A stretch of DNA of 64,000 nucleotides from Methanothrix sp. (GTDB taxonomy: Archaea; Halobacteriota; Methanosarcinia; Methanotrichales; Methanotrichaceae). Every line of letters begins with the position of its first letter. The stretch's first letter is position 1. A program made the position numbers and the translations under genes. The DNA lies in NCBI GenBank assembly GCA_963682135.1, contig OY821645.1:992001-1056000 (forward strand), given 5' to 3'. The notes under the pieces are model-generated. The model saw nothing but the letters and a program-made list of their open reading frames with translations. It did not search any database and had not been told where the DNA came from. Shown one piece after another: positions 1 through 64,000 of the stretch.

Positions 1-369
1 ATTGTGGACTTATTGCGCGGCAGGGAAAGAGCGCTGCAGATGCTCTACCGTCTTGAGGAGGGCGGCGAATCGGTCTGCACTACGTCAATAAATGTCCTGG
101 AGCTTTACAGAGGCGTTTTCCTTTCAGAAAGGGTGGACGAGAACTTGAGAGCCCTAATCGCATTACTTGATCAGCTTTTGGTGCTGGACTTGAATGAAGA
201 CGCCTATGAGATCTTCGCAGCCCTCTCCGTCTGGCTTAGATCTTCTGGAAAACCGGTGGGTGATCTTGATGAGGCTATAGCCGCTATTGCCCTGGCTTAT
301 GGCGGCGGCATTGTAAGCCAAGACCAGCATTTTTTGCGAGTTCCTGGACTGAAGGTAATGGAGTATTGA
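1..369 (+). CDS. vapC: PIN-domain VapC-family toxin, 5'-truncated by the window edge
   Basis: Frame is open from base 1 (IVDLLRG); PIN acidic pattern in TTSINVLELYRG, KPVGDLDEAIAAIAL and SQDQHFLRVPGL. Confidence 0.85.
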   Translation: MVDLLRGRERALQMLYRLEEGGESVCTTSINVLELYRGVFLSERVDENLRALIALLDQLLVLDLNEDAYEIFAALSVWLRSSGKPVGDLDEAIAAIALAYGGGIVSQDQHFLRVPGLKVMEY

Positions 370-473
370 GGATTGGATTGTCCTAGGGCAGAGGATGGAA
401 CAGGTCATCCCCCAGATTGATGGCCAGCCATTCCATTGACGTGTCTTTGGAGCCAGCTGCCGTTGTCCAATAG
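365..473 (+). pseudogene. C-terminal remnant of a HicB-like antitoxin (frameshifted)
   Basis: Hand translation: IEDWIVLGQRMEQVIPQIDGQ, then after a frameshift IDVSLEPAAVVQ*; resembles the HicB tail LEDWI..L..G.PIP.IDG; N-terminus missing. Confidence 0.55.
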
Positions 474-549
474 ACTTCTTCCGATATCCCGGAGCGAGTT
501 GATCCGGCGGCTGGATGGACTGGGATTTTAGTGATTCAGGAAGCATGAG
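463..549 (+). pseudogene. N-terminal remnant of a HicA-like toxin
   Basis: TTG at 463 overlaps the hicB remnant stop; reads (M)SNRLLPISRSELIRRLDGLGF**FRKHE, a HicA-like start with two in-frame stops before the KH motif. Confidence 0.55.
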
Positions 550-688
550 ACCAGATTTCTGGATCTGCATCGACATTTGGCTAAACCAAAATCGTCAAAT
601 AGTAATATCCGCATTTGAATTTGGGTTTCAGAGGCTGTATGCCATATACCTGTAAGCGCTTACAACTCGGACCCAGGACCGAATAAAG

Positions 689-1249
689 ATGATATGCCAC
701 AAGTTCCTGCTATGCATAACAGTCATTGCCTTTTTGCTGGCGCAAACAGACGCAAAGCCGATTGACCCGCTCGATCCCAGCAAACTGGGTGAATCCATGT
801 CCATACCATCGTCCCGAGAAACCAATAACGTGAATGTAACAGGTATCTGGTCCTTTGATCTCATGGGCAAAACCACTGAGAAGATGAGACTGTATCTGAT
901 CCAGAACGAAGATGCGATCGCTGGTCATGGAGCTGTAATTAGTGGAAATAAAACAGAGAAAGCCACAGCCAGCGGCTCAATATCCGGAGAGCTGATTAGC
1001 TTGAACGTAAAGCCGGAGGGTGTTTCGAACCTGTACAGGCTCAATCTGTCATTATCCTCACTGGCGGCAGGAACCTTTACAGCCTGCATGGCCGATGGCA
1101 GCAGCCGGTCAGGCAAAGTCACATTCGCGGTTTCCGCGAATATTTTCAAGTCTGCAACCGATGCAGAAGATGAAACAGTTGCAGATGCGGACATGGCTGC
1201 AGCGACGCCCGCCTGGCTTTCGGAAACCGGGGCCGAGCAAGAGCTTTAG
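689..1249 (+). CDS. Secreted hypothetical protein
   Basis: 186-aa ORF, hydrophobic N-terminal signal peptide, beta-rich core, acidic tail. Confidence 0.7.
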   Translation: MICHKFLLCITVIAFLLAQTDAKPIDPLDPSKLGESMSIPSSRETNNVNVTGIWSFDLMGKTTEKMRLYLIQNEDAIAGHGAVISGNKTEKATASGSISGELISLNVKPEGVSNLYRLNLSLSSLAAGTFTACMADGSSRSGKVTFAVSANIFKSATDAEDETVADADMAAATPAWLSETGAEQEL

Positions 1250-1281
1250 ATCTGCCACATCTGCCAAGATGCGGATCTATT

Positions 1282-1611
1282 TTATCCACTTGGCCACCTT
1301 TGCGACTCCAACTCCCACAGCGCCATCTCCGTTAGCGCCCTTCTTTCGGCCAGCCGCTCTTCTCCCGCAGCTATCCGCTCCAGCCTCTCTCGGACCATCC
1401 GCTCCGTCTCCGCAGGCGCAGGCCCGCCCGTGTTGGCTCGCAGGGCGACATTGATTCGTGGGTCCAGCGCCCGTGTCAGGTCCGCTTCGCAAAAGCCGCG
1501 CTCGCTGGCTCTGAAGCCTGCCAACTCCAGTGCAATCTCATCCAGCTCGGCCAGGCCCGGCCTTTTGCCCGAGGCGGCAATGCGACCCACGATGCTGTGC
1601 GCTGTACGAAA
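1282..1611 (-). pseudogene. argH: Diverged duplicate of the argH 3' end
   Basis: 1307-1611 aligns without gaps to 2219-2523 (offset 912); 82 of 101 codons give identical residues (hand count); no 5' part. Confidence 0.9.
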
Positions 1612-1658
1612 ATATATGCCGATAAGCCTATAAATTAGTATTAACTAATGAGAAGGAT

Positions 1659-2003
1659 ATGGGTGCGGATGTTGGCATCGTTGGCAGCATAGGCAAAGTG
1701 GTTGGCGCCAAACTTACACCAAATGAGATCGGCCAAATCAATAAACTTGTTGAAGCTGGTTTCTACCTTAATCCCTCCGACTTCATTCGTGAAGCTGTCC
1801 GGGAAAAGCTATCGGCAATTAAGGTCATTGAATATCGCGATATAGACTATGAAACTGCAAAAAAAGAAGTTGCAGGCTATTTCAAAATGAAGGGAGAAGC
1901 TTACGCCTCCGATGCCAGCCAGGATCTAGAGCTTGATTATGAGCTAGTATGCAAGATAATGGATGATCTGGAGAAAGAAGGCCAAATGGAGGCTGCATTG
2001 TGA
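1659..2003 (+). CDS. Ribbon-helix-helix (CopG/Arc/MetJ-like) protein, putative antitoxin/regulator
   Basis: VGAKLTPNEIGQINKLVEAGFYLNPSDFIREAVREKL RHH pattern plus a C-terminal HTH-like segment; TATAAA at 1629-1634. Confidence 0.75.
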   Translation: MGADVGIVGSIGKVVGAKLTPNEIGQINKLVEAGFYLNPSDFIREAVREKLSAIKVIEYRDIDYETAKKEVAGYFKMKGEAYASDASQDLELDYELVCKIMDDLEKEGQMEAAL

Positions 2004-2179
2004 AGGGGCTTGAGGTCGGCGACTCCCTACATGGTCACAGGATCATAGCCGAGGCCAGAAAAGTCAGCGATCCTGTAGTAATTGTCAAGAGCGGCAGGCA
2101 CAAAGCACAGAGGATAGTGCTGACGGAAAACGCCCTGGCGATAATTGATAGAAAGGGCCGTTGGTGCGGCCAACCTTAG
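2000..2179 (+). pseudogene. Short, possibly chimeric ORF (59 aa) coupled to the RHH gene; possible scar of a PemK/MazF toxin
   Basis: GTG overlaps the upstream TGA; begins MKGLEVGD (PemK-like start), then unrelated sequence (IAEARKVSDPVVIVKSGR). Confidence 0.3.
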
Positions 2180-2205
2180 CAAAAAAAGGTTTTGATTCTC
2201 TTTAG

Positions 2206-3645
2206 CTATCTCTCCGCCCCCAGCTCTTCCAGCGCCTTCTCCACCCGGCCTCGCCTCCCGGCCAGCCGCTCTTCTCCCGCAGCTATCCGCACCAGCCTGT
2301 CCCTGATCATCCGCCCCGTCTCCACTGTTGCAGGCCCGCCTGTGTTGGCCCGCAGGGCGACATTGCTTCTTGGGTCCAGTGCCCGTGTCAGGTCCGCTTT
2401 GCAAAAGCCCCGCTCGCTGGCCCTGAAGCCTGCCAAATCCAGAGAGATCCCGTCCAGCTCGGCGAGATCCGGCCTTTTGCCCGAGGCGGCAATGCGGCCC
2501 ACAATGCGGTGGGCTGTGCGAAAGGGCATGCCGGTGATGCGCACCAGTGAGTCGGCGATCTCCGTGGCTGTGGAAAATCCCACCCCTGAACTCGTCTCCA
2601 ATCGCCCCAGATTGAACTTGAGAGAGGAGACACAGCCATCCAGGATGCGCACCGTGCTTCTCGCCCAATCCAGGGCCCTCCAGAGATGGGGCGTGACCTC
2701 CTGCAGGTCGCGGTTATAGCTCATGGGCAGGCCCTTGCAGATGGAAAGCGCAGCCATGAGGCTTCCCAGAACCGACCCTGTCTTGCCCCTGGCAAGCTCA
2801 GCCGTATCCGGATTCTTCTTCTGGGGCATGATGGAGCTGGTAGAGGCGTAGAGGTTGTCCAATTCCAGGTAGCCGAACTCTGAAGTGGACCAGAGCACCA
2901 GCTCCTCAGCCAGGCGGCTGGCGTTGACCATCAAGATGGATAAGCTCGCTAGCACCTCCAGGATGAAATCGCGGCTGGACACGGCGTCCATGCTGTTTTC
3001 CACCAGGCCGTCAAAGCCTAAAAGCCGGCAGGTCATCTGCCGGTCGATCTTAAAGCCGGTGGAGGCGAAGGCTGCGGCGCCCAGTGGGCTCTGATTTACC
3101 CGGCGGTAGGCATCCTCCAAACGGGAGAGGTCCCGCCCAAGAGCATCGGCGTGGGCCAGGAGATGATGGGCGAGCGTAGTGGGCTGAGCATGCTGGGTAT
3201 GAGTAAATCCGGGAATGATCGTCTCAGTATGCTTTTCTGCAAGTCTGACCAGCGTGCAGATTAATGATATCTGCTCGTCCATCAGGTCCAGCATCTCATT
3301 GCGCAGCGCCAGGCGAATGCAGGTGGCCACCTCATCATTCCTGGAGCGTCCTGTATGCATCCTGCCACCCTCGGGGCCTACATGCGCCAGGACATAAGCC
3401 TCAATGGCCTCATGCACATCCTCGCCTGCACCGAGCGACTGCGAGCCCCCTTCCATGAGATCGTCTAGAGCTGCCATAATCCGGGTGGATACCTCCCCTG
3501 AGATCAGGCCATTCTCCCTGAGCATTACCAGGTGGGCTTTGTCCACCAGCAGATCGGCCTCGAAGATGCGCTCGTCTGCCTCTCGGCTGGAAAGGTAGTC
3601 CAAGACATCCTGCCGGCTTTCTCCCAGACGTTGATCGCGAAACAT
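2206..3645 (-). CDS. argH: Argininosuccinate lyase
   Basis: HTGRSRND, PGFTHTQHAQP, SSIMPQKKNP signature, YNRDLQE. Confidence 0.97.
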   Translation of the reverse strand: MFRDQRLGESRQDVLDYLSSREADERIFEADLLVDKAHLVMLRENGLISGEVSTRIMAALDDLMEGGSQSLGAGEDVHEAIEAYVLAHVGPEGGRMHTGRSRNDEVATCIRLALRNEMLDLMDEQISLICTLVRLAEKHTETIIPGFTHTQHAQPTTLAHHLLAHADALGRDLSRLEDAYRRVNQSPLGAAAFASTGFKIDRQMTCRLLGFDGLVENSMDAVSSRDFILEVLASLSILMVNASRLAEELVLWSTSEFGYLELDNLYASTSSIMPQKKNPDTAELARGKTGSVLGSLMAALSICKGLPMSYNRDLQEVTPHLWRALDWARSTVRILDGCVSSLKFNLGRLETSSGVGFSTATEIADSLVRITGMPFRTAHRIVGRIAASGKRPDLAELDGISLDLAGFRASERGFCKADLTRALDPRSNVALRANTGGPATVETGRMIRDRLVRIAAGEERLAGRRGRVEKALEELGAER

Positions 3646-3655
3646 AATAGCTCAA

Positions 3656-4837
3656 TCAGGTTGTATAGTTGGCGTTTACATTCACATACTCATGGGTCAA
3701 GTCGCAACCAAAGCCGCGCGCACCGGCACTGCCAAGATCCAGGTCAATATTTATAGTAATAGTATCCCCTAGCATGATCTCTTTGGCCTGATCCAAGACG
3801 CCATCCACAATGCGGCCCTTTTCTACCAGCGAGACTCTGACGTCTGTCCCGTCGGGCCTTTTTCCTTCCAGGCCCAGTGTGATCTTTGCCGGGTCCATCT
3901 CTGCCCCAGAATATCCCACTGCACAGATGATGCGTCCCCAGTTAGGATCAGCGCCATAAACAGCCGTCTTGACCAGGCTGCTTCTGGCCACTGCTTTGGC
4001 AGCCAGCCGAGCATCTTCAATGCTGCGCGCGCCGCTAACAACGGTCTCAAAGTACTTGCTAGCTCCCTCTCCGTCCCGCGCCATCATGCGGGCCAGCTCC
4101 ATGCAGACGTACCTCAAGGCCAAACGAAAATCTGCCTCCCGGCACGAGACTTTTCCAGTAGACGTGAGGAGCACAGTATCATTGGTACTGGTATCCCCAT
4201 CCACGGTGAGCATATTGAAACTATCTTGCACGGCATCAGCCAGACAGTTGTGCAGGATTTCTGCAGGGAAATCAGCGTCCGTGTAAAGGAAGCAGAGCAT
4301 GGTAGCCACATTGGGCTCGATCATTCCTGCGCCCTTGACGATGCCGGCAACGTGCAGCCCCTCATGCTCCACTGCAATCTCTTTAACACGAGTGTCAGTG
4401 GTCATGATGGCCTGCTCTGCTTCCGTGCTCGCTTTCCCGTCGCTGCGCAGCCTCACTTTGGCCTGCTCGAAGAGCTCTGTGATGAGCGGCAGATCCATGT
4501 AACGGCCAATGACGCCTGTGGAAGCCACGCCGATCTTCCTTTCATCAGTCGCCAGAAAACCGGACAATAGCCGGGCCATGGCCCTGGCATCCTCCAGCCC
4601 CCGCGGACCGGTGTAAGCATTGGCGCAGCCGCTGTTAGCGATGATGCCGTCCAGATGGCCCCCGGCTGCGAGGTGTTCAGCTGTGACATCCAGCGGAGCT
4701 GCTCTCACCTTGTTAGTGGTGAACATGCCGGCCGCCGCTCCGGAAGCGGCGATCAGTGCCAGTCCGTATTTTCCCTGACGAACTCCGCAAGCTCGCACGC
4801 CGGGAACGGCGCAGATGCCGCCTTCAATTCTCTGCAT
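3656..4837 (-). CDS. argJ: Ornithine acetyltransferase / N-acetylglutamate synthase
   Basis: STGVIG, IMTTDT, KGAGMIEPN.ATML, DGDTSTND, RDGEGA, DPNWGRI, C-terminal NANYTT. Confidence 0.97.
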   Translation of the reverse strand: MQRIEGGICAVPGVRACGVRQGKYGLALIAASGAAAGMFTTNKVRAAPLDVTAEHLAAGGHLDGIIANSGCANAYTGPRGLEDARAMARLLSGFLATDERKIGVASTGVIGRYMDLPLITELFEQAKVRLRSDGKASTEAEQAIMTTDTRVKEIAVEHEGLHVAGIVKGAGMIEPNVATMLCFLYTDADFPAEILHNCLADAVQDSFNMLTVDGDTSTNDTVLLTSTGKVSCREADFRLALRYVCMELARMMARDGEGASKYFETVVSGARSIEDARLAAKAVARSSLVKTAVYGADPNWGRIICAVGYSGAEMDPAKITLGLEGKRPDGTDVRVSLVEKGRIVDGVLDQAKEIMLGDTITINIDLDLGSAGARGFGCDLTHEYVNVNANYTT

Positions 4838-5312
4838 GTTGCATCCCCAGGCCCGATATTATGTCACCCCGGGTCACTATGCCCACCAACCGTCCGTTCT
4901 CCACCACAGGCAGTCGGTTGATGCGATGGCGGGTCATAATGCTTGCCGCCTCCTCCACAGAGTCATCCGGTCCCACATCATGCAAATTCAGGCTCATGAT
5001 ATTGCCCACTTTCTTCTTGGGAATCTCCTCCAGATTGGCATGCATTCGTTCCCACTTTACCAGATCTCTGAATGGAATCTCGAAGACTTCGAATGGACTG
5101 GGAAGCCAGAGACTGCCTTCATCTTCATCCACAGATAAAAGGCGCAATAGGTCCGATTCCGATACCACGCCGACCAGCTTCTCTCCGTCCAGAACCGGCA
5201 TGCCGCTGATCTTATTCTCTCGCAAAAGTCGGGCCGCTTCGCTCACAGGAGCTTCCGCCTGGACGGTGACTGGCTTGACGTTCATAACATCTCTGACTTT
5301 CATTTTTTTCAC
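4824..5312 (-). CDS. CBS-domain pair protein
   Basis: Two CBS repeats (ISGMPVLD..LVGVVSESD; INRLPVV..LVGIVTRGD). Confidence 0.92.
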   Translation of the reverse strand: MKKMKVRDVMNVKPVTVQAEAPVSEAARLLRENKISGMPVLDGEKLVGVVSESDLLRLLSVDEDEGSLWLPSPFEVFEIPFRDLVKWERMHANLEEIPKKKVGNIMSLNLHDVGPDDSVEEAASIMTRHRINRLPVVENGRLVGIVTRGDIISGLGMQHAEN

Positions 5313-5331
5313 CTAGATTTTGCCTATTCGT

Positions 5332-6357
5332 TCAGGGTGCCATGCCTGGGAACCACAGTCCCGTCTTCTCATCGAGGCCAGCCATGAGGTTCATGTTCTG
5401 AATGGCCTGGCCGGATGCTCCCTTCACCAGGTTATCTATGGCAGATATGACCACCAATCGATCGCTATCCTTCTCCGGTTCAAAGCTTATGTCGCAGAAG
5501 TTGGAGCCGCGCACCGAAGACAGCTTGGGAACTGCGTCTGCCATGCGAACGAAGGAAGCGTTCTTGTAAAACTCGCGATAGATCGAAGCTACCTGGTTCT
5601 TATCCTGCAGCGTCTCCTCGGCACCCTTTCGGGCGAAGACATGAGCCGTGGTGAGGATGCCCCGCACAGAGGGGATGACGTGGGGAGTAAAGTTCACCTT
5701 TATGCCCGGAGAGAGACGGGATAGCTCCTGTTTGATCTCCGGGACGTGTCGGTGAGTTGTGAGCTTATAGGGGATAATATTTTGTGACATGTTGGGATAG
5801 TGGGAGGTCTCGGTGGGCTCCATTCCGGCGCCGGATATGCCAGATTTGGAGTCGTAGACCACTCGCTCCACCAGACCGGCCTTGGCCAGCGGGGCTACGG
5901 CCAGAGTGGCACCGGTGGGATAGCAGCCTGGATTGCCCACCAGCTTGGCTCGGGCTACCTCGGGATGAAGCTCCGTCAGTCCGAAGACTGCATCGCGGGG
6001 AGCACGATGCTTTGTGGCATAGGTCTTCTCGAAGACGTCTGTAGGCAGACGGTAGTCGGAAGACAGATCGATGACCCTTGTACCGGCATCAAGAAGCTGC
6101 GGCACCCAGTCCATGGCGGTGCCATGGGGAACGGCGGTAAAGACAATGTCGCAGCGCTCTGCAACCTCTTTGCCATTAAGCGCCTCAAAATTGAGAGAAT
6201 AGATGCTCTTTAAGTGAGGATGAACCGTTGTAACGCTCTTTCCTGCCAGCTTTCGAGAGGTAACTGCAACTACCTTAACCTCGGGATGATTTGCGAGGAG
6301 ACGCATGAGCTCCCCACCGGTGTAGCCCGAACCACCGACAATTCCTACATCTATCAT
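5332..6357 (-). CDS. argC: N-acetyl-gamma-glutamyl-phosphate reductase (start moved to ATG at 6357)
   Basis: GGSGYTGGEL, NPGCYPT, SGISGAG, IDNLVKGASGQAIQNMN. Confidence 0.97.
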   Translation of the reverse strand: MIDVGIVGGSGYTGGELMRLLANHPEVKVVAVTSRKLAGKSVTTVHPHLKSIYSLNFEALNGKEVAERCDIVFTAVPHGTAMDWVPQLLDAGTRVIDLSSDYRLPTDVFEKTYATKHRAPRDAVFGLTELHPEVARAKLVGNPGCYPTGATLAVAPLAKAGLVERVVYDSKSGISGAGMEPTETSHYPNMSQNIIPYKLTTHRHVPEIKQELSRLSPGIKVNFTPHVIPSVRGILTTAHVFARKGAEETLQDKNQVASIYREFYKNASFVRMADAVPKLSSVRGSNFCDISFEPEKDSDRLVVISAIDNLVKGASGQAIQNMNLMAGLDEKTGLWFPGMAP

Positions 6358-6397
6358 AAAATCTCTCACGAAGCTAATGATATAAATTCGCCACGCC

Positions 6398-7345
6398 CTA
6401 GCGGCAGAAGGTGGCAGAGAGCCGGCTGAGCCCTCGGGCCGCATCTTCAATTCTCTCCTTTCCCTCAAGAGCTGTCAGCCAGCTCTCCGGTATCCAGGAT
6501 GGTCCCAGGAAAGCTCCGAAAAGAGAGCCGGCAATGGATGCAATGGAATCGGTGTCGCCACCGCTGCTGGCTGCCATAATGAGCGCCTCTTTCGGTTCAA
6601 ACTTGAGGAAGCAGTAGAAGGCAGCAGGCACGCTCTCCATTGCCAGGGGCGAGTTTCTGATCAGGCCCAGTGCGTCCTCAGGCCGCAGGTCCATAAGCGA
6701 TCCAATCCAGAGAAGCCGTTCGGCAAATTCAGCATCCAGGCGGCTGGCCTGGGAAGCAGCATTCCTGAATACGATTTCCTTGGAAAAGCCGGCTGTAGAG
6801 AGGGCGACGCCCACCGCTACGGCTACCGCCCCAGCCCGAGAGGTGGCTAAGGTGTGGGTGGGCAGGCTCTGCAGATCGGCATAGCTCTTCACGATATTCA
6901 GATCGGTATGATAGAGAAGGCCGATGGGCGCAGCGCGCATGGCAGCGCCGCAGGTGGGAATGGCCAGGCCCGACTGCTGCCAGGCGGTTCCTGCGATCAT
7001 GCTCTCCACGGCAGAGCGGGTGGCAAATCCCACTCCCCGGTTGAGCCGTTCGTCCAGCGTCCAGGTCGCGCCCCAGGCAGCAAGCTTCTCGGCAAATCTG
7101 TCCGGCGAAAACCCGGAGGCTTCGATGATCGACTCAGCCAGGAGCAGCGTCTCTTCCGTGTCATCGGTGAACTGGCCGGCGAGAAGGCCGCTGTGAAAGT
7201 GGCCCTGCGGGGCCGCAAGCATCTCACTGATCGATCCGAATTTCTCTTTGATCTCCCGGGCAGTGTAGCCCTCGGTGGGCATTCCCAGGGCATCGCCCAC
7301 GGCCACGCCTAATAGACAGCCGCGGAAGCGGTCCAATAAATCCAT
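6398..7345 (-). CDS. ADP-ribosylglycohydrolase (DraG/ARH family)
   Basis: GDALGMPTE, FTDDT, GAAMRAAP, GGDTDSIA motifs. Confidence 0.93.
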   Translation of the reverse strand: MDLLDRFRGCLLGVAVGDALGMPTEGYTAREIKEKFGSISEMLAAPQGHFHSGLLAGQFTDDTEETLLLAESIIEASGFSPDRFAEKLAAWGATWTLDERLNRGVGFATRSAVESMIAGTAWQQSGLAIPTCGAAMRAAPIGLLYHTDLNIVKSYADLQSLPTHTLATSRAGAVAVAVGVALSTAGFSKEIVFRNAASQASRLDAEFAERLLWIGSLMDLRPEDALGLIRNSPLAMESVPAAFYCFLKFEPKEALIMAASSGGDTDSIASIAGSLFGAFLGPSWIPESWLTALEGKERIEDAARGLSRLSATFCR

Positions 7346-7401
7346 GTGCTGATGAGCGGCGGCCTCGGACTAATAACCATCGGAAGATACTTGCGGTATC
7401 G

Positions 7402-7495
7402 CTTTGTGGTTCAAATCCCGTAGTCCCCAGGGATGAATTATCATACAACGAACATAAACCACAAAGATCACAAAGCTCACAAAGGACGCACAAAG
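7402..7495. repeat. CACAAAG short tandem repeat (4 copies, 7460-7495) with an inverted copy at 7402-7411
   Basis: CACAAAG at 7460, 7469, 7478 and 7489; CTTTGTGGTT at 7402 is the reverse complement of AACCACAAAG at 7457. Confidence 0.75.
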
Positions 7496-7556
7496 TGCTT
7501 CACTTCAGTTCATTTGACCAAAGGATTATTGCAGCTCACTTCCAACCGAGTCTCTC

Positions 7557-8168
7557 ATGGACTCTCACCAAAATGCCTGGGACCAAGATTACGCCCGCCG
7601 GGGCCGCCTTTGGGGTGGTGGCGTTAAAGATTTGCCCGCCCTTCCCGAGGGCTCGTCTATCCTGGAGCTGGGCTGTGGCGACGGCAAGACGCTCTCGGCG
7701 CTGCCCGGCGACTGGAGTGTGGTCGGCCTGGACGTTTCCTCTCAGGCTCTGCGCCTAGCTCGCCGCGCTCGGGCTGATGCCGGCCTCATCCTGGCCGATG
7801 CCGGTTGCCTGCCCCTACGGGAGTGCTGCTTTGATGCAGTCTTCGCCTTTCATGTCTGCGGACATTTGCTTGCCGCTGACCGGCGCGCTCTCGCTTTCGA
7901 GGCTGCGCGCGTGCTTTCTCCTGGAGGGCAGCTCTTCTTTCGCGATTTTTGCGATCAGGATATGCGAGCCGGACAGGGCAGCGAGGTGGAGCCGGGAACG
8001 TTTCAGCGTGGCAGCGGCATTCTCACCCACTACTTCACAGAAAAAGAGGTGAAGGAGCTATTCTGCCGACTTCAGCCCCTCTCCACCGGCACTCACTGCT
8101 GGAAGATGCGCATAAAAGGAGAGGATCATCTGCGCGCCGAGGTGCAGGCGGTCTTTCTCAAGATCTGA
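7557..8168 (+). CDS. Class I SAM-dependent methyltransferase
   Basis: ILELGCGDG motif I, GLDVS, ADAGCLP, RVLSPGG. Confidence 0.92.
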   Translation: MDSHQNAWDQDYARRGRLWGGGVKDLPALPEGSSILELGCGDGKTLSALPGDWSVVGLDVSSQALRLARRARADAGLILADAGCLPLRECCFDAVFAFHVCGHLLAADRRALAFEAARVLSPGGQLFFRDFCDQDMRAGQGSEVEPGTFQRGSGILTHYFTEKEVKELFCRLQPLSTGTHCWKMRIKGEDHLRAEVQAVFLKI

Positions 8169-8628
8169 TGTCGGGGAACGAGAATCGTCCGGGCACGAAG
8201 TTGGTGGCGTCCGCTTCCTGGAGCTCCACCTCCTGAATGGTGTAGTCTGTATCATCGGTCTCGAAGACCATAGGAGGGAAGAGAACATGATTGTACACTG
8301 TTTCAAAATCCCCCGCGCTGGAATTCCAGCCGCTGCCAATGGTGAAATAGAGGCTATACTCCCCATCTTTTATGCCGTCAACCTCCAGGGCATCTTTAGT
8401 CCGCAGATAAACTGCAACCTTGGGCTTGTCCCACCTATCGGTAAGCACGGCTACGGTGTCCATGGTCCAGTTGTTGTAGATGACCAGCAATCCGTCCCCG
8501 CTGCGAATTGTATCGCGGATGATGGTGCCGGTCTCGGGGCGGGCGGCAGACTGGGCCGGGGTGATAGTTATACTAGATAATAGCATAAGAATTATGAGAC
8601 ACAGAATCTTTTTGCGCATAAGATCCAT
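8158..8628 (-). CDS. Secreted hypothetical protein
   Basis: Signal peptide (MRKKILCLIILMLL), beta-rich mature part. Confidence 0.7.
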   Translation of the reverse strand: MDLMRKKILCLIILMLLSSITITPAQSAARPETGTIIRDTIRSGDGLLVIYNNWTMDTVAVLTDRWDKPKVAVYLRTKDALEVDGIKDGEYSLYFTIGSGWNSSAGDFETVYNHVLFPPMVFETDDTDYTIQEVELQEADATNFVPGRFSFPDIRS

Positions 8629-9116
8629 TCCTCTGTCGTTGATACTACTTCCTGGTATTTATATTTTTGATCACACCCTTTGATAATCTGGCGTCAGCCC
8701 ACCTGCCTGCTCAACTGGCCTAGACTGTGACGTAAGGGACGCCCGGATCGACGTGAGGGGCCGTCAGAGTGGCTGGTTTGATGGGTTGGACGACGTGAGC
8801 GACATTTGGCGCCAAAAAGAGGACGCCAAGCTGCTCTAAATGCATTTCTCGACCAACCACCACCTCTGCGGTCCGCCGACGACAACCGCCGTTTCCTGCT
8901 CGTCTGTGGTCCCTGTCAGACTGGATATGAGAAGCGACGCTCTGCCACCATGTTGAAGGGACTCGGCCAGATCTACGATGAAATCGGTCAATGGTCCGCC
9001 GACCGCTCTTCCCTCGTTCAAGACATTGTCCATCTTTAGAGACTATTCAAAAAATAAGTAAATTCAACGAAAGATTTATATTTGATTGAAATATAACGAA
9101 TAACCGGTGAAGTTCT

Positions 9117-10562
9117 ATGCGGTTTGCACTTGCCGTCATGATAATCTTAATTCTTTTTGGCACCACTTATGCTTTAAAATTTGATGAGAATATTCGTATT
9201 TATGGCAAAGGTGAGATGTTTGCATATACAAAATCCGACGAAATGGGCGATTCATTAGGCGGAATAGGAAATCAGAATTATACGAGAAATCTCTCCTCAG
9301 AAGAAGGTAATGCTAAATTAATATCAGATTATGATTACACAAAAGATCGTGACCGAGAACTAAATAATTCCAATAATTTGGTTAAGTCGAATCGTTCTAA
9401 TATGTATCGAGCGTTTTTGAATAGTGAGGGGGGTCTAAGGCATTCTATCGTAGTATATTCTAATATTAGTATCGAATCGAAGAGTAAGATAGAGCGTTCT
9501 GGAGATGATGCGTCGACTGATTATTCGATAACATCAAATGACGGCAATCTATCGGAGTCCGTAACAGATTTAAGAAGCGGACGTGTGGTCAGTCTTATTG
9601 GAACCCAAATCTCTGGAACATTCGGACTTAATTCTTCGTTGAATGACAAGGTAGAGATTGAAAGAGAATATCTAACCGCAGCGGATCTACTTGCACGAAT
9701 GGAACGAGTCGAATTGACTGGTGAGAAACCACCTGCAAGAGAGATTGAGCTTTCAGGAAATGACCCTGTGTTGGTTATGGGCAAAAAGAAAACGCCCGAG
9801 GATGCGGCATTTATATTAAACGAGCATGGCATAAGCCTTTATAGCGCTGGAGATTACGAAAACGCTATCAAGGCATACAATGATGCTCTCGACTTGGCTC
9901 CGAAAGTACATATTTGGATAAATAAGGCCGAAGCACATAGTAAATTAGGAAGCAAATTAGAGGAATCTGGTAATGAGAGGATGGCTATTAGGCAATATGA
10001 AGAAGCCAATAAGGCTTTCGACGAGGCGATAAAACTCAATCCAGACGATTTGCCGGACGTATTAAATCGAAAATCAATAAATCTAATTAGACTTAAAAAG
10101 TTCGCAGAATCCATTAGGACAAGTGATAAAATCATTCAAATGGACAGTGAGAATAAAAATGCATTTTATCTTAAAGGTCTAGCTCTACTTGGATTAGGAA
10201 AGCAAAAAGATGCGTTGGAAGCCTTTGATGTTGCTATTGAATTGGATCAGGACTTTGATCAAGCATTGTATCAAAAAGGAAAATTGCTGTATATCGAAGG
10301 CAATTACTCAATGGCAAAAGAGGTCTTTAATGTCTATATAGATACAAATCCAGATGATGCAGATGCCTGGAATTTCTTAGGCAAATCGAATCAAAAATTA
10401 AGGCTTTACAATGATTCGGAGGTGGCATATGAAAAAGCTGTAGAAAGAAATCCAGAACTTGCAGATGCATGGTATGCCTTAATAGAAGTCTATGAGATAT
10501 TAGGCAAAAAAGATAAAGCAGATGCAGCCAAAGAAAAAGTGAAGATGATAGGGATAAGGTAA
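9117..10562 (+). CDS. Secreted tetratricopeptide-repeat protein
   Basis: Signal peptide, Ser/Asn-rich N-domain, multiple TPRs in the C-terminal half (e.g. AFYLKGLALLGLGKQKDALEAFDVAIELD); AT-rich. Confidence 0.88.
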   Translation: MRFALAVMIILILFGTTYALKFDENIRIYGKGEMFAYTKSDEMGDSLGGIGNQNYTRNLSSEEGNAKLISDYDYTKDRDRELNNSNNLVKSNRSNMYRAFLNSEGGLRHSIVVYSNISIESKSKIERSGDDASTDYSITSNDGNLSESVTDLRSGRVVSLIGTQISGTFGLNSSLNDKVEIEREYLTAADLLARMERVELTGEKPPAREIELSGNDPVLVMGKKKTPEDAAFILNEHGISLYSAGDYENAIKAYNDALDLAPKVHIWINKAEAHSKLGSKLEESGNERMAIRQYEEANKAFDEAIKLNPDDLPDVLNRKSINLIRLKKFAESIRTSDKIIQMDSENKNAFYLKGLALLGLGKQKDALEAFDVAIELDQDFDQALYQKGKLLYIEGNYSMAKEVFNVYIDTNPDDADAWNFLGKSNQKLRLYNDSEVAYEKAVERNPELADAWYALIEVYEILGKKDKADAAKEKVKMIGIR

Positions 10563-10662
10563 GAATATATAAAAATCTATATTTTTTAATATAGATTTGA
10601 ATAGTAATATAACCTTACTCAAGAATTGAAACATATAATGAGAACATAAGGAGAGATAAGTC

Positions 10663-11100
10663 ATGACATGGATCGATGCATATTTTGATTGTGTGGAATG
10701 CGAGGAAAGAAATATGGTCCAAATTGACGACAGCACGGTAGCAAAAAATAAGAAGCTAATTATGTGTTGTTGTAAATGTGGAATCGTGAATATTCCACAA
10801 AGAATCGAAAAGAAAGATGGAAAAAATTGGCTGCCATGCATGGGCCCTGAGGGCGAAATTGCAGATGACGTCGTAGGGTATAAGAAAGAAGCAGGAGTCA
10901 CTCGCTGGAGAGATGTAAATCAAAAATGGCTGAGTAGGACAAAGTTTGCTGAGTTGCATAATAGAGACCCTTGGACTCTGTTTTGCAGCAAAGAAATAAA
11001 CCAGGACAAAGAGATATGTCAAGGATTCAAAGGTAGGTGCAACGGGAAGGTAAAATACGATTGGCGAATTGTAGATATCGAATTGCCTAATCCCAAATAA
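10663..11100 (+). CDS. Cys-rich hypothetical protein (putative metal-binding)
   Basis: CVEC, CCCKCG and further Cys; shares motifs with 59616-59975. Confidence 0.7.
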   Translation: MTWIDAYFDCVECEERNMVQIDDSTVAKNKKLIMCCCKCGIVNIPQRIEKKDGKNWLPCMGPEGEIADDVVGYKKEAGVTRWRDVNQKWLSRTKFAELHNRDPWTLFCSKEINQDKEICQGFKGRCNGKVKYDWRIVDIELPNPK

Positions 11101-11308
11101 ATCTCTAGATTGCTTAATCGGAATTAGAGTTCATAGTTCAAATGGCTTATATTGAAAGATGCCTCAGCCTACCGGAAATTGCTTAGTAGCCATTTGCCAA
11201 CTGATATTAATATTTTTGAAAAATATTTAGACATGTTAGGAGTTTTTTTAATCATAATAGACGACGGAGTCTAGGTTTAATTTTAATGAACTATTGAGAA
11301 AAAAATGA

Positions 11309-11605
11309 TTACCCAAACATCGCCCCCATGCCCGCCTCTGCCGCCTCAGCCTCGTCCCGGAAGGCCTTGAGCAGCACCTCAGCCTCCTCGCCCTTCAGCT
11401 CCTTAGCCGCAGTCTCGGCGAGCAGCTTCTGGGCTTCCTGGACCAGCTCATCTTTGGCTTTGATGTAGAGGCACATGCCCTCTTTTTCCAGCCCCATGGC
11501 CTTGCACTCGCGCACAGTGGGCCCCAGTCGCTTCCAGAACTCCTCATCCAGCATCTTGTTCATGTCTTTGCTGCTTTCCATCGCATAAGCGTAAACTAAT
11601 TCCAT
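11309..11605 (-). CDS. Hypothetical protein (start probably ATG at 11605)
   Basis: AGGAG RBS precedes MELVYAYAME; 98 aa ending AGMGAMFG. Confidence 0.7.
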   Translation of the reverse strand: MELVYAYAMESSKDMNKMLDEEFWKRLGPTVRECKAMGLEKEGMCLYIKAKDELVQEAQKLLAETAAKELKGEEAEVLLKAFRDEAEAAEAGMGAMFG

Positions 11606-11616
11606 TGCCAAAACTC

Positions 11617-11838
11617 CTAAAGATCTTTCATTGCTTTCTTGAGCATCTCTGTGCACTGGTCCATGAGGGCCGCGGCCTGGCTTATATCCTGGGCCGCTGG
11701 CTCGCTCACCCTGGCGACCTGGGCCGCCCTCTCCCGAAAAGAGGCACTGTGGCTCTCGTTATGCTCGATCCAGTGATGCAGGAGGTGCTCTGCCTCGTGC
11801 CTGGTTAATTCATGCCCTTTTAGATCATGGCTATGCAT
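11617..11838 (-). CDS. Small His-rich helical protein, putative metal-binding
   Basis: 73 aa, HLLHHWIEHNESH motif, 12 bp after the GGPP synthase stop. Confidence 0.72.
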   Translation of the reverse strand: MHSHDLKGHELTRHEAEHLLHHWIEHNESHSASFRERAAQVARVSEPAAQDISQAAALMDQCTEMLKKAMKDL

Positions 11839-11850
11839 AATGAATGTCCC

Positions 11851-12840
11851 CTAATAGTGTCTTCTGACCATGTAATCAGCCAACTCCAGCAGCGTTGCCT
11901 TCGCCTTCGAGTCCGGCAATATTTGCAGGGCCTTCTTGCCCCGCGCCACCATCTCCTCTGCCCGGGACCTGGCGTACTCTATCGATCCGCTCTTCTCCAA
12001 AAGGGAGATGGCCTCTTGAATCTGCTCCGGCGTGGCATCCTTCTTGCCGAAGACCGGCACAGGAACATTATGGGCAAAGGCGTGAATCATAATCAATGTC
12101 TTCTTGGCCTCAATCAGGTCTCCCCCCTGCCGCTTTCCTGAGACCTTCTCGGGAGTGATGAGATCGATCACATCATCTTGCAGTTGAAAGCCCATGCCGG
12201 TAAGCCTGCCGAATTCGTCCAGCGCAGCGACCTCCTGTGGCGCGGCTCCTGCTAAGAGCGCCCCCATGCCGGCTGAGGCTCCGTAGAGGACACCTGTCTT
12301 TTTCTCAATCATCTCCATGTACTCATCTTCAGAGACGCGCTCTTTTGCCTCAAACTCCATATCCAGCCACTGGCCTTCGCAGATGGCAGTGCAGGTACGA
12401 GAGAGCATATTCATGGCCCCCAAAATGAGGTCTGATCGGGCTTTCGTCATGCCCAGCACCTGAAAAGCCTTGGAGTAGAGCGTATCTCCGGCGAGGATGG
12501 CTCCTGACTGGCCCCAGATTTTATGCACGGCGGGACGCCCGCGTCTCACATCGGCATTGTCCATGATGTCGTCATGAATGAGCGTGAAGTTATGAATCAA
12601 CTCAATGGATACCGCTGCCGAGGCGAGCGCTGTCGCATCGCCGCCCGCGGCTTCACCCGCCAGCAGCAACATGGATGGACGCAACCTCTTTCCCCCTGCA
12701 TCCACCAGATGCCGGCCGGCTTCGTAGAGAGGACGCGGATGCACTATCGGTAAGAGTTCCTCGATGGCTCCCGTCACCAGATCTGCTCGCATCTGCAACT
12801 CCCGGTCAAGCTCTCCTGCAATCGTCTTCGTCATTCTCAC
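11851..12840 (-). CDS. idsA: Geranylgeranyl diphosphate synthase (polyprenyl synthetase)
   Basis: GGKRLRP, FTLIHDDIMD first Asp-rich motif, RRG, FQLQDD second motif. Confidence 0.95.
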   Translation of the reverse strand: MRMTKTIAGELDRELQMRADLVTGAIEELLPIVHPRPLYEAGRHLVDAGGKRLRPSMLLLAGEAAGGDATALASAAVSIELIHNFTLIHDDIMDNADVRRGRPAVHKIWGQSGAILAGDTLYSKAFQVLGMTKARSDLILGAMNMLSRTCTAICEGQWLDMEFEAKERVSEDEYMEMIEKKTGVLYGASAGMGALLAGAAPQEVAALDEFGRLTGMGFQLQDDVIDLITPEKVSGKRQGGDLIEAKKTLIMIHAFAHNVPVPVFGKKDATPEQIQEAISLLEKSGSIEYARSRAEEMVARGKKALQILPDSKAKATLLELADYMVRRHY

Positions 12841-12857
12841 TCTACTCCTTGATTTGC

Positions 12858-14195
12858 CTAATCGATTACAAGCTCCTGGCCGTTTCTTACCAGATGGAAA
12901 TTGGACCCCAGTGAGTATCCCGTCTCCTCTGCCATCATGAGATAGCTGCTGTGACTGACCAGATTTCCGTGGCTGGGTATGACATGCTCAGGCTGTATCA
13001 TGCGCAGAAGCTCCCAGTGATCTTCCCGGCAAGCATGCCCGGAGACATGCACATTGTCGTAAATCCTGCCCCCGCGCATCTTGAGCTTGGTGACAACTGT
13101 GTGCCGGTTGGACTCATTGAGCGGCTGAGGTATGATTCCTGCGGAGAAGATGACCTTATCCCCGGATTCCACATTATAATCGGTCTCGCCATTAGCCACC
13201 CGACTCAGGATGGCTCCCGGCTCACCCTGGTGACCGGTCATAATGGGCAGATACTTGTCTTTGCCTTCAGTCATGATCCTCTTCAGGGCTTTGTCCACAG
13301 ATTTGCGCCTACCAAAGACGGTCACATCTCCCTGACCGGCATAGCCAGTTCTCATAGCCGTGCCCCAATACTTCTCCATGGAGCGGCCCAAAAGAACGGG
13401 CTTTCGTCCCATCTTGTGAGCCGCTTCGATGATGGCCCTGATGCGAGCAATGTGCGAAGAGAATGTGGTGACCATAATACCGGACTTCGACTCTTCTGTG
13501 CCGAGGAGCACATCCCAGACCAGATCCTTGGCAATCTTCTCGGAGGGCGTCTTTCCGGAGATGGAGGCATTGGTGGTCTCGGTAATGAGTGCCAGCACAC
13601 CCTGCTTTCCTAAGGCTCTTAACCGAGCGAAGTCTGGAGGCTCGCCTAAAGTCGGAGACCGATCTATCTTGAAATCGTTTGCGTAAATTATGATGCCTTT
13701 GGGTGTATGAATTGCCGCAAAGACGCAGTCTACAATGCTATGCTGCACACGGATGAACTCGAGCTCAATGTCCTGTGTAACTGGAAACCGTTCCCCCGCT
13801 TTCATTACATGCAGGGGATTTTTTACTCCGAAGATCTTCTCGGACTTGATCTCCTGATTAATGAGGTCTGCTGTGAACGGCGAGGCGATGATGGGGGCAT
13901 GATACTTGTGGGCCAGCTTGGAGATGGCTCCAATATGATCCAGGTGACCATGTGTGCAGGCGATAGCCCTTACCGTTCCGTCAACGTTTTCCATGATGCT
14001 GTCGTCGGGAATGGCCCCCATGTTGATCAGGTCGGCTGCATGCAGCGATTCCACATCTGTGTCCTCGTGAATCTGCACTCTATCCAGCCGGATCCCCATA
14101 TCCATTACCACGATATCTTTTCCGATCCGCAGCGCCGTCATATTGCGGCCAATTTCATTATAGCCGCCCACAGCGATTATTGAAATATCCTTCAT
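12858..14195 (-). CDS. rnj: Ribonuclease J (beta-CASP)
   Basis: GGYNEIGRNMT, THGHLDHIG, HVSGHA, PSHG. Confidence 0.95.
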   Translation of the reverse strand: MKDISIIAVGGYNEIGRNMTALRIGKDIVVMDMGIRLDRVQIHEDTDVESLHAADLINMGAIPDDSIMENVDGTVRAIACTHGHLDHIGAISKLAHKYHAPIIASPFTADLINQEIKSEKIFGVKNPLHVMKAGERFPVTQDIELEFIRVQHSIVDCVFAAIHTPKGIIIYANDFKIDRSPTLGEPPDFARLRALGKQGVLALITETTNASISGKTPSEKIAKDLVWDVLLGTEESKSGIMVTTFSSHIARIRAIIEAAHKMGRKPVLLGRSMEKYWGTAMRTGYAGQGDVTVFGRRKSVDKALKRIMTEGKDKYLPIMTGHQGEPGAILSRVANGETDYNVESGDKVIFSAGIIPQPLNESNRHTVVTKLKMRGGRIYDNVHVSGHACREDHWELLRMIQPEHVIPSHGNLVSHSSYLMMAEETGYSLGSNFHLVRNGQELVID

Positions 14196-15280
14196 TTTGC
14201 CAACTCTCTATAAACAGAAAATGCTCTCAAATCGAAACCCCGTGCATCCAGCCACTCCCTGGTCCTTCCTAGAACCACGAGAGGAACTCTTGCAAGCTGC
14301 TTTACTTCTTGGCAGCCGGTGAGAAACATTGTGATCCTCAGCGCACGGATATAAGCATTCATGACCCTAACAACTGCTTCTTTGTCTTTAGTGGCCGGCC
14401 TTAACAAGGGAAGGGCCGTGCCCGCCAGGCTGGCGCCCAGAGCCAGGCTCTTGGCTGCATCCAGTCCGCTTCGCACTCCTCCCGAGGAGATAACAAAGGC
14501 CCCAGCCGCTTTGCACTCTACAATGCTTACGGGTGTTGGGATTCCCCAATTCTCAAATAGCCTTCCCATAAGCTCCAGCTCATCGTCCTCGACCTCTGCA
14601 GCACGAAAAGACTCAACGCTGGCCCAGGAGAGGCCCCCCACGCCCGAGACGTCAATCATCTTCACTCCCGCCGATACCAGATCCAAAGCCACCTCTCGTG
14701 ATATGCCTGCACCGGTCTCCTTGACCATGATCGGTATCGATCCTCTGGCTGCTGATTTCAAGATCTCCAGCACTCCACCGGCATCTTTGTCTCCCTCCGG
14801 CTGAATGCTCTCCTGCAGGAAGTTAAGATGAACTGCAATGGCGTTTGCATCTATCATCTCAGCCAGTCGATCCAAGATCTCCGGTCCGCTTCTTTTCAGT
14901 TGCACGGCTCCGATGTTGCCGATGATGGGAATATCCGGCGCCGCATCCCTGACCGCAGAGAAGGTGTCCTCAAGACTTCGATCTTCTATGGCCGCTCTTT
15001 GTGAGCCCACTCCTAAAGCAATACCAAGCTGCGAAGCCGCTTGCGCCAGGCGAACATTGATCTGCTTAACCTCTGGATGGCCCCCTGTCATGGCACTGAT
15101 CATAAAAGGTGCCTTCAACTTCTTCCCGAGGAATACGCAGGAGGTATCGATATCCGCCTCGTCGATCTCCGGCAGAGCCTTATGCAGCAGCACCAGATCC
15201 TGGAATGGCAACTCTCTCGCATCCACCGGCTTTTCCATACAGATTCGGATGTGGTCGAGCTTGCGGCTGGATGTAGTCAA
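14192..15280 (-). CDS. fni: Type 2 isopentenyl-diphosphate delta-isomerase
   Basis: RKLDHI, MTGG, GVGSQRAA, HLNFLQE, VKETGAG, SGGVRSGLD. Confidence 0.96.
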   Translation of the reverse strand: MTTSSRKLDHIRICMEKPVDARELPFQDLVLLHKALPEIDEADIDTSCVFLGKKLKAPFMISAMTGGHPEVKQINVRLAQAASQLGIALGVGSQRAAIEDRSLEDTFSAVRDAAPDIPIIGNIGAVQLKRSGPEILDRLAEMIDANAIAVHLNFLQESIQPEGDKDAGGVLEILKSAARGSIPIMVKETGAGISREVALDLVSAGVKMIDVSGVGGLSWASVESFRAAEVEDDELELMGRLFENWGIPTPVSIVECKAAGAFVISSGGVRSGLDAAKSLALGASLAGTALPLLRPATKDKEAVVRVMNAYIRALRITMFLTGCQEVKQLARVPLVVLGRTREWLDARGFDLRAFSVYRELAK

Positions 15281-16029
15281 TTTCCCCCTCCTATCCTGGT
15301 TCCTACATATTCGCCTTTTAAGGCCCGGGCAATATTTCCTTTTATGCCAGCATTAAATATCAGGGATTCGATTCCCAAATCGGCCAGATCCAGAAGTTCC
15401 AGCAGCTTTCCTCTCATGCCGCCGGTAACATCTACTCCTTCACTGCCTCCAATGGCGCTCTCTACTCGCGAAAGATCTTTTCTTGTAATCCGGGTGAGAG
15501 GCCTGCCGGAAAATAGGACCCCGTCAACATTGCTTCCTATGGCTACTACATCGGCTTGCAGAGACTTGGCGATATAGGAGACCAATTGATCACCGGATAC
15601 TATTGCGGCCTTTCCGGTAGCGTCCATTGCCACGTCACCATGTAGCACCGGCATGATGCCGTTCTTTAGCATCTCTTCTATGGGCTCCATAAAGAAGCTG
15701 TCTATTCTGCCGCCCCGAAGGTGAAGGCAAGAGAGAGGATGAACCGGCAGACAGTCGACACCAGCCAAGCTGAGTGCCTCAACGACCATTTCGCAGAGCT
15801 GGGCCACACTGCTATGAGTTACTCTCAATCCCAGCCGATTAAATTCATGGGGCAGACCATATTTTTTTGCAGGAATGTGTCCAAAAGAGCCTGCTCCGTG
15901 CACGAGCACCACGTCATCCGGATGAATAGCAATCTCTTTTGCCACGCGCGTGATCTCGCCTTGCCGCGGCGCAAGCTCCCTACTCTTGTCGGTCAAAATG
16001 CTTCCCCCGATCTTCAGAACACGGGTCAT
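15277..16029 (-). CDS. ipk: Isopentenyl phosphate kinase
   Basis: LKIGGSILTDK, HGAGSFGH, DVTGGMRGK; lies between mvk and fni. Confidence 0.93.
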   Translation of the reverse strand: MTRVLKIGGSILTDKSRELAPRQGEITRVAKEIAIHPDDVVLVHGAGSFGHIPAKKYGLPHEFNRLGLRVTHSSVAQLCEMVVEALSLAGVDCLPVHPLSCLHLRGGRIDSFFMEPIEEMLKNGIMPVLHGDVAMDATGKAAIVSGDQLVSYIAKSLQADVVAIGSNVDGVLFSGRPLTRITRKDLSRVESAIGGSEGVDVTGGMRGKLLELLDLADLGIESLIFNAGIKGNIARALKGEYVGTRIGGGN

Positions 16030-16982
16030 AAGTCGCCCTCCAGTCGCACACCCTCACAGCCCGTCAGAACCTTAAATGGAACACCTCTCGCCTGTCTTAA
16101 GGCCACCATGAGGGGCTCAACACCTGCGGCCCCGGGTAGGGAAATCATGCATCCTCCGCCTCCGGCTCCGGTGAGTTTGGCGCCCAGCGCCCCACCAGCA
16201 CCGTTTGCCGCATAAACCAGTTCCTCCAGCTCTCGGGAGCTGACGCCTAAGGACGCTAGCAGGCCATGGTTGATGTTCATCAGCTGGCCCAGTTCTGCTA
16301 TATTTTGCTCTCTGATGAGTGAGACGGCACGCTGTGATATGGCCCCAATGGCTAGAAATATGGGACCGACCAGGTCAGAGTAGCGTTTCTTCAGGTCTTG
16401 CACCTTCTCTACCTCCGATCTTGTATCGTGAGGTATTTTTGTGTACCCTACTACAATTTTCAGCGGCGGAAGATCAAGTGGCCGAATATCCTGGGAAATC
16501 TGCAAGTAGCCCCCATAGGTTGCCAGTGCGGTGTCCATGGGGCTGCCCAGTCCCTGTTGAACCTTCTTTTCCAGCCGGTAGGATGTTTCTGCGATCTCCT
16601 TTCGGGATAAGCAGTGGCCCTGGTGACGGCTTACGGCGGCAACTGCTGCCACCACGATCGAGGCCGATGATCCCAATCCGGCAGCAGCCGGCAGGCTCGA
16701 TTCAATGCTTATCTGCATATCTTTGACATCGAACTCTCTTAGCACGGCGGAGATATATCTTGTAGCATGTGCTGCCTGGGCGGACTTAAGCCGACCGGTT
16801 GTTAGATCGAAGGAGAATCCCTGTAAAGTGAGATCTTCCGTCTTTATCAGAACGCTGCCGGGCAGGTCTTGCACGCTAACTCTTGCTCGCAGATCTATGG
16901 CACTACCAAGAGCTACAGCACCGGAAACGACGGCATGCTCTCCGAAAAGAATTATCTTGCCGGGAGCTGATGCCGTAGTCAA
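16026..16982 (-). CDS. mvk: Mevalonate kinase
   Basis: APGKIILFGEHAVV, GLGSSAS, KLTGAGGGG GHMP motifs. Confidence 0.95.
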   Translation of the reverse strand: MTTASAPGKIILFGEHAVVSGAVALGSAIDLRARVSVQDLPGSVLIKTEDLTLQGFSFDLTTGRLKSAQAAHATRYISAVLREFDVKDMQISIESSLPAAAGLGSSASIVVAAVAAVSRHQGHCLSRKEIAETSYRLEKKVQQGLGSPMDTALATYGGYLQISQDIRPLDLPPLKIVVGYTKIPHDTRSEVEKVQDLKKRYSDLVGPIFLAIGAISQRAVSLIREQNIAELGQLMNINHGLLASLGVSSRELEELVYAANGAGGALGAKLTGAGGGGCMISLPGAAGVEPLMVALRQARGVPFKVLTGCEGVRLEGDL

Positions 16983-16994
16983 TAAAGGGCCTCC

Positions 16995-17783
16995 TCAGGA
17001 AAAGGCAACCGCGGCGTACCCAACTACTTGACTGTAGTCGCCGCTCACGTCTCCACTGGTGGCATAGGCAAGCAGCTGACCGGTTTTCGCACCCATGATA
17101 GAAGCGGCGGCAATGGTTGCTGCGATCGGCCCGTAGCCGCACGCGGTGGCTTCGTAGCGATATACTCTATCGTAAAGCTTGGCAGCATCCATATTTAAAA
17201 TGGCTTCCAGTAGCTTTGCGTCCACCTTCCGGGCAGTCTCTTGTGGCTCATAATGGGTGAAGTCACTGCTGGCAATCACTATGCAGCTACGGTTAAGCTT
17301 CAGTGCGGCCCTCGATAGCGCCTGCCCGACCTCTAGCGCTGTTTGTTCATCCTGCAAACCCATACAGATGGGAAGTATCTTGAATCCTTGAAATCTCTTC
17401 TGAAGAAAAGGGATCTGAACCTCAATAGAGTGCTCATGCCGATGAGCCGTCTCATCATAATCGATAATGCTGCCTACAAGCAGGTCTGCCAGCTCCAGAT
17501 CAGGCTCGGCCACACCCAGCGGCGTTCTCCACGAATCACGGGAGAGTGCCACTGGCGAGCCGACGCCGTGATGATTGGGCCCTATGATAACATAGGTTTC
17601 CGCTTTAGGCAGGCGAGAATATACTGCAGCAGCAACTTGCCCCGAATACATATATCCTGCATGCGGGACCACTGCGCCCAGACACGAAATCTCTTTTTCA
17701 GGATGTAACATGCCTTCCAGCTGATGCTCTAGCTCCGCTCCGCTCCCCGGATAGAACTGACCTGCAACAGCCGGAAACCGCAT
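16995..17783 (-). CDS. MEMO1/AmmeMemoRadiSam protein B family
   Basis: PAVAGQFYP, PHAGYMYSG, EHSIEVQIPFLQ, SSDFTHY, CGYGP. Confidence 0.93.
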   Translation of the reverse strand: MRFPAVAGQFYPGSGAELEHQLEGMLHPEKEISCLGAVVPHAGYMYSGQVAAAVYSRLPKAETYVIIGPNHHGVGSPVALSRDSWRTPLGVAEPDLELADLLVGSIIDYDETAHRHEHSIEVQIPFLQKRFQGFKILPICMGLQDEQTALEVGQALSRAALKLNRSCIVIASSDFTHYEPQETARKVDAKLLEAILNMDAAKLYDRVYRYEATACGYGPIAATIAAASIMGAKTGQLLAYATSGDVSGDYSQVVGYAAVAFS

Positions 17784-17786
17784 GAA

Positions 17787-18407
17787 TCAAAACTCCATCT
17801 CGAAGTCCGAGATAGTGTATTTAAATCGATCCTCTTCGCCCCGCTCGCGCAGCACCTGACGGGCCAAGAGCCAGTAGATAAGCGTTAGAGCTTTCCTGCC
17901 TTTGTTGTTGGTGGGTATGACCAGGTCAACATTGGAGGTCATGTTGTTTGTATCGCAAAGAGCGATTACAGGTATGCCTATGTCCACAGCCTCGTTGACC
18001 GCCTGGGCATCGCCGCTGGGGTCGGTAGTTATGAGCACATCGGGCTCGATGAAGCCCCGGAAGGCTGGATTGGTCAAGGTATTGGGCACAAATCTACCTA
18101 CGTTGGCGTTGGCACCAATGGCCTTGGCAAACATTGTGGCTGGCCTCTGGCCATACTGGCGTGCTGATACGACCAATATGTTTGATGGATCGTATTTCGC
18201 CAGGAACTTGGCTGCCAACCGGATGCGCTTGTCAGTAGACTGGACATCCAGCACATAAAGCCCATCGGTTCTCACCCTATAGATATAGGGCATCATGTTA
18301 TTCGTCTTCTGCTGAGTACCAATATGCACGCCGGCAGCAAGGTACTCGTCTATTGGTATGAGAGTCTCATATTCTCCCGATACCGTCATTACCTCATCTT
18401 CTACCAA
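17787..18407 (-). CDS. rps2: 30S ribosomal protein S2
   Basis: [32 protein letters not shown]. Confidence 0.97.
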
Positions 18408-18416
18408 CTAATTCAC

Positions 18417-18599
18417 CTACCTATAGCGATTGCGTTTTACTGTGATGGGAATTACGCCCAGTTTCATCTCTTCAAGCGCTATTTCGAGAGGGTCGGTATT
18501 ACCGGTATCGATCAACACTGGAGCGCCCATGAAAACTTGCAAAGCCCGTGCTCCTACGATGCGCGCACGTTCATATCTTGTATATTTCTCGCCCTTCAA
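18417..18599 (-). CDS. rpoK: RNA polymerase subunit K (Rpo6)
   Basis: [15 protein letters not shown] signature. Confidence 0.96.
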
Positions 18600-18626
18600 A
18601 TAGCCACCTCAAAAGGAAGAGTATGA

Positions 18627-18701
18627 TGGGGTTGCTGAGATTCGAACTCAGGTCACAGCGTCCCGAACGCTGTAGGATGGACCAGGCTACCCTACAACCC
18701 C
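18627..18701 (-). tRNA. tRNA-Pro (anticodon CGG), no intron, CCA not encoded
   Basis: GGGGTTG/CAACCCC acceptor stem, CAGCG-TTCGGGA-CGCTG anticodon arm, CTGAG-TTCGAAT-CTCAG T arm; sits between rpoN and rpoK. Confidence 0.96.
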
Positions 18702-18703
18702 GT

Positions 18704-18889
18704 CTACTGGTACCGCCTAAGCGTATCTACAATCTCCACATGAGAGAGAAGCATGCGCCTGCAGCAATATTTGTCTATTCCCAGGTCATCCATGACTTTG
18801 CCGGGAGGCTCAGTCTTGATGCGCTCCCGGTATTCCTCCCATACATGGGAGATCACTTTGCCACAGGAATAGCACCTGACTGGAATCAA
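18704..18889 (-). CDS. rpoN: RNA polymerase subunit N (Rpo10)
   Basis: IPVRCYSCGK...YCCRRMLLSH. Confidence 0.97.
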   Translation of the reverse strand: MIPVRCYSCGKVISHVWEEYRERIKTEPPGKVMDDLGIDKYCCRRMLLSHVEIVDTLRRYQ

Positions 18890-18895
18890 GCTGCT

Positions 18896-19294
18896 TCACC
18901 TGTAAGACTTCTGGTACTTAGATCTAGCACCAAGTCCGCCGAACTTTTTCCTCTCTTTGTGCCGATGATCGCTGACAAGGAGATTTCTGTCATACTCGGA
19001 GAATGCTTCTTTCAGTCCGGTATCGCCTGTCCACTCCACAATACCCTTGGCGATAGCCGTCCTTACGGCATCTGTCTGGCCCATAGTACCGCCGCCGGCA
19101 ACAACGACATCGATATTCATCGTTTTGACCAGATCTCCTGCGATCTGAACGGGTTCTTGAATCTTGAGTCTGGCAAGGCGAGGCTCATAAATATCTAAGG
19201 GCACCTTGTTGATGCGCACAACGCCCTTTCCATCCTTTAAAGTGGCCCTTGCAGTTGCCGTCTTCTTCTTACCTGAGGTATTAATTATCTTCAT
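18896..19294 (-). CDS. rps9: 30S ribosomal protein S9
   Basis: [22 protein letters not shown]-terminal KYQKSYR. Confidence 0.97.
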
Positions 19295-19304
19295 AGGAAA
19301 ACCT

Positions 19305-19724
19305 TCAGAAGGTTGCGCCGAGTCTTCGGCTCAAGGCCCCAAGCTCGATATATTTGTTATTGCTCTCGGTCCTCATCTTAGCAGCGGTTGGTTGCTCTAA
19401 CGGCATTCCCTTCAGCTCTCTGGGTATGCCCACAAATATCCGCAGCCGGGAGAATGCATCTCTTCCCCGCCCCATCTTGTAGGGAAGCATGCCGCGTACC
19501 GTCCTCTTGAGTATCATTTCCGGCCGACGGGGGAAGTAGGGACCTCTCTCCTTATGACCACGATCCCGTGTATGCCCATATTCAGCGAAAATAGATTCTT
19601 TCCCGCCAGTAACCAGTGCCTTCTCGGCATTGACGATCCTGACCTCTTCGCCTGCCAGGAGATTCTTAGCGGTTACGCTAGCCAGGCGTCCCAGGACCAA
19701 TCCAGTTGCATCTACTACGATCAT
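19305..19724 (-). CDS. rpl13: 50S ribosomal protein L13
   Basis: [30 protein letters not shown]. Confidence 0.97.
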
Positions 19725-19728
19725 TGCT

Positions 19729-20088
19729 TCACCTCAAAATCTTTATGCCCGATCCCTTGGGATGCTCAAGCATCAGCTTCTCAATAGTCAGGCATTTCCC
19801 GCCTGCAGCCTGGATCTTGGACAATGCCTGGCTGCTAAAATTGAATGCCGCCACGGTAACGCTGTGTTCCAGATCTCCAGAGGCCAGCACCTTTCCAGCC
19901 ACCAGAACAGTATCGTTGGACTGGGTATGCCTATTGATCTTGCTGAGGTTTACAGCAGCGTAGTTGCGACTGGGCTTCTCCAGTCTCCGGGCGATATCGC
20001 GCCAGAGAGGTGCGCCAGTTTCGCGAGAGGCCGCCTTTAGTTCACCGATAAGACGGACTATCCTTGGATTTGTCTTCTCAAATGCCAT
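19729..20088 (-). CDS. rpl18e: 50S ribosomal protein L18e
   Basis: [25 protein letters not shown]. Confidence 0.96.
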
Positions 20089-20094
20089 TTAATC

Positions 20095-20230
20095 CTCCGC
20101 ACGGCCCCAATCGGGCCGACTCACGCGCAAAGCCGCGCGCGTTCGAACCTGTTTTTCGGTTCATGCGCCCAGGGCACCAATTGTCCCTGTGCGGAATATT
20201 TAGATCGACAATGCGCCAGTATTTAAGGGT
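20095..20230 (-). promoter_or_regulatory. TATA box and structured 5' leader of the rpl18e operon
   Basis: TTAAATA on the minus strand at 20226-20220; four hairpins between 20102 and 20189; GGAGG RBS. Confidence 0.5.
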
Positions 20231-20369
20231 TTTCCAAAGCCATGGACAAGGCGACCTTAGAATTTCCCATGGCGATGCAAGCACTAAGATCGATAGATCA
20301 GTTGCGGATCATAGATACTTACCAAAAGTAAGATATTGAAGTACTATAAGAAAATTATAGTTAAGTGCA

Positions 20370-21632
20370 ATGATCGACCTCCTCCTCCCTGCGTGCATAG
20401 CTCTTGGCTTTGCTCTAGGAATCATAAGCGGACTCACGCCAGGCCTGCATCTGAATAACTTTGCCGCTATGCTGCTGGCCGTCTCGCCTCAGCTCCTGGG
20501 CCTCGGCCTCTCGCCTTTTCAGATAGCCTGCATAATCCTCTCCGCCAGCATCTCCCAAACTTTTTTCGATGCCATTCCGGCGATCTTTTTAGGCGCACCC
20601 GATTCCGAGGTGGCCCTGACGGTTCTGCCCGGCCAGAGGCTCATGCTGGAGGGGCGGGGCATCGAGGCGGTGCGCCTCTCTGCTCTGGGCAGTGCCGGAT
20701 CGGTTCTTTTTGCCCTTTTCCTGATCATCCCTCTCTCCTGGCTGGTCTCCAGCTACTATGATTATCTCACCAAATATGTGGGCATTCTGCTCCTGGCTAT
20801 CGCCCTCATGATGATTAAGTCGGAGAGAGGGCCGTGGATTGAAGGGCAGGGCGCATGGGTTCATTACAAGTACAAAGCCGTTGCGGCGCTGCTTTTTCTT
20901 ACCAGCGGCCTGCTGGGCACATTCGCCTTCGATCATGAAAACCTGGCAAGCTCGCCTCTGGGCCTGGAGCCGCAGGTGCTCTTGCCCCTCCTGTCCGGCA
21001 TCTTCGGTGCCTCTTCCCTGCTGCTCAGCTTTTCCACAAAGATGCAGATTCCTGAGCAGAAGGAGAGCGAGATCCGGCTCTCATCCTCTGCTCTAGCCAG
21101 GGCGCTCTTCTCCGGCGGCCTGGGCGGATCGGTGGTGGCATGGATTCCAGGCGTCTCGCCCTCCGTGGCTGCGATCACTGCGCGCCTGGGCGCGGCTCCC
21201 GGCCCTGAAGAGTTCCTGGTCTCTATTGCCGGGGTGAACACTGCCAACGCTCTCTTCTCTCTGGTGGCACTCTACGTTATCGACAAACCGCGCAGCGGAG
21301 CTGCTGCTGCCATTCAGGAGCTGATGGCCCTCGACCAGAGCGCATTAATCCAGATGATAATAATTGTAGTAATCGTGGCGGCAGCATCCTACCTGGCCTG
21401 CATCGCTGCGGCACGCCTGGCCGGACGGGCCATCTGCCGGCTGAACTACCGGCTTCTCTGCCTGGGGGTGCTGCTCTTCCTGGTGGCCATGACCTATGCC
21501 TTTACCGGGATGTTCGGACTGTTCATATTCTTCCTCTCCACAGTGGTGGGGCTGATTGCACCGGTGGCGGGAATTCACAGGACGCATGCCATGGGGGTGC
21601 TGATGCTGCCGCTGATATGCAGGTATATTTGA
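20370..21632 (+). CDS. Archaeal TctA-like (tripartite tricarboxylate transporter) permease
   Basis: GIISGLTPGLHLN, IPAIFLGAPD, LPGQRLMLEGRG, WIPGVS; polytopic membrane protein. Confidence 0.85.
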   Translation: MIDLLLPACIALGFALGIISGLTPGLHLNNFAAMLLAVSPQLLGLGLSPFQIACIILSASISQTFFDAIPAIFLGAPDSEVALTVLPGQRLMLEGRGIEAVRLSALGSAGSVLFALFLIIPLSWLVSSYYDYLTKYVGILLLAIALMMIKSERGPWIEGQGAWVHYKYKAVAALLFLTSGLLGTFAFDHENLASSPLGLEPQVLLPLLSGIFGASSLLLSFSTKMQIPEQKESEIRLSSSALARALFSGGLGGSVVAWIPGVSPSVAAITARLGAAPGPEEFLVSIAGVNTANALFSLVALYVIDKPRSGAAAAIQELMALDQSALIQMIIIVVIVAAASYLACIAAARLAGRAICRLNYRLLCLGVLLFLVAMTYAFTGMFGLFIFFLSTVVGLIAPVAGIHRTHAMGVLMLPLICRYI

Positions 21633-21656
21633 GCACAAAAAGCAGACATTATTTAA

Positions 21657-22355
21657 GTGCGAAATGATGTAATTAGGGATATGATAGGACAGGATGCAAC
21701 TGACGATAAAGAGTTTGAGAAAAGAATAGCCAAAGAATTAACAAGGGCTTTCCTAACTAAAATTCTTTCTGAAGGAATTATTGACAAAAAAAAGGCAGAT
21801 GATATTGATTATATTCGATCGGTTATAAAAGAAGAGTTAAAAGAATGCGAGCTTAAAATAAATAATGTGGTGATGATACATAATAACTTCCTTGAATTTG
21901 CCAAGGATGCTATAGATAAAAAAGAGCCAATGATAGCATTGGTTTTAATAGCCACCGCTGTTGAACAAATAATAAACTGTTATTAACGGTTCTTCTTGCA
22001 GTATCGATGTGTTTCTGAAGAAGATATTACTCAGGTTATCAGAAGAAATAATATTGATGCTAAAATTGGATGGTTAATGCCTCTCATATTAGGATGTGAA
22101 TTAAATAATTCTCTAAGAAAAAGGATCTTAAATTTAGCTGAATTGAGGAATAGAATCGTCCATTACAAAGCAGAACCTTGTGGATATGATGAGGATAGTG
22201 AAAGTCATAACGGAATTGCAAACATGACAGATCAGATTAATTTTTCAGATATGCTTTCGATTCCGATTGAGTTAGAGACCGAATTAGAGTTCCTTTTGGA
22301 AAAAGAAAATCCAAATCACCAACTAGCCAAGAAAATTACCGAAGCAATGTTTTAA
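21657..22355 (+). pseudogene. HEPN-like protein interrupted by one in-frame TAA (21984-21986)
   Basis: ORFs 21657-21986 and 21996-22355 share a frame (..INCY*RFFLQ..); the distal half carries LRNRIVHY (RNxxxH); AT-rich. Confidence 0.7.
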
Positions 22356-22486
22356 GAATAATATATCTAACTGAATTTAATAAAAATATGGAAATCCAGA
22401 TGATGGTTTGCTTCATTTCAACTGGAGGACGGAGTATTCATTATCCTTTGCGATCCCATATTTGATAGAACATAGTTTTTTATTCA

Positions 22487-23527
22487 ATGCAATCAAGTCC
22501 TGAAAAGAGCATGACGGGAAAGAAAGAAGTAATTGAATCCGGCGAATTTGGGCGGAATCTCGATGAGCTGGTTCCGGCAAAAGTGCTGTTAGCGGCCCGA
22601 GACGATATTCAGAAGGCCATTCCGGCTCTAGCCAAAGATCCTGTGGCAACTCTGTCCATTGAGAGGGCAGCAAAGCGCGTGCCAGCGCGCCACCAATTGA
22701 TTCTTGGTGACAGCAGGCAAATGGATGAGATTGAAGATGAGAGTGTTCATCTGGTGTTTACGTCCCCACCTTATTGGACACTGAAGCAGTATCCGGATCA
22801 AGAAGGGCAATTAGGCAGAATCGAAGATTACGAAAAATTTCTGGAAAATTTAGATCTGGTCTGGAAGAATGCTCTCAGAGTCCTGGTGAAGGGAGGAAGA
22901 CTCATCGTAGTAGTAGGTGATGTATGTCTTCCGAGGCGCGATTTCGGCAGGCATGTTGTTTTTCCTCTTCATGCGGCAATACAGGAGCATTGTCGAAATA
23001 TAGGTTTTGATAACCTGGCTCCCATAATATGGCATAAAATTGCAAATGCCCAGTTTGAATCCAAGAGATGCACGAATTTTTTGGGCAAGCCTTATGAGCC
23101 GGGTTCAATAATAAAAAACGATATAGAATATATTTTGTTTCAGAGAAAGCCCGGTGGGTACCGTCAGCCCACGCGCGCTGCAAGACTATTGTCGGTTATT
23201 CCCGAAAAATGTCACAGGAAGTGGTTTCAGCAGATATGGGATATAACCGGCGCATCGACCAGGGAACACCCTGCGCCGTACCCATTAGCTCTGGCAGAGC
23301 GGCTGATTCGCATGTTTTCCTTTGTGGGAGATACTGTACTTGACCCATTCATGGGAACAGGCACTACAAACCTGGCTTGCGGCCTCTGGGGACGCAGCAG
23401 CATAGGATATGAGATCGAGCCTGCATATTTTGATATGGCCTGCCGTCGCATGAAGAGCCTTAAAGGAACTCAGCTTACCTTTGATTCTATCAATTCCATG
23501 GAAGTGAAGCCGCCTTGCCCGGTATAG
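22487..23527 (+). CDS. Site-specific DNA methyltransferase (N4-C/N6-A, beta class)
   Basis: TSPPY (motif IV) precedes HPAPYP and VLDPFMGTGT (motif I). Confidence 0.93.
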   Translation: MQSSPEKSMTGKKEVIESGEFGRNLDELVPAKVLLAARDDIQKAIPALAKDPVATLSIERAAKRVPARHQLILGDSRQMDEIEDESVHLVFTSPPYWTLKQYPDQEGQLGRIEDYEKFLENLDLVWKNALRVLVKGGRLIVVVGDVCLPRRDFGRHVVFPLHAAIQEHCRNIGFDNLAPIIWHKIANAQFESKRCTNFLGKPYEPGSIIKNDIEYILFQRKPGGYRQPTRAARLLSVIPEKCHRKWFQQIWDITGASTREHPAPYPLALAERLIRMFSFVGDTVLDPFMGTGTTNLACGLWGRSSIGYEIEPAYFDMACRRMKSLKGTQLTFDSINSMEVKPPCPV

Positions 23528-24249
23528 ATCAATTCGTCTTTTCCAACTGTGTCAAGGAATTCTGGCGCACCAGAGAAAGACAGGCCTATGCCCAAAAACA
23601 GCGAGGGCAATCCGATCAGGGTTCAAGAAGTGCCGTAACTGGCGGAAAGCAAATGGACGGCTTTTCAAGATCTATCTCGAGACTCCTGATTGAGGCGGGA
23701 ATTGATGAGGAGAATATATTTCAAAGAATCTCCGTAGAGCTGCCAGGATATTTCCGGCCCACAAAGGAGTGGGATATAGTGGTTGTGTCAGACGGCAATC
23801 TCATCGCCGCCATCGAGCTTAAATCTCAGATCGGGCCATCTTTTGGCAATAATTTTAACAATCGCACTGAAGAGGCTTTAGGCACTGCCATGGACATCTG
23901 GACCGCCTATCGTGAGGGGGCTTTCCGTACATCACCTGCACCTTGGCTTGGTTATCTGCTGCTCTTAGAAGATTGCCCTGAATCAAGACGCCCCGTTGGT
24001 GTCAGAGAACCGCATTTTCCGGTATTTCCGGAGTTTATCGAGGCATCTTATGCCAAACGCTATGAGTTGTTCTGCAGGAAACTGATTAGAGAGAGGCAGT
24101 ACAATTCGGCATGCTTCATCACCTCTGACCGCAAAAACGCGAATTTAGAAAATAACTATGGAGAGCCTGCAAAGGATCTCACTGCCGCTCAATTTCTCTC
24201 AGGGCTTCTCGGCCACGCCGGCAGCATAAAGAATGCCAAAATAGGATAA
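23515..24249 (+). CDS. PaeR7I/XhoI-family type II restriction endonuclease
   Basis: R.AVTGGKQMDGF, LPGYFRPTK.WD, ELKSQ.GPSFGNNFNNRTEEA.GTA.D; overlaps the MTase stop. Confidence 0.9.
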   Translation: MPGIDQFVFSNCVKEFWRTRERQAYAQKQRGQSDQGSRSAVTGGKQMDGFSRSISRLLIEAGIDEENIFQRISVELPGYFRPTKEWDIVVVSDGNLIAAIELKSQIGPSFGNNFNNRTEEALGTAMDIWTAYREGAFRTSPAPWLGYLLLLEDCPESRRPVGVREPHFPVFPEFIEASYAKRYELFCRKLIRERQYNSACFITSDRKNANLENNYGEPAKDLTAAQFLSGLLGHAGSIKNAKIG

Positions 24250-24293
24250 GCTTCCTGTCCGGGCGGGGCCATCATCCTATTCTTCCCGTCCCT

Positions 24294-25040
24294 TCAGCCC
24301 CCGCCCAAGAGCCCCAGAACCTCCTTTCTCATCTCCAGAAATTGCCCGCTCATGCTATCCCTTGGCCGCTCCAACTCGATCTCCATTATCTTCCTGACCC
24401 TTCCCGGATTGGCGCTCAGGATCACCAGCCTGTCCGCCAGAAATATGGCCTCTTCTACGCTGTGAGTGACGAGCACTATGGCTTTGGCCGTCTTCTCCTG
24501 GATGCGAATTATGTCGGACTGAATCTGCTTTCTGGTCTGAGGGTCAAGGGCGGAGAACGGCTCGTCCATGAGCAGCAAAGAGGGCTCCAAAACCAGGGCT
24601 CTGGCCACTGCCGCTCTCTGGCGCATGCCTCCGGAAAGCTCGTAGGGACGGCTACGCGCGCTGTCCTGCAAGCCCACCAGCTCAAGGTATTTCATGGCTT
24701 TCTCCTGCCTTTGCGTCTTGGGCATCTCCTGAATTTCCAGTCCCAGGGAGACATTATCGAGCACACTGCGCCAGGGAAGCAGAGCATGCTCCTGAAAGAT
24801 CATCCCCATCCTCGACCCCGACCTGGTTACGATCTCTCCATCCAGAAGCACCTCTCCTTTCGTCGGCGGTTCCAGTCCGGCAATTATCCTGAGCAGAGTA
24901 GTCTTTCCGCATCCAGATGGGCCCAGGATGCCCACCACCTCCTGCTCATTTATTTGCAGCGAGATATCCTGCAAGACCACAGCTTTCTTGCCATTTCCCT
25001 GATCGAATTGCTTTGTTACTGCCTTCAGCTCCAGCATCAT
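24294..25040 (-). CDS. ABC transporter ATP-binding protein (SsuB/TauB/NrtD type)
   Basis: GPSGCGKT, LSGGMRQR, LLMDEPF, VTH. Confidence 0.95.
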   Translation of the reverse strand: MMLELKAVTKQFDQGNGKKAVVLQDISLQINEQEVVGILGPSGCGKTTLLRIIAGLEPPTKGEVLLDGEIVTRSGSRMGMIFQEHALLPWRSVLDNVSLGLEIQEMPKTQRQEKAMKYLELVGLQDSARSRPYELSGGMRQRAAVARALVLEPSLLLMDEPFSALDPQTRKQIQSDIIRIQEKTAKAIVLVTHSVEEAIFLADRLVILSANPGRVRKIMEIELERPRDSMSGQFLEMRKEVLGLLGGG

Positions 25041-25795
25041 CGCTCGTATGCCCTCCAGGAGAACCGTCTTCTTTCCACGATTATGAAGAAGCGATCAATG
25101 AGTATGCCTAGGACGCCAATGGCTACCATGCCCGCCACTACTACCTGGATCTGCCCCCAGCCGTAAGCATACATGATCAGGTACCCGAGACCAGAGCTGG
25201 TGCCGGGCAGCATCTCCGCTGCCACCACACACATCCAGGCGATGCCAAAGCCTACCCGCATTCCCGTCCAGATCTCGGGAGCGCTGCCAGGCAAGATGAC
25301 CTTGGAGATGAGATGGACCTCACCCGCGCCCATCATGTAGACCGCCTCCTGCCAGGATCGCTTTACGCCCAAAACTCCCTGTGAGGTGCTGAGCAGAATC
25401 GGGAAGAACGCCCCGAGAGCGATTATGAAAACCACAGATGCCAGCCCGATCTTGAGCCAGGCCATGGCCAGAGGCACCCAGGCCAGGGGCGGCACCGGCC
25501 GCAGAGCCGAGATCAGGCCCTCCGAGATGTCTTTAAACACCTCCCAGCGGCCCATCGCCACGCCCAGAGGCACCGCGAGAAAGGCGGCTAGGAGAAAACC
25601 CAGTGACACTCTGACCAGACTCACTCGGGCATTTTCCAGGAGAGAGCCGCTGCCCAGGATGTCTGCCGTCGGCTTGAGAAGGACAGAAAGGACCGCGTCA
25701 AGAGTGGGCAGCACGAATGGATTGTTGACGTATTGAGCCAGAGCTTGCCAGACCAGGATCACGGCAAGAGGAAGGATCAGTTTTCTAATCATCAA
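25037..25795 (-). CDS. ABC transporter permease (SsuC/TauC type)
   Basis: LRPVPPLAWVPL, AWMCVVAAEM, GLGYLI. Confidence 0.93.
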   Translation of the reverse strand: MMIRKLILPLAVILVWQALAQYVNNPFVLPTLDAVLSVLLKPTADILGSGSLLENARVSLVRVSLGFLLAAFLAVPLGVAMGRWEVFKDISEGLISALRPVPPLAWVPLAMAWLKIGLASVVFIIALGAFFPILLSTSQGVLGVKRSWQEAVYMMGAGEVHLISKVILPGSAPEIWTGMRVGFGIAWMCVVAAEMLPGTSSGLGYLIMYAYGWGQIQVVVAGMVAIGVLGILIDRFFIIVERRRFSWRAYER

Positions 25796-27114
25796 ATGGT
25801 TTCTGATGCTCTCACGCCCTGCAAGCCGGATGCTCTCAGTGCATCCTGGAATATCACGTCTGCAATGGTCCCCAAATCCGGATCTCCTATCTTGAGCGGG
25901 CGGCCCTGGGCAAAGGAGGCTTTAGCCTGAGATACGAAATCATCCCAATCTTCTGCCCCGGATGCGGTTGCCAGGACCAAGCCTGAGCCTAAATTCTGCA
26001 CCGGCTGAATAATTCTAGCTTCACAGCCCAGGCTGATTGATCCGATGGCCGGAGTTATGCCTACTATTGCCATATCCAGGTTGTCTTGCTCCATCAAGGT
26101 CATAAGATTCTGCCCGGTAGGCGCGGATATAAGCTCCACATCGGCCGCTTTTTGGCCGTTGATAATCAGCTCCAGATATCGGGGCCGATTGAGGTCCTCC
26201 ACCGGCTTTAACGCAATCCCCCATCTCTTCTGGAAATATTGCCAGTTCTTGACAGCGGCAAAGAGTGGTGCCTGGTGATCGATCATGAGATATCCGATTC
26301 GGATGAGATTATTCCCCGGATTACTACTATTAGAATGATAAGATGATGCATTACCTCCAGATGCGATCCAGTTGACTGCCCTGCAGTATGGTCCCAAGTC
26401 CATAAATTCCGATACTTGAGTTTGGGACCCATTGTGCTGTACGCTATCAATGGTATTGAGAATATCCCCCATCCGATCTACGAGGATTTGTGCAGAATCA
26501 TTCCATTCTCTGTTTGCCTCTGAAGAGAACACAAAAGTGGAGAGTGACTGATTAAACAGGCTAATTGGAGAAATAATCCGGCTGCCCAGCAAATAATCCC
26601 GGTCACCCATTAGCCAATCGGTAGTGATTTTCGGCAAAGCTTCCGGATGCTCCTTTGCATAATCGTCTCCCGAGAGAAGAATTACGCTCACGGCCATGGC
26701 CATATCCGGATTATTCTGCAAAATTTCATTGCTCGCGACCAGAACACAGCAAGGATGATTATGCCATACGCCTTCAGGCGGAAATTCTTGCGAGAGGGCG
26801 ACAACTTTTCCGATGCCGCTCTTCTCAGCCAGAGACAGGTAGGGTTGCCAGGCCACGTAGCCGTCTATCTGGCCAGTAGTAAGCAGCACGGGAAGGATGC
26901 TCTGACCTTTGCAGAAAAGGAGCTCAACCTCTGCAAATCCTTTATCCGCACGGTTCACTTTTTCAGGGGCATCGTCCCAAGACGATGATGATGAGCAGGC
27001 AGCAAAGATCGATATCATGAAGACAGAAGAGAGAATGATTCGGGCCGCACCTGATACAATGTGCATTAATTCTCTAATGCTGTTTACGTATATATTCACT
27101 GCGATCTCAAACAA
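25792..27114 (-). CDS. ABC transporter substrate-binding protein (SsuA/NrtA-like, apparently circularly permuted)
   Basis: IDGYVAWQP and HPCC in the N-half, IGYLMIDHQAPLF in the C-half; N-terminal hydrophobic segment; start uncertain. Confidence 0.82.
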   Translation of the reverse strand: MFEIAVNIYVNSIRELMHIVSGAARIILSSVFMISIFAACSSSSSWDDAPEKVNRADKGFAEVELLFCKGQSILPVLLTTGQIDGYVAWQPYLSLAEKSGIGKVVALSQEFPPEGVWHNHPCCVLVASNEILQNNPDMAMAVSVILLSGDDYAKEHPEALPKITTDWLMGDRDYLLGSRIISPISLFNQSLSTFVFSSEANREWNDSAQILVDRMGDILNTIDSVQHNGSQTQVSEFMDLGPYCRAVNWIASGGNASSYHSNSSNPGNNLIRIGYLMIDHQAPLFAAVKNWQYFQKRWGIALKPVEDLNRPRYLELIINGQKAADVELISAPTGQNLMTLMEQDNLDMAIVGITPAIGSISLGCEARIIQPVQNLGSGLVLATASGAEDWDDFVSQAKASFAQGRPLKIGDPDLGTIADVIFQDALRASGLQGVRASETI

Positions 27115-27192
27115 ATTTTTATAACGTCCAAGAAAAATAGATTCTTCAGGGTTTATTCATCAACCCTGACCCAATTTGTACCCATTGAGTAA

Positions 27193-27378
27193 TCAGTATC
27201 TTCTGGGTGGTCTGGCTGGCCTGTGCTTCTGGTAGCAATCGCTGCAGTAAACCGGCCTTGAGCCATCGGGCTTGAAGGGAACTTGACATGTCTTTCCGCA
27301 CTCAGCGCAGGTGGCATCGTGCATCTCTCTTGGTCCGCGGCTAAAGCCGCCTCTGTTGCCGCTTCCATATCCTTCCAT
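27193..27378 (-). CDS. CxxC-x17-CxxC zinc-ribbon protein
   Basis: PREMHDATCAECGKTCQVPFKPDGSRPVYCSDCY. Confidence 0.92.
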   Translation of the reverse strand: MEGYGSGNRGGFSRGPREMHDATCAECGKTCQVPFKPDGSRPVYCSDCYQKHRPARPPRRY

Positions 27379-27458
27379 TTTAATTCACTTACCTTTGGCA
27401 TCGATTCCATGAATCGATCCTACTACAAAGCATCCTGTAGAAATCTAATTATATTATC

Positions 27459-27947
27459 TTGTTGGGAAGAGAGGCAATAATGGACTCAATTAAAGCAAAA
27501 GCAACATTAATGACCCTTGCGATCCTCTGTCTGCTGCCTCTGGCCATGACAGGAGACTGCCGGGAGGCTCTTGAAGGGCAAACGTATCGCAACAACTCGG
27601 AGCAGGCACATGTGTTTCCAGATGCCCCAGTTGTCTTGAATGACGATACACTGGACGAGGCAATCAAGATTTATTCGTATCTCGTCTTGGACTGCTGGGA
27701 GATAGGCTGCCCACCCTGCAGGCTTATCGAGCCAAAGATAGACCGAATGGCAGAAAAATTTAGGGGCCGAATCGTCTTCGCGAAGCTTTGCATTGACAAG
27801 AATCCCATTACCATGAGCAAATATGGCATATCAAGAACACCAACCCTGCTTGTCTTCAAGAATGGCACTATTGTGTCTATGCAAGTGGGTAATTATCCCC
27901 AAGTGGAGCTGGAACGCATGATTCTGACAGTCCTGGATATGCGATGA
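27459..27947 (+). CDS. Exported thioredoxin-family protein
   Basis: Signal peptide, LDCWEIGCPPC, YGISRTPTLLVFKNG. Confidence 0.88.
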   Translation: MLGREAIMDSIKAKATLMTLAILCLLPLAMTGDCREALEGQTYRNNSEQAHVFPDAPVVLNDDTLDEAIKIYSYLVLDCWEIGCPPCRLIEPKIDRMAEKFRGRIVFAKLCIDKNPITMSKYGISRTPTLLVFKNGTIVSMQVGNYPQVELERMILTVLDMR

Positions 27948-27953
27948 GATCAC

Positions 27954-30242
27954 TTACCCTTTGTACTCCCCACCCACCAGCTCGCGAATGCGCTGCGCGA
28001 TCTTCGGACCCACCAGTTCTACCTCTTGCAACTGCTCAGATGAGGCGGTCATTATCTTCTCAACAGAACCGAAGTGCTTGAGCAGATTCCTGGCGACCAT
28101 TGGCCCAACACTGGAAATGGCCGATATTAAATACTCCTGCTGCTCTTTGAGCGTCCTGGCTGTCTTGTGGCCATGCACCTTGGGCTCGCGCCCCTCCCGC
28201 ATCTCTCTCTTAGCCAGCAGAGCGATAACCGAGGCCGTTTCATCCCGGTCTTCCGTGGGAATTATGGGGACGCCGTAGTTCACCGCCACAGAAATCATAG
28301 CTCCGCGAATAGATGCGACATTCATCTGCGAGGTGTAAAGATCCCTGCCCTCCAAAATCAAAACAGGCCGATCATAAGTCCTGGCCAGATCCGCCATCTG
28401 GCGAAATAAATTTCTCTGGGGATCGATGATCGAGGCCACAAAATCCTTTGCCGTTTTGCGTTCGATAGCCACTTTTTCACTGATCACATAGTCTCCTACT
28501 TCTAGATTCTTGACGGTGACATCGATTTTCAGAGACTCCAGAAGCTTTGCCATCTCCCTCTCCCTTGAGTCAACAAAGATTTTGGCGAGCATCTTGTCCG
28601 ACTCTTCCTCTACTTCTTGTTCATCATGCAGATATTTCTCGTCCATCTCAGCATGGCCGGCCGCCGCCTCAGTTATCTGAAGCTGCCGGGGGGAGAGCTC
28701 TCTTAGCATCGATTCCTGGCCGGGGCCGCTCAGACTGCGTATTTGCCGGTTCATGGTCTTTTCCTTGCGGTCTGAGATCCAGTAATAGGCCTCATCGCGC
28801 GTGCCCTTGGCCATTAATACTACGACTCTGCCGGCCCTTGCCCTGCCAGTCCTGCCTTTGCGCTGAATGCTGCGAATCTCGGAAGGCACCGGCTCATAAA
28901 AGATGACCAGATCGGTAGCAGGAATGTCGATGCCCTCTTCTCCCACAGATGTCGCAATGAGGACATTGAAATCACCTGCCCGAAATTTCTGCAGAATATC
29001 TGCCTGTTTTTTCTGGCTGAGCCCTTCATCATTCTCGCGGCTGGACTGACCTACGAATCGCACAGCCCGAATGGCATTATCATCTTTTAAGAACTGGAGA
29101 AGAGATGTGGCTGTGTCTCGATAGTTGGTAAAGACCATAATGCGAGCCTCTGGCTTCTCGGCAATCTGCTCTTGCAGTATTCTCAGCACGGCAGCAGGCT
29201 TGGGATGCTCTACTTTCAGGTTATGCAGTGATTCTACCACCTGCCTGAAACTCGGGTCCTGCATTATTCTGCGGGATGCTTTGGAACCGCTTCGCGAGAG
29301 GGCTTCCCCATCAAGCCGCTGAAAATATCTGGCCAGTGCATCCGGTCCCTGCGTCTCCGCCAGCTCTACCGCATGATGCAATTTGAGGATCTCGGCCATG
29401 AGTGATATGGCCGAAAATGTCGATTTATTGGCCTTGCTCTTGGCCGAGGACATGAGGGCGGCCTGCAGCCCAAGAAGCTCTTTCTTGGAGGACTTGGCAT
29501 CTATTCGGACGGAACTGACGCCCAGTAGGTTCAGATCATCGATTCTGCGAGAGAGCAACTCCTCTATGGCCGTGCGGATCTGCAGAAGCTCTTTGGGAAC
29601 TATAAGCTTCACCCATTCTATCTCCCGCTCGTGAACAAATGGTGCGACATCGGGATCATTTTCCGTGCGGGTCTGGATCGTCTCAATACGAAGGTTAGTA
29701 CAGATCTCAACGATCTTCTCGCTCTGGCTGCCGGGACTCGCGGTAATCCCCAGGACCAGAGGACTCTTCGCCTCGCGATGATAGCGATCGGCGATATATA
29801 CATAAGCATAGCTGCCCACTGCCCGATGCGCCTCGTCGAATATCACCAGGGAGACGTCCTCAAGGTCGATCCTTCGAGAGAGAAGATCGTTTTCGATCAC
29901 CTGTGGCGTGGAGACTACGATGCGGCTCTGCCCCCAGGATTCAATCCTTTTTTCCGGCGGGCTCTCTCCGGTCATCATGGTGACCTGATCATTATCTTTG
30001 AGCACGCGCTGCAAGAAAACCGCATGCTGCTCCACCAGTGGCTTGGTAGGAGCCAGAAAAAGAATCCGGCCCTTATCCATTCGAGCCAGAATCACCATGA
30101 GAGCTATGACGGTTTTGCCCAGGCCAGTGGGCACTACTACAAGACTGGAGGACTTGAGAGCGTTGGCGGCCAAATCCAACTGGAAGAGCCGCTTCTCCAC
30201 AGTTTGCGGCAATAGATGCACATGCTCCAGGAAAGAGGACAT
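27954..30242 (-). CDS. hef: Hef helicase/nuclease (SF2 DEAH helicase + ERCC4 nuclease + HhH); ORF extends to 30323, likely start 30242
   Basis: PTGLGKT, DEAH, TASP, QRKGRTGR, GDY..ERK, C-terminal HhH pair. Confidence 0.95.
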   Translation of the reverse strand: MSSFLEHVHLLPQTVEKRLFQLDLAANALKSSSLVVVPTGLGKTVIALMVILARMDKGRILFLAPTKPLVEQHAVFLQRVLKDNDQVTMMTGESPPEKRIESWGQSRIVVSTPQVIENDLLSRRIDLEDVSLVIFDEAHRAVGSYAYVYIADRYHREAKSPLVLGITASPGSQSEKIVEICTNLRIETIQTRTENDPDVAPFVHEREIEWVKLIVPKELLQIRTAIEELLSRRIDDLNLLGVSSVRIDAKSSKKELLGLQAALMSSAKSKANKSTFSAISLMAEILKLHHAVELAETQGPDALARYFQRLDGEALSRSGSKASRRIMQDPSFRQVVESLHNLKVEHPKPAAVLRILQEQIAEKPEARIMVFTNYRDTATSLLQFLKDDNAIRAVRFVGQSSRENDEGLSQKKQADILQKFRAGDFNVLIATSVGEEGIDIPATDLVIFYEPVPSEIRSIQRKGRTGRARAGRVVVLMAKGTRDEAYYWISDRKEKTMNRQIRSLSGPGQESMLRELSPRQLQITEAAAGHAEMDEKYLHDEQEVEEESDKMLAKIFVDSREREMAKLLESLKIDVTVKNLEVGDYVISEKVAIERKTAKDFVASIIDPQRNLFRQMADLARTYDRPVLILEGRDLYTSQMNVASIRGAMISVAVNYGVPIIPTEDRDETASVIALLAKREMREGREPKVHGHKTARTLKEQQEYLISAISSVGPMVARNLLKHFGSVEKIMTASSEQLQEVELVGPKIAQRIRELVGGEYKG

Positions 30243-30526
30243 AAGAGATTCATTGCTACTTGTTGTATTTGATTGCATTGATTTCCAGAGAGATTGATCT
30301 ATCGATATGCATTTATTATTCATAGTATATCATTTAAACTATACTAATTGCTCCCCCAAGCGCGGGAGAGCTATTCCTGAGTAGGAGGGAGATCACCCCC
30401 ATCAAGGTTGTTTTGAAGGATAAATTTATATAATATAAAAGTAAGAGATTGGTAGAAAGCTAAATCTCGCTTATTTAGCGAAATAGCTTAAATTAATCGC
30501 TTAAAAAAAAGGGGGCGAAAAGAAAA

Positions 30527-31378
30527 ATGAAGGGAGTAATAGTAGTAGCATTCATGCTTGCAATTGCCCTTATGGGAGGTTGCAGCATTGTGCTAGCTAA
30601 TCCACCACTGGTACCGCCAGTGCAGTATGAGCAGTTCTGTGAAGCACAAAAAGTATCCGGAACAGGAATTATCGATGTCAGCACATCGGTAATAGACAAA
30701 AAGATCGCACTTGAGTATTACAACACCATGGCAGGCGACGGCGACATGGAGCTTGATTCCGAGCATGCATACTCGCAGGACCCTGAGAAGCTTAAGAGAA
30801 ATATAACATCCGTTAATGGCGGAAACGAGTCCGGGTTGAATCTCTATGAGACCACCAAGCTGACCTATGCAGGCGAGACGCCTCTGACCGGCGGCAAATA
30901 TCTGCATTCCAAGGCATTCTACGGCGGCATAGGCGCCGATGTTCAGGAGATGTTCTCCGTCAATGAGATGGAAAAGGATGAGACGTCCTTCTTTGCCTCG
31001 ACGACGCCATATCGACCACAGAATGTGTCCCCTGATGGGACCGTAAATAAGGGTGCAATCGATCCCGAGAATCTGTTAAAGGATCAATTGCTGAAGAAAG
31101 CGGGCAGGGACACCACGACGGTTGAGAAGATGATGTCATCCTATGGTGAAAAGGATAAACCTTCGGTGTATATTCCGTCCCACTTGATCGGCATGGAAAC
31201 CAAGACCTCCTTCAATGGTACCTGGGGCACCGATGCCAAGTGGCACAAGATATTCTACAAGGATATCAAGGCCCACGAGATGTTCACAGGAACCTTCGAG
31301 GCCGAGAAGACCATAAAGTTCCATGAGAATCCCGTGCCGGATAATATCCATCCGCCATGTGATGGCATCGACTGCTAG
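30527..31378 (+). CDS. Secreted beta-rich hypothetical protein
   Basis: Signal peptide; TATA-like TTTATATA at 30425; paralogous to the C-domain of the next gene. Confidence 0.8.
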   Translation: MKGVIVVAFMLAIALMGGCSIVLANPPLVPPVQYEQFCEAQKVSGTGIIDVSTSVIDKKIALEYYNTMAGDGDMELDSEHAYSQDPEKLKRNITSVNGGNESGLNLYETTKLTYAGETPLTGGKYLHSKAFYGGIGADVQEMFSVNEMEKDETSFFASTTPYRPQNVSPDGTVNKGAIDPENLLKDQLLKKAGRDTTTVEKMMSSYGEKDKPSVYIPSHLIGMETKTSFNGTWGTDAKWHKIFYKDIKAHEMFTGTFEAEKTIKFHENPVPDNIHPPCDGIDC

Positions 31379-31391
31379 GAAATCCTGGCAG

Positions 31392-31410
31392 CCTTTTTTT
31401 TCTTTTTTTT
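31392..31410 (+). terminator. Oligo-T archaeal terminator candidate
   Basis: Two long T runs separated by one C, starting about 15 nt after the 31378 stop. Confidence 0.55.
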
Positions 31411-31424
31411 AGTGGGGGATAAGC

Positions 31425-32609
31425 ATGAAGAATCAAATGATCTGCATAATGATAATATTTGTTCTGATGAGCTGCCTGGTAGAGGCCACAGTCGAGGATT
31501 CAGGCACAGCTTCGGGGGATGTCTCGAGCAATATTTGGACGGGCCCCACATCGCCGACTTTGCCGACATATCTGCCCAGCCCATGTTCCGGAGATTCTGG
31601 AACCCTGGAAGTGAGCATCGGCTTTACCGGGCCAAAATTGGAGCAGGATAAATGGTATACAACCCCCGGCAAACCATTGGACTTCATGGTTACGATAAAT
31701 AACAATGGCATCACTCAGGTCGAGGCAGAGGCAAGTATCAAGCCGGAGAGCTGTCCTTTTGAATGGTTTAGCTGGACGACGACCACCGTGACCATTCCGG
31801 CAGGAGTCTCCCGCTCCGTTGCCCTGCAAGTTTTGCCGGATAGCAGCGCGATAGCTGGAGAATACGGATTCGAAGTGGAGGCTTCGGCCAAATGCCGCAG
31901 CTGCAAGCCACAACCTGCCGAATTCAAGGTTCAAGCATTCGACTATGCCTCAGAGACCTCTGTGAGCGGCTCGGGACAGTTTCAGATCAATAAAGACCTC
32001 AGATCCATGAACTCCGGCATCAAGTCCAGCAAGAACGTGCTGTTTTCCGGCAGCGTGGATGCCCTGGTAAAGAATGAATACATGGTAGACGCCGCAAAGG
32101 GCAAGAATGCCAATTTCCAGGAACAGGATGCAGTTGACAACTACAATTCCGTCTCTCTTGGGGATGCGCTCGTTGGAACTGAGAGCTTCAAAAGTTCTGC
32201 AATCTTCGGCGGCGTAGGAGCCAAAGTCCGGGAGAGCTATGATGTTTCACAGATGGAGTTTCAGAGCCAGGATTTCACACTGCATCAGACAGGATCTATG
32301 AAAAAGAATGCAGAATTCAAGACGGCGGACAACTTCACGGGATATTACCTGATAGATGCCAAGCAGATAGTTCCTGGCCAGAAGAGTATGAAAGAATTCG
32401 AGGAGTATTTCGGATCCTTTGAGATCAACCGGAGAATACTCTTCCGGGATGCTGCAAAATCTGGGGCGCCATGCCAAGAAGGAGATTGTCTGAAAGCACC
32501 GAGCATTAACGCACCTACACCAAGCAGTCCCAGCTTTACCAGCCCATGCTCAAGCGGCTCATGCAATAAATTCACAAATGCTCTAAATGCCTTCACCAAA
32601 CTGGCTTGA
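31425..32609 (+). CDS. Secreted protein with an Ig-like N-domain and a C-domain paralogous to 30527-31378
   Basis: Signal peptide, PG...F.VTINNNG / AGEYGFEVEAS Ig-like pattern, Cys/Pro/Ser tail. Confidence 0.8.
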   Translation: MKNQMICIMIIFVLMSCLVEATVEDSGTASGDVSSNIWTGPTSPTLPTYLPSPCSGDSGTLEVSIGFTGPKLEQDKWYTTPGKPLDFMVTINNNGITQVEAEASIKPESCPFEWFSWTTTTVTIPAGVSRSVALQVLPDSSAIAGEYGFEVEASAKCRSCKPQPAEFKVQAFDYASETSVSGSGQFQINKDLRSMNSGIKSSKNVLFSGSVDALVKNEYMVDAAKGKNANFQEQDAVDNYNSVSLGDALVGTESFKSSAIFGGVGAKVRESYDVSQMEFQSQDFTLHQTGSMKKNAEFKTADNFTGYYLIDAKQIVPGQKSMKEFEEYFGSFEINRRILFRDAAKSGAPCQEGDCLKAPSINAPTPSSPSFTSPCSSGSCNKFTNALNAFTKLA

Positions 32610-32630
32610 TATTTTTTGCAGAAGGAATAA

Positions 32631-32692
32631 GGCGAAGATCTCGGGGGTAATGGAAGAAATATGTCATTTCAATTCTTCCATCGTTCTTCGCC
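32631..32692. terminator. Long imperfect hairpin after the secreted-protein pair
   Basis: GGCGAAGA...ATGGAAGAA / TTCTTCCAT...TCTTCGCC inverted repeat. Confidence 0.4.
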
Positions 32693-32955
32693 CAATCTAC
32701 TAACTACATTCATTATATATAAAACTATTCTTTTTTAGTAAGTAAATTTAATAATTCGATTTCCAAATATATCATAAACACAATGAGATAATCTAATATA
32801 TCGATTAATTATGTTTAATTACTTTTTAGTTAATATATTTATGTATTGCAAATATCGCAGACTAATCTATTTTTATAGTAAGATTTTTCTTAAATTAGAG
32901 AATATACCTACTTCGAATTTGGAGAATTACCGGCATTGAGTCTAATGACCTCGAT

Positions 32956-34259
32956 GTGACTTCCTCCCTTGCCCCTGAAGGGGCAGGGCTTCCTACGTCA
33001 TCGATCTAACTTGCTTTGATATTTTGCTCAAAGTAGGGGTAGGATCTTGATAGGCACTTCCCCTCAGTCCAAGGGTGCGAATGTTTATGCTGGCATTGAT
33101 GTCTCTATCCAGTTCTAAGCCGCAATTAGGGCAAAGGTGGACTCGATCTGCCAGCGTCTTTGGGACCATCATACCACACTGAGAGCATTTTTGAGACGTA
33201 TATCTAGACTCTACCAGTTCCACCATTTTGCCAGCTTTTGCAGCTTTGCTTTGAGTGAACTGGATTAATTTGCCCCATGCGTGATCTTGTATATGCTTTG
33301 CTAGGTGGTGATTCTTGAGCAATCCCTGGATATTCAGGTTTTCAAATACTATTAGATCGGCTGAATCTACAATCTTCCTGGATACCTGATGCAAGAACTC
33401 ATCTCTATGGTTCTGGATCTTCTGATGGAGCTTCGCGACTTTGATTTTGGCCTTTAGCCTACTGCGTGACCCTTTCTTCTTCCTTGACAGATTCCTTTGA
33501 GCTACTGCAAGCTTGTTTTCTGCCTGGATGTAGTATCGCGGATATTCAACCGTTTCACCTGTAGAGAGAGCAACCAGACTATTTAAGCCTACATCTGCAC
33601 CAATAGCGGTCTTTAGCTCGACCAGAGGCACATCCTCTTTTTCAGATACGAGGATCGCATACCAGTGACCCAGATTATCTTTCTTGATGGTGCAAGTCTT
33701 AATCTTGCCTTCAATCTCTCGATGCTTGAAGATCCTGATTGAACCTATCTTAGAGAGAGTCAACTTCGATCCTTCAAGCTTGTAACCGATTTGTGGATAG
33801 GTGAAAGACTTGTACCATCCTTTGCCCTTGAATCGAGGATATCCAGGCTTTTCGCCATTCTTGACCCTTCGGAAGAACGCTTTGAAAGACTTATCTAACC
33901 TGCGAAGGACATCTTGAAGCACTTGAGAAAAGACACCTTTGAAGTTGCCATCTTTTTTCTCTGCAACCAGCATGGCCGCCTGATCCTCGTAGGTTCTGCT
34001 GATGCCTTCAACTTCATAGGCATTCTTCCTGTCGGCCAATGCCTGATTATAGAGATGCCTGTAAGTATCTAGAGTTAGCTCCAATTGGGCTTCATGTTGC
34101 CTATTGGGGTAAATCCTGAACTTGTAGGCAGTCTTCATTGCAGATATTGAATCTTCCTGGAAAAGATATATAGTTAAGCGGCGCGAAGCGAAAGTAATAT
34201 GGAAAGCATACCGCATTCATCCCGCCCCCTAGAGAGAGCGGGTCTTCTGCCTGCTTTCT
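32956..34259 (-). mobile_element. Non-autonomous IS200/IS605-family (IS1341-like) element, tnpB only
   Basis: Left-end hairpin CCCGC..GCGGG at ~34219-34241 preceded by TTAT (minus strand); right-end hairpin at ~32965-32990 ending GGAAGTCAC; no tnpA inside. Confidence 0.85.
32993..34138 (-). CDS. tnpB: RNA-guided endonuclease TnpB (start MKTAYKFRIYP)
   Basis: N-terminal HTH, GYPRFK, RuvC D (GADVG) / E (VFENL) / D (DRDINA), CSQC..CPNC zinc finger. Confidence 0.95.
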   Translation of the reverse strand: MKTAYKFRIYPNRQHEAQLELTLDTYRHLYNQALADRKNAYEVEGISRTYEDQAAMLVAEKKDGNFKGVFSQVLQDVLRRLDKSFKAFFRRVKNGEKPGYPRFKGKGWYKSFTYPQIGYKLEGSKLTLSKIGSIRIFKHREIEGKIKTCTIKKDNLGHWYAILVSEKEDVPLVELKTAIGADVGLNSLVALSTGETVEYPRYYIQAENKLAVAQRNLSRKKKGSRSRLKAKIKVAKLHQKIQNHRDEFLHQVSRKIVDSADLIVFENLNIQGLLKNHHLAKHIQDHAWGKLIQFTQSKAAKAGKMVELVESRYTSQKCSQCGMMVPKTLADRVHLCPNCGLELDRDINASINIRTLGLRGSAYQDPTPTLSKISKQVRSMT

Positions 34260-34346
34260 ATAAGCAAAAAGAATAAATGGTTAAAGCTCAAGTAGCTGAA
34301 AAAAGGGATCTGATTGCGAACCCTTTTGAGAAAGGAGGTTCATGAA

Positions 34347-34754
34347 ATGAAGTTGATTCTTACATTATTCGTCGTCACGGTTCTTCTGGCGAGCGTTGCC
34401 GTCACGGCCAGCGCTGCCGATGTTCTGGATTTGAGCACATTAGGTAAAAAACCGAGCATAGAGGCAGTTTCCTTGCCCAGGCTCTCGCCTACAATGCCGA
34501 CTATCGCACCAACCGCTCTGGGTGGCAAACTGAATAGCGATGTACTCGATCTCAGCACTCTGGGAAAGAAAGCACAGGCAAATGCGAGTATATCCATGAT
34601 CAAGGGCGCCTCTCCAGTTACAATTACACCCATGTTCTCAGTTAAGAATGGGAATGTAACAAACCAGGCAGGCTCTGTCTATACCCTGCCCCAGGCAATT
34701 TCTGCTACTCCATCCGTCTACACCCCGCCCATAGCCATATTTGGCGGAGCCTAA
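34347..34754 (+). CDS. Secreted low-complexity protein with two DVLDLSTLGKK repeats
   Basis: AGGAGG RBS, signal peptide ending ASA, exact 11-aa repeat. Confidence 0.75.
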   Translation: MKLILTLFVVTVLLASVAVTASAADVLDLSTLGKKPSIEAVSLPRLSPTMPTIAPTALGGKLNSDVLDLSTLGKKAQANASISMIKGASPVTITPMFSVKNGNVTNQAGSVYTLPQAISATPSVYTPPIAIFGGA

Positions 34755-34764
34755 AGAGGAAGAA

Positions 34765-34914
34765 ATGAATGTTTCGCTGAAGGTTGATGGGAAGGCAATC
34801 GATTTAAATGCCTTCACCCAGGAGATCATCGGCAATGCTGCAGTAGCCATGGCCGAGTCTCTGCGGGGCGTGGGCCAAGATTGGAAAGGAATTGAGATCA
34901 GAATAGAAAAGTAA
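34765..34914 (+). CDS. 49-aa small protein resembling the C-terminal domain of archaeal MobB-type proteins (not in the ORF track)
   Basis: Hand translation MNVSLKVDGKAIDLNAFTQEIIGNAAVAMAESLRGVGQDWKGIEIRIEK*; GAGG RBS. Confidence 0.65.
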   Translation: MNVSLKVDGKAIDLNAFTQEIIGNAAVAMAESLRGVGQDWKGIEIRIEK

Positions 34915-34922
34915 TTAGACTC

Positions 34923-35456
34923 TCAATCCTTCTTGCTCTTTTTGAAGACTGATGCGAGGTCGATAAAATAGGTGCCCTCCTTAACCGCCATAATCAGCTC
35001 ATCTCTCTCGAAAAGAGAGGGCAGATTCAGTTCGTAGGTGCCAGGTGCCGTTATCTTGACGCTTTCCAGAGTCTTCTCTTGAGACTTGACCTTGCCATCA
35101 CTTTGATGGTTATCCTCTAAATGATGGTCTTCATCTAAATGATTTCCTTCATCGAGCTTCTTTGAAGGAATGGAACGGGTTGGTGGAAGCGGCGCGACGG
35201 GAAGAGATTCTTGTGAAGCCTGCATTGTCTCTTCTCTTGCCCCTAATGCCACCGACTCTTTTTCCCTCCTTCTGGGAGGTACACGTACGCCCATTGCTCG
35301 AGTTATAATCTGCTCTGACTGCAAGGCTTGCCCCTTAGAATCCTGTGGCCCCCTTTTAACGAACATGAACTTCTTCCAGCCACAATTCGGGCAGCCCTTC
35401 AGGATATCCTCTCCCGAATCGAAGACGTTGCTGCAGCGTGTACAGATATGAGGCAT
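34923..35456 (-). CDS. oapC: OapC-like zinc-ribbon protein (DUF2072)
   Basis: MPHICTRC..ILKGCPNCG.KKF, ESVKITAPGTYELNL. Confidence 0.85.
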   Translation of the reverse strand: MPHICTRCSNVFDSGEDILKGCPNCGWKKFMFVKRGPQDSKGQALQSEQIITRAMGVRVPPRRREKESVALGAREETMQASQESLPVAPLPPTRSIPSKKLDEGNHLDEDHHLEDNHQSDGKVKSQEKTLESVKITAPGTYELNLPSLFERDELIMAVKEGTYFIDLASVFKKSKKD

Positions 35457-35825
35457 CTAGTCCCCCACGGAGACCTTGGTGCTGATCTGATATTTGTCTT
35501 TCTCAATAGTGCGTAGCTGGTTGGCAGGGCCGATGACTGTCATCCTACCCTTGAGAGTTCTGCCAAATATCTTATCCAAAAATGATCCTTCTTTCTTGGA
35601 AGGATAGCTCTCGATCTCTATTCCGGAGAACTCGTCTACCCGAATCTCGGTCATGGTCATCTCGATAAGGCGCACCTCCTCATCAGAAGTCAGGCCGCAC
35701 TCCAAGACCACAATCTTACCGTTCTTGACCTTGTCCAGGATGAGCCGAATCTTCTCCATGGAGGTCATTTTCTCCAGCTTCTCTCCGGAGATGAGGTCCA
35801 TTTGCACTTCTCTCATCAAGATCAC
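35457..35825 (-). CDS. oapB: OapB-like protein (DUF2073)
   Basis: SMEKIRLILD, GL...EE..LIE.TM, FSGIEIESYP, MTVIGPAN. Confidence 0.88.
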   Translation of the reverse strand: MILMREVQMDLISGEKLEKMTSMEKIRLILDKVKNGKIVVLECGLTSDEEVRLIEMTMTEIRVDEFSGIEIESYPSKKEGSFLDKIFGRTLKGRMTVIGPANQLRTIEKDKYQISTKVSVGD

Positions 35826-36460
35826 CCAAAATGAGCTGCTATCGCCTGATAAAGGTTATCTATATTCGATCCTTCCAGGGCGGAAATTTGCACCATGGCA
35901 TGCTGGGGGAAGGCAGCCTTAATTCTGGCAGGCGAGGCGTTGGGCAGATCCATCTTATTGGCTACAATGAGCAGAGGAAGCTTCCTTGCTTCCATGTTTC
36001 CAATCACTACTACATTGACCTGAGTATAGGGGTCCTCGGTTGAGTCCATAACTAAGAGCACTCCGTCCAGGTCATCCAACCATTTGATGGCTTCTATAAC
36101 GCCTTCCGTAGCTTCTTTTGCCCTCTTCTTGGACTCCGCCTCGGTGAGGCCGAAGGCCATGAACTCCTTGAAGTCAACCTTCGTGGCCATGCCTGGCGTA
36201 TCGACTATATCCAGCTCGATGCTCGACCCATTGGAGCGGATCACCACACCCTCCTTCCTCATGGCCCTGCGAGTCTCATGTGGAATGGGGGAGGCCACAC
36301 CGAAGCTCTCACCTCCACTCCAGTCATGCAGAATCCTGTTGGCCAGGGTAGTCTTTCCTGCATTAGGCGGGCCATAAAGTCCTATTTTGGCCCTCTTTTT
36401 TTTAAATATCCTGTCTATCCATGTCCCAAGGCTCTCCTTGAGGCTACTGATGAAACCCAT
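35822..36460 (-). CDS. oapA: Era-like GTP-binding protein OapA
   Basis: GPPNAGKT, PHETR, DTPG, ANKMD, SAL. Confidence 0.9.
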   Translation of the reverse strand: MGFISSLKESLGTWIDRIFKKKRAKIGLYGPPNAGKTTLANRILHDWSGGESFGVASPIPHETRRAMRKEGVVIRSNGSSIELDIVDTPGMATKVDFKEFMAFGLTEAESKKRAKEATEGVIEAIKWLDDLDGVLLVMDSTEDPYTQVNVVVIGNMEARKLPLLIVANKMDLPNASPARIKAAFPQHAMVQISALEGSNIDNLYQAIAAHFG

Positions 36461-36520
36461 GTCTTACCTCATATCTGATAAGCGCATATCTGTACTAATA
36501 ATTTTCCATGAGAAAAATTT

Positions 36521-37615
36521 TTAACTGAAGATATCCTGGGCAGGGCAATGGCAGACGAATCCCTCGAACTGCCCGGACCCTCGCAAAGCCTTCCAGGCAT
36601 CTTTCAGAGAAGAGTCCTGGATATTGGCATAGCTTTCCCTCAAATAAGGACAGGCTCTGACGCTGCCGTCAACTGCCACATGCATCCATCTTCTCCCAGC
36701 CATGCAGCCCATTAATTGGCCCTCAAAATATGTACTGGCAAAAAGCCGGGGCCCTCCCGGCGTCGAGTTGATCTTTTTGTAGAGGCCTATGATCTTCTCC
36801 CTCTCAATCAATGTCAGCTTTTCCTCAGGAGTCTTGGGAATGCCCTCCCAGATGGATAGCTCCTGCACACCCAATTTAGAAGCCAAATCGTAGAGATCCG
36901 AGATTCGGTCCACCTGACCTGCCTTTATATGACAGGCCATAGTTACCATCAATCCTGTCTGCAGAGCGATCTGTATGGCTTCTATTGCCCTGGCATGAGC
37001 ACCTTCAACACCCCTTACCAGATCGTGCTCCTCGGGAATGGTGCTGTAAACGCCAATAATCAGATTATAAAGCCCGGCTTCTCTGAGCCTGACCGCTTTC
37101 TCGACAGTCATATCAAGGCCAGGCGTAAAGAGATTTACCACAGCTTTCTCAGGATCGACATGCTTTATCAGTTCGAAGATATCCTCTCGCAAAAGGGGGT
37201 CTCCTTCGGTAAAGGTGACGATGCAGGTGCCCATCTCCAGGGCCTGGTCGATGGTGCGCAAAATGTCCTCGCGGGAGAGTTCACCCTCGCCCGTTCTTAT
37301 CAGGCAGTGGTCGCATTTTGCTCCACAGCGTCTCGTAACCTCGATGGAGAGGGTCTGAGGCACCGGGCGGCCCATCGCAAAGCGTGCTTCATTGACCAGC
37401 AGTCTCTTGAAGGGACCGCTGGGAATGGGCGGAAGCCAGGTACTGGCAACCATATCCTTCAGCCTGATCTGAGCAGGTTTCTCCTCCGCCAGCCTCTGGT
37501 TTATCATCTTCAAAACCGGCTGGACCATACGCGCCAGAGCACCCGATGCCTGCAGGGCTCGAAGATCCCTATCATAGTCCACGCATAGCGCGGCCGTCTT
37601 GATAAGCTGGGTCAT
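36521..37615 (-). CDS. Radical SAM protein with a SPASM/twitch-like C-terminus
   Basis: CGAKCDHC (CxxxCxxC), TEGDPLLR, GCMAG...G.V..CPY. Confidence 0.9.
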   Translation of the reverse strand: MTQLIKTAALCVDYDRDLRALQASGALARMVQPVLKMINQRLAEEKPAQIRLKDMVASTWLPPIPSGPFKRLLVNEARFAMGRPVPQTLSIEVTRRCGAKCDHCLIRTGEGELSREDILRTIDQALEMGTCIVTFTEGDPLLREDIFELIKHVDPEKAVVNLFTPGLDMTVEKAVRLREAGLYNLIIGVYSTIPEEHDLVRGVEGAHARAIEAIQIALQTGLMVTMACHIKAGQVDRISDLYDLASKLGVQELSIWEGIPKTPEEKLTLIEREKIIGLYKKINSTPGGPRLFASTYFEGQLMGCMAGRRWMHVAVDGSVRACPYLRESYANIQDSSLKDAWKALRGSGQFEGFVCHCPAQDIFS

Positions 37616-37713
37616 TATGATCTAACTTTTTTCGTGGCAGTTATAGAGTTATCGCTACAGGAAGAGATAAGGTTAAATCGACCCTGCCTCTTGTACGAGA
37701 CTGGTGTTGCGAA

Positions 37714-38898
37714 GTGTCTGAAGTTGTACTGGCCTATTCCGGTGGCCTGGATACATCTGTTTGTATTCCGCTCCTCAAAGAGCGCTATGGATTTGATAGA
37801 ATAGTCACCGTCCTGGTGGACGTTGGCCAGCCGCGGTCGGATATCGAACGGGGAAACCTGCGAGCAAAGCAGCTGGCTGATGAGCATTACGTCATTGATG
37901 CAAGAGAAGAGTTCGTAAGAGATTACATATTTCCGCTCATCAAAGCCAACGGCTCTTACGAGGGATATGTTCTGGGAACGGCCATAGCCCGGCCACTGAT
38001 CGCCATCAAAGCCGCCTTGATCGCCAAGCAAAAAGGCATAAAGAACCTGGCGCATGGATGCACCGGTCGCGGCAATGACCAGCTCCGCTTCGAGGCCATA
38101 TTCCGGGCCACAGACTGCCGGGTCATTGCACCCATGCGAGAGCTGGATTTAGCCCGCGAATGGGAGATCGATTATGCGCGCGAACACGGTATTGAAGTTG
38201 CTGTAACTCGCGATAAACCCTGGTCGATAGATGAGAACATCTGGTCTCGGTCCATCGAGGGAGGCAAGCTGGAGGACCCCTATTTCGAGCCGCCTGAGGA
38301 GATCTATGGCTGGACTCGAAAGCCGGATGCAAGCAAGAAGGCGCAGATTGTTGAGATCGGATTTGCCCATGGTGTTCCCGTCTCTCTGGATGGCGTGCAG
38401 ATGAGCGGCATTGAGCTGATTGAAAAGCTCAACCTGATCGGCGGCGAGCATGGCGTAGGCAGGACGGATATGGTGGAGGACAGGGTGCTGGGCCTGAAAG
38501 CCCGCGAGAACTATGAGCATCCAGCGGCAACTATCATCCTCGCGGCGCATAAGGACCTCGAGCATCTGGTCTTATCCCGTGCTGAGCTTCGTTTCAAGGT
38601 TATGGTGGATGAAGCCTGGTCGGAGCTGGCCTACATGGGCCTGGTGGAGGACCCGCTGTACTCCGATCTGAATGCCTTCCTGGATCAGTCTCAAAAGAGA
38701 GTCAATGGCAGCGTCAAGATGAAACTCTACTGCGCAAATGCAATCCCAGTAGGTCGCCAATCGCCCGACGCACTCTATGCTCAGGACATGGTCTCCTTCG
38801 ACTCCCAGACCTTGAGCCAGAAGGATGCAGAAGGCTTTGCCAAATACCATGGCTTCCAGGCCAGGCTGCTCAAGATAAAGGGATTAAAGAGAACTTAG
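37714..38898 (+). CDS. argG: Argininosuccinate synthase
   Basis: [40 protein letters not shown]. Confidence 0.97.
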
Positions 38899-38948
38899 AA
38901 AAATGCAAGGATAGGGTTTATTTGATATCGCGGCCCAATATCATCAGC

Positions 38949-39338
38949 ATGTCCAGAGTTGTGATATCAGAGGACGCCGGATCTTCGGATCTGGCGGCAC
39001 TCGCCCTTGCCTTCAATGAGATAGTTCAACTTCCCGTTACGATGCGCTCGGCGAAATTTCCCGGCGTGCGGGTTGAGAAAGGAAAGGTTCTGGATGACAA
39101 ATATAGCGGACCTGTCCTGGAAGAGGTTATTCGAACCGGCAAGAGCATTCGCACCACACCCAAAGAGGGAGCTTATCGAGATATTCCCGTATCTGTCGCT
39201 CCCATATTGATAGAGGGCCGAGCCGTTGCCGCCATCGGGATAGTGGATGTGATCGGCACGATAGACATTCCTGAGGTCTTCGGGGCATATGAGGCGGTCT
39301 TGAAACAGGTTTCAGGTAAGGTGCCAGAGAAGAAATGA
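38949..39338 (+). CDS. DUF2111-like methanogen protein
   Basis: LPVTMRS...GVRVEKG.V.D..Y.GPVLEEV, AAIGIVD; start moved to MSRVVIS. Confidence 0.75.
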   Translation: MSRVVISEDAGSSDLAALALAFNEIVQLPVTMRSAKFPGVRVEKGKVLDDKYSGPVLEEVIRTGKSIRTTPKEGAYRDIPVSVAPILIEGRAVAAIGIVDVIGTIDIPEVFGAYEAVLKQVSGKVPEKK

Positions 39339-39793
39339 AGATCCGGAGTGCGCAGCCCTGGGATCTGGCCCAGATCGTGCAAATCGAGGGGCTCTGCTTC
39401 CCGGAGGAGACCGCTTTTCCGCCCAAGATGTTCGCCTACCTGATACGCTATGCTGTGTCTCTAGTGGCATTTGAGCCGGAGAAGAAAGTATTGGGCTTCA
39501 TCATGGGGTATACCAGTGGAAAGACAGGTGCAGTCTACACCCTGGACGTTCATCCCAGTTACCGCAGGAGGGGCATCGGCAGCAAGCTCCTGCAGTCTTT
39601 GGAGGAGAAGCTGGCCCTGTTGGGTGCCCAGGCGATCCGACTTGAGGCCGCGTTAGATCGGCCCGGGGCTGTTGAGCTGTACAGAAAAGCCGGCTACCAG
39701 GAGCGTGAGCTGGTAAGGAACTATTATGGCCGAGGCGATCATGCCTTGCGAATGTGGAAGAATCTGGATGTGTGTATATGCTTAACGACGTAG
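39335..39793 (+). CDS. GNAT N-acetyltransferase (RimI/Ard1-like)
   Basis: VHPSYRRRGIGSKLL, LYRKAGY, NYY. Confidence 0.9.
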   Translation: MKIRSAQPWDLAQIVQIEGLCFPEETAFPPKMFAYLIRYAVSLVAFEPEKKVLGFIMGYTSGKTGAVYTLDVHPSYRRRGIGSKLLQSLEEKLALLGAQAIRLEAALDRPGAVELYRKAGYQERELVRNYYGRGDHALRMWKNLDVCICLTT

Positions 39794-40662
39794 CCAGGAT
39801 GAGAAGCGGCGATATGCAAAATGAGCTTTCTGCCAAGGTAGACAAACTGATAGACGAGTTCATGGCAATAGTTGATGCCACGACAAAAGAGAGACATCTG
39901 CAGAAGGGCATCGCCAGAAGTCAACTCCCCTGCAGCATGGTTGCCATCCTGGACAAAAATAACCTCTCCATTCTGGGGCAGTTTAGGATGGAGAACAGGA
40001 TCACAAGCTACTTTTACAGACCGGATATCTCTCTCTCGCCCCAGCAGGCAGCCAACAGCGCCCAGTGGGAGTTCGGCTTCGCAGATGCATTTATCATCCA
40101 GATTCCGGCAAACCTGATAGAGCAAAGCACTGCCGATCGTCATGCGGCTCTGCAAAAATCGGCCTCTGAGCATATCGACTCGGAGTTCCTCAGGCTGGAA
40201 AATATGCTCAGCCTCATGCGTACCCGTCCCATATTTGGACAAGCAGCTGAGCAGGTAGGCTCTAGGACGCTCCTTCTGCTCCTGCCCCAGGATGCGGGGC
40301 TGCGAGGTAATGAAGAGACCATTTTAAAAGCGATCCGAGTCAACGGTCTGCCGATTACCGAAGCAGAAGACATCCGGAAAGGCAAATCAGCCGTGCGTGA
40401 TATGTGGCATTCCCTCAATTACGCAGCAGTGATCATTGCCGACCTTACCGGAGCTGATGGCGGGGTGATGTATGGCCTGGGCATTGCTCATACTCTGGGA
40501 AAGGAAACGATACTGATTCACCCGCAAGGCTCAAAATACCTGACGGATATCCCCAGGACATACAGGATAGAGTACGAGGAAAGCGATGCCGGCAGGGCTA
40601 AGCTGGAAGCTAGCCTTTCCCGTATGCTCGACGCCATACTGGCGCCTGTTGTGAATGATTAG
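39754..40662 (+). CDS. Hypothetical protein with a C-terminal nucleoside 2-deoxyribosyltransferase/TIR-like domain; start uncertain
   Basis: AAVIIADLTG...VMYGLGIAHTLGKETILI pattern. Confidence 0.65.
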   Translation: MEESGCVYMLNDVARMRSGDMQNELSAKVDKLIDEFMAIVDATTKERHLQKGIARSQLPCSMVAILDKNNLSILGQFRMENRITSYFYRPDISLSPQQAANSAQWEFGFADAFIIQIPANLIEQSTADRHAALQKSASEHIDSEFLRLENMLSLMRTRPIFGQAAEQVGSRTLLLLLPQDAGLRGNEETILKAIRVNGLPITEAEDIRKGKSAVRDMWHSLNYAAVIIADLTGADGGVMYGLGIAHTLGKETILIHPQGSKYLTDIPRTYRIEYEESDAGRAKLEASLSRMLDAILAPVVND

Positions 40663-40782
40663 GCTAGTGGCCAGGGAAAGTTGCACCGGGCCTATAATGT
40701 TATATATGTCTTGCATTTATACGAAGCTGCGACTCCGAATTCAGGTCTCCGAGCTTCATTTGACCCAGGAGGGGAAAAGAGG

Positions 40783-41865
40783 TTGAAAAAGATAAGGTTG
40801 GCAATCGCGGGCTTGGGAAACTGCGCAAGTTCCCTGATTCAGGGGATCGAATATTATAAACATACTGATGAGAAAGAATGCATCGGACTTATGCATTATG
40901 ATGTATGTGGTTACAGAGCTGGCGATATAGATGTGGTGGCGGCCTTCGATATTGATGCGCGCAAGGTGGGCAAGGACGTAGGCCAGGCCATATTTGCGCC
41001 ACCAAACTGTACCAAGGTGTTCTATCCTGATGTTCCCCGCAAGAATGTAGTGGTCAAGATGGGGCCGGTTTTAGACGGATTTGCTCCCCACATGCTTAAT
41101 TATCCAGAGGATAAACGATTCGTTATAGCTGATGCCAAGCCATGCGACGTGAGACGCGAGCTGGAAGACACCGGCGCTGATGTGCTGGTAAATTATATGC
41201 CGGTAGGCTCGGAAGAGGCAACCCGTTTTTATGCGCAAGCCGCCCTTGATGCAGGCGTTGGATTCGTTAACTGCATGCCTGTCTTCATAGCCTCTAACCC
41301 GGAGTGGGCCAGGAAATTCCAGGATGCTGGTGTTCCAATTGTCGGCGACGATATAAAATCTCAGATTGGTGCCACCATTGTGCATCGTGCTCTTACCCAG
41401 CTCTTCAAGGACAGAGCCTGCGCCATGGACAGGACCTACCAGCTCAACATTGGCGGGAATACCGATTTTCTGAATATGCTCAATCGGGAGAGGCTCAAAT
41501 CCAAGAAGATCAGCAAGACGCAAGCTGTGCAGTCCATTCTGGATGTTCCCCTCAATGATGATGATATACACATTGGTCCCTCAGACTACGTGCCATGGCA
41601 AAAAGACAACAAGGTCTGTTTCCTGAGGATGGAGGGACGGGTCTTTGGAGATGTGCCCATTAATCTGGAGCTGCGTCTCTCAGTAGAGGACTCGCCCAAC
41701 AGCGGGGGAAGCTCCATTGATGCCATAAGAATCTGCAAGCTGGCCAAAGACAGAAAGATCGGAGGGCCGCTTCTGGCCATATCTGCATACACCATGAAGC
41801 ATCCGCCGGTTCAGTATCCAGATGAGATGGCAAAAGAGATGGTGGACAAATTCATCCATGGTTAA
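40783..41865 (+). CDS. ino1: Myo-inositol-1-phosphate synthase (TTG start at 40783)
   Basis: GLGNCASSL.QG, GDDIKSQ.GAT, QLNIGGNTDFLNM, DSPNS. Confidence 0.95.
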   Translation: MKKIRLAIAGLGNCASSLIQGIEYYKHTDEKECIGLMHYDVCGYRAGDIDVVAAFDIDARKVGKDVGQAIFAPPNCTKVFYPDVPRKNVVVKMGPVLDGFAPHMLNYPEDKRFVIADAKPCDVRRELEDTGADVLVNYMPVGSEEATRFYAQAALDAGVGFVNCMPVFIASNPEWARKFQDAGVPIVGDDIKSQIGATIVHRALTQLFKDRACAMDRTYQLNIGGNTDFLNMLNRERLKSKKISKTQAVQSILDVPLNDDDIHIGPSDYVPWQKDNKVCFLRMEGRVFGDVPINLELRLSVEDSPNSGGSSIDAIRICKLAKDRKIGGPLLAISAYTMKHPPVQYPDEMAKEMVDKFIHG

Positions 41866-41868
41866 ATA

Positions 41869-42204
41869 ATGTCTTTCTTTAAATATGCAAGTGCCACTGC
41901 GGTGCAGATGGCCCCCGGACTGATTCGCAAAACCCTGGTGAGCGCCGACAATCTGATGATTTGCCGGTTTGATCTGGACACTGGTGTAGAAATTCCAAGT
42001 CATTCTCATCCCCATGACCAGGCAGGTTATGTGGTTTCTGGGAAGATTCGTATTACCGTGGAGGGCAAGAGCTGCGATCTTGGAGCAGGGGATAGCTACT
42101 CTGCCCCCTCCAATGTATTGCACTCGGCAATGGCTTTGGAGGCATCGGTGGTCGTGGATACATTCTACCCACCCAGAGATGATTATCGCGCCATTGCCGA
42201 TTGA
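41869..42204 (+). CDS. Cupin-domain protein
   Basis: PSHSHPHDQ..YV.SG, P.NV.H, DTFYPPRDDY. Confidence 0.9.
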   Translation: MSFFKYASATAVQMAPGLIRKTLVSADNLMICRFDLDTGVEIPSHSHPHDQAGYVVSGKIRITVEGKSCDLGAGDSYSAPSNVLHSAMALEASVVVDTFYPPRDDYRAIAD

Positions 42205-42428
42205 TATACCCTAGAAAAGAAAAAAAGCAGATTAAATTTGATAATTTTTCCGGGTCGCGACAGGCAATTAATTGAAACGTATATGACCAACTTTTTAAAT
42301 AAAAAGTTATAGTTATTAATGCATAAAACATTTTAGATAGAAAAATTTAATACATACAAAAAAAGTATTACTTCATTTAGTTCGTGCCTGCGGAAATGAT
42401 CTGTACTTGATATTCAAGAGGGAGAAAA

Positions 42429-44615
42429 ATGGTGCACACTCTGCGTCCGAGACAGCTTGATTATGCCAGAAAAATAAACGAATACTTAAAAAACAGTCGT
42501 CCTGAGGAACTACTCGATTTGGAGGGCCCGGGGACAGAATCATTAGCCGCCTGGTTCTTAGGACCTAAAGCAGAGAACCAGAATCTTTTTTCAGAGCTGA
42601 TAGCGGAAGGAATCAAAGCGAACTGCAATGATCGAAAAGAGTATTTCATTAAAGACCCTAAATATGTCACAGAAGACCTAAAAAGAAGTGATGAGTATAT
42701 AAATTGTGTAGAATATATGAAAAGTGAATACAACGAATTATTGAAGAACCTCAAGAAATCAGTTCCATTTTTCAGCTACCGATATCAGGCGCATATGAAT
42801 TGGGACCTGACCATCCCAGGAATGCTGGGATACTTCTCTGCAATGCTCTACAATCAGAACAACGTGGCTGCTGAAGCCTCGCCCGTCACTTCTCACCTGG
42901 AAGCACTGGTTGGTAACGATCTCTGTAAGATGCTGGGATTCCGCGTCACAGATTCAAAGGACGAAAATGCTATTTTGCCGTGGGGGCATATAACCTGCGA
43001 TGGATCAGTCGCTAATCTGGAGGCTATGTGGGCCGCTCGCAATCTAAAGTATTATCCAATTTCCGTAGCCTCTGCCCTGAGAAACGAAGCTGCCCTTGCC
43101 CCGGCAAGAGGCATGCTCGTTGCCCTTCCGGATGGAAGACGCCGCCAGCTAATTGACCTGGATGCCTGGACTCTTTTGAATCTGGGCATTGATGATGTTC
43201 TCGCTCTTACCCAGAGAATGCAATTAGAGTATGGAATATCTGCAGAGGTAATCAATAACGCTATGGATCCATACACCATTCAGAGCCTGGGATTTGATGA
43301 ATTCAACAGACGCTACATTAAAGACACACAGCCTTGCGTCCTGATGGGGCCTGCTACCAAGCACTATTCATGGCCAAAGAATGCAGCCGTTCTCGGTATT
43401 GGAAAGAATAACTTCTTGAATATTAATGTAGATATGGATGCCCGAATGGACATCAAACATCTGCGTACACAACTGGATAAATGCCTGTCAGCCAGACAGC
43501 CTGTCCTAATGGTAGTAGTGGTTTTAGGCTCAACGGAAGAAAGCGCAGTTGACCCCCTGGCCAGAGTGATCGCCTTAAGGGACGAATACCGAAAGTCGGG
43601 GCTGGAATTTGCCATCCATGTCGATGCTGCCTGGGGTGGTTATTTTGCCAGCCTTCTGAGAAAGCCGCATAAAAGCACATCTGATGTGACAATAGACAGC
43701 TACACGCCCGACCTCATGCTGAGCGATTATGTAATGGAGCAATACAATGCCATTCCTTTAGCCGAATCGGTTACAATTGATCCGCATAAGGCAGGCTATA
43801 TTCCCTATCCTGCGGGAGGGCTCTGCTATCGCAATAAAAGCATGAGAAACTTGGTCGCATTTCTGGCACCGGAGGTCTACCACGGAGAAAAAATTGATGC
43901 ATCCATGGGCGTCTTCGGCATTGAAGGATCAAAACCTGGAGCTGCTGCGGCAGGCGTCTATTTAAGCCATCGCATTATCCGGCCTGATCAGAGCGGCTAT
44001 GGAAAGATTCTCGGAAAAGCGCTCTTCAACAGCAAACGCTTCTATTCAGGGATTATCACCTTGGCAGAACCGGATGATCCATTCATTGTCGTTCCCGTGC
44101 AGCAAATACCTGCGGAGAAGGAGGGCAAGAACCAAAAAGAGATCGACCAACAGTTGAAAGATATAAAGAAGAATATTGTTGAGAAAGAAAATAAGGATAT
44201 AAAGCCGAAAGACATGAAGCTGCTGAAAAAATTGGGGTCCGACCAAATTATCATCACCTATGCCTTTAATTTTAAAGACAAGGGTGGCATCCTCAACACG
44301 GACCCCAAGAAGGCCAATGATTTCAATCATAAGATCTTTGAGGCCCTCAGCCTATCACCAGAAAAACCAGACCATAAGCCTTCCCTCATCATCACCACAT
44401 CTCAGTTTGAGCCCGAGATTTATGGCAAGGAGTTTGTGCGCACCTTCATGAGACGTCTGGGTGTCGATGATTCCAATTTGATCACGATGAACTTCTTATC
44501 ATCGACTACCATGTGTCCCTGGCTTACGGATACGGAAAAGGGCAACTTTATCCCAGAACTCACAAAGGCACTTAAAGAGGCAGTCATAAAGGTTGTGGGT
44601 GATTTTCAAGCATAG
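42429..44615 (+). CDS. Large group II PLP-dependent amino-acid decarboxylase (bacterial tyrosine decarboxylase-like)
   Basis: WFLGPKAEN, RY.AHM, WGHIT.DGS.ANLEA.W.ARN, HVDAAWGGY, DPHKAGY (PLP Lys), EGSKPGA. Confidence 0.9.
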   Translation: MVHTLRPRQLDYARKINEYLKNSRPEELLDLEGPGTESLAAWFLGPKAENQNLFSELIAEGIKANCNDRKEYFIKDPKYVTEDLKRSDEYINCVEYMKSEYNELLKNLKKSVPFFSYRYQAHMNWDLTIPGMLGYFSAMLYNQNNVAAEASPVTSHLEALVGNDLCKMLGFRVTDSKDENAILPWGHITCDGSVANLEAMWAARNLKYYPISVASALRNEAALAPARGMLVALPDGRRRQLIDLDAWTLLNLGIDDVLALTQRMQLEYGISAEVINNAMDPYTIQSLGFDEFNRRYIKDTQPCVLMGPATKHYSWPKNAAVLGIGKNNFLNINVDMDARMDIKHLRTQLDKCLSARQPVLMVVVVLGSTEESAVDPLARVIALRDEYRKSGLEFAIHVDAAWGGYFASLLRKPHKSTSDVTIDSYTPDLMLSDYVMEQYNAIPLAESVTIDPHKAGYIPYPAGGLCYRNKSMRNLVAFLAPEVYHGEKIDASMGVFGIEGSKPGAAAAGVYLSHRIIRPDQSGYGKILGKALFNSKRFYSGIITLAEPDDPFIVVPVQQIPAEKEGKNQKEIDQQLKDIKKNIVEKENKDIKPKDMKLLKKLGSDQIIITYAFNFKDKGGILNTDPKKANDFNHKIFEALSLSPEKPDHKPSLIITTSQFEPEIYGKEFVRTFMRRLGVDDSNLITMNFLSSTTMCPWLTDTEKGNFIPELTKALKEAVIKVVGDFQA

Positions 44616-44642
44616 AAAAAAATAAGGGCTTTTGTCGGACTC

Positions 44643-45026
44643 CTACAAGCCAAAATCGATGAAAATCCCCATCATCTTTTCATTTTTGAAGTATCCGTAA
44701 ACAGGATAATTGCCCGGACCCGGTGTGAAATGCAGACTATTACCACCGTCGCTTGCGACAATTAAGCCCGAGGCCACATTCAGATATCCAATGATCCTGC
44801 AGTCGGAATAAAGGCTTGCCACACCTTTCATCTGATTGGAGCCCGTTGCTGCGCTCGATGCAAAGGGATCGCCTCCTGCCCACGCACTGCCGATGCCTTT
44901 GTTAAAAAGATTCTCTGCAGCCGCTTCTGCGGGACGCTTCTCAACCTGGGCCCCGCCAAGAGGGAGCATAGATAGCATCAATGCCGCCGTCAGCAAGACC
45001 AAAACCGCCTTTGCAAACATCCTCAT
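44643..45026 (-). CDS. Secreted hypothetical protein
   Basis: Signal peptide, GGTGG RBS, 127 aa. Confidence 0.65.
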   Translation of the reverse strand: MRMFAKAVLVLLTAALMLSMLPLGGAQVEKRPAEAAAENLFNKGIGSAWAGGDPFASSAATGSNQMKGVASLYSDCRIIGYLNVASGLIVASDGGNSLHFTPGPGNYPVYGYFKNEKMMGIFIDFGL

Positions 45027-45398
45027 ATTAATCCACCTTCGATGATATCTTTTTAGAGATGATTTAATCGCTGGATGTTATATTGTTTTCCCTGCAACTT
45101 TGCCCTACGATAATAACTGGTGTTCTGGGGGTTCTGTTGCATCTTTGATGTGTTTTAGGTTGGTGTTTCATCCATGATGGCGAAGGCTAACTCAGTTAGC
45201 AAAGGCGTACTACTCGCGATGTGGCTTGGGTGAAAATAATTTGATAATGTAAAGGACTGGAATTTAAACATGCCATAATTTATAATATTAAAGCACTATA
45301 TCGAATTGTATTTTTATAACGTTTTCTTCTGAAGAGGACTTATATCCTTTACATCGTTCTGTTAGATAAAAATTCAGTGGGGCGGATAAGAATTAAGA

Positions 45399-46119
45399 TC
45401 AAACTGCACGCGGCCACCCCACCCTAAAGGGATGGGGTATGCTTCGGGCCGCGCGCACGCCCGGTTAGCTGGAGATCAGAAATCATCGAGTCTTCTTTGA
45501 CCAAATTCCTTTGACCTGCAAAATCCCGGCTCTGCTTTTGTTTTCCCTTGTGATTCCATAATGTAGTGCTGTATTGTATCAGCGGTCACATTTCCGACGG
45601 ATCGAAAGAATTTACCACTTGACCACAAGCTTCCGCCCCAAAATCTTTTTTTCAATTCGGGATGAAGCTTGAACATTCTATATGAACTGCCTCCTTTCAA
45701 AAATTGAACGACTCTTGATAGAGAAGAGTTCGGATGGAATTCCAGGAACAAGTGAACATGATCGTCTACAATTTCCATTGCATGAATTTTATAGCCTTGC
45801 TCCATGCAAATTTTGTTGAGAATTAGCTCGCAATCCTTTTTAACTCGCTTGTCATAGAATATCTTGTATCGATACTTTGGCACTAATACGATGTGGTAGG
45901 TAATTTGACCATAGCCATGGCTAAAACTGCGCAATTCCAACGCGTATCACATCCTAGCCATAGGTGGGTGGCACCACCTGTGGCTAAAGTGCCAAATACG
46001 ATTTCATTTTTAAAGAAGCAACGGTTGATCGATATAAGTTAACGCAAAAAACGGCGAGGGTTCACTTCATCCCCAACCTGAAGGTTGGGGTATTCGTGAC
46101 CCTCTGCACTCCCGATGTA
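45399..46119 (-). mobile_element. IS200-like element, tnpA only (ends approximate)
   Basis: Hairpins ACCCCACCCTAAAGGGATGGGGT (~45416-45438) and CCCCAACCTGAAGGTTGGGG (46071-46090) flank tnpA. Confidence 0.85.
45476..45940 (-). CDS. tnpA: IS200/IS605 HUH (Y1) transposase
   Basis: YHIVLVPKYR, DHVHL (HUH), KGGSS, LWS..KF, IQHYI (catalytic Tyr). Confidence 0.95.
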   Translation of the reverse strand: MELRSFSHGYGQITYHIVLVPKYRYKIFYDKRVKKDCELILNKICMEQGYKIHAMEIVDDHVHLFLEFHPNSSLSRVVQFLKGGSSYRMFKLHPELKKRFWGGSLWSSGKFFRSVGNVTADTIQHYIMESQGKTKAEPGFCRSKEFGQRRLDDF

Positions 46120-46266
46120 ATAAAAATTTCTAAGTACAAATAAATTAATTATTGAAAAATATACTATTTATTTATTTAACAGAATACACTTAAATACTAT
46201 ATAGTTTAATATATAACTCTAAATCATCGAAAGACATTTAAGTTGTGTTTCCTTTGCATTCATAAG

Positions 46267-46797
46267 ATGATTCCAGACTTCAATGATCAAGGAAACCTAC
46301 CTTCAGGGATTATTCAGTCTACTTTAGAGGAGTTTGAAACGCGCTTTGTAAATGAAATTGTTGGATCGCAAACAAGAGGAGATATATTTCGCGGTTACAG
46401 CGAATATTGTAGGGCTCTTTTGCCTTTAAATGTGACAACAAAGCAATGGATTAATGGAAGTTATACCACTAATAAAAAAGACCCAAATGATATGGACATG
46501 GTTAATCATCTAGATGCTTTAAAAGTAAATGATAAGGTTATTTATGATAAACTGGTCCAACTTATAAACGATAAATTATATATAATTAAAAAATATAAAT
46601 GCCATACGTTCGGTATTGCCGTATATCCACCAGATCACAAATTATATCAAGAAACTTTAAAATGGAAAGCATATTGGATGGAATGTTTTGGGCAAGATAG
46701 ACAAAAGAGATCTAAAGGTATTATTGAATTTGATCTAATGGAGCGGAACTTTAGATTTAGTGATGGTCCATCTAAGGGTGAAACGAATAATGGCTGA
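46267..46797 (+). CDS. DUF6932-like minimal nucleotidyltransferase
   Basis: MIPDFNDQGNLPSG start, WINGSYTTNKKDPNDMD (GS..DxD), C-terminal FG.DR...KGIIE. Confidence 0.78.
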   Translation: MIPDFNDQGNLPSGIIQSTLEEFETRFVNEIVGSQTRGDIFRGYSEYCRALLPLNVTTKQWINGSYTTNKKDPNDMDMVNHLDALKVNDKVIYDKLVQLINDKLYIIKKYKCHTFGIAVYPPDHKLYQETLKWKAYWMECFGQDRQKRSKGIIEFDLMERNFRFSDGPSKGETNNG

Positions 46798-48067
46798 TAA
46801 ATTCAGGCAACCTTATTTAATCCAAAAAGAGCTTGATCGGCTTAAGGACCTGATCCAAGATAATAGAAGGCTTGTATCCCAATATCCCGAAGAATTGGCA
46901 TTAAAATTGAATCTCATTAGTCTAGAAAATAGAGAAAGTGACGTTTTAAATGAGTTAAACGAGCTAAATAAAAGATTAGGCGCGGATCATTCCTATATTG
47001 CGAAAAACCCACAAGAGGACATATCACCCGTAATTGAATACAAATTAAGCGGCGAATCTGTCTCATTAAGTAATGCACCTGCACAACTTCTAGGCAAGAT
47101 ATTACTCAATATGCAGAATTTAATCTATTCTATTGCAGGCTCGAGCGATAAAATCATTCATTTCGGAGGCAAAAGACCTAAAAGAATGGAATCCCTCTAT
47201 TCCTTGAATGTGAGGCTAATAGAAGGAAGTGTAGCTATGGAATTCGTCCCTGCATTACTTGCACCTACGTTCGAGGACAGAACTGAACAAACCCCGGTTT
47301 TTTATAAAGCATCCAAATTTATTAGTTTATTGCCACATCGAGATATAGAATATGATATATTAAAATTGGAAATTGAGAAACAAATTATTGATCCAAGATC
47401 GAGGATAACTACATTAAATTGTCTAAAGCAACTCATACCTCCTCCCGGAAAGGAGGCAAAAATAAGGTTTATGAATATAAATGGATACTCCTCAGAAATA
47501 GAACTTCATGATGATTTATTCAAACGAAGGGTCGATCAATTGTTAAAAGAAGAGATGAAAAACTATGAAGTTGAAGTTTTCGGAGTTGTAACTAGAATTA
47601 ACGACGACATTCCGCCGTCTTTCATGGTTAAGAATTGGTCGGGAAAATTGGTAAAAGTAAATATGCCTGAAGAGAGAAGGCAACAAATAATTGAATATTT
47701 AGCGGACAGAGTGCCGATTAAAGTTATAGGGGCTGGAAATAAAAAGAAATCGCTTGAAATTACAGATTTAGACGAAATAGAACCAAATACGGATATAGTT
47801 ATTGAATCTATCCAAGATATGATTCTGAAAGCTCCTGTGGAAGTCAAATTATCTTATGAAAGGCATGATAACGAATCAGACTATTGGGTAGTAGGTAATG
47901 AGGAATTAGGGATCTACGGTGTGGAGGATACGGTAGAAAAAGCGAAGCATGCATTTGAAAATGATTTGCATATTGATTATTTGGCATACAAAGAATTAGA
48001 TGATGTCCAATTAACCGATAAGGCATTGGATCTCAAAAGGAAACTTATTAGATTATTTGAAGATTAA
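46790..48067 (+). CDS. 425-aa multidomain hypothetical protein with a C-terminal HicB-like domain
   Basis: Overlaps the upstream stop; N-terminal coiled coil; C-terminal YWVVGNEELGIYGVEDTVEKAKHAFENDL. Confidence 0.65.
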   Translation: MADKFRQPYLIQKELDRLKDLIQDNRRLVSQYPEELALKLNLISLENRESDVLNELNELNKRLGADHSYIAKNPQEDISPVIEYKLSGESVSLSNAPAQLLGKILLNMQNLIYSIAGSSDKIIHFGGKRPKRMESLYSLNVRLIEGSVAMEFVPALLAPTFEDRTEQTPVFYKASKFISLLPHRDIEYDILKLEIEKQIIDPRSRITTLNCLKQLIPPPGKEAKIRFMNINGYSSEIELHDDLFKRRVDQLLKEEMKNYEVEVFGVVTRINDDIPPSFMVKNWSGKLVKVNMPEERRQQIIEYLADRVPIKVIGAGNKKKSLEITDLDEIEPNTDIVIESIQDMILKAPVEVKLSYERHDNESDYWVVGNEELGIYGVEDTVEKAKHAFENDLHIDYLAYKELDDVQLTDKALDLKRKLIRLFED

Positions 48068-48078
48068 GGAGGGGGACG

Positions 48079-48366
48079 ATGGCTGAAAAAAGATTAACTA
48101 TAGATTCAAGTTTAACGAGAAAAGGTTTTAAAAAAAATACGCAAAACAATCATTATTATTATAAATTAATAATAGATGGAAAAATCACAAATATAAGAAC
48201 AAAAATGAGTACTGGCTCAAATCACAAAACAATTGGTGATAACCTTCTTGTTCAGATGTATAAGCAACTAAAGATGAATAACATTGCAGAATTTAGGAAA
48301 TACATTGAATGTACGTATTCTTATGAAAGCTATATAAAATCTCTTAAAGAAAAGAATTATATATAA
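48079..48366 (+). CDS. HicA-like small basic protein (putative RNase toxin)
   Basis: AGGAGG RBS; IDSSLTRKGF..NNHYYYKL..TKMSTGS..TIGDNLL.QM.KQL pattern. Confidence 0.65.
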   Translation: MAEKRLTIDSSLTRKGFKKNTQNNHYYYKLIIDGKITNIRTKMSTGSNHKTIGDNLLVQMYKQLKMNNIAEFRKYIECTYSYESYIKSLKEKNYI

Positions 48367-48458
48367 TTAAGTGAGAAATGGGTGGAGTGTAGTATTAAAA
48401 TCTCTTAATTTCCTTTTCATGCTCCGCTTCAACAGCTCCATCTACTTATTTTTATCGT

Positions 48459-48484
48459 AATACCCCGATGCTTGCATCGGGGAT
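48459..48484. repeat. Orphan IS200/IS605-end-like hairpin
   Basis: Minus-strand ATCCCCGATGCAAGCATCGGGGTATT has the same geometry as plus-strand ATCCCCAACCTGAAGGTTGGGGTATT at 46069-46094. Confidence 0.6.
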
Positions 48485-48499
48485 AAAGGGCATCTGTGT

Positions 48500-48608
48500 C
48501 CAACTTAGGGATAGATCAGATCGATTTAGTACTCTCTTTATGTGGCGGTGCCTCGGATGACCCGTCTGCTTGCAGCGTGGTATGCCGCAGCCGTTTCACT
48601 TCTCGCAC
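48500..48608 (-). other. Possible 5' fragment of a group II intron
   Basis: Minus strand starts GTGCGAGAAGTGAAACGGC and later reads AAAGAGAGTACTAAAT; recalled resemblance to methanogen group II intron 5' ends, unverified. Confidence 0.3.
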
Positions 48609-48724
48609 TTAGCAGTACTACTATTGACTATCTTATCCTCGCCGCCCACCACGCAACACCACAGGAGAACACTCTTTGATACAACAGAACCGTTCTGGGA
48701 AAGATTTATATTGCCATTGCCGTA

Positions 48725-50140
48725 TTGTCAACCAAACTTCGACGTATGGTTTACAATTCAGGAGATGTAATTACGAATCAATCCGCCATAATAATAGTGG
48801 TTTACCTGCTGGCCATGCTGATAATTGGCGCTCGGGGGCTACGTTTGAAGGGTCTGGAAGATTTTCATCTGGCAGGCAGAAATATAAAAGCGATCCTCCT
48901 CACAGGCACCTTTTGTGCAACAATCGTGGGGGCTTCGTCCACCATCGGCATGGCAGGGCTGGGATTTAGGAACGGCCTGCCGGGAGCCTGGTGGATGCTC
49001 TCCGGCACCATTGGAATGCTGGTCCTATCGCTCTTTCTTGCCGGGAAGATCCGCTCCAAGGGTTTCTATACTCTGCCGGAACTGGTGGGCTCATTCTATG
49101 GCGATAAGGTGATGACTGCCGCCTCACTTCTCATCGCCGTCTCCTGGATTGGAGTGATTGCTGTACAGATTGCCGCTGCCGGCAAGGTCCTCAGTGCCAT
49201 CTTTGGAGGAGACGGCACAATATTCATGATTGCCTGTAGCCTGGTATTCATTCTCTATACAGCGCATGGAGGGCAAAGCTCAGTAATCAGAACCGATCTG
49301 GTGCAGTTTCTGATAATAATAACTGGAATGGTTGTCCTATTTTTTGCGGCACTTGATTTTGAAGGAGTAGGCCCTATTTCAAGCCTTAGCTTTCCCACCT
49401 CGGCTCAAATGGGCGGCTGGCAGGTATTATCCATGATAATAGTAGTGGGCTCGGCCTATCTGGTAGGCCCGGATATGTATTCTCGACTGCTTTGCGCCTC
49501 CAGCCCGAGGGATGCTAAAATTTCAGCATTATTCGCGGCCATCATCCTCATACCGCTGGCATTTATCATCACATCCCTGGGCGTGTTCTCCCGATCAATT
49601 CATCCCGCTTCCCCCCCGGAAGATGCCATCTTATCGCTTATGACGGGCCTTCTCTCGCCGGAAATGGTGGGACTGGTGGCTGCAGCTCTTCTGGCGGCAT
49701 TTATGTCATCGGCAGACACGAGCCTCATGACGGTCACATCCATCCTCACCTTCGATATTTATAAAAAGGCAAAGCCCAATGCAGGCACTGCCCATCTGAT
49801 GAACGTCTCCCGGATTGCAGTGGTGCTCATTGGATCCTGTGCCCTTCTCCTGGCAATCTCGCTGCCGGGCATTATCAAGACCCTGCTCATCGCTTACACG
49901 GTTTTCACCAGCGGCCTGCTCCTGCCGACAGTTGCCGGATTCTACAAAGAGCGGCTGGGCCTGACCTCAGGGGGAGCGCTATGTGCTCTCGTAGGTGGAG
50001 GGACAACTGCCCTATTCCTGGGCCAAAGCTTTCCACTGCTGGGCATGGCTGTCTCAGGGGTACTGCTATTGGCCGTAAGCTATCTGGAAAGGCGGCATGC
50101 GAAAGGAAAGGAAAGCCAAGGAGAAAGTACAAATGCTTGA
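48725..50140 (+). CDS. Sodium:solute symporter (SSS/PutP family); start uncertain
   Basis: DFHLAGR, ATIVGAS, YTLPELV, GG..SV..TD.VQ, AAFMSSAD. Confidence 0.92.
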   Translation: MSTKLRRMVYNSGDVITNQSAIIIVVYLLAMLIIGARGLRLKGLEDFHLAGRNIKAILLTGTFCATIVGASSTIGMAGLGFRNGLPGAWWMLSGTIGMLVLSLFLAGKIRSKGFYTLPELVGSFYGDKVMTAASLLIAVSWIGVIAVQIAAAGKVLSAIFGGDGTIFMIACSLVFILYTAHGGQSSVIRTDLVQFLIIITGMVVLFFAALDFEGVGPISSLSFPTSAQMGGWQVLSMIIVVGSAYLVGPDMYSRLLCASSPRDAKISALFAAIILIPLAFIITSLGVFSRSIHPASPPEDAILSLMTGLLSPEMVGLVAAALLAAFMSSADTSLMTVTSILTFDIYKKAKPNAGTAHLMNVSRIAVVLIGSCALLLAISLPGIIKTLLIAYTVFTSGLLLPTVAGFYKERLGLTSGGALCALVGGGTTALFLGQSFPLLGMAVSGVLLLAVSYLERRHAKGKESQGESTNA

Positions 50141-50163
50141 TCGATGTGTATTCTAGGAAAAAT

Positions 50164-52653
50164 ATGACTAGATTTATGATATATATCTTGATAATTCTGG
50201 CGATCGCTAATCCGATTATCGCGACGAATGCAAAGGCGCAAGATATGCCATCCAATTCAGCATCAACTGCAATGAGCGGGATAGATCGTACAATTGCTGA
50301 AAACAATGGGATGAAAATTATTGGGCTTGATATATCAGCGTACCCAAAAATAAAGGTCAATATATTTGCCGATAAATTCTGTGCTCTGTACGGAGATCTC
50401 AAAAAGGAAGACTTCAGGGTTATGGAAGATAAGAGTGATACTACTATCAGCAATTTCTATTTCACGGGCAATGCAACAGGACAAAAGCTTGATCTGGCGA
50501 TCGTCTTTGATGAAACAACCAGCATGGATAGCGAAATAAATGCATTAAAATCGAAGATCAAAGACCTGACTCAAAAGATCAATTCAAGCAGGCTTGATGC
50601 CAGATATTCTTTGGTCACATTCAATGGTGCTGATGTGGCAACGAAGACCAATTGGACCGATGACGCCGGCTCATTTAGAAATGCCATAGGCAGACTCACT
50701 ATCTCAGGGGGAAATCCTGATTTACCAGAAAATTCGCTAGACGGGATAGAGAGGGCGCTGTCTTTTGGATTCAGACCAGAGGCCCAGAAGATCATCATCG
50801 TGGCAACGGATGAACCATCCCAGCAGAAAGGTGATGGAAAATCCAAATCCGTTTATGCAATGGATGATGTCAAGAACGATCTTTTGAAATCCGGTGCCAT
50901 GCTAATTGCCGTCTCTCCGGATTTTCGTAATGCAAATGTCGAAGCTAATGTGCCACGTTCGGATCTGGCAAAGTATGCAGATATGAGAAAGCTGGCAAAT
51001 GAATCCGCCAGCCTGTGGATTGATATAAAAACGGCAGATTTCTCAGAAATATTAAGGCAAATCCAAGGGATACTCACAGGTACATATGTTATCGAGTACA
51101 CATCTGGCAACAAGACACCTTCCGAGAACAGAACGGTCTTTGTCTCTATTGATGCGCCGGGATGCTTGAGAGGCGATGTCTCTGGTGCTTACACCTCGCC
51201 GGGGAGCGCAGCGGCAAACAATGTTCCGCCAGTCATAACCAGCCTGACATCGGATAAGTCAAGCCCACAGGAAGCAGGCACAGTCATATTATGGACGGCT
51301 AATGCATCAGATCCAGATGGCGATTTGATACAATACAAGTTCTACTTAAACGGACTTCCTGCAACCAATTGGCAGTTAAGTAACCAGTGGCCCTGGATCA
51401 CATTTGAAGGCGAATTTCAGGTAGAGGTCCAGGTAAGGGATGGAATGCATGCCGGGCCCAATGAAACGGATGACCGGAAGTGGCAAATATATGAGATAAA
51501 TGCGCCTGCTATTGTTAAAGATATTGAAGAGACCAAAGAGCCTCATGAGTACTCTTGGCAGAAGACCTTTGGAGGATTGTCGGATGATATTGGCGCTGCG
51601 ATCCTGCAGACCTCGGAAGGCGGCTACATAATGACAGGTCATACATCATCTTATGGTGCAGGCGGGATGGATATCTGGATGATCAAGACCGATGCCCAAG
51701 GTAATGAGATATGGAGTGAAACTCTTGGTGGCAAGGGCGATGAATTTGTCACTTCCGTCCAGCAGACTTCTGATGACGGCTATATCATGGTTGGCATAAC
51801 ATCATCTTATGGATCAGGGGGAAGAGATCTATGGATGACAAAGACAGATGCACTGGGAAATAAGCAGTGGGATAAAACCTTCGGAGGATCGTGGGATGAT
51901 GGCGGCATTTCTGTCCGGCAGACCAGGGACGGCGGATTTATCGCAACTGGTGCAACAGGCTCTTTTGGTCCGAGTGTTGTCTGGCTGATCAAGACCGATC
52001 CTAACGGAAACAAAGAATGGGATAAGACCATCTCCCCCGAAGGTGATGTCGGGGAAATGTCCACCGGGTCCTCAGTCCAACAGACCGATGATGGTGGCTA
52101 CATCATTGCCGGCGATTCCTCTAAGGAGAGTGTCTTGCTGATCAAGACTGATGCTCAAGGTAACAAACAGTGGGAGAAGATCTTCGGGGGACTGGCAAGT
52201 GATGGTGCAAACGTTAACGCCAACAGCAGAATCTTGCAGACCTCTGATGGCGGCTATATCATAGATAGCTATACTTCTCAGAATGGTGCAGGGGGAATGG
52301 ATCTTTGGCTGATTAAGGCCGATGCCAAAGGTAATGAGATCTGGAATAAGACTTATGGCGGCAAGGGCGATGACTTTGGCACCACTATTCAGCAGACCTC
52401 GGATGACGGCTATATCATAACCGGCCACACATCTTCTTATGGCGCAGGCGGGATGGATCTATGGATGATCAAGATCGATGCCGCAGGTAATGAGATCTGG
52501 AGTAAGACCTTTGGCGGCAAGGGCGATGACTTTGGCGCTGCGATCCAGCAGACCACAGATGGCGGCTATATCATGACAGGCCGTACATCATCTTATGGTG
52601 CCGGCGGCATGGACCTATGGATGATCAAGACCGATGCTAACGGAAATGTGTAA
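50164..52653 (+). CDS. Secreted VWA-domain protein with an Ig-like spacer and beta-propeller-like repeats (start moved to 50164)
   Basis: Signal peptide; MIDAS-like DETTSM, PENSLDG, VATDE; about seven W.KTFGG...QQT.DGGYI...IKTD..GN repeats. Confidence 0.88.
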   Translation: MTRFMIYILIILAIANPIIATNAKAQDMPSNSASTAMSGIDRTIAENNGMKIIGLDISAYPKIKVNIFADKFCALYGDLKKEDFRVMEDKSDTTISNFYFTGNATGQKLDLAIVFDETTSMDSEINALKSKIKDLTQKINSSRLDARYSLVTFNGADVATKTNWTDDAGSFRNAIGRLTISGGNPDLPENSLDGIERALSFGFRPEAQKIIIVATDEPSQQKGDGKSKSVYAMDDVKNDLLKSGAMLIAVSPDFRNANVEANVPRSDLAKYADMRKLANESASLWIDIKTADFSEILRQIQGILTGTYVIEYTSGNKTPSENRTVFVSIDAPGCLRGDVSGAYTSPGSAAANNVPPVITSLTSDKSSPQEAGTVILWTANASDPDGDLIQYKFYLNGLPATNWQLSNQWPWITFEGEFQVEVQVRDGMHAGPNETDDRKWQIYEINAPAIVKDIEETKEPHEYSWQKTFGGLSDDIGAAILQTSEGGYIMTGHTSSYGAGGMDIWMIKTDAQGNEIWSETLGGKGDEFVTSVQQTSDDGYIMVGITSSYGSGGRDLWMTKTDALGNKQWDKTFGGSWDDGGISVRQTRDGGFIATGATGSFGPSVVWLIKTDPNGNKEWDKTISPEGDVGEMSTGSSVQQTDDGGYIIAGDSSKESVLLIKTDAQGNKQWEKIFGGLASDGANVNANSRILQTSDGGYIIDSYTSQNGAGGMDLWLIKADAKGNEIWNKTYGGKGDDFGTTIQQTSDDGYIITGHTSSYGAGGMDLWMIKIDAAGNEIWSKTFGGKGDDFGAAIQQTTDGGYIMTGRTSSYGAGGMDLWMIKTDANGNV
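51550..52650 (+). repeat. ~150-bp coding tandem repeats (beta-propeller-like blades)
   Basis: Near-identical nucleotide copies such as ACATCATCTTATGGTGC.GGCGG.ATGGA, GGCAAGGGCGATGA, GGCTATATC. Confidence 0.85.
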
Positions 52654-52994
52654 GGAGCCAAAGAGATGATAAACCGCGAGAGAGGTGCAAAGGGGTGATT
52701 GATGATTCGCATGCATTTTTCGATGTTATCCAATTATAATCGCCCTCGCATTTTACCTTTTTCGTGGTATTCAGAGTGGCACCGAGCAACGCCTAGGTCC
52801 CCGCGCGCGTGCTCCCGCAGGAGCTATTCATCTCCTTTCGCAAAGGCTGATATCAGGTATGAATATATCCAAATTTTTTTTATTGCAGTTTAATGCTTGA
52901 ACTTGATAAATACATACTGATTGGTATCGTAATCATTGTCAAAAGCTGAAACTACATAAGCCCTAAATAGGTACAGTCCTAATAGTGAAGAACT

Positions 52995-54404
52995 ATGTAT
53001 AAAATGGGTCTTACTGGATTTTTTTTTGTTACGCTTGCAGCTCTTATGGGTATTCGGAATTTTCCGACAATGGGATTGGTGCAATGGCAGTTGATTGCCT
53101 ATTCAATTGCGGCTATCATACTATATCTGATTCCTGTTTCTCTGGCTTCCGCAGAAATGGCTACTGGGTGGCCACAAACGGGCGGTGTATATGTATGGGT
53201 TAAGGAAGCTTTTGGTCAGAAGTGGGGATTTACAGCGGTCTGGTTGCAGTGGTTCCAGATGACCATAGGATTTATAGGAGTCTTGACCTTTGTCGCGGCA
53301 ACATTCGCCTATGCTATTAACCCTGCTCTGTCCAATAATAAATTGTACGAATTTCTGGTCATTGCTGTTGTGTGGTGGATTTTCACATTCCTGAACTTCA
53401 GAGGACTCAAAACATATGCCAGGATCTCAACCGTCTTTGTCTCGATCGGGGTATTGATTCCGGCTGCTATTCTGATAATCGGCGGCCTTTGGCGCATATT
53501 TTCCGGGACGCATCCGCTCCAGTTTACCTTACACCCTACCTTTAGCGATCTTATTCCCAACCTCATGGACATTAACAACATTGCGCTACTGATAACCTTC
53601 GTCTTCCTCTTCATTGGTGTGGAAATGACTGCAGTTCACGCAAAGGAGATAAAAGACGTAGGCCGTAATTATCCACTGGGCATTCTTCTTGTGGGTATAG
53701 TCCTGACTGTGGTAAGTATTGTTGGTTCCATTGTCGTAGGACTTGTTATTCCTGCCTCTACCTTGAACCTCATGGCCGGCATAATGCAGGCATTTGAGGC
53801 AATATTTGGACTGGGAATAATTACTACCATAATAGCGCTTATGATCACCATAGGAGCAATCGGCCAGGCATCATCTTGGATCGTGGGTCCGGTTCGAGGC
53901 ATTCTGATAACCGCTAAAGACGGCAACCTGCCCAAAATCCTGCAAAAAGAGAATGAGAATGGAATGCCGGTAAACATGATGATCTTGCAGGCAGTTATCG
54001 TCACGTTCTGGGGTGCAGTGTATGCGCTCCTGCCCGGTGGAGTCAACAGTTCATTTTGGATCTTATTCGCCCTGACCACATTGGTTTACATCGTGATGTA
54101 TCTCTTAATGTATGCTTCTTTGATCAAACTCCGGTATTCTAAGCCTGATGTACCACGTATTTTTAAAATACCAGGCGGGAAAACAGGTGTATGGTTGGTA
54201 GGTGGGTGGGGCTTTATTGCCATGGCATTCCTGTTTATCGTAGCCCTGTTTCCGCCCAGCGAGATATCAGGTAGCGGTTTAACCTCCACAGAATACGTAG
54301 CCTTTCTGCTTGGCGGGACTATCCTGATAACCATAATTCCCATCATCATTCACTCTCTTCGCAAGCCAGGATGGAAACCTGAATCGATGCAGGAAGAGGA
54401 TTAA
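52995..54404 (+). CDS. APC-family amino-acid antiporter (GadC-like), copy 1
   Basis: AEMATGWPQTGGVYVWVKEAFG, FIGVEMTAVHA, NYP, GNLP, R.FKIPGGK. Confidence 0.9.
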   Translation: MYKMGLTGFFFVTLAALMGIRNFPTMGLVQWQLIAYSIAAIILYLIPVSLASAEMATGWPQTGGVYVWVKEAFGQKWGFTAVWLQWFQMTIGFIGVLTFVAATFAYAINPALSNNKLYEFLVIAVVWWIFTFLNFRGLKTYARISTVFVSIGVLIPAAILIIGGLWRIFSGTHPLQFTLHPTFSDLIPNLMDINNIALLITFVFLFIGVEMTAVHAKEIKDVGRNYPLGILLVGIVLTVVSIVGSIVVGLVIPASTLNLMAGIMQAFEAIFGLGIITTIIALMITIGAIGQASSWIVGPVRGILITAKDGNLPKILQKENENGMPVNMMILQAVIVTFWGAVYALLPGGVNSSFWILFALTTLVYIVMYLLMYASLIKLRYSKPDVPRIFKIPGGKTGVWLVGGWGFIAMAFLFIVALFPPSEISGSGLTSTEYVAFLLGGTILITIIPIIIHSLRKPGWKPESMQEED

Positions 54405-54459
54405 CCTATGATAGCAAAAGCACTATCATCGGAGCAAAACCAATAAACCGAGTGATTTC

Positions 54460-55875
54460 ATGCGTGCTACTGATAATGATAATATTTTCAAAATGAGCCT
54501 TCCGATCTTTACACTTGTCACACTTGCCTCTCTTTACAATATACGCAAATTTCCGACCCTTGCAGAACTCCATTGGGAATTGGTGACCTTTTCTCTTATT
54601 GCATTCGTCATCTATCTCATTCCTGCATCTCTGGTATCGGCAGAACTGGCCACAGGCTGGCCACAGGCGGGCGGAGTGTACGTATGGGTTAAGGAAGCCT
54701 TTGGTGAGAGGTGGGCATTCACTGCAGTATGGTTGCAGTGGTTTCAGATGACCATAGGATTTGTGGCAGCTTTGAGTTTCATTGCTGCTACGCTATCCTA
54801 TGTTTTTAACCCTGCCCTGGCCAACAGCAAACTCTACGAATTCATCGTAATAGTTGTCATTTGGTGGGCCTTGACGTTATTTAATCAGAGGGGACTGAAA
54901 ACCTACACACTTATCAGTTCATCCTTTCTAATTATAGGAATGATAATTCCATCCATTCTCTTAATTGGGGGGGCTTTATCATATGTCATGTCCGGCAACC
55001 CTGTTCAGATGACTCTGAGGCCAAATCTAAGCGATTTTATGCCTGATTTCACTAACCTCAACTCCATGGTGCTCCTACTGACTTTTGTATTCCTTTTTTT
55101 TGGAATTGAAATGACCGCCACCCATGCAAAGGAGATAAAAAATGTCAGGAGAAACTATCCCCTGGCTATTTTGATGGTCGGATTGGTCATGACCGCAGCA
55201 AGTATTGTAGGTGCCCTCTTGTTGGCTATGCTTGTGCCCAAGGAGAATCTAAACCTTCTGGCGGGTATAATGCAAGCATTTGAGAAGATACTTGGCTCTC
55301 ATAGCTGGATCGTATCGGTGATCGCACTTATGATCGCAATAGGGTCTATTGGTGAGGCTTCAACGTGGATTCTGGGCCCCATCCGAGGATTGGCATCAAC
55401 AGCTAAAGAAGGAAGCTTACCACCCATTCTCCAAAAGATTAACAAAAATCAGATACCTGCAAATATTATGATTCTACAGGCCTTATTGATTACTTTTTGG
55501 GCAGCAGTATACGTGCTTCTGCCCGGTGGAGTAAATGGCTCCTACTGGATGCTGCTCTCTCTTACTTCACTGGTCTATCTTGTGATGTATTTTTTCATGT
55601 ATGCAGCAGCCATAAAATTGAGATATTCGCAACCCGATGTTAAAAGGCCTTTTAAAATACCTGGTGGGAAGAAAGGAATGTGGTTAGTATCCGGATTCGG
55701 ATTAATTGCCCTGATATTCATCTTCATACTGGCATTAATACCCCCCAGCCAGATCACCATCACAGGCTTATCAACATTACAGTACTTGATATTCATGCTT
55801 GGTGGAGTCACTTTCATTACTCTGGTCCCTTTAATCGTCTATTCAAGACGTAAACCCGAATGGAAACCAAGATGA
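54460..55875 (+). CDS. APC-family amino-acid antiporter (GadC-like), copy 2
   Basis: Same motifs as copy 1 and colinear with it. Confidence 0.9.
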   Translation: MRATDNDNIFKMSLPIFTLVTLASLYNIRKFPTLAELHWELVTFSLIAFVIYLIPASLVSAELATGWPQAGGVYVWVKEAFGERWAFTAVWLQWFQMTIGFVAALSFIAATLSYVFNPALANSKLYEFIVIVVIWWALTLFNQRGLKTYTLISSSFLIIGMIIPSILLIGGALSYVMSGNPVQMTLRPNLSDFMPDFTNLNSMVLLLTFVFLFFGIEMTATHAKEIKNVRRNYPLAILMVGLVMTAASIVGALLLAMLVPKENLNLLAGIMQAFEKILGSHSWIVSVIALMIAIGSIGEASTWILGPIRGLASTAKEGSLPPILQKINKNQIPANIMILQALLITFWAAVYVLLPGGVNGSYWMLLSLTSLVYLVMYFFMYAAAIKLRYSQPDVKRPFKIPGGKKGMWLVSGFGLIALIFIFILALIPPSQITITGLSTLQYLIFMLGGVTFITLVPLIVYSRRKPEWKPR

Positions 55876-55897
55876 CTTTCCATTTTTTCTAATCACC

Positions 55898-56256
55898 TCA
55901 TTCTCTAATCTCAAAGGGATAGAGGAAGATACCAGACACCATTTTGGTCGTATAATTTCCTTTCGACCCCATGACTACCAGAATGTTTTTGTCCAGCTCA
56001 AGTAGCATCTGACGTTCGTCTCCGGCAGGCGCAACGGCCCTTCCGTCCGGCAAGATATTAGCCACCGCCAGGATGTTGCCCTCACCCTCGGATATCGCCT
56101 TGAAGACAGCCAGCTTCTGGGTGCTGGTGGACAGGCCGCAAAGGGCATTCTCGATGTTGCTGCCGGAGTAGATCTTGCCGGAGGAGGTGAGCACTGCCGA
56201 GCCCACCGGGTAGCGCGAATATGATGCATAGGTGTTGAAGCTGGCCTGGCGCGAGG
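55898..56256 (-). pseudogene. cdd: Degenerate cytidine deaminase homolog
   Basis: In-frame RQASFNTYASYSRYPVGSAVLT..GKIYSGSNIENA is cdd-like, but CAE reads STQ and PCGxCRQ reads PAGDERQ; no clear start. Confidence 0.7.
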
Positions 56257-56322
56257 CAGTTTTGCGAAAACTATTTCTACAATTGCCGTAGTTCCTCTCA
56301 TCTCACAAGTGAGGCTAGACGC

Positions 56323-58980
56323 GTGAAATGGCATTCAATTCCAATCGATGAGGTTCTCTCCGGCCTGAAATCAGGGCTAAATGGATTAAGCTCTGATGAT
56401 GCTGTCCGCAGAATCGCTGAGTATGGTCCCAATCAACTGGAAAGCCCCTCCAAACCATCGCCGTTGAAAATATTTCTGGGCAAATTTAAGGATTATATGG
56501 TTCTTGTGCTCATCTTTGCAGCCCTGATCTCATATATCGCCGGCGAGAGCACCAATGCCTACGTCATTTTGGGAATAGTCATTCTCGTGGCGATCATTGG
56601 ATTCTTCCAGGAATATAAAGCGGAACGGGCCATGGAGGCGTTGCGGGAGATGGTGGCCCCGGAGGCGGATGTCATGCGGGATGGCAAGATGAGCACCATC
56701 CCCGCCTCGGACCTTGTTCCTGGTGATATGGTCTTTCTGGAAGCCGGGGATAAGGTTCCGGCAGATGCTCGAATTGTTGAGGAGACGGCCCTGGAGATCA
56801 TTGAGGCTTCTTTAACCGGGGAATCGCTGCCTGTTAAGAAAGGTAGAGAACAGCTGCCTGAAGAGGCCGCTCTTGCCGACCGAAAGAATATGGTATTCAT
56901 GGGGACCATTGTCTCCTACGGCAATTGCAGGGCGGTTGTAACGGCTACAGGACTTGCTACTGAACTTGGCCGAATCTCGGGCATGATCAAACAGAGGCAA
57001 GCAGATCCGCCCCTTAAGATAAAGCTGGAACAGCTGGCCAAGAGACAGGCCCTTCTGGTATTTTTCATCGCGGCAATTGTCTTTGTGCTCGACGCCAGCC
57101 GGGGCTCGCCTGTAATGGATTCTCTGATCGCAGCCATTGCTCTCGCCGTTGCTGGTGTGCCTGAAGCTCTTCCGTTTATAGTTACCCTGGCTTTGGCTTT
57201 CGGAACCCAGGCCATGGCCAAGAAGAACGCCATAATCAGAAGGCTTCCTGCGGTCGAGACCCTGGGATCGACTACGGTGATATGTACAGATAAGACCGGT
57301 ACACTCACCACCGGCGAGATGACGCTGCGAGAGATTCAAACCTTCAGGACCGTTCATGTGGATGGACCCGGCTACACTCCGGTTGGCTCCTTTTCAGAGC
57401 AAGGCAGGCTCATCGATCCCCAGGGGGAGGATCTGGTCCAGCTGCTCAAGATTGGAACGCTTACAAACAATGCGGATATCGAGAAAGCCAACGGCAACTG
57501 GCGCATCGTGGGCGATCCAACAGAAGGCGCGATAATTGTTGCCGCCAAAAAGGCAGGCATCCTGGAGATAATCAGAAAGAGCAGCACACGGATTGCAGAG
57601 TATCCTTTCGATTCCGATCGCCGGAGGATGACAACAATCGATCTGATGCAGGATGAGGGTCGAATTGTATCCATGAAGGGGGCACCGGAGGCGGTCCTCG
57701 ACAGATGCACCCGCATTATCCGCGCTGATGGTCTCTCGCCTCTTACGGAAGAGGACAGGAAGATGATCCTGGCCAGGGCGGACGGCATGGCAGATTGTGC
57801 CTTGAGGGTCCTGGCATTTGCCGGTAAATCTCTGGAAAGCCGTGATCCTTTGGATATGGATTTTGTGGAATCGGGGCTGATATTTACCGGTCTTGCCGGC
57901 ATGATGGACCCACCCAGAAAAGAGGTGTTGGATGCCATTTCCGTAAGCAAGAAGGCAGGCATCAGGACCGTTATGATCACAGGAGACCACCGCCTCACAG
58001 CTAAGGCCATCGGCAAGGAACTGGATATCGGCAACGGCGAGGTCATTGAAGGATCTGATCTGGAGAGGATGAGCGAGAGCGATCTGCAGACGCGCATCAA
58101 TGATGTCTCGATATTTGCCCGTGTCACTGCCGAGCACAAAGTACGCATCGTCGAGGCCCTGAAAAAGCGAGGCAACATCGTAGCCATGACGGGAGACGGT
58201 GTGAACGATGCTCCTGCTTTGAAGGCATCAGATATCGGTATCGCCATGGGGAAGACGGGAACTGAGGTTACCAAGGAAGCATCGGATATGGTCATCGCCG
58301 ATGATAACTTCGCCACCATCGTAGGAGCGGTTCTGGAAGGCAGAAGGATCTATGACAACATAAGAAAGGGAACCACCTACCTTCTGGCCGTCAGCTTTGC
58401 TGAGCTTGCTACTATCTTTGTGGCTGTCCTTCTGGGCTATCCCATTCCACTTCTAGCCGCGCAAATTCTCTGGATTAATGTCGTGGCGGAGGAGTTTCCG
58501 GCCATAGGGCTTGCCCTGGAGCCGGCGCACGCCCAGATCATGACAAAGAAACCGCGCGATCCCAAAGAGAGCATGCCGTCCAAGAGCCTGATGATCTATA
58601 CCCTGGGAATTGCAGCCGCAATTGTGACCGGCACATTGGGCCTGTACTTGGCATCGCTGCAGATGGGACAGGACCTGAGCTACGCCAGAACTATGGCCTT
58701 TGTGGGGCTGGGATTCTTCACGGTATATAACGCCTATTGCTGCCGTTCTCTTGATGAGTCCGTTTTCAACATGAATCCCTTAGGCAATAAGACACTTCTC
58801 TTAGGAATTGCCGGATCGATAATCTCCATTCTGGCCGTGGTGTACATTCCATTTATGCAATCCATCTTCCAGACCAAGCCACTAACATCGGAGAGCTGGG
58901 CGATGGTTCTGGGTGTCGGTTTGCTGGTGGTTCTGGCTGCTGAGGTCATGAAGAAGGTGCTGCCGGGCCTTAGATCATAG
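56323..58980 (+). CDS. Cation-transporting P-type ATPase (type IIA-like)
   Basis: LTGES, DKTGTLT, KGAPE, DPPR, TGD, GDGVNDAP. Confidence 0.95.
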   Translation: MKWHSIPIDEVLSGLKSGLNGLSSDDAVRRIAEYGPNQLESPSKPSPLKIFLGKFKDYMVLVLIFAALISYIAGESTNAYVILGIVILVAIIGFFQEYKAERAMEALREMVAPEADVMRDGKMSTIPASDLVPGDMVFLEAGDKVPADARIVEETALEIIEASLTGESLPVKKGREQLPEEAALADRKNMVFMGTIVSYGNCRAVVTATGLATELGRISGMIKQRQADPPLKIKLEQLAKRQALLVFFIAAIVFVLDASRGSPVMDSLIAAIALAVAGVPEALPFIVTLALAFGTQAMAKKNAIIRRLPAVETLGSTTVICTDKTGTLTTGEMTLREIQTFRTVHVDGPGYTPVGSFSEQGRLIDPQGEDLVQLLKIGTLTNNADIEKANGNWRIVGDPTEGAIIVAAKKAGILEIIRKSSTRIAEYPFDSDRRRMTTIDLMQDEGRIVSMKGAPEAVLDRCTRIIRADGLSPLTEEDRKMILARADGMADCALRVLAFAGKSLESRDPLDMDFVESGLIFTGLAGMMDPPRKEVLDAISVSKKAGIRTVMITGDHRLTAKAIGKELDIGNGEVIEGSDLERMSESDLQTRINDVSIFARVTAEHKVRIVEALKKRGNIVAMTGDGVNDAPALKASDIGIAMGKTGTEVTKEASDMVIADDNFATIVGAVLEGRRIYDNIRKGTTYLLAVSFAELATIFVAVLLGYPIPLLAAQILWINVVAEEFPAIGLALEPAHAQIMTKKPRDPKESMPSKSLMIYTLGIAAAIVTGTLGLYLASLQMGQDLSYARTMAFVGLGFFTVYNAYCCRSLDESVFNMNPLGNKTLLLGIAGSIISILAVVYIPFMQSIFQTKPLTSESWAMVLGVGLLVVLAAEVMKKVLPGLRS

Positions 58981-59019
58981 GATAAACTTGAAGATTAAAG
59001 AGAAGACAATATATCAACT

Positions 59020-59496
59020 ATGAAACGCAAAACTGCAGGATCACAGATAAGTGCTCGCATAGCACTTCTCTTGCTCTTCTCTTTACCTCTGTTGGTACTT
59101 CCAGCTATCGCATATGATTTTACGGGAACGGTTGTGAAAGTCACAGAGCTAAACAGCATGACGGTGAATATTACCCAACCAGGGACTTATGGATTGCAGG
59201 CAAAGGTCGAGGTCCTTCTCGATAAACCTCTGGCAAATCTTGGCTCATTCAAAGGAAAGGAGCTACAATTCGAGATGCTGGGACGTGATATCCTCGGACG
59301 GCCGATATGTGAGGCATATCTCAATGGGATCAACATTCGCAATGTTTACGACGGATGGCAACCCCCAATTGTCTACGGCTATAGTCCCGGCTACTACTAC
59401 AACTACTACGGATGGGAATGGAATAGACAATATGATGGAAGATATTATATGCCATGCATTGGACAATGCCCACCATATTATTATCCGTACTTTTGA
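59020..59496 (+). CDS. Secreted protein with a degenerate thermonuclease (SNase)-like fold and a Tyr-rich tail
   Basis: Signal peptide; G.VVKV and D.LGR..C..YLNG.NI echo SNase; YYYNYY tail. Confidence 0.55.
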   Translation: MKRKTAGSQISARIALLLLFSLPLLVLPAIAYDFTGTVVKVTELNSMTVNITQPGTYGLQAKVEVLLDKPLANLGSFKGKELQFEMLGRDILGRPICEAYLNGINIRNVYDGWQPPIVYGYSPGYYYNYYGWEWNRQYDGRYYMPCIGQCPPYYYPYF

Positions 59497-59615
59497 AATC
59501 TTTTTGCCATAATTGCGTGAGCCAAAACGGTGGTGAATAGGAGGGAGGCAAGAGCCATCTGTGCAAAGAAAAATGAAGGATGACTCCCCCTCATTTAAAT
59601 TTTTATAGCATTCCA

Positions 59616-59975
59616 CTAAGCAGGCCAATCATCGAAATCCGGCAGGCGAGATGACATGACCAAGGACTGTATTCTGCTCGGGTCCATTGCCTTGGCGAGA
59701 GGCTTCCCCTTATCTTTGCGCATCAATTGGTAGGCGATCTCCGGGTCCACATTGTATCGCTCCAGGTACTCACTTCGGGAGAGGTTGCCGCCCATGCTGG
59801 AAACGTAAATGGGGTTGCCGACAACCGGCGTGATCTTTCCAACCGGCAAGATCCATTCAAAACCAAGAGGAAGATCGCAAAGCCAGTCCTCTGGACTGTA
59901 TTCAGGATCAATAAGCACCTCTTTATCCTTTTCATTCACTGAACCACAATTTTTGCAGATGAATTTTATCTTCAT
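59616..59975 (-). CDS. Hypothetical protein with CxxC, paralog of 10663-11100
   Basis: CKNCGSVN..WLC..P.G..LSR..Y.E..N.DP; GAGGT RBS. Confidence 0.72.
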   Translation of the reverse strand: MKIKFICKNCGSVNEKDKEVLIDPEYSPEDWLCDLPLGFEWILPVGKITPVVGNPIYVSSMGGNLSRSEYLERYNVDPEIAYQLMRKDKGKPLAKAMDPSRIQSLVMSSRLPDFDDWPA

Positions 59976-60125
59976 ACTTCTACCTCAATATCCTACTATG
60001 AAATACTTGATAACAGTATATATAATTAACTAAACAAATCATTTCTAGGTATTGCCCGGTAAATCGTTCGGAAATCACTTCCGGCCCAAAAGCTACACCT
60101 ACTTTGACCGCATCGGACTATATTT

Positions 60126-60647
60126 GTGATAAAGCCGCATAACACTCTGGAAGAGGCTGTCCTGGCCCGTCATGTTGTCTGGATGGAGAAGCGCGACGTT
60201 TTGAAGGAATACTGGGAATGGTGCTGCGTGCACAGCCGAGCGTTCGCATCCATCGCCATTGTCTCCCCCCGCAGCCGCTATGCGGTAGTGGAGATGGACC
60301 TCTATGGTCTGGGAGCAGGTGGTCTGGATGAATGTGCCGGCAGGGAGATACTGCGTATTGTGCTGGAGCAGCCCTTGAAAGCCGGGTCGTTCTTTTTCGT
60401 AAGCCCCGTCTATATCTTCGCATGTGTCCAGGAAAAAGCAGCTGTTGCCTTTGCCGAGCGCATGCGCGCCAGCGCGCAGGAGGCGTTATCCCTCGACCTG
60501 ATAACCCATGAAGAATGGCTTCACGGAGAGCTGAAGAGGTCCGATGTCGGCGGACGCAAAAAGAGCGCTTTTGCGCCGATCAGCGGTCAGGCCCGACCAG
60601 AGGTGATTGAGGCGCTTATCAAGGATAATGAAGCAGCCATTATCTAA
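60126..60647 (+). CDS. Hypothetical protein
   Basis: 173-aa ORF filling the intergenic gap; no recognised motif. Confidence 0.55.
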   Translation: MIKPHNTLEEAVLARHVVWMEKRDVLKEYWEWCCVHSRAFASIAIVSPRSRYAVVEMDLYGLGAGGLDECAGREILRIVLEQPLKAGSFFFVSPVYIFACVQEKAAVAFAERMRASAQEALSLDLITHEEWLHGELKRSDVGGRKKSAFAPISGQARPEVIEALIKDNEAAII

Positions 60648-60728
60648 GCATACACCTAACCAAATCTATTTGGCCGGGTAGTGCCATATTATTGGACCAT
60701 ATTATTGATTCGCAAGGAGGCGGCAAAG

Positions 60729-61154
60729 ATGAAACGCGCATTATTCGCTCCGTTAATAATGCTCTTCGCATTCAGTTTGATGGGCTCGTCGCTGGCCTTG
60801 AGCGACTACCAGAGAGGCGCCCTGGATGGCCTGAACTGGGGATGGAACATGTCCCACCGATATGATCTGGCGAACGCGGGAGATATTGATCCCTATAACC
60901 AGGCAGTTGCCGAATACAACGCCTGGATTCGGGCCTTATTCGGCATGAATGAATCGTTAATGCTACAGACATTTGCTGCATCGGCCAAATTACAGCCCTA
61001 CACCATTACCAAGACCTATAATCCCATTCATAGCATTGATGCCAGTTGGAATCAAAGCAAGTCATTGCTCCCTGAGCCCGATGCTTACGGCATGGTCAAT
61101 GGAATTCCTGCGGAGATCTACTATTCCTTTGGACCGGCCCTGCAAAATTTCTAA
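60729..61154 (+). CDS. Secreted hypothetical protein (start 60729)
   Basis: AGGAGG RBS, signal peptide MKRALFAPLIMLFAF. Confidence 0.7.
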   Translation: MKRALFAPLIMLFAFSLMGSSLALSDYQRGALDGLNWGWNMSHRYDLANAGDIDPYNQAVAEYNAWIRALFGMNESLMLQTFAASAKLQPYTITKTYNPIHSIDASWNQSKSLLPEPDAYGMVNGIPAEIYYSFGPALQNF

Positions 61155-61156
61155 TT

Positions 61157-61951
61157 TCATAACACATCCTTTACCCGGTCGTAGCTGAAGACCGGCCCGT
61201 CCTGGCAAGCATGATAGGGACCGATGGCGCAATGCTCGCATTTTCCCACGCCGCATTTCATGTGCCGCTCCAGGGAGACGTAAATATCCGCCCGGTGAAA
61301 TCCTCGATCCATGAGTTTTCCAGCCACAGCATTTATCATCACCGGCGGGCCGCAGATGGCGGCTGAGCCTGGGCCCACATCGAATTGGTCGATGAGGTTT
61401 GTGACCAAGCCGACATTTCCTTTCCATAGCTCGTCACCGATGTCCACCGTCACTGCTACCTCCATGTCCGCCCTCTGCCAGCCCTTGTACTCCTGCATGA
61501 AATAGAGGTCCTGGCGGGTTCGCGCTCCGTATGCCACAGCCACCTTGCCGAACTCCTCCCGCCGGTCGGCAATGTAGTTGATCAGTGATCGGAGAGTGGC
61601 AAATCCCGAGCCCCCACCGGCGATGACCACATCTCTCATCATCCGGTTTAATGGAAAGCCGTTCCCATAAGGCCCGCGTATTCCCACTATATCTCCGACC
61701 AGACAGTCCATGATGCCGCTTGTTACCTTTCCCGCTCGGCGGATGCATAATTGCAGGCTTCTTCTTGTAGGTGATGACGCTATAGAGATGGGACATTCAC
61801 CCAGTCCAAAGACGGAGATCATCACAAACTGACCGGGCAGATACCTGAAATCAGCACCCTCTTCCAGGAGCTCCAGTGTGATCAGGTAGGTGTTAGGAGA
61901 CTCTATATCTATGTCCACAATCTCGGCTTGCATGGGGATGTACTCGCTCAT
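61157..61951 (-). CDS. FAD/NAD(P)-binding oxidoreductase with [2Fe-2S] (AsrB / sulfhydrogenase gamma / PyrK-like)
   Basis: PGQFVM, PISIAS, RGPYGNGF, CGPPVM, ERHMKCGVGKCEHC..C.DGPVF. Confidence 0.9.
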   Translation of the reverse strand: MSEYIPMQAEIVDIDIESPNTYLITLELLEEGADFRYLPGQFVMISVFGLGECPISIASSPTRRSLQLCIRRAGKVTSGIMDCLVGDIVGIRGPYGNGFPLNRMMRDVVIAGGGSGFATLRSLINYIADRREEFGKVAVAYGARTRQDLYFMQEYKGWQRADMEVAVTVDIGDELWKGNVGLVTNLIDQFDVGPGSAAICGPPVMINAVAGKLMDRGFHRADIYVSLERHMKCGVGKCEHCAIGPYHACQDGPVFSYDRVKDVL

Positions 61952-62950
61952 CTATCTCGCCACCCTATGGCTCTCCACGGTCAGATTGACTCGATTTATG
62001 GCTGCAGGACAGGTTAGATGGCAGCGTCCGCATCCCACGCAGCCGGGAAGACCTGTGATCACTGGGATGTCCTCGAACTTGTCCTGGTACCAGTGATGCA
62101 GTCGCTCTCCCGGCGTGCGCCTGGGATTGGCTCCACCAGTCAGCCGGGAAAATCCGGATAAGAGGCAGGAATCACGGCAGCGCAGTCTCTCCCCATCCGG
62201 AACGCCCGAGTCCAGGATATTGAAGCAGTGGCAGACAGGGCAAACGAAGGTGCATCCTCCGCAGCCCAGGCACTCCTGGCCCAGCGCCTCCCAGTCGGCA
62301 TTTTTCATAGCCTCCCTGATTTGAGCGCTGGATCGATCCTGTGGCATGGCCACTCTTGCCACCTGCAGGAGCCTGGCCTTCTCTTGAAGATGCCATGGCT
62401 GCGCTGGCTGCAGGAGGTTTTCGCCGGCATTCAGAATCAATATGCCTGCGGGCGTCTCGGTCTCGCATAAAAATCCTTCCCCAATATCGGTAATCTCTAT
62501 ATCGCAGGGGTCTACAGCCACCGGCCCTGCTCCAAACGCTGTGCAGAAGCACTCTCTCCCGGGTGCGATACAGTTTTGCACGACCAAAGCCGTGGCCCTT
62601 CGGCGGCGAAAGTAAGCCTGGTCAGGGGGCTGCTCTCCAAAGATTTTATCCAGCAGCGCTATGGCGTGCAGATCGCAGGGCCGGATGGCAAAGAGCAGTC
62701 GAGGATGGATTTGCTCCTCTTCGAAGGTGTAACGCCCATCTTCCTGAACATAGCGAAAGAGCACCTCTTTATGGGGGTGCAGGAACTCTGTAGGAGGAGA
62801 GAGGGTTTTTGTCTCCAAATCAAGGGTTTGACCTTGCCAGGTGGCAAAGACCGGTCCTGCTTGTGTTGCCAGCGGTGCGATGACCTCAATATGCCGGCTC
62901 AGAGTTTCCAGCAGGGGAAGAAGTTTGTCTCTCTGGAGGAAGGCCTTCAC
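61952..62950 (-). CDS. 4Fe-4S dicluster protein (AsrA / sulfhydrogenase beta-like)
   Basis: IRPCD, C....CFC, CLGCGGCTFVCPVCHC, GCVGCGRCHLTCP. Confidence 0.9.
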   Translation of the reverse strand: MKAFLQRDKLLPLLETLSRHIEVIAPLATQAGPVFATWQGQTLDLETKTLSPPTEFLHPHKEVLFRYVQEDGRYTFEEEQIHPRLLFAIRPCDLHAIALLDKIFGEQPPDQAYFRRRRATALVVQNCIAPGRECFCTAFGAGPVAVDPCDIEITDIGEGFLCETETPAGILILNAGENLLQPAQPWHLQEKARLLQVARVAMPQDRSSAQIREAMKNADWEALGQECLGCGGCTFVCPVCHCFNILDSGVPDGERLRCRDSCLLSGFSRLTGGANPRRTPGERLHHWYQDKFEDIPVITGLPGCVGCGRCHLTCPAAINRVNLTVESHRVAR

Positions 62951-64000
62951 GATATCACCTTTCGCAGACGTGCTGCTGAGACCTTCAGCTCCGCAATCTT
63001 GGAAATGGGATCGAGATACTGGGCGGTTAGCGCATTGGCCGGTGCCTCGGAGAAGTGAATGGGCAGGAATAGATCTCCTTTGGGAAGGCCCTTCGCCAGT
63101 CGCGCCTCCACCGTAATGCTGCCCCGCCTGGTCTCCACAATAACCATCATGCCTTCTCTAATGCCCATAAGCTTTGCATCCTCGGGATTGATCTCCACAA
63201 AGGGAGCGGGAACCTCTCTATCCAGAAGAGAAGTCCTGCGAGTCATGGTTCCGGTATGAAAGTGGTAGAGGCTGCGTCCCGTAGTGAGCATCATGGGATA
63301 ATCTGCATCTGGAGTCTCAGGAGGCTTTATGTACACAACCGGTCGGAGGCGAGCCCGGCCCTGTGAGAAGCAATCGACATGCAAAATGCTCGTTCCCGGA
63401 TGATCTTGGGATGGGCAGGGCCATTGCAGTCCCTTCATCCCCAGGCGCTCGTAGCTGATCCCACCATAACTGGGGGTAAGCGATGCAATTTCTTTCATGA
63501 TGTCACCAGGCGAAGAATAATCGGCATTTAGCCCTAGCCTTCCCATCAGGTCGCAGATCCACTCCCACTCCGCTCTCGCATCACCGGGTGGGGAGACAGC
63601 CTTGCGGACGCGCTGCACCCGTCTCTCGGTGGAGGTGAATGTCCCGTCCTTCTCGGCAAAGCAGGCCGCAGGAAGGACGATATCCGCAAGAGCTGTAGTT
63701 TCCGTTGGGAAGATATCGCAGACCAGCAGGAACTCCAGCTCTTTCAGGGCTTTGACGACTTGGGAAGAATGGGGGTAGCTGAGGACGGGATTTTCGCCAA
63801 CGATTATCAGGCCTTTGAGATCTCCTGCCTTTGCGGCCCAGAGCATCTCCAGAGCGGTGAGTCCGGGTTCCTCGGGAAGCGAGGCGCACCAGGCTTCCTC
63901 GAATTTGGCGCGGGCCTTGGGACTGGATACGGGGGTGTATCCGGATAGTACCGTAGGAAGAGCGCCCATATCACATGCCCCCTGAACATTCTGGTGACCG
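62947..64000 (-). CDS. fdhA: Formate dehydrogenase alpha subunit, C-terminal part (5' end outside the window)
   Basis: RSPECSG-frame alternative rejected; the coding frame reads GHQNVQGACDMGALP, GENP, DIF.TET, EKDGTFTSTERRVQ, LTTGR..HFHTGTMT, ANALT. Confidence 0.9.
   Translation of the reverse strand, partial: GHQNVQGACDMGALPTVLSGYTPVSSPKARAKFEEAWCASLPEEPGLTALEMLWAAKAGDLKGLIIVGENPVLSYPHSSQVVKALKELEFLLVCDIFPTETTALADIVLPAACFAEKDGTFTSTERRVQRVRKAVSPPGDARAEWEWICDLMGRLGLNADYSSPGDIMKEIASLTPSYGGISYERLGMKGLQWPCPSQDHPGTSILHVDCFSQGRARLRPVVYIKPPETPDADYPMMLTTGRSLYHFHTGTMTRRTSLLDREVPAPFVEINPEDAKLMGIREGMMVIVETRRGSITVEARLAKGLPKGDLFLPIHFSEAPANALTAQYLDPISKIAELKVSAARLRKVIS

Follow-up and report, generated by a model that had tools for sequence, protein, structure and literature searches.

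In a window of 64,000 nucleotides from the chromosome of a methanogen (Methanothrix sp.), we found three coupled genes following one another on the same strand (Table 1). Genes 1 and 2 overlap by exactly 8 bp (46790-46797), so their translation is likely to be coupled, with the sequence GGGTGA read 8 nt 5' of the gene 2 ATG, and genes 2 and 3 are separated by exactly 11 bp. Gene 1 might instead start further upstream, from a TTG at 46243; MIPxF, the N-terminus of the family, is kept in all 12 rows of a DUF6932 alignment, being preceded by extra residues in one row. The tight coupling, both spacings and the strong ribosome-binding site described in an earlier note on this DNA proved exact in the sequence, and its statement that the trio is more AT-rich than core genes was borne out by a GC content of 0.30-0.36 across five 500-bp segments (46000-48499) against 0.41-0.57 in the flanks on both sides. 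Judged from their sequences, the three are real genes and not chance open reading frames, since gene 1 exceeds the threshold of a curated Pfam family and genes 2 and 3 return, at E <= 1e-3, 35 homologues and 637 cluster representatives, respectively.

The IS200 transposase noted beside the trio was confirmed, and a hairpin (CCCCAACC/GGTTGGGG, 46071-46090) lies between it and gene 1. No second IS200 copy was detected in the window by blastn, and a repeat search around the cassette found nothing notable in the way of terminal repeats or target duplications. Rfam gave no match at E <= 0.1 within 44500-49000, and there is no tRNA gene near the cassette, the only one in the window being located at 18627-18701. 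The remaining neighbours are housekeeping genes, and a defence-island setting was rejected on this ground. None of the three proteins matched NCBIfam, and a sequence search against PDB chains gave no significant hit (best E 0.22, 0.64 and 0.5).

Table 1. Positions of the genes, domains and flanking features in the window
Feature	Position	Strand	Description
IS200-type Y1 transposase gene	45476..45940	-	PF01797, E 1.3e-36; neighbour, probably outside the system
Candidate archaeal promoter element	46207..46218	+	TATA-like, AT-rich TTTAATATATAA, ~50 nt upstream of gene 1; proposed from sequence reading
Gene 1	46267..46797	+	DUF6932 protein, minimal nucleotidyltransferase-like, 176 aa, ATG start; proposed toxin/effector
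Gene 2	46790..48067	+	425 aa, large HicB-type
Gene 2 N-terminal helical hairpin, aa 1-62 (H8-31, H36-62)	46790..46975	+	AF2 model; proposed gene 1-binding module
Gene 2 linker, aa 63-80	46976..47029	+	AF2 model, low confidence
Gene 2 alpha/beta domain, aa 81-215	47030..47434	+	AF2 model; corresponds to N-terminal domain of Class 8 HicB
Gene 2 OB-fold-like beta domain, aa 222-332	47453..47785	+	Foldseek; corresponds to LysRS-like middle domain of Class 8 HicB
Gene 2 C-terminal beta-beta-beta-alpha-alpha domain, aa 335-425 and stop	47792..48067	+	AF2 secondary structure; proposed HicA-binding, HicB-type
Intergenic gap	48068..48078	+	GGAGGGGG, strong Shine-Dalgarno for gene 3, read from sequence
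Gene 3	48079..48366	+	Probable divergent HicA, Class 8 type, 95 aa
Probable end of transcription unit	48447..48482	+	Oligo-T TTATTTTTAT (48447-48456), then hairpin CCCCGATGC/GCATCGGGG (48463-48482); proposed from sequence

Gene 1 belongs to DUF6932 (Pfam PF22014, E 3.4e-33) and also matches phrog_9194 (E 3.9e-27). Its motif INGSYTTNKKDPNDMD (aa 62-77) bears the GS..DxD signature from which a minimal nucleotidyltransferase of the Pol-beta type had been proposed, and this assignment held at the level of a nucleotidyltransferase-like protein: in an alignment of archaeal, bacterial and phage relatives, G64, S65, D75 and D77 were invariant in 21 of 21 sequences, as were D144-R145 and K150-G151. Invariant motifs specific to DUF6932 were found at the N-terminus (MIPxF...G.LP.G) and at the C-terminus (FG.DR...KG). 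The AF2 model (pLDDT 87.7, pTM 0.82) is nucleotidyltransferase-like, with G64 and S65 following helix 37-54 and strand 57-64 and with D75 and D77 on strand 76-83, which resembles the Pol-beta nucleotidyltransferases, where the GS turn and the DxD strand come after a long helix and a strand. The best PDB folds retrieved by Foldseek were minimal nucleotidyltransferases (2rff, MntA 7bxo, AadA, MNT 7aer and HI0073), all of them weak, with no match at E <= 0.001 (best E 0.025, TM 0.27-0.38).

The third carboxylate on the next strand is absent from gene 1, where H113 opens strand 112-119; Asp or Glu occupies this position in 16 of the 19 relatives that have the segment, and His is found there only in gene 1 and its two closest relatives, P0188 and P0189. 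Because H113 occupies the expected position of the third metal ligand, this copy may be altered or inactive. Eight of the 11 matches to gene 1, from the same kind of samples, are 46-78% identical to it over 92-100% of its length. A 101-aa protein on record (P0190), which starts after D75, has the same sequence as the final 57% of gene 1.

Gene 3 had been described as HicA-like, and its family points, at the sequence level, to a divergent HicA, a putative RNase toxin of the dsRBD type. The protein itself matches no Pfam family at E <= 1; 39 of 76 family members match HicA_toxin (PF07927) at that threshold (best 1e-6), and the family profile aligns with E. coli HicA over its full length (hhalign probability 61%, E 8e-5, 57 columns). 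In this alignment H25, conserved in at least 90% of the 76 members, coincides with the catalytic-region His of E. coli HicA. All 76 aligned members exhibit a C-terminal extension with an invariant C78 and conserved Y85 and L89, and the pattern F..F(V/I)(D/E)C...Y..YL is also visible by eye in the Class 8 HicA sequences of PMC10865869, from whose description of Class 8 HicA the dsRBD fold of gene 3 is taken. The best PDB match of the family profile, a cytochrome at E 0.015, was dismissed as chance.

Among phages, tblastn with gene 3 retrieved only the archaeal virus MFTV1 (two records of one virus), whose gp37 is 40% identical to gene 3; plasmids gave no match to gene 3, to a second member of its family (P0139) or to gene 2, and a literature search on MFTV1 and toxins returned nothing useful. 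In MFTV1 the genes for gp38 and gp37 overlap, and gp38 matches the gene 2 family end to end except for the hairpin (hhalign 97.9%, E 3.3e-13, 308 columns, aa 76-415).

The structure of gene 2 partly matched what had been expected of it. Its N-terminal helical hairpin and its OB domain were recovered, the segment VFGVVTRIND...FMVK being present in the protein and local Foldseek matches of the OB domain including SSB, RPA, PriB, IF1 and lysyl-tRNA synthetases (1bbw, 6hcu, 4ycv) at a probability of ~1.0 but E 0.04-0.1. The HicB-like pattern suggested for its C-terminal domain was not reproduced by our own profile tests, as a profile of 11 sequences found no HicB in the PDB and the comparison with E. 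coli HicB gave an hhalign probability of 0.5% (E 0.11). A region-limited search for short stand-alone relatives of this domain retrieved only two fragments of the same family, and PHD_like (PF12910) matched it weakly and below threshold in eight of 26 family members (best E 0.031) and in MFTV1 gp38 (E 0.0021). The Protein Atlas returned only unnamed clusters (0.94-0.96), the leads below 0.9 being DUF6575 (0.80) and PHD_like (0.77), and significant fold matches of gene 2 were obtained with uncharacterised phage proteins (Q6NE06, E 3e-9; A0A8S5T657, E 1.3e-8; A0A8S5QA00, a DUF6575 protein, E 5.7e-8).

Taken as a pair, genes 2 and 3 correspond to Class 8 hicBA, described in silico by Gerdes 2024 (mBio, PMC10865869), an assignment that we base on homology through MFTV1 gp38/gp37 as a proxy, the listed members being compared by description and by eye. 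That survey describes a pair of a ~95-aa HicA and a 331-376-aa HicB of three domains, namely an unknown N-terminal domain, a LysRS-like OB domain and, at the C-terminus, a HicB fold; none of them is recognisable as DNA-binding. Its members are mostly archaeal (Thermococcus, Methanoregula, Archaeoglobus and others) with some Firmicutes, and by eye the MFTV1 pair resembles the Thermococcus entries. The Phyre confidence for HicB in Class 8 lies below 90% in the survey's table, where no Methanothrix or Methanosaeta entry appears. In agreement with the cassette, hicB stands directly upstream of hicA and closely linked to it, the HicA of ~95 aa has a conserved C-terminal extension past the dsRBD, and the order and sizes of the HicB domains, as far as the survey gives them, agree with gene 2, hairpin aside. 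Gene 2 exceeds the Class 8 HicB proteins in length because of the additional N-terminal hairpin and linker (~80 aa), and, unlike Class 8 hicBA as described, it is preceded by an overlapping DUF6932 gene; the main text of PMC10865869 contains neither the word nucleotidyltransferase nor any tricistronic form. The cassette is more distant from E. coli K-12 hicA/hicB, where the gene order is reversed and HicA is shorter than gene 3; gene 2 is three times larger than E. coli HicB, has no HTH or RHH domain and exhibits no detectable sequence similarity to it.

Gene 1, in turn, is related to the first component of PDC-M63, a system predicted in PADLOC (e.g., gp42/gp41 of phage mEpX1), in which the A protein matches gene 1 and the B protein follows with an overlap and a coiled-coil or hairpin start. 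This match is strong for gene 1 (PDC-M63A, PDLC04744, E 2.7e-22; aa 11-157 on profile positions 10-149 of 152) and marginal for gene 2 (PDC-M63B, PDLC04749, E 0.0035; aa 14-119 on positions 9-98 of 309, i.e., 29%). The PDC-M63B protein seems colinear with gene 2 aa 80-335, at values below any safe threshold: hhalign gave a probability of 5% (E 0.0074) with mEpX1 gp41 and of 3-4% (E 0.01-0.016) with an alignment of six PDC-M63B sequences. Homology between the PDC-M63B and Class 8 HicB bodies, for which hhalign and hmmsearch were only marginal (7-9 bits, probability 3-5%), is thus treated as unproven. PDC-M63B (~310 aa) also differs from gene 2 in lacking the HicB-type domain at the C-terminus and in not being followed by hicA. 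Each half of the cassette is therefore already catalogued or described (PDC-M63; Class 8 hicBA) and only their fusion is uncatalogued, so that the earlier view of an arrangement without a name stands for the fusion and falls for its parts. The new element is the extra N-terminal helical hairpin (aa 1-62) of gene 2. The literature searched did not contain the name DUF6932 and mentioned PDC-M63 in a single study, and the sole published test of PDC-M63AB that we found was a deletion in the native E. coli host, with no defence seen.

A scan of genome contigs with gene 1 as a single protein retrieved only two distant bacterial loci, and the triad was not seen a second time among the DNA loci examined. 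In all 12 other DUF6932 loci checked (L001-L005 and L008-L014), a gene on the same strand lies directly downstream of DUF6932, with a 4-bp overlap in ten loci and a gap of 2 or 4 nt in two. The partners comprise proteins of 55-69 aa in three loci (L001, L002 and L008), of 172 aa with an HTH in two, of 488 aa with an HTH and an M78 peptidase in one, and of 294-310 aa and PDC-M63B type in six. Those partners that were aligned open with a hairpin followed by variable C-terminal domains, and five of them aligned with gene 2 aa 1-75 exhibit a common N-terminal two-helix pattern ending in L..EI..YE, with the hairpin of gene 2 in the same position and of the same helix pattern. Those partners that bear an HTH are laid out as autoregulating antitoxins usually are. 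The repressor gene immediately precedes the DUF6932 pair in all four loci from lambdoid prophages or phages.

Within the gene 2 family, 14 of the 35 homologues (gene 2 itself counted; 50-77% identity) span 99-100% of gene 2 including the hairpin, and the remaining 21 span 65-85%; in an alignment of 26 members, nine have the hairpin and 17, all from the group with lower coverage, do not. The fusion of hairpin and HicB, seen at the protein level, therefore recurs among Methanothrix-like proteins. This distribution has to be weighed against a rather unlikely explanation, according to which the fusion is accidental and without cross-talk, or the nucleotidyltransferase half is decaying, leaving a Class 8 hicBA with the remnant of a DUF6932 module whose small partner gene was joined to hicB. 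The 21 homologues of lower coverage, 17 of them aligned and without the hairpin, His in place of Asp/Glu at position 113 of gene 1 and its two nearest relatives, and the truncated P0190 would fit such a history, as would the frequent clustering of TA genes, named in a section heading of PMC10865869. The persistence of the hairpin form across such divergent proteins, however, argues against it, as do the similarly diverged relatives of gene 1 from samples of this kind, the intactness of all other invariant DUF6932 residues in gene 1, the coupling implied by the 8-bp overlap and a confidently predicted interface between gene 1 and the hairpin.

This interface emerged from the complex prediction that had been suggested for gene 1 and the N-terminus of gene 2. 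With gene 2 aa 1-80 as the partner, gene 1 obtained a score of 0.90, as compared with 0.51 for the best of three controls; the mark for this score was reached by 58 of 80 solved complexes and by two of 110 mismatched pairs, counts that are only rough because own alignments were used. At least 86% of the contacts agreed between runs, with a partner pLDDT of at least 78. The predicted interface on gene 1 (79-103, 115-120 and 126-147) adjoins the DxD strand, H113 and D144/R145. The model thus supports binding of the hairpin to gene 1, and no similar solved complex is known to us.

An unlikely rival reading is that gene 1 acts as a modifying co-antitoxin or regulator in the manner of type VII systems, nucleotidylating HicA or gene 2 so that the RNase is silenced. 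The hairpin would then be the place where gene 1 docks or an arm that serves as its substrate. Among known folds, those nearest to gene 1 are indeed MNT antitoxins, albeit weak matches (MntA 7bxo, MNT 7aer/7ae9/8xeo and HI0073); like gene 1, the nucleotidyltransferase of MNT-HEPN is a small Pol-beta-type protein with GS...DxD, MNT antitoxins transfer NMP to the HEPN toxin (PMC11586414), and the predicted binding to gene 2 would place gene 1 near HicA. Neither genes 2 and 3 nor the partners P0199-P0202 (L001 and L003-L005) matched HEPN in Pfam or PADLOC, and membership of the cassette in MNT-HEPN was rejected for want of this partner. Against a co-antitoxin role, DUF6932 pairs exist without a HicA or HEPN gene, the 55-69-aa partners in three loci leave no obvious toxin, and partners with an HTH or an HTH and a peptidase resemble antitoxins or regulators rather than toxins. 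Moreover, the Class 8 hicBA of MFTV1 is a pair without a nucleotidyltransferase, and the Class 8 rows in part 22 of sheet 8 of the PMC10865869 table give hicBA pairs only, with no nucleotidyltransferase gene mentioned. Whereas the nucleotidyltransferase is the antitoxin in MNT-HEPN, the partner architecture here points to it as the neutralised party. AbiEii/MenT offer a precedent for a toxic nucleotidyltransferase in TA or abortive-infection pairs; these proteins are larger than gene 1 and have different antitoxins, and gene 1 had no match to their families in Pfam or PADLOC at E <= 1.

Together, these observations make it probable, though well short of certain, that the cassette is a composite operon of the toxin-antitoxin type, in which two two-gene modules are joined through their non-toxic partners to give one antitoxin hub and two toxins. 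One module would consist of a DUF6932 minimal nucleotidyltransferase (gene 1) and a helical-hairpin partner, and the other of a Class 8 hicBA with its large three-domain HicB followed by the 95-aa HicA RNase (gene 3); the hairpin having been fused to the N-terminus of HicB in this lineage, gene 2 would be a single hub able to hold both proteins. This agrees with the earlier proposal of one scaffold gating two activities, which remains the best reading and for which the predicted complex lends support on the gene 1 side. Gene identities, domain layout and the recurrence of each pair are observed here, and the binding of the hairpin to gene 1 is predicted by the model; what we infer beyond this, from the toxicity of the effectors and the way they are neutralised to the trigger, the target and a possible part in defence, would run as follows. 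In resting cells, the hairpin would cover the face of gene 1 beside the DxD strand and block it, and the C-terminal HicB-type domain (aa 335-425) would hold HicA. Degradation or titration of gene 2, or an end to its synthesis, would release both effectors, and binding of a ligand to the OB domain might likewise free them. The freed HicA would cut RNA and the nucleotidyltransferase would nucleotidylate a target, and the resulting growth arrest would keep the element stably maintained or cut an infection short.

A reading outside toxin-antitoxin biology, in which gene 2 is an OB-fold nucleic-acid-binding protein of a mobile element (IS200 or a lost virus) and genes 1 and 3 are accessory nucleic-acid-processing enzymes, appears highly improbable. 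The adjoining transposase, the related pairs in viruses and the significant fold matches to phage proteins are what it could explain; HicA is, however, an established family of RNase toxins (PMC10865869), the gene pairs recur independently of any single mobile element, and the cassette is not bracketed by a second IS copy or by terminal repeats.

More speculatively, and with rather less than even confidence, DUF6932 may be a new family of nucleotidyltransferase toxins, neutralised by a portable antitoxin hairpin of ~60 aa mounted on many regulator bodies, ranging from none through an HTH, an HTH with an ImmA-type peptidase and the PDC-M63B body to a Class 8 HicB, with the Methanothrix hub freeing two mechanistically different toxins, the nucleotidyltransferase and the HicA RNase, on one trigger, possibly sensed by the OB domain. 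On this view the cassette would be an abortive-infection or addiction unit of two toxins and one antitoxin. Should the composite reading fail, the locus would amount to an archaeal Class 8 hicBA beside a decaying nucleotidyltransferase gene. If it is true, the cassette would be a natural example of one antitoxin over two unrelated toxins that bears on the recombination of TA modules and on whether paired effectors act jointly in defence. It would also give a first mechanistic handle on DUF6932/PDC-M63, which is common in prophages, where it directly follows the repressor gene, with a modular short hairpin as the neutralising element for DUF6932. Finally, the regulation of Class 8 and its large HicB were left open in the 2024 survey (PMC10865869), and the Class 8 HicB body would then be a scaffold on which a second effector can be mounted, extending the class.

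The cassette combines a DUF6932 module, resembling the PADLOC candidate system PDC-M63, with a Class 8 hicBA toxin–antitoxin module, and the two meet in a single hub protein, the product of gene 2. The three same-strand open reading frames described in the earlier note were recovered at their positions, and their tight coupling was confirmed, with an 8-bp overlap between genes 1 and 2 and an 11-bp gap, containing GGAGGGGG, between genes 2 and 3. The impression of an AT-rich cassette beside an IS200 element was also borne out by a GC content of 0.30–0.36 across 46000–48499, against 0.41–0.57 in the flanks, and by the adjacent Y1 transposase gene. A defence-island setting found no counterpart in the surroundings: the cassette lies outside any such island, among genes for a PLP decarboxylase, a sodium:solute symporter and permeases and biosynthetic genes.

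Coordinates of the cassette genes, the adjacent transposase gene and the modeled parts of the gene 2 product
Feature	Position	Strand	Size or basis
Gene 1	46267-46797	+	176 aa ORF
Gene 2	46790-48067	+	425 aa ORF
Gene 3	48079-48366	+	95 aa ORF
IS200-type Y1 transposase gene	45476-45940	-	PF01797, E = 1.3e-36
Helical hairpin	gene 2 H8-31, H36-62		AlphaFold2
Low-confidence linker	gene 2 aa 63-80		AlphaFold2
Alpha/beta domain	gene 2 aa 81-215		AlphaFold2
Beta-rich domain	gene 2 aa 222-332		AlphaFold2
C-terminal beta-beta-beta-alpha-alpha domain	gene 2 aa 335-425		AlphaFold2

Two G/C-capped DNA hairpins flank the low-GC cassette, namely CCCCAACC/GGTTGGGG at 46071–46090, between the IS200 transposase gene and gene 1, and CCCCGATGC/GCATCGGGG at 48463–48482, the latter with a direct copy (71% identical; repeat family D2) at 48553–48580. 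Both could be ends of the IS200, terminators or REP-like elements. An IS605 OrfB/TnpB-type gene (32993–34216, minus strand), distinct from the TnpA gene of the IS200 and 11 kb away from it, encodes OrfB_IS605, Cas12f1-like TNB and HTH_OrfB_IS605 domains. Elsewhere in the window, genes for the origin-associated proteins OapC (E = 1e-39) and OapB (E = 9e-45), adjoined by a GTPase gene, at 34923–36460 (minus strand) suggest a nearby chromosomal replication origin, and a large protein encoded at 49981–52653 (plus strand) has a von Willebrand A domain and, after it, many repeats of ~45 aa with the pattern DGGYI..G.T.S.G.GG.D.W..K.D..GN.

The gene 1 product is a full-length member of DUF6932 (PF22014, E = 3.4e-33; bit score 115.5, cut-off 27) and also matches PADLOC PDC-M63A (E = 2.7e-22) and phrog_9194 (function unassigned; E = 3.9e-27). 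Across 21 aligned DUF6932 sequences from archaea, Planctomycetes, Cyanobacteria and enterobacterial and streptococcal phages, G64 S65, P73, D75, D77, F141, D144 R145 and K150 G151 were invariant. The AlphaFold2 model of gene 1 was confident (pLDDT 87.7, pTM 0.82), with the GS turn and DxD strand in the order expected for a Pol-beta nucleotidyltransferase. The proposed nucleotidyltransferase identity is favored by the invariant GS...DxD motif and by the model, but the top PDB fold matches, all minimal nucleotidyltransferases (2rff, MntA, AadA, MNT and HI0073), did not reach significance (best E = 0.025). The third metal-binding residue of a nucleotidyltransferase is expected at the position of H113 (codon 46603–46605), where the following strand begins; of the 19 DUF6932 relatives possessing the segment, 16 have Asp or Glu there, and His is present in gene 1 and in the two relatives nearest to it (P0188 and P0189). 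Judged from sequence, the substitution could signal altered chemistry or lost activity in gene 1. No paper in the library searched names DUF6932. A 101-aa protein (P0190) coincides residue for residue with the C-terminal 57% of gene 1 (46492–46797) and begins at M76; a gene call of this type drops the GS turn and D75, and the nucleotidyltransferase motif would escape annotation.

The five-part AlphaFold2 model of gene 2 (pLDDT 84.1) bore out an N-terminal helical element, the helical hairpin, while the OB-like segment proposed for the central region was matched only locally: Foldseek searches against the PDB returned OB-folds (SSB, RPA, PriB, IF1 and lysyl-tRNA synthetases) with probability ~1.0 yet E values of 0.04–0.1, and no match at E ≤ 0.001. 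Nor was the HicB fold suggested for the C-terminal domain confirmed by our own tests, which gave only sub-threshold PHD_like matches and a PHD_like Atlas lead at 0.77. Against viral models, Foldseek detected significant relatives of gene 2 among uncharacterized phage proteins (Q6NE06, E = 3e-9; A0A8S5T657, E = 1.3e-8; and the DUF6575 protein A0A8S5QA00, E = 5.7e-8).

The family of gene 3 comprises 637 representatives at E ≤ 1e-3 (43 at E ≤ 1e-10), with the consensus KKGF..DH..Y...GK.T.I.TK.S.G followed by a C-terminal extension bearing an invariant Cys. A HicA-like nature is suggested for this family: its profile aligned with E. coli HicA from end to end, the His residues of the two coinciding (hhalign 61%, E = 8e-5), and 39 of 76 members matched Pfam HicA_toxin at E ≤ 1 (best 1e-6), but gene 3 itself gave no HicA_toxin match at that threshold. 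The same pair occurs in the archaeal virus MFTV1, in which gp37 is 40% identical to gene 3 and the alignment of the upstream, overlapping gp38 (328 aa) to the gene 2 family spans 308 columns (hhalign 97.9%, E = 3.3e-13; BLASTP E = 5e-14). The helical hairpin is lacking in gp38, and gp39, upstream of it, has no DUF6932 match. In the record of this virus (Methanocaldococcus fervens tailed virus 1; L007, 1480–2773), the Class 8 hicBA pair gp38/gp37 is labeled merely as hypothetical proteins.

As described in the main text and Table S1 of Gerdes 2024 (PMC10865869), which defined Class 8 hicBA, the HicA of this class has ~95 aa and two additional C-terminal helices, and the HicB (331–376 aa in Table S1) consists of three domains, the first of unknown nature, the second resembling lysyl-tRNA synthetase and the third, at the C terminus, with a HicB fold (Phyre confidence below 90% in Table S1); a DNA-binding domain is absent. 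Its hosts there are Thermococcus, Methanoregula, Methanomicrobium, Methanoplanus, Archaeoglobus, Pyrococcus, Syntrophomonas and Thermincola, with no Methanothrix or Methanosaeta entry in the table, and neither "nucleotidyltransferase" nor "tricistronic" occurs in the main text. By eye, the Class 8 sequences of Table S1 plainly belong to the families of genes 2 and 3, and these two genes thus match a class that had already been described. The earlier note had recognized no named system; this no longer applies to genes 2 and 3, nor to gene 1 with its PDC-M63A match. Relative to Class 8 as described above, the cassette has two additions, an N-terminal extension of ~80 aa on gene 2 and the upstream nucleotidyltransferase gene.

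Among 35 gene 2 homologs (self included), 14 cover 99–100% of the protein, hairpin included, at 50–77% identity, and the remaining 21 cover 65–85%; the sources named for some of them are Methanothrix sp. and a Methanotrichaceae archaeon, and a Methanothrix-like methanogen is therefore the probable origin of the window. The alignment of 26 sequences contains the hairpin in 9, with 17 starting near residue 80. For gene 1, 8 of 11 hits (its own fragment among the 11) show 46–78% identity over 92–100% coverage, a divergence mirroring that of the hairpin-bearing gene 2 forms, which fits co-inheritance as far as protein sequences can indicate. Two fragments, one of 110 aa from a gene 1 relative (P0192) and one of 112 aa from the C terminus of a gene 2 relative (P0205), are each listed with a longest contig of 4080 bases and with the same source type; they may derive from one disrupted copy of this operon.

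When gene 1 was modeled with residues 1–80 of gene 2, the complex scored 0.90 (runs 0.90, 0.90 and 0.91; contact agreement at least 86%, partner pLDDT at least 78), against 0.51 for the best of three controls. Among solved complexes 58 of 80 attained the mark applied, as did 2 of 110 mismatched pairs; these counts are only approximate here, since our own alignments were supplied. The model supports binding of gene 1 to the gene 2 N-terminus, one of the two pairings proposed for modeling in the earlier note. Because the predicted footprint on gene 1 (residues 79–103, 115–120 and 126–147) borders the DxD strand, H113 and D144/R145, we propose that the hairpin would inhibit gene 1 by occlusion.

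The gene downstream of DUF6932 was inspected in 12 further loci: two planctomycete MAGs (L001 and L002), three cyanobacterial plasmids (L003–L005), Streptococcus phage MissE1, satellite Javan304, phages mEpX1, vB_EhrS_59 and PhiR30_1, a Klebsiella prophage region and an Aeromonas record. All 12 have a same-strand gene directly after DUF6932, with a 4-bp overlap in 10; in the other two, 2 or 4 nt separate the genes. This partner has 55–69 aa in three loci, 172 aa with an HTH in two, 488 aa with HTH_3 (E = 2.4e-10) and Peptidase_M78 (E = 1.5e-7) domains in one, and 294–310 aa of the PDC-M63B type in six; to PDC-M63B, homology of the gene 2 body is colinear and suggestive, at a marginal level. 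Five partners aligned with residues 1–75 of gene 2 have in common an N-terminus of two helices that closes with an L..EI..YE-like motif. Type II antitoxins usually combine a shared N-terminal module with variable bodies, several of them DNA-binding, and because the partners display this architecture, we infer by analogy that DUF6932 may be a neutralized effector and the hairpin its neutralizing element.

The DUF6932 pair immediately follows a repressor gene in all four lambdoid loci. A Nostoc plasmid (L005, 2938–4404) has the partner fused to an HTH and an ImmA/IrrE-type M78 peptidase, and phage MissE1 (L008, 2453–3011) has a 55-aa partner followed by a separate ImmA/IrrE gene; the two loci link DUF6932 repeatedly to protease-controlled repressor modules. 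The one test of a PDC-M63AB system found in the literature, in which it was deleted from the E. coli strain that naturally carries it and 10 phages were applied, revealed no defense. Among the mechanisms considered, a putative two-toxin, one-antitoxin unit is the best supported, and we regard it as somewhat probable. Its rivals are a model in which gene 1 would act as a modifying nucleotidyltransferase, an accidental or decaying fusion, and a role outside toxin–antitoxin systems. The chief value of the cassette lies in the concrete, testable hypothesis that it provides for the uncharacterized DUF6932 family.
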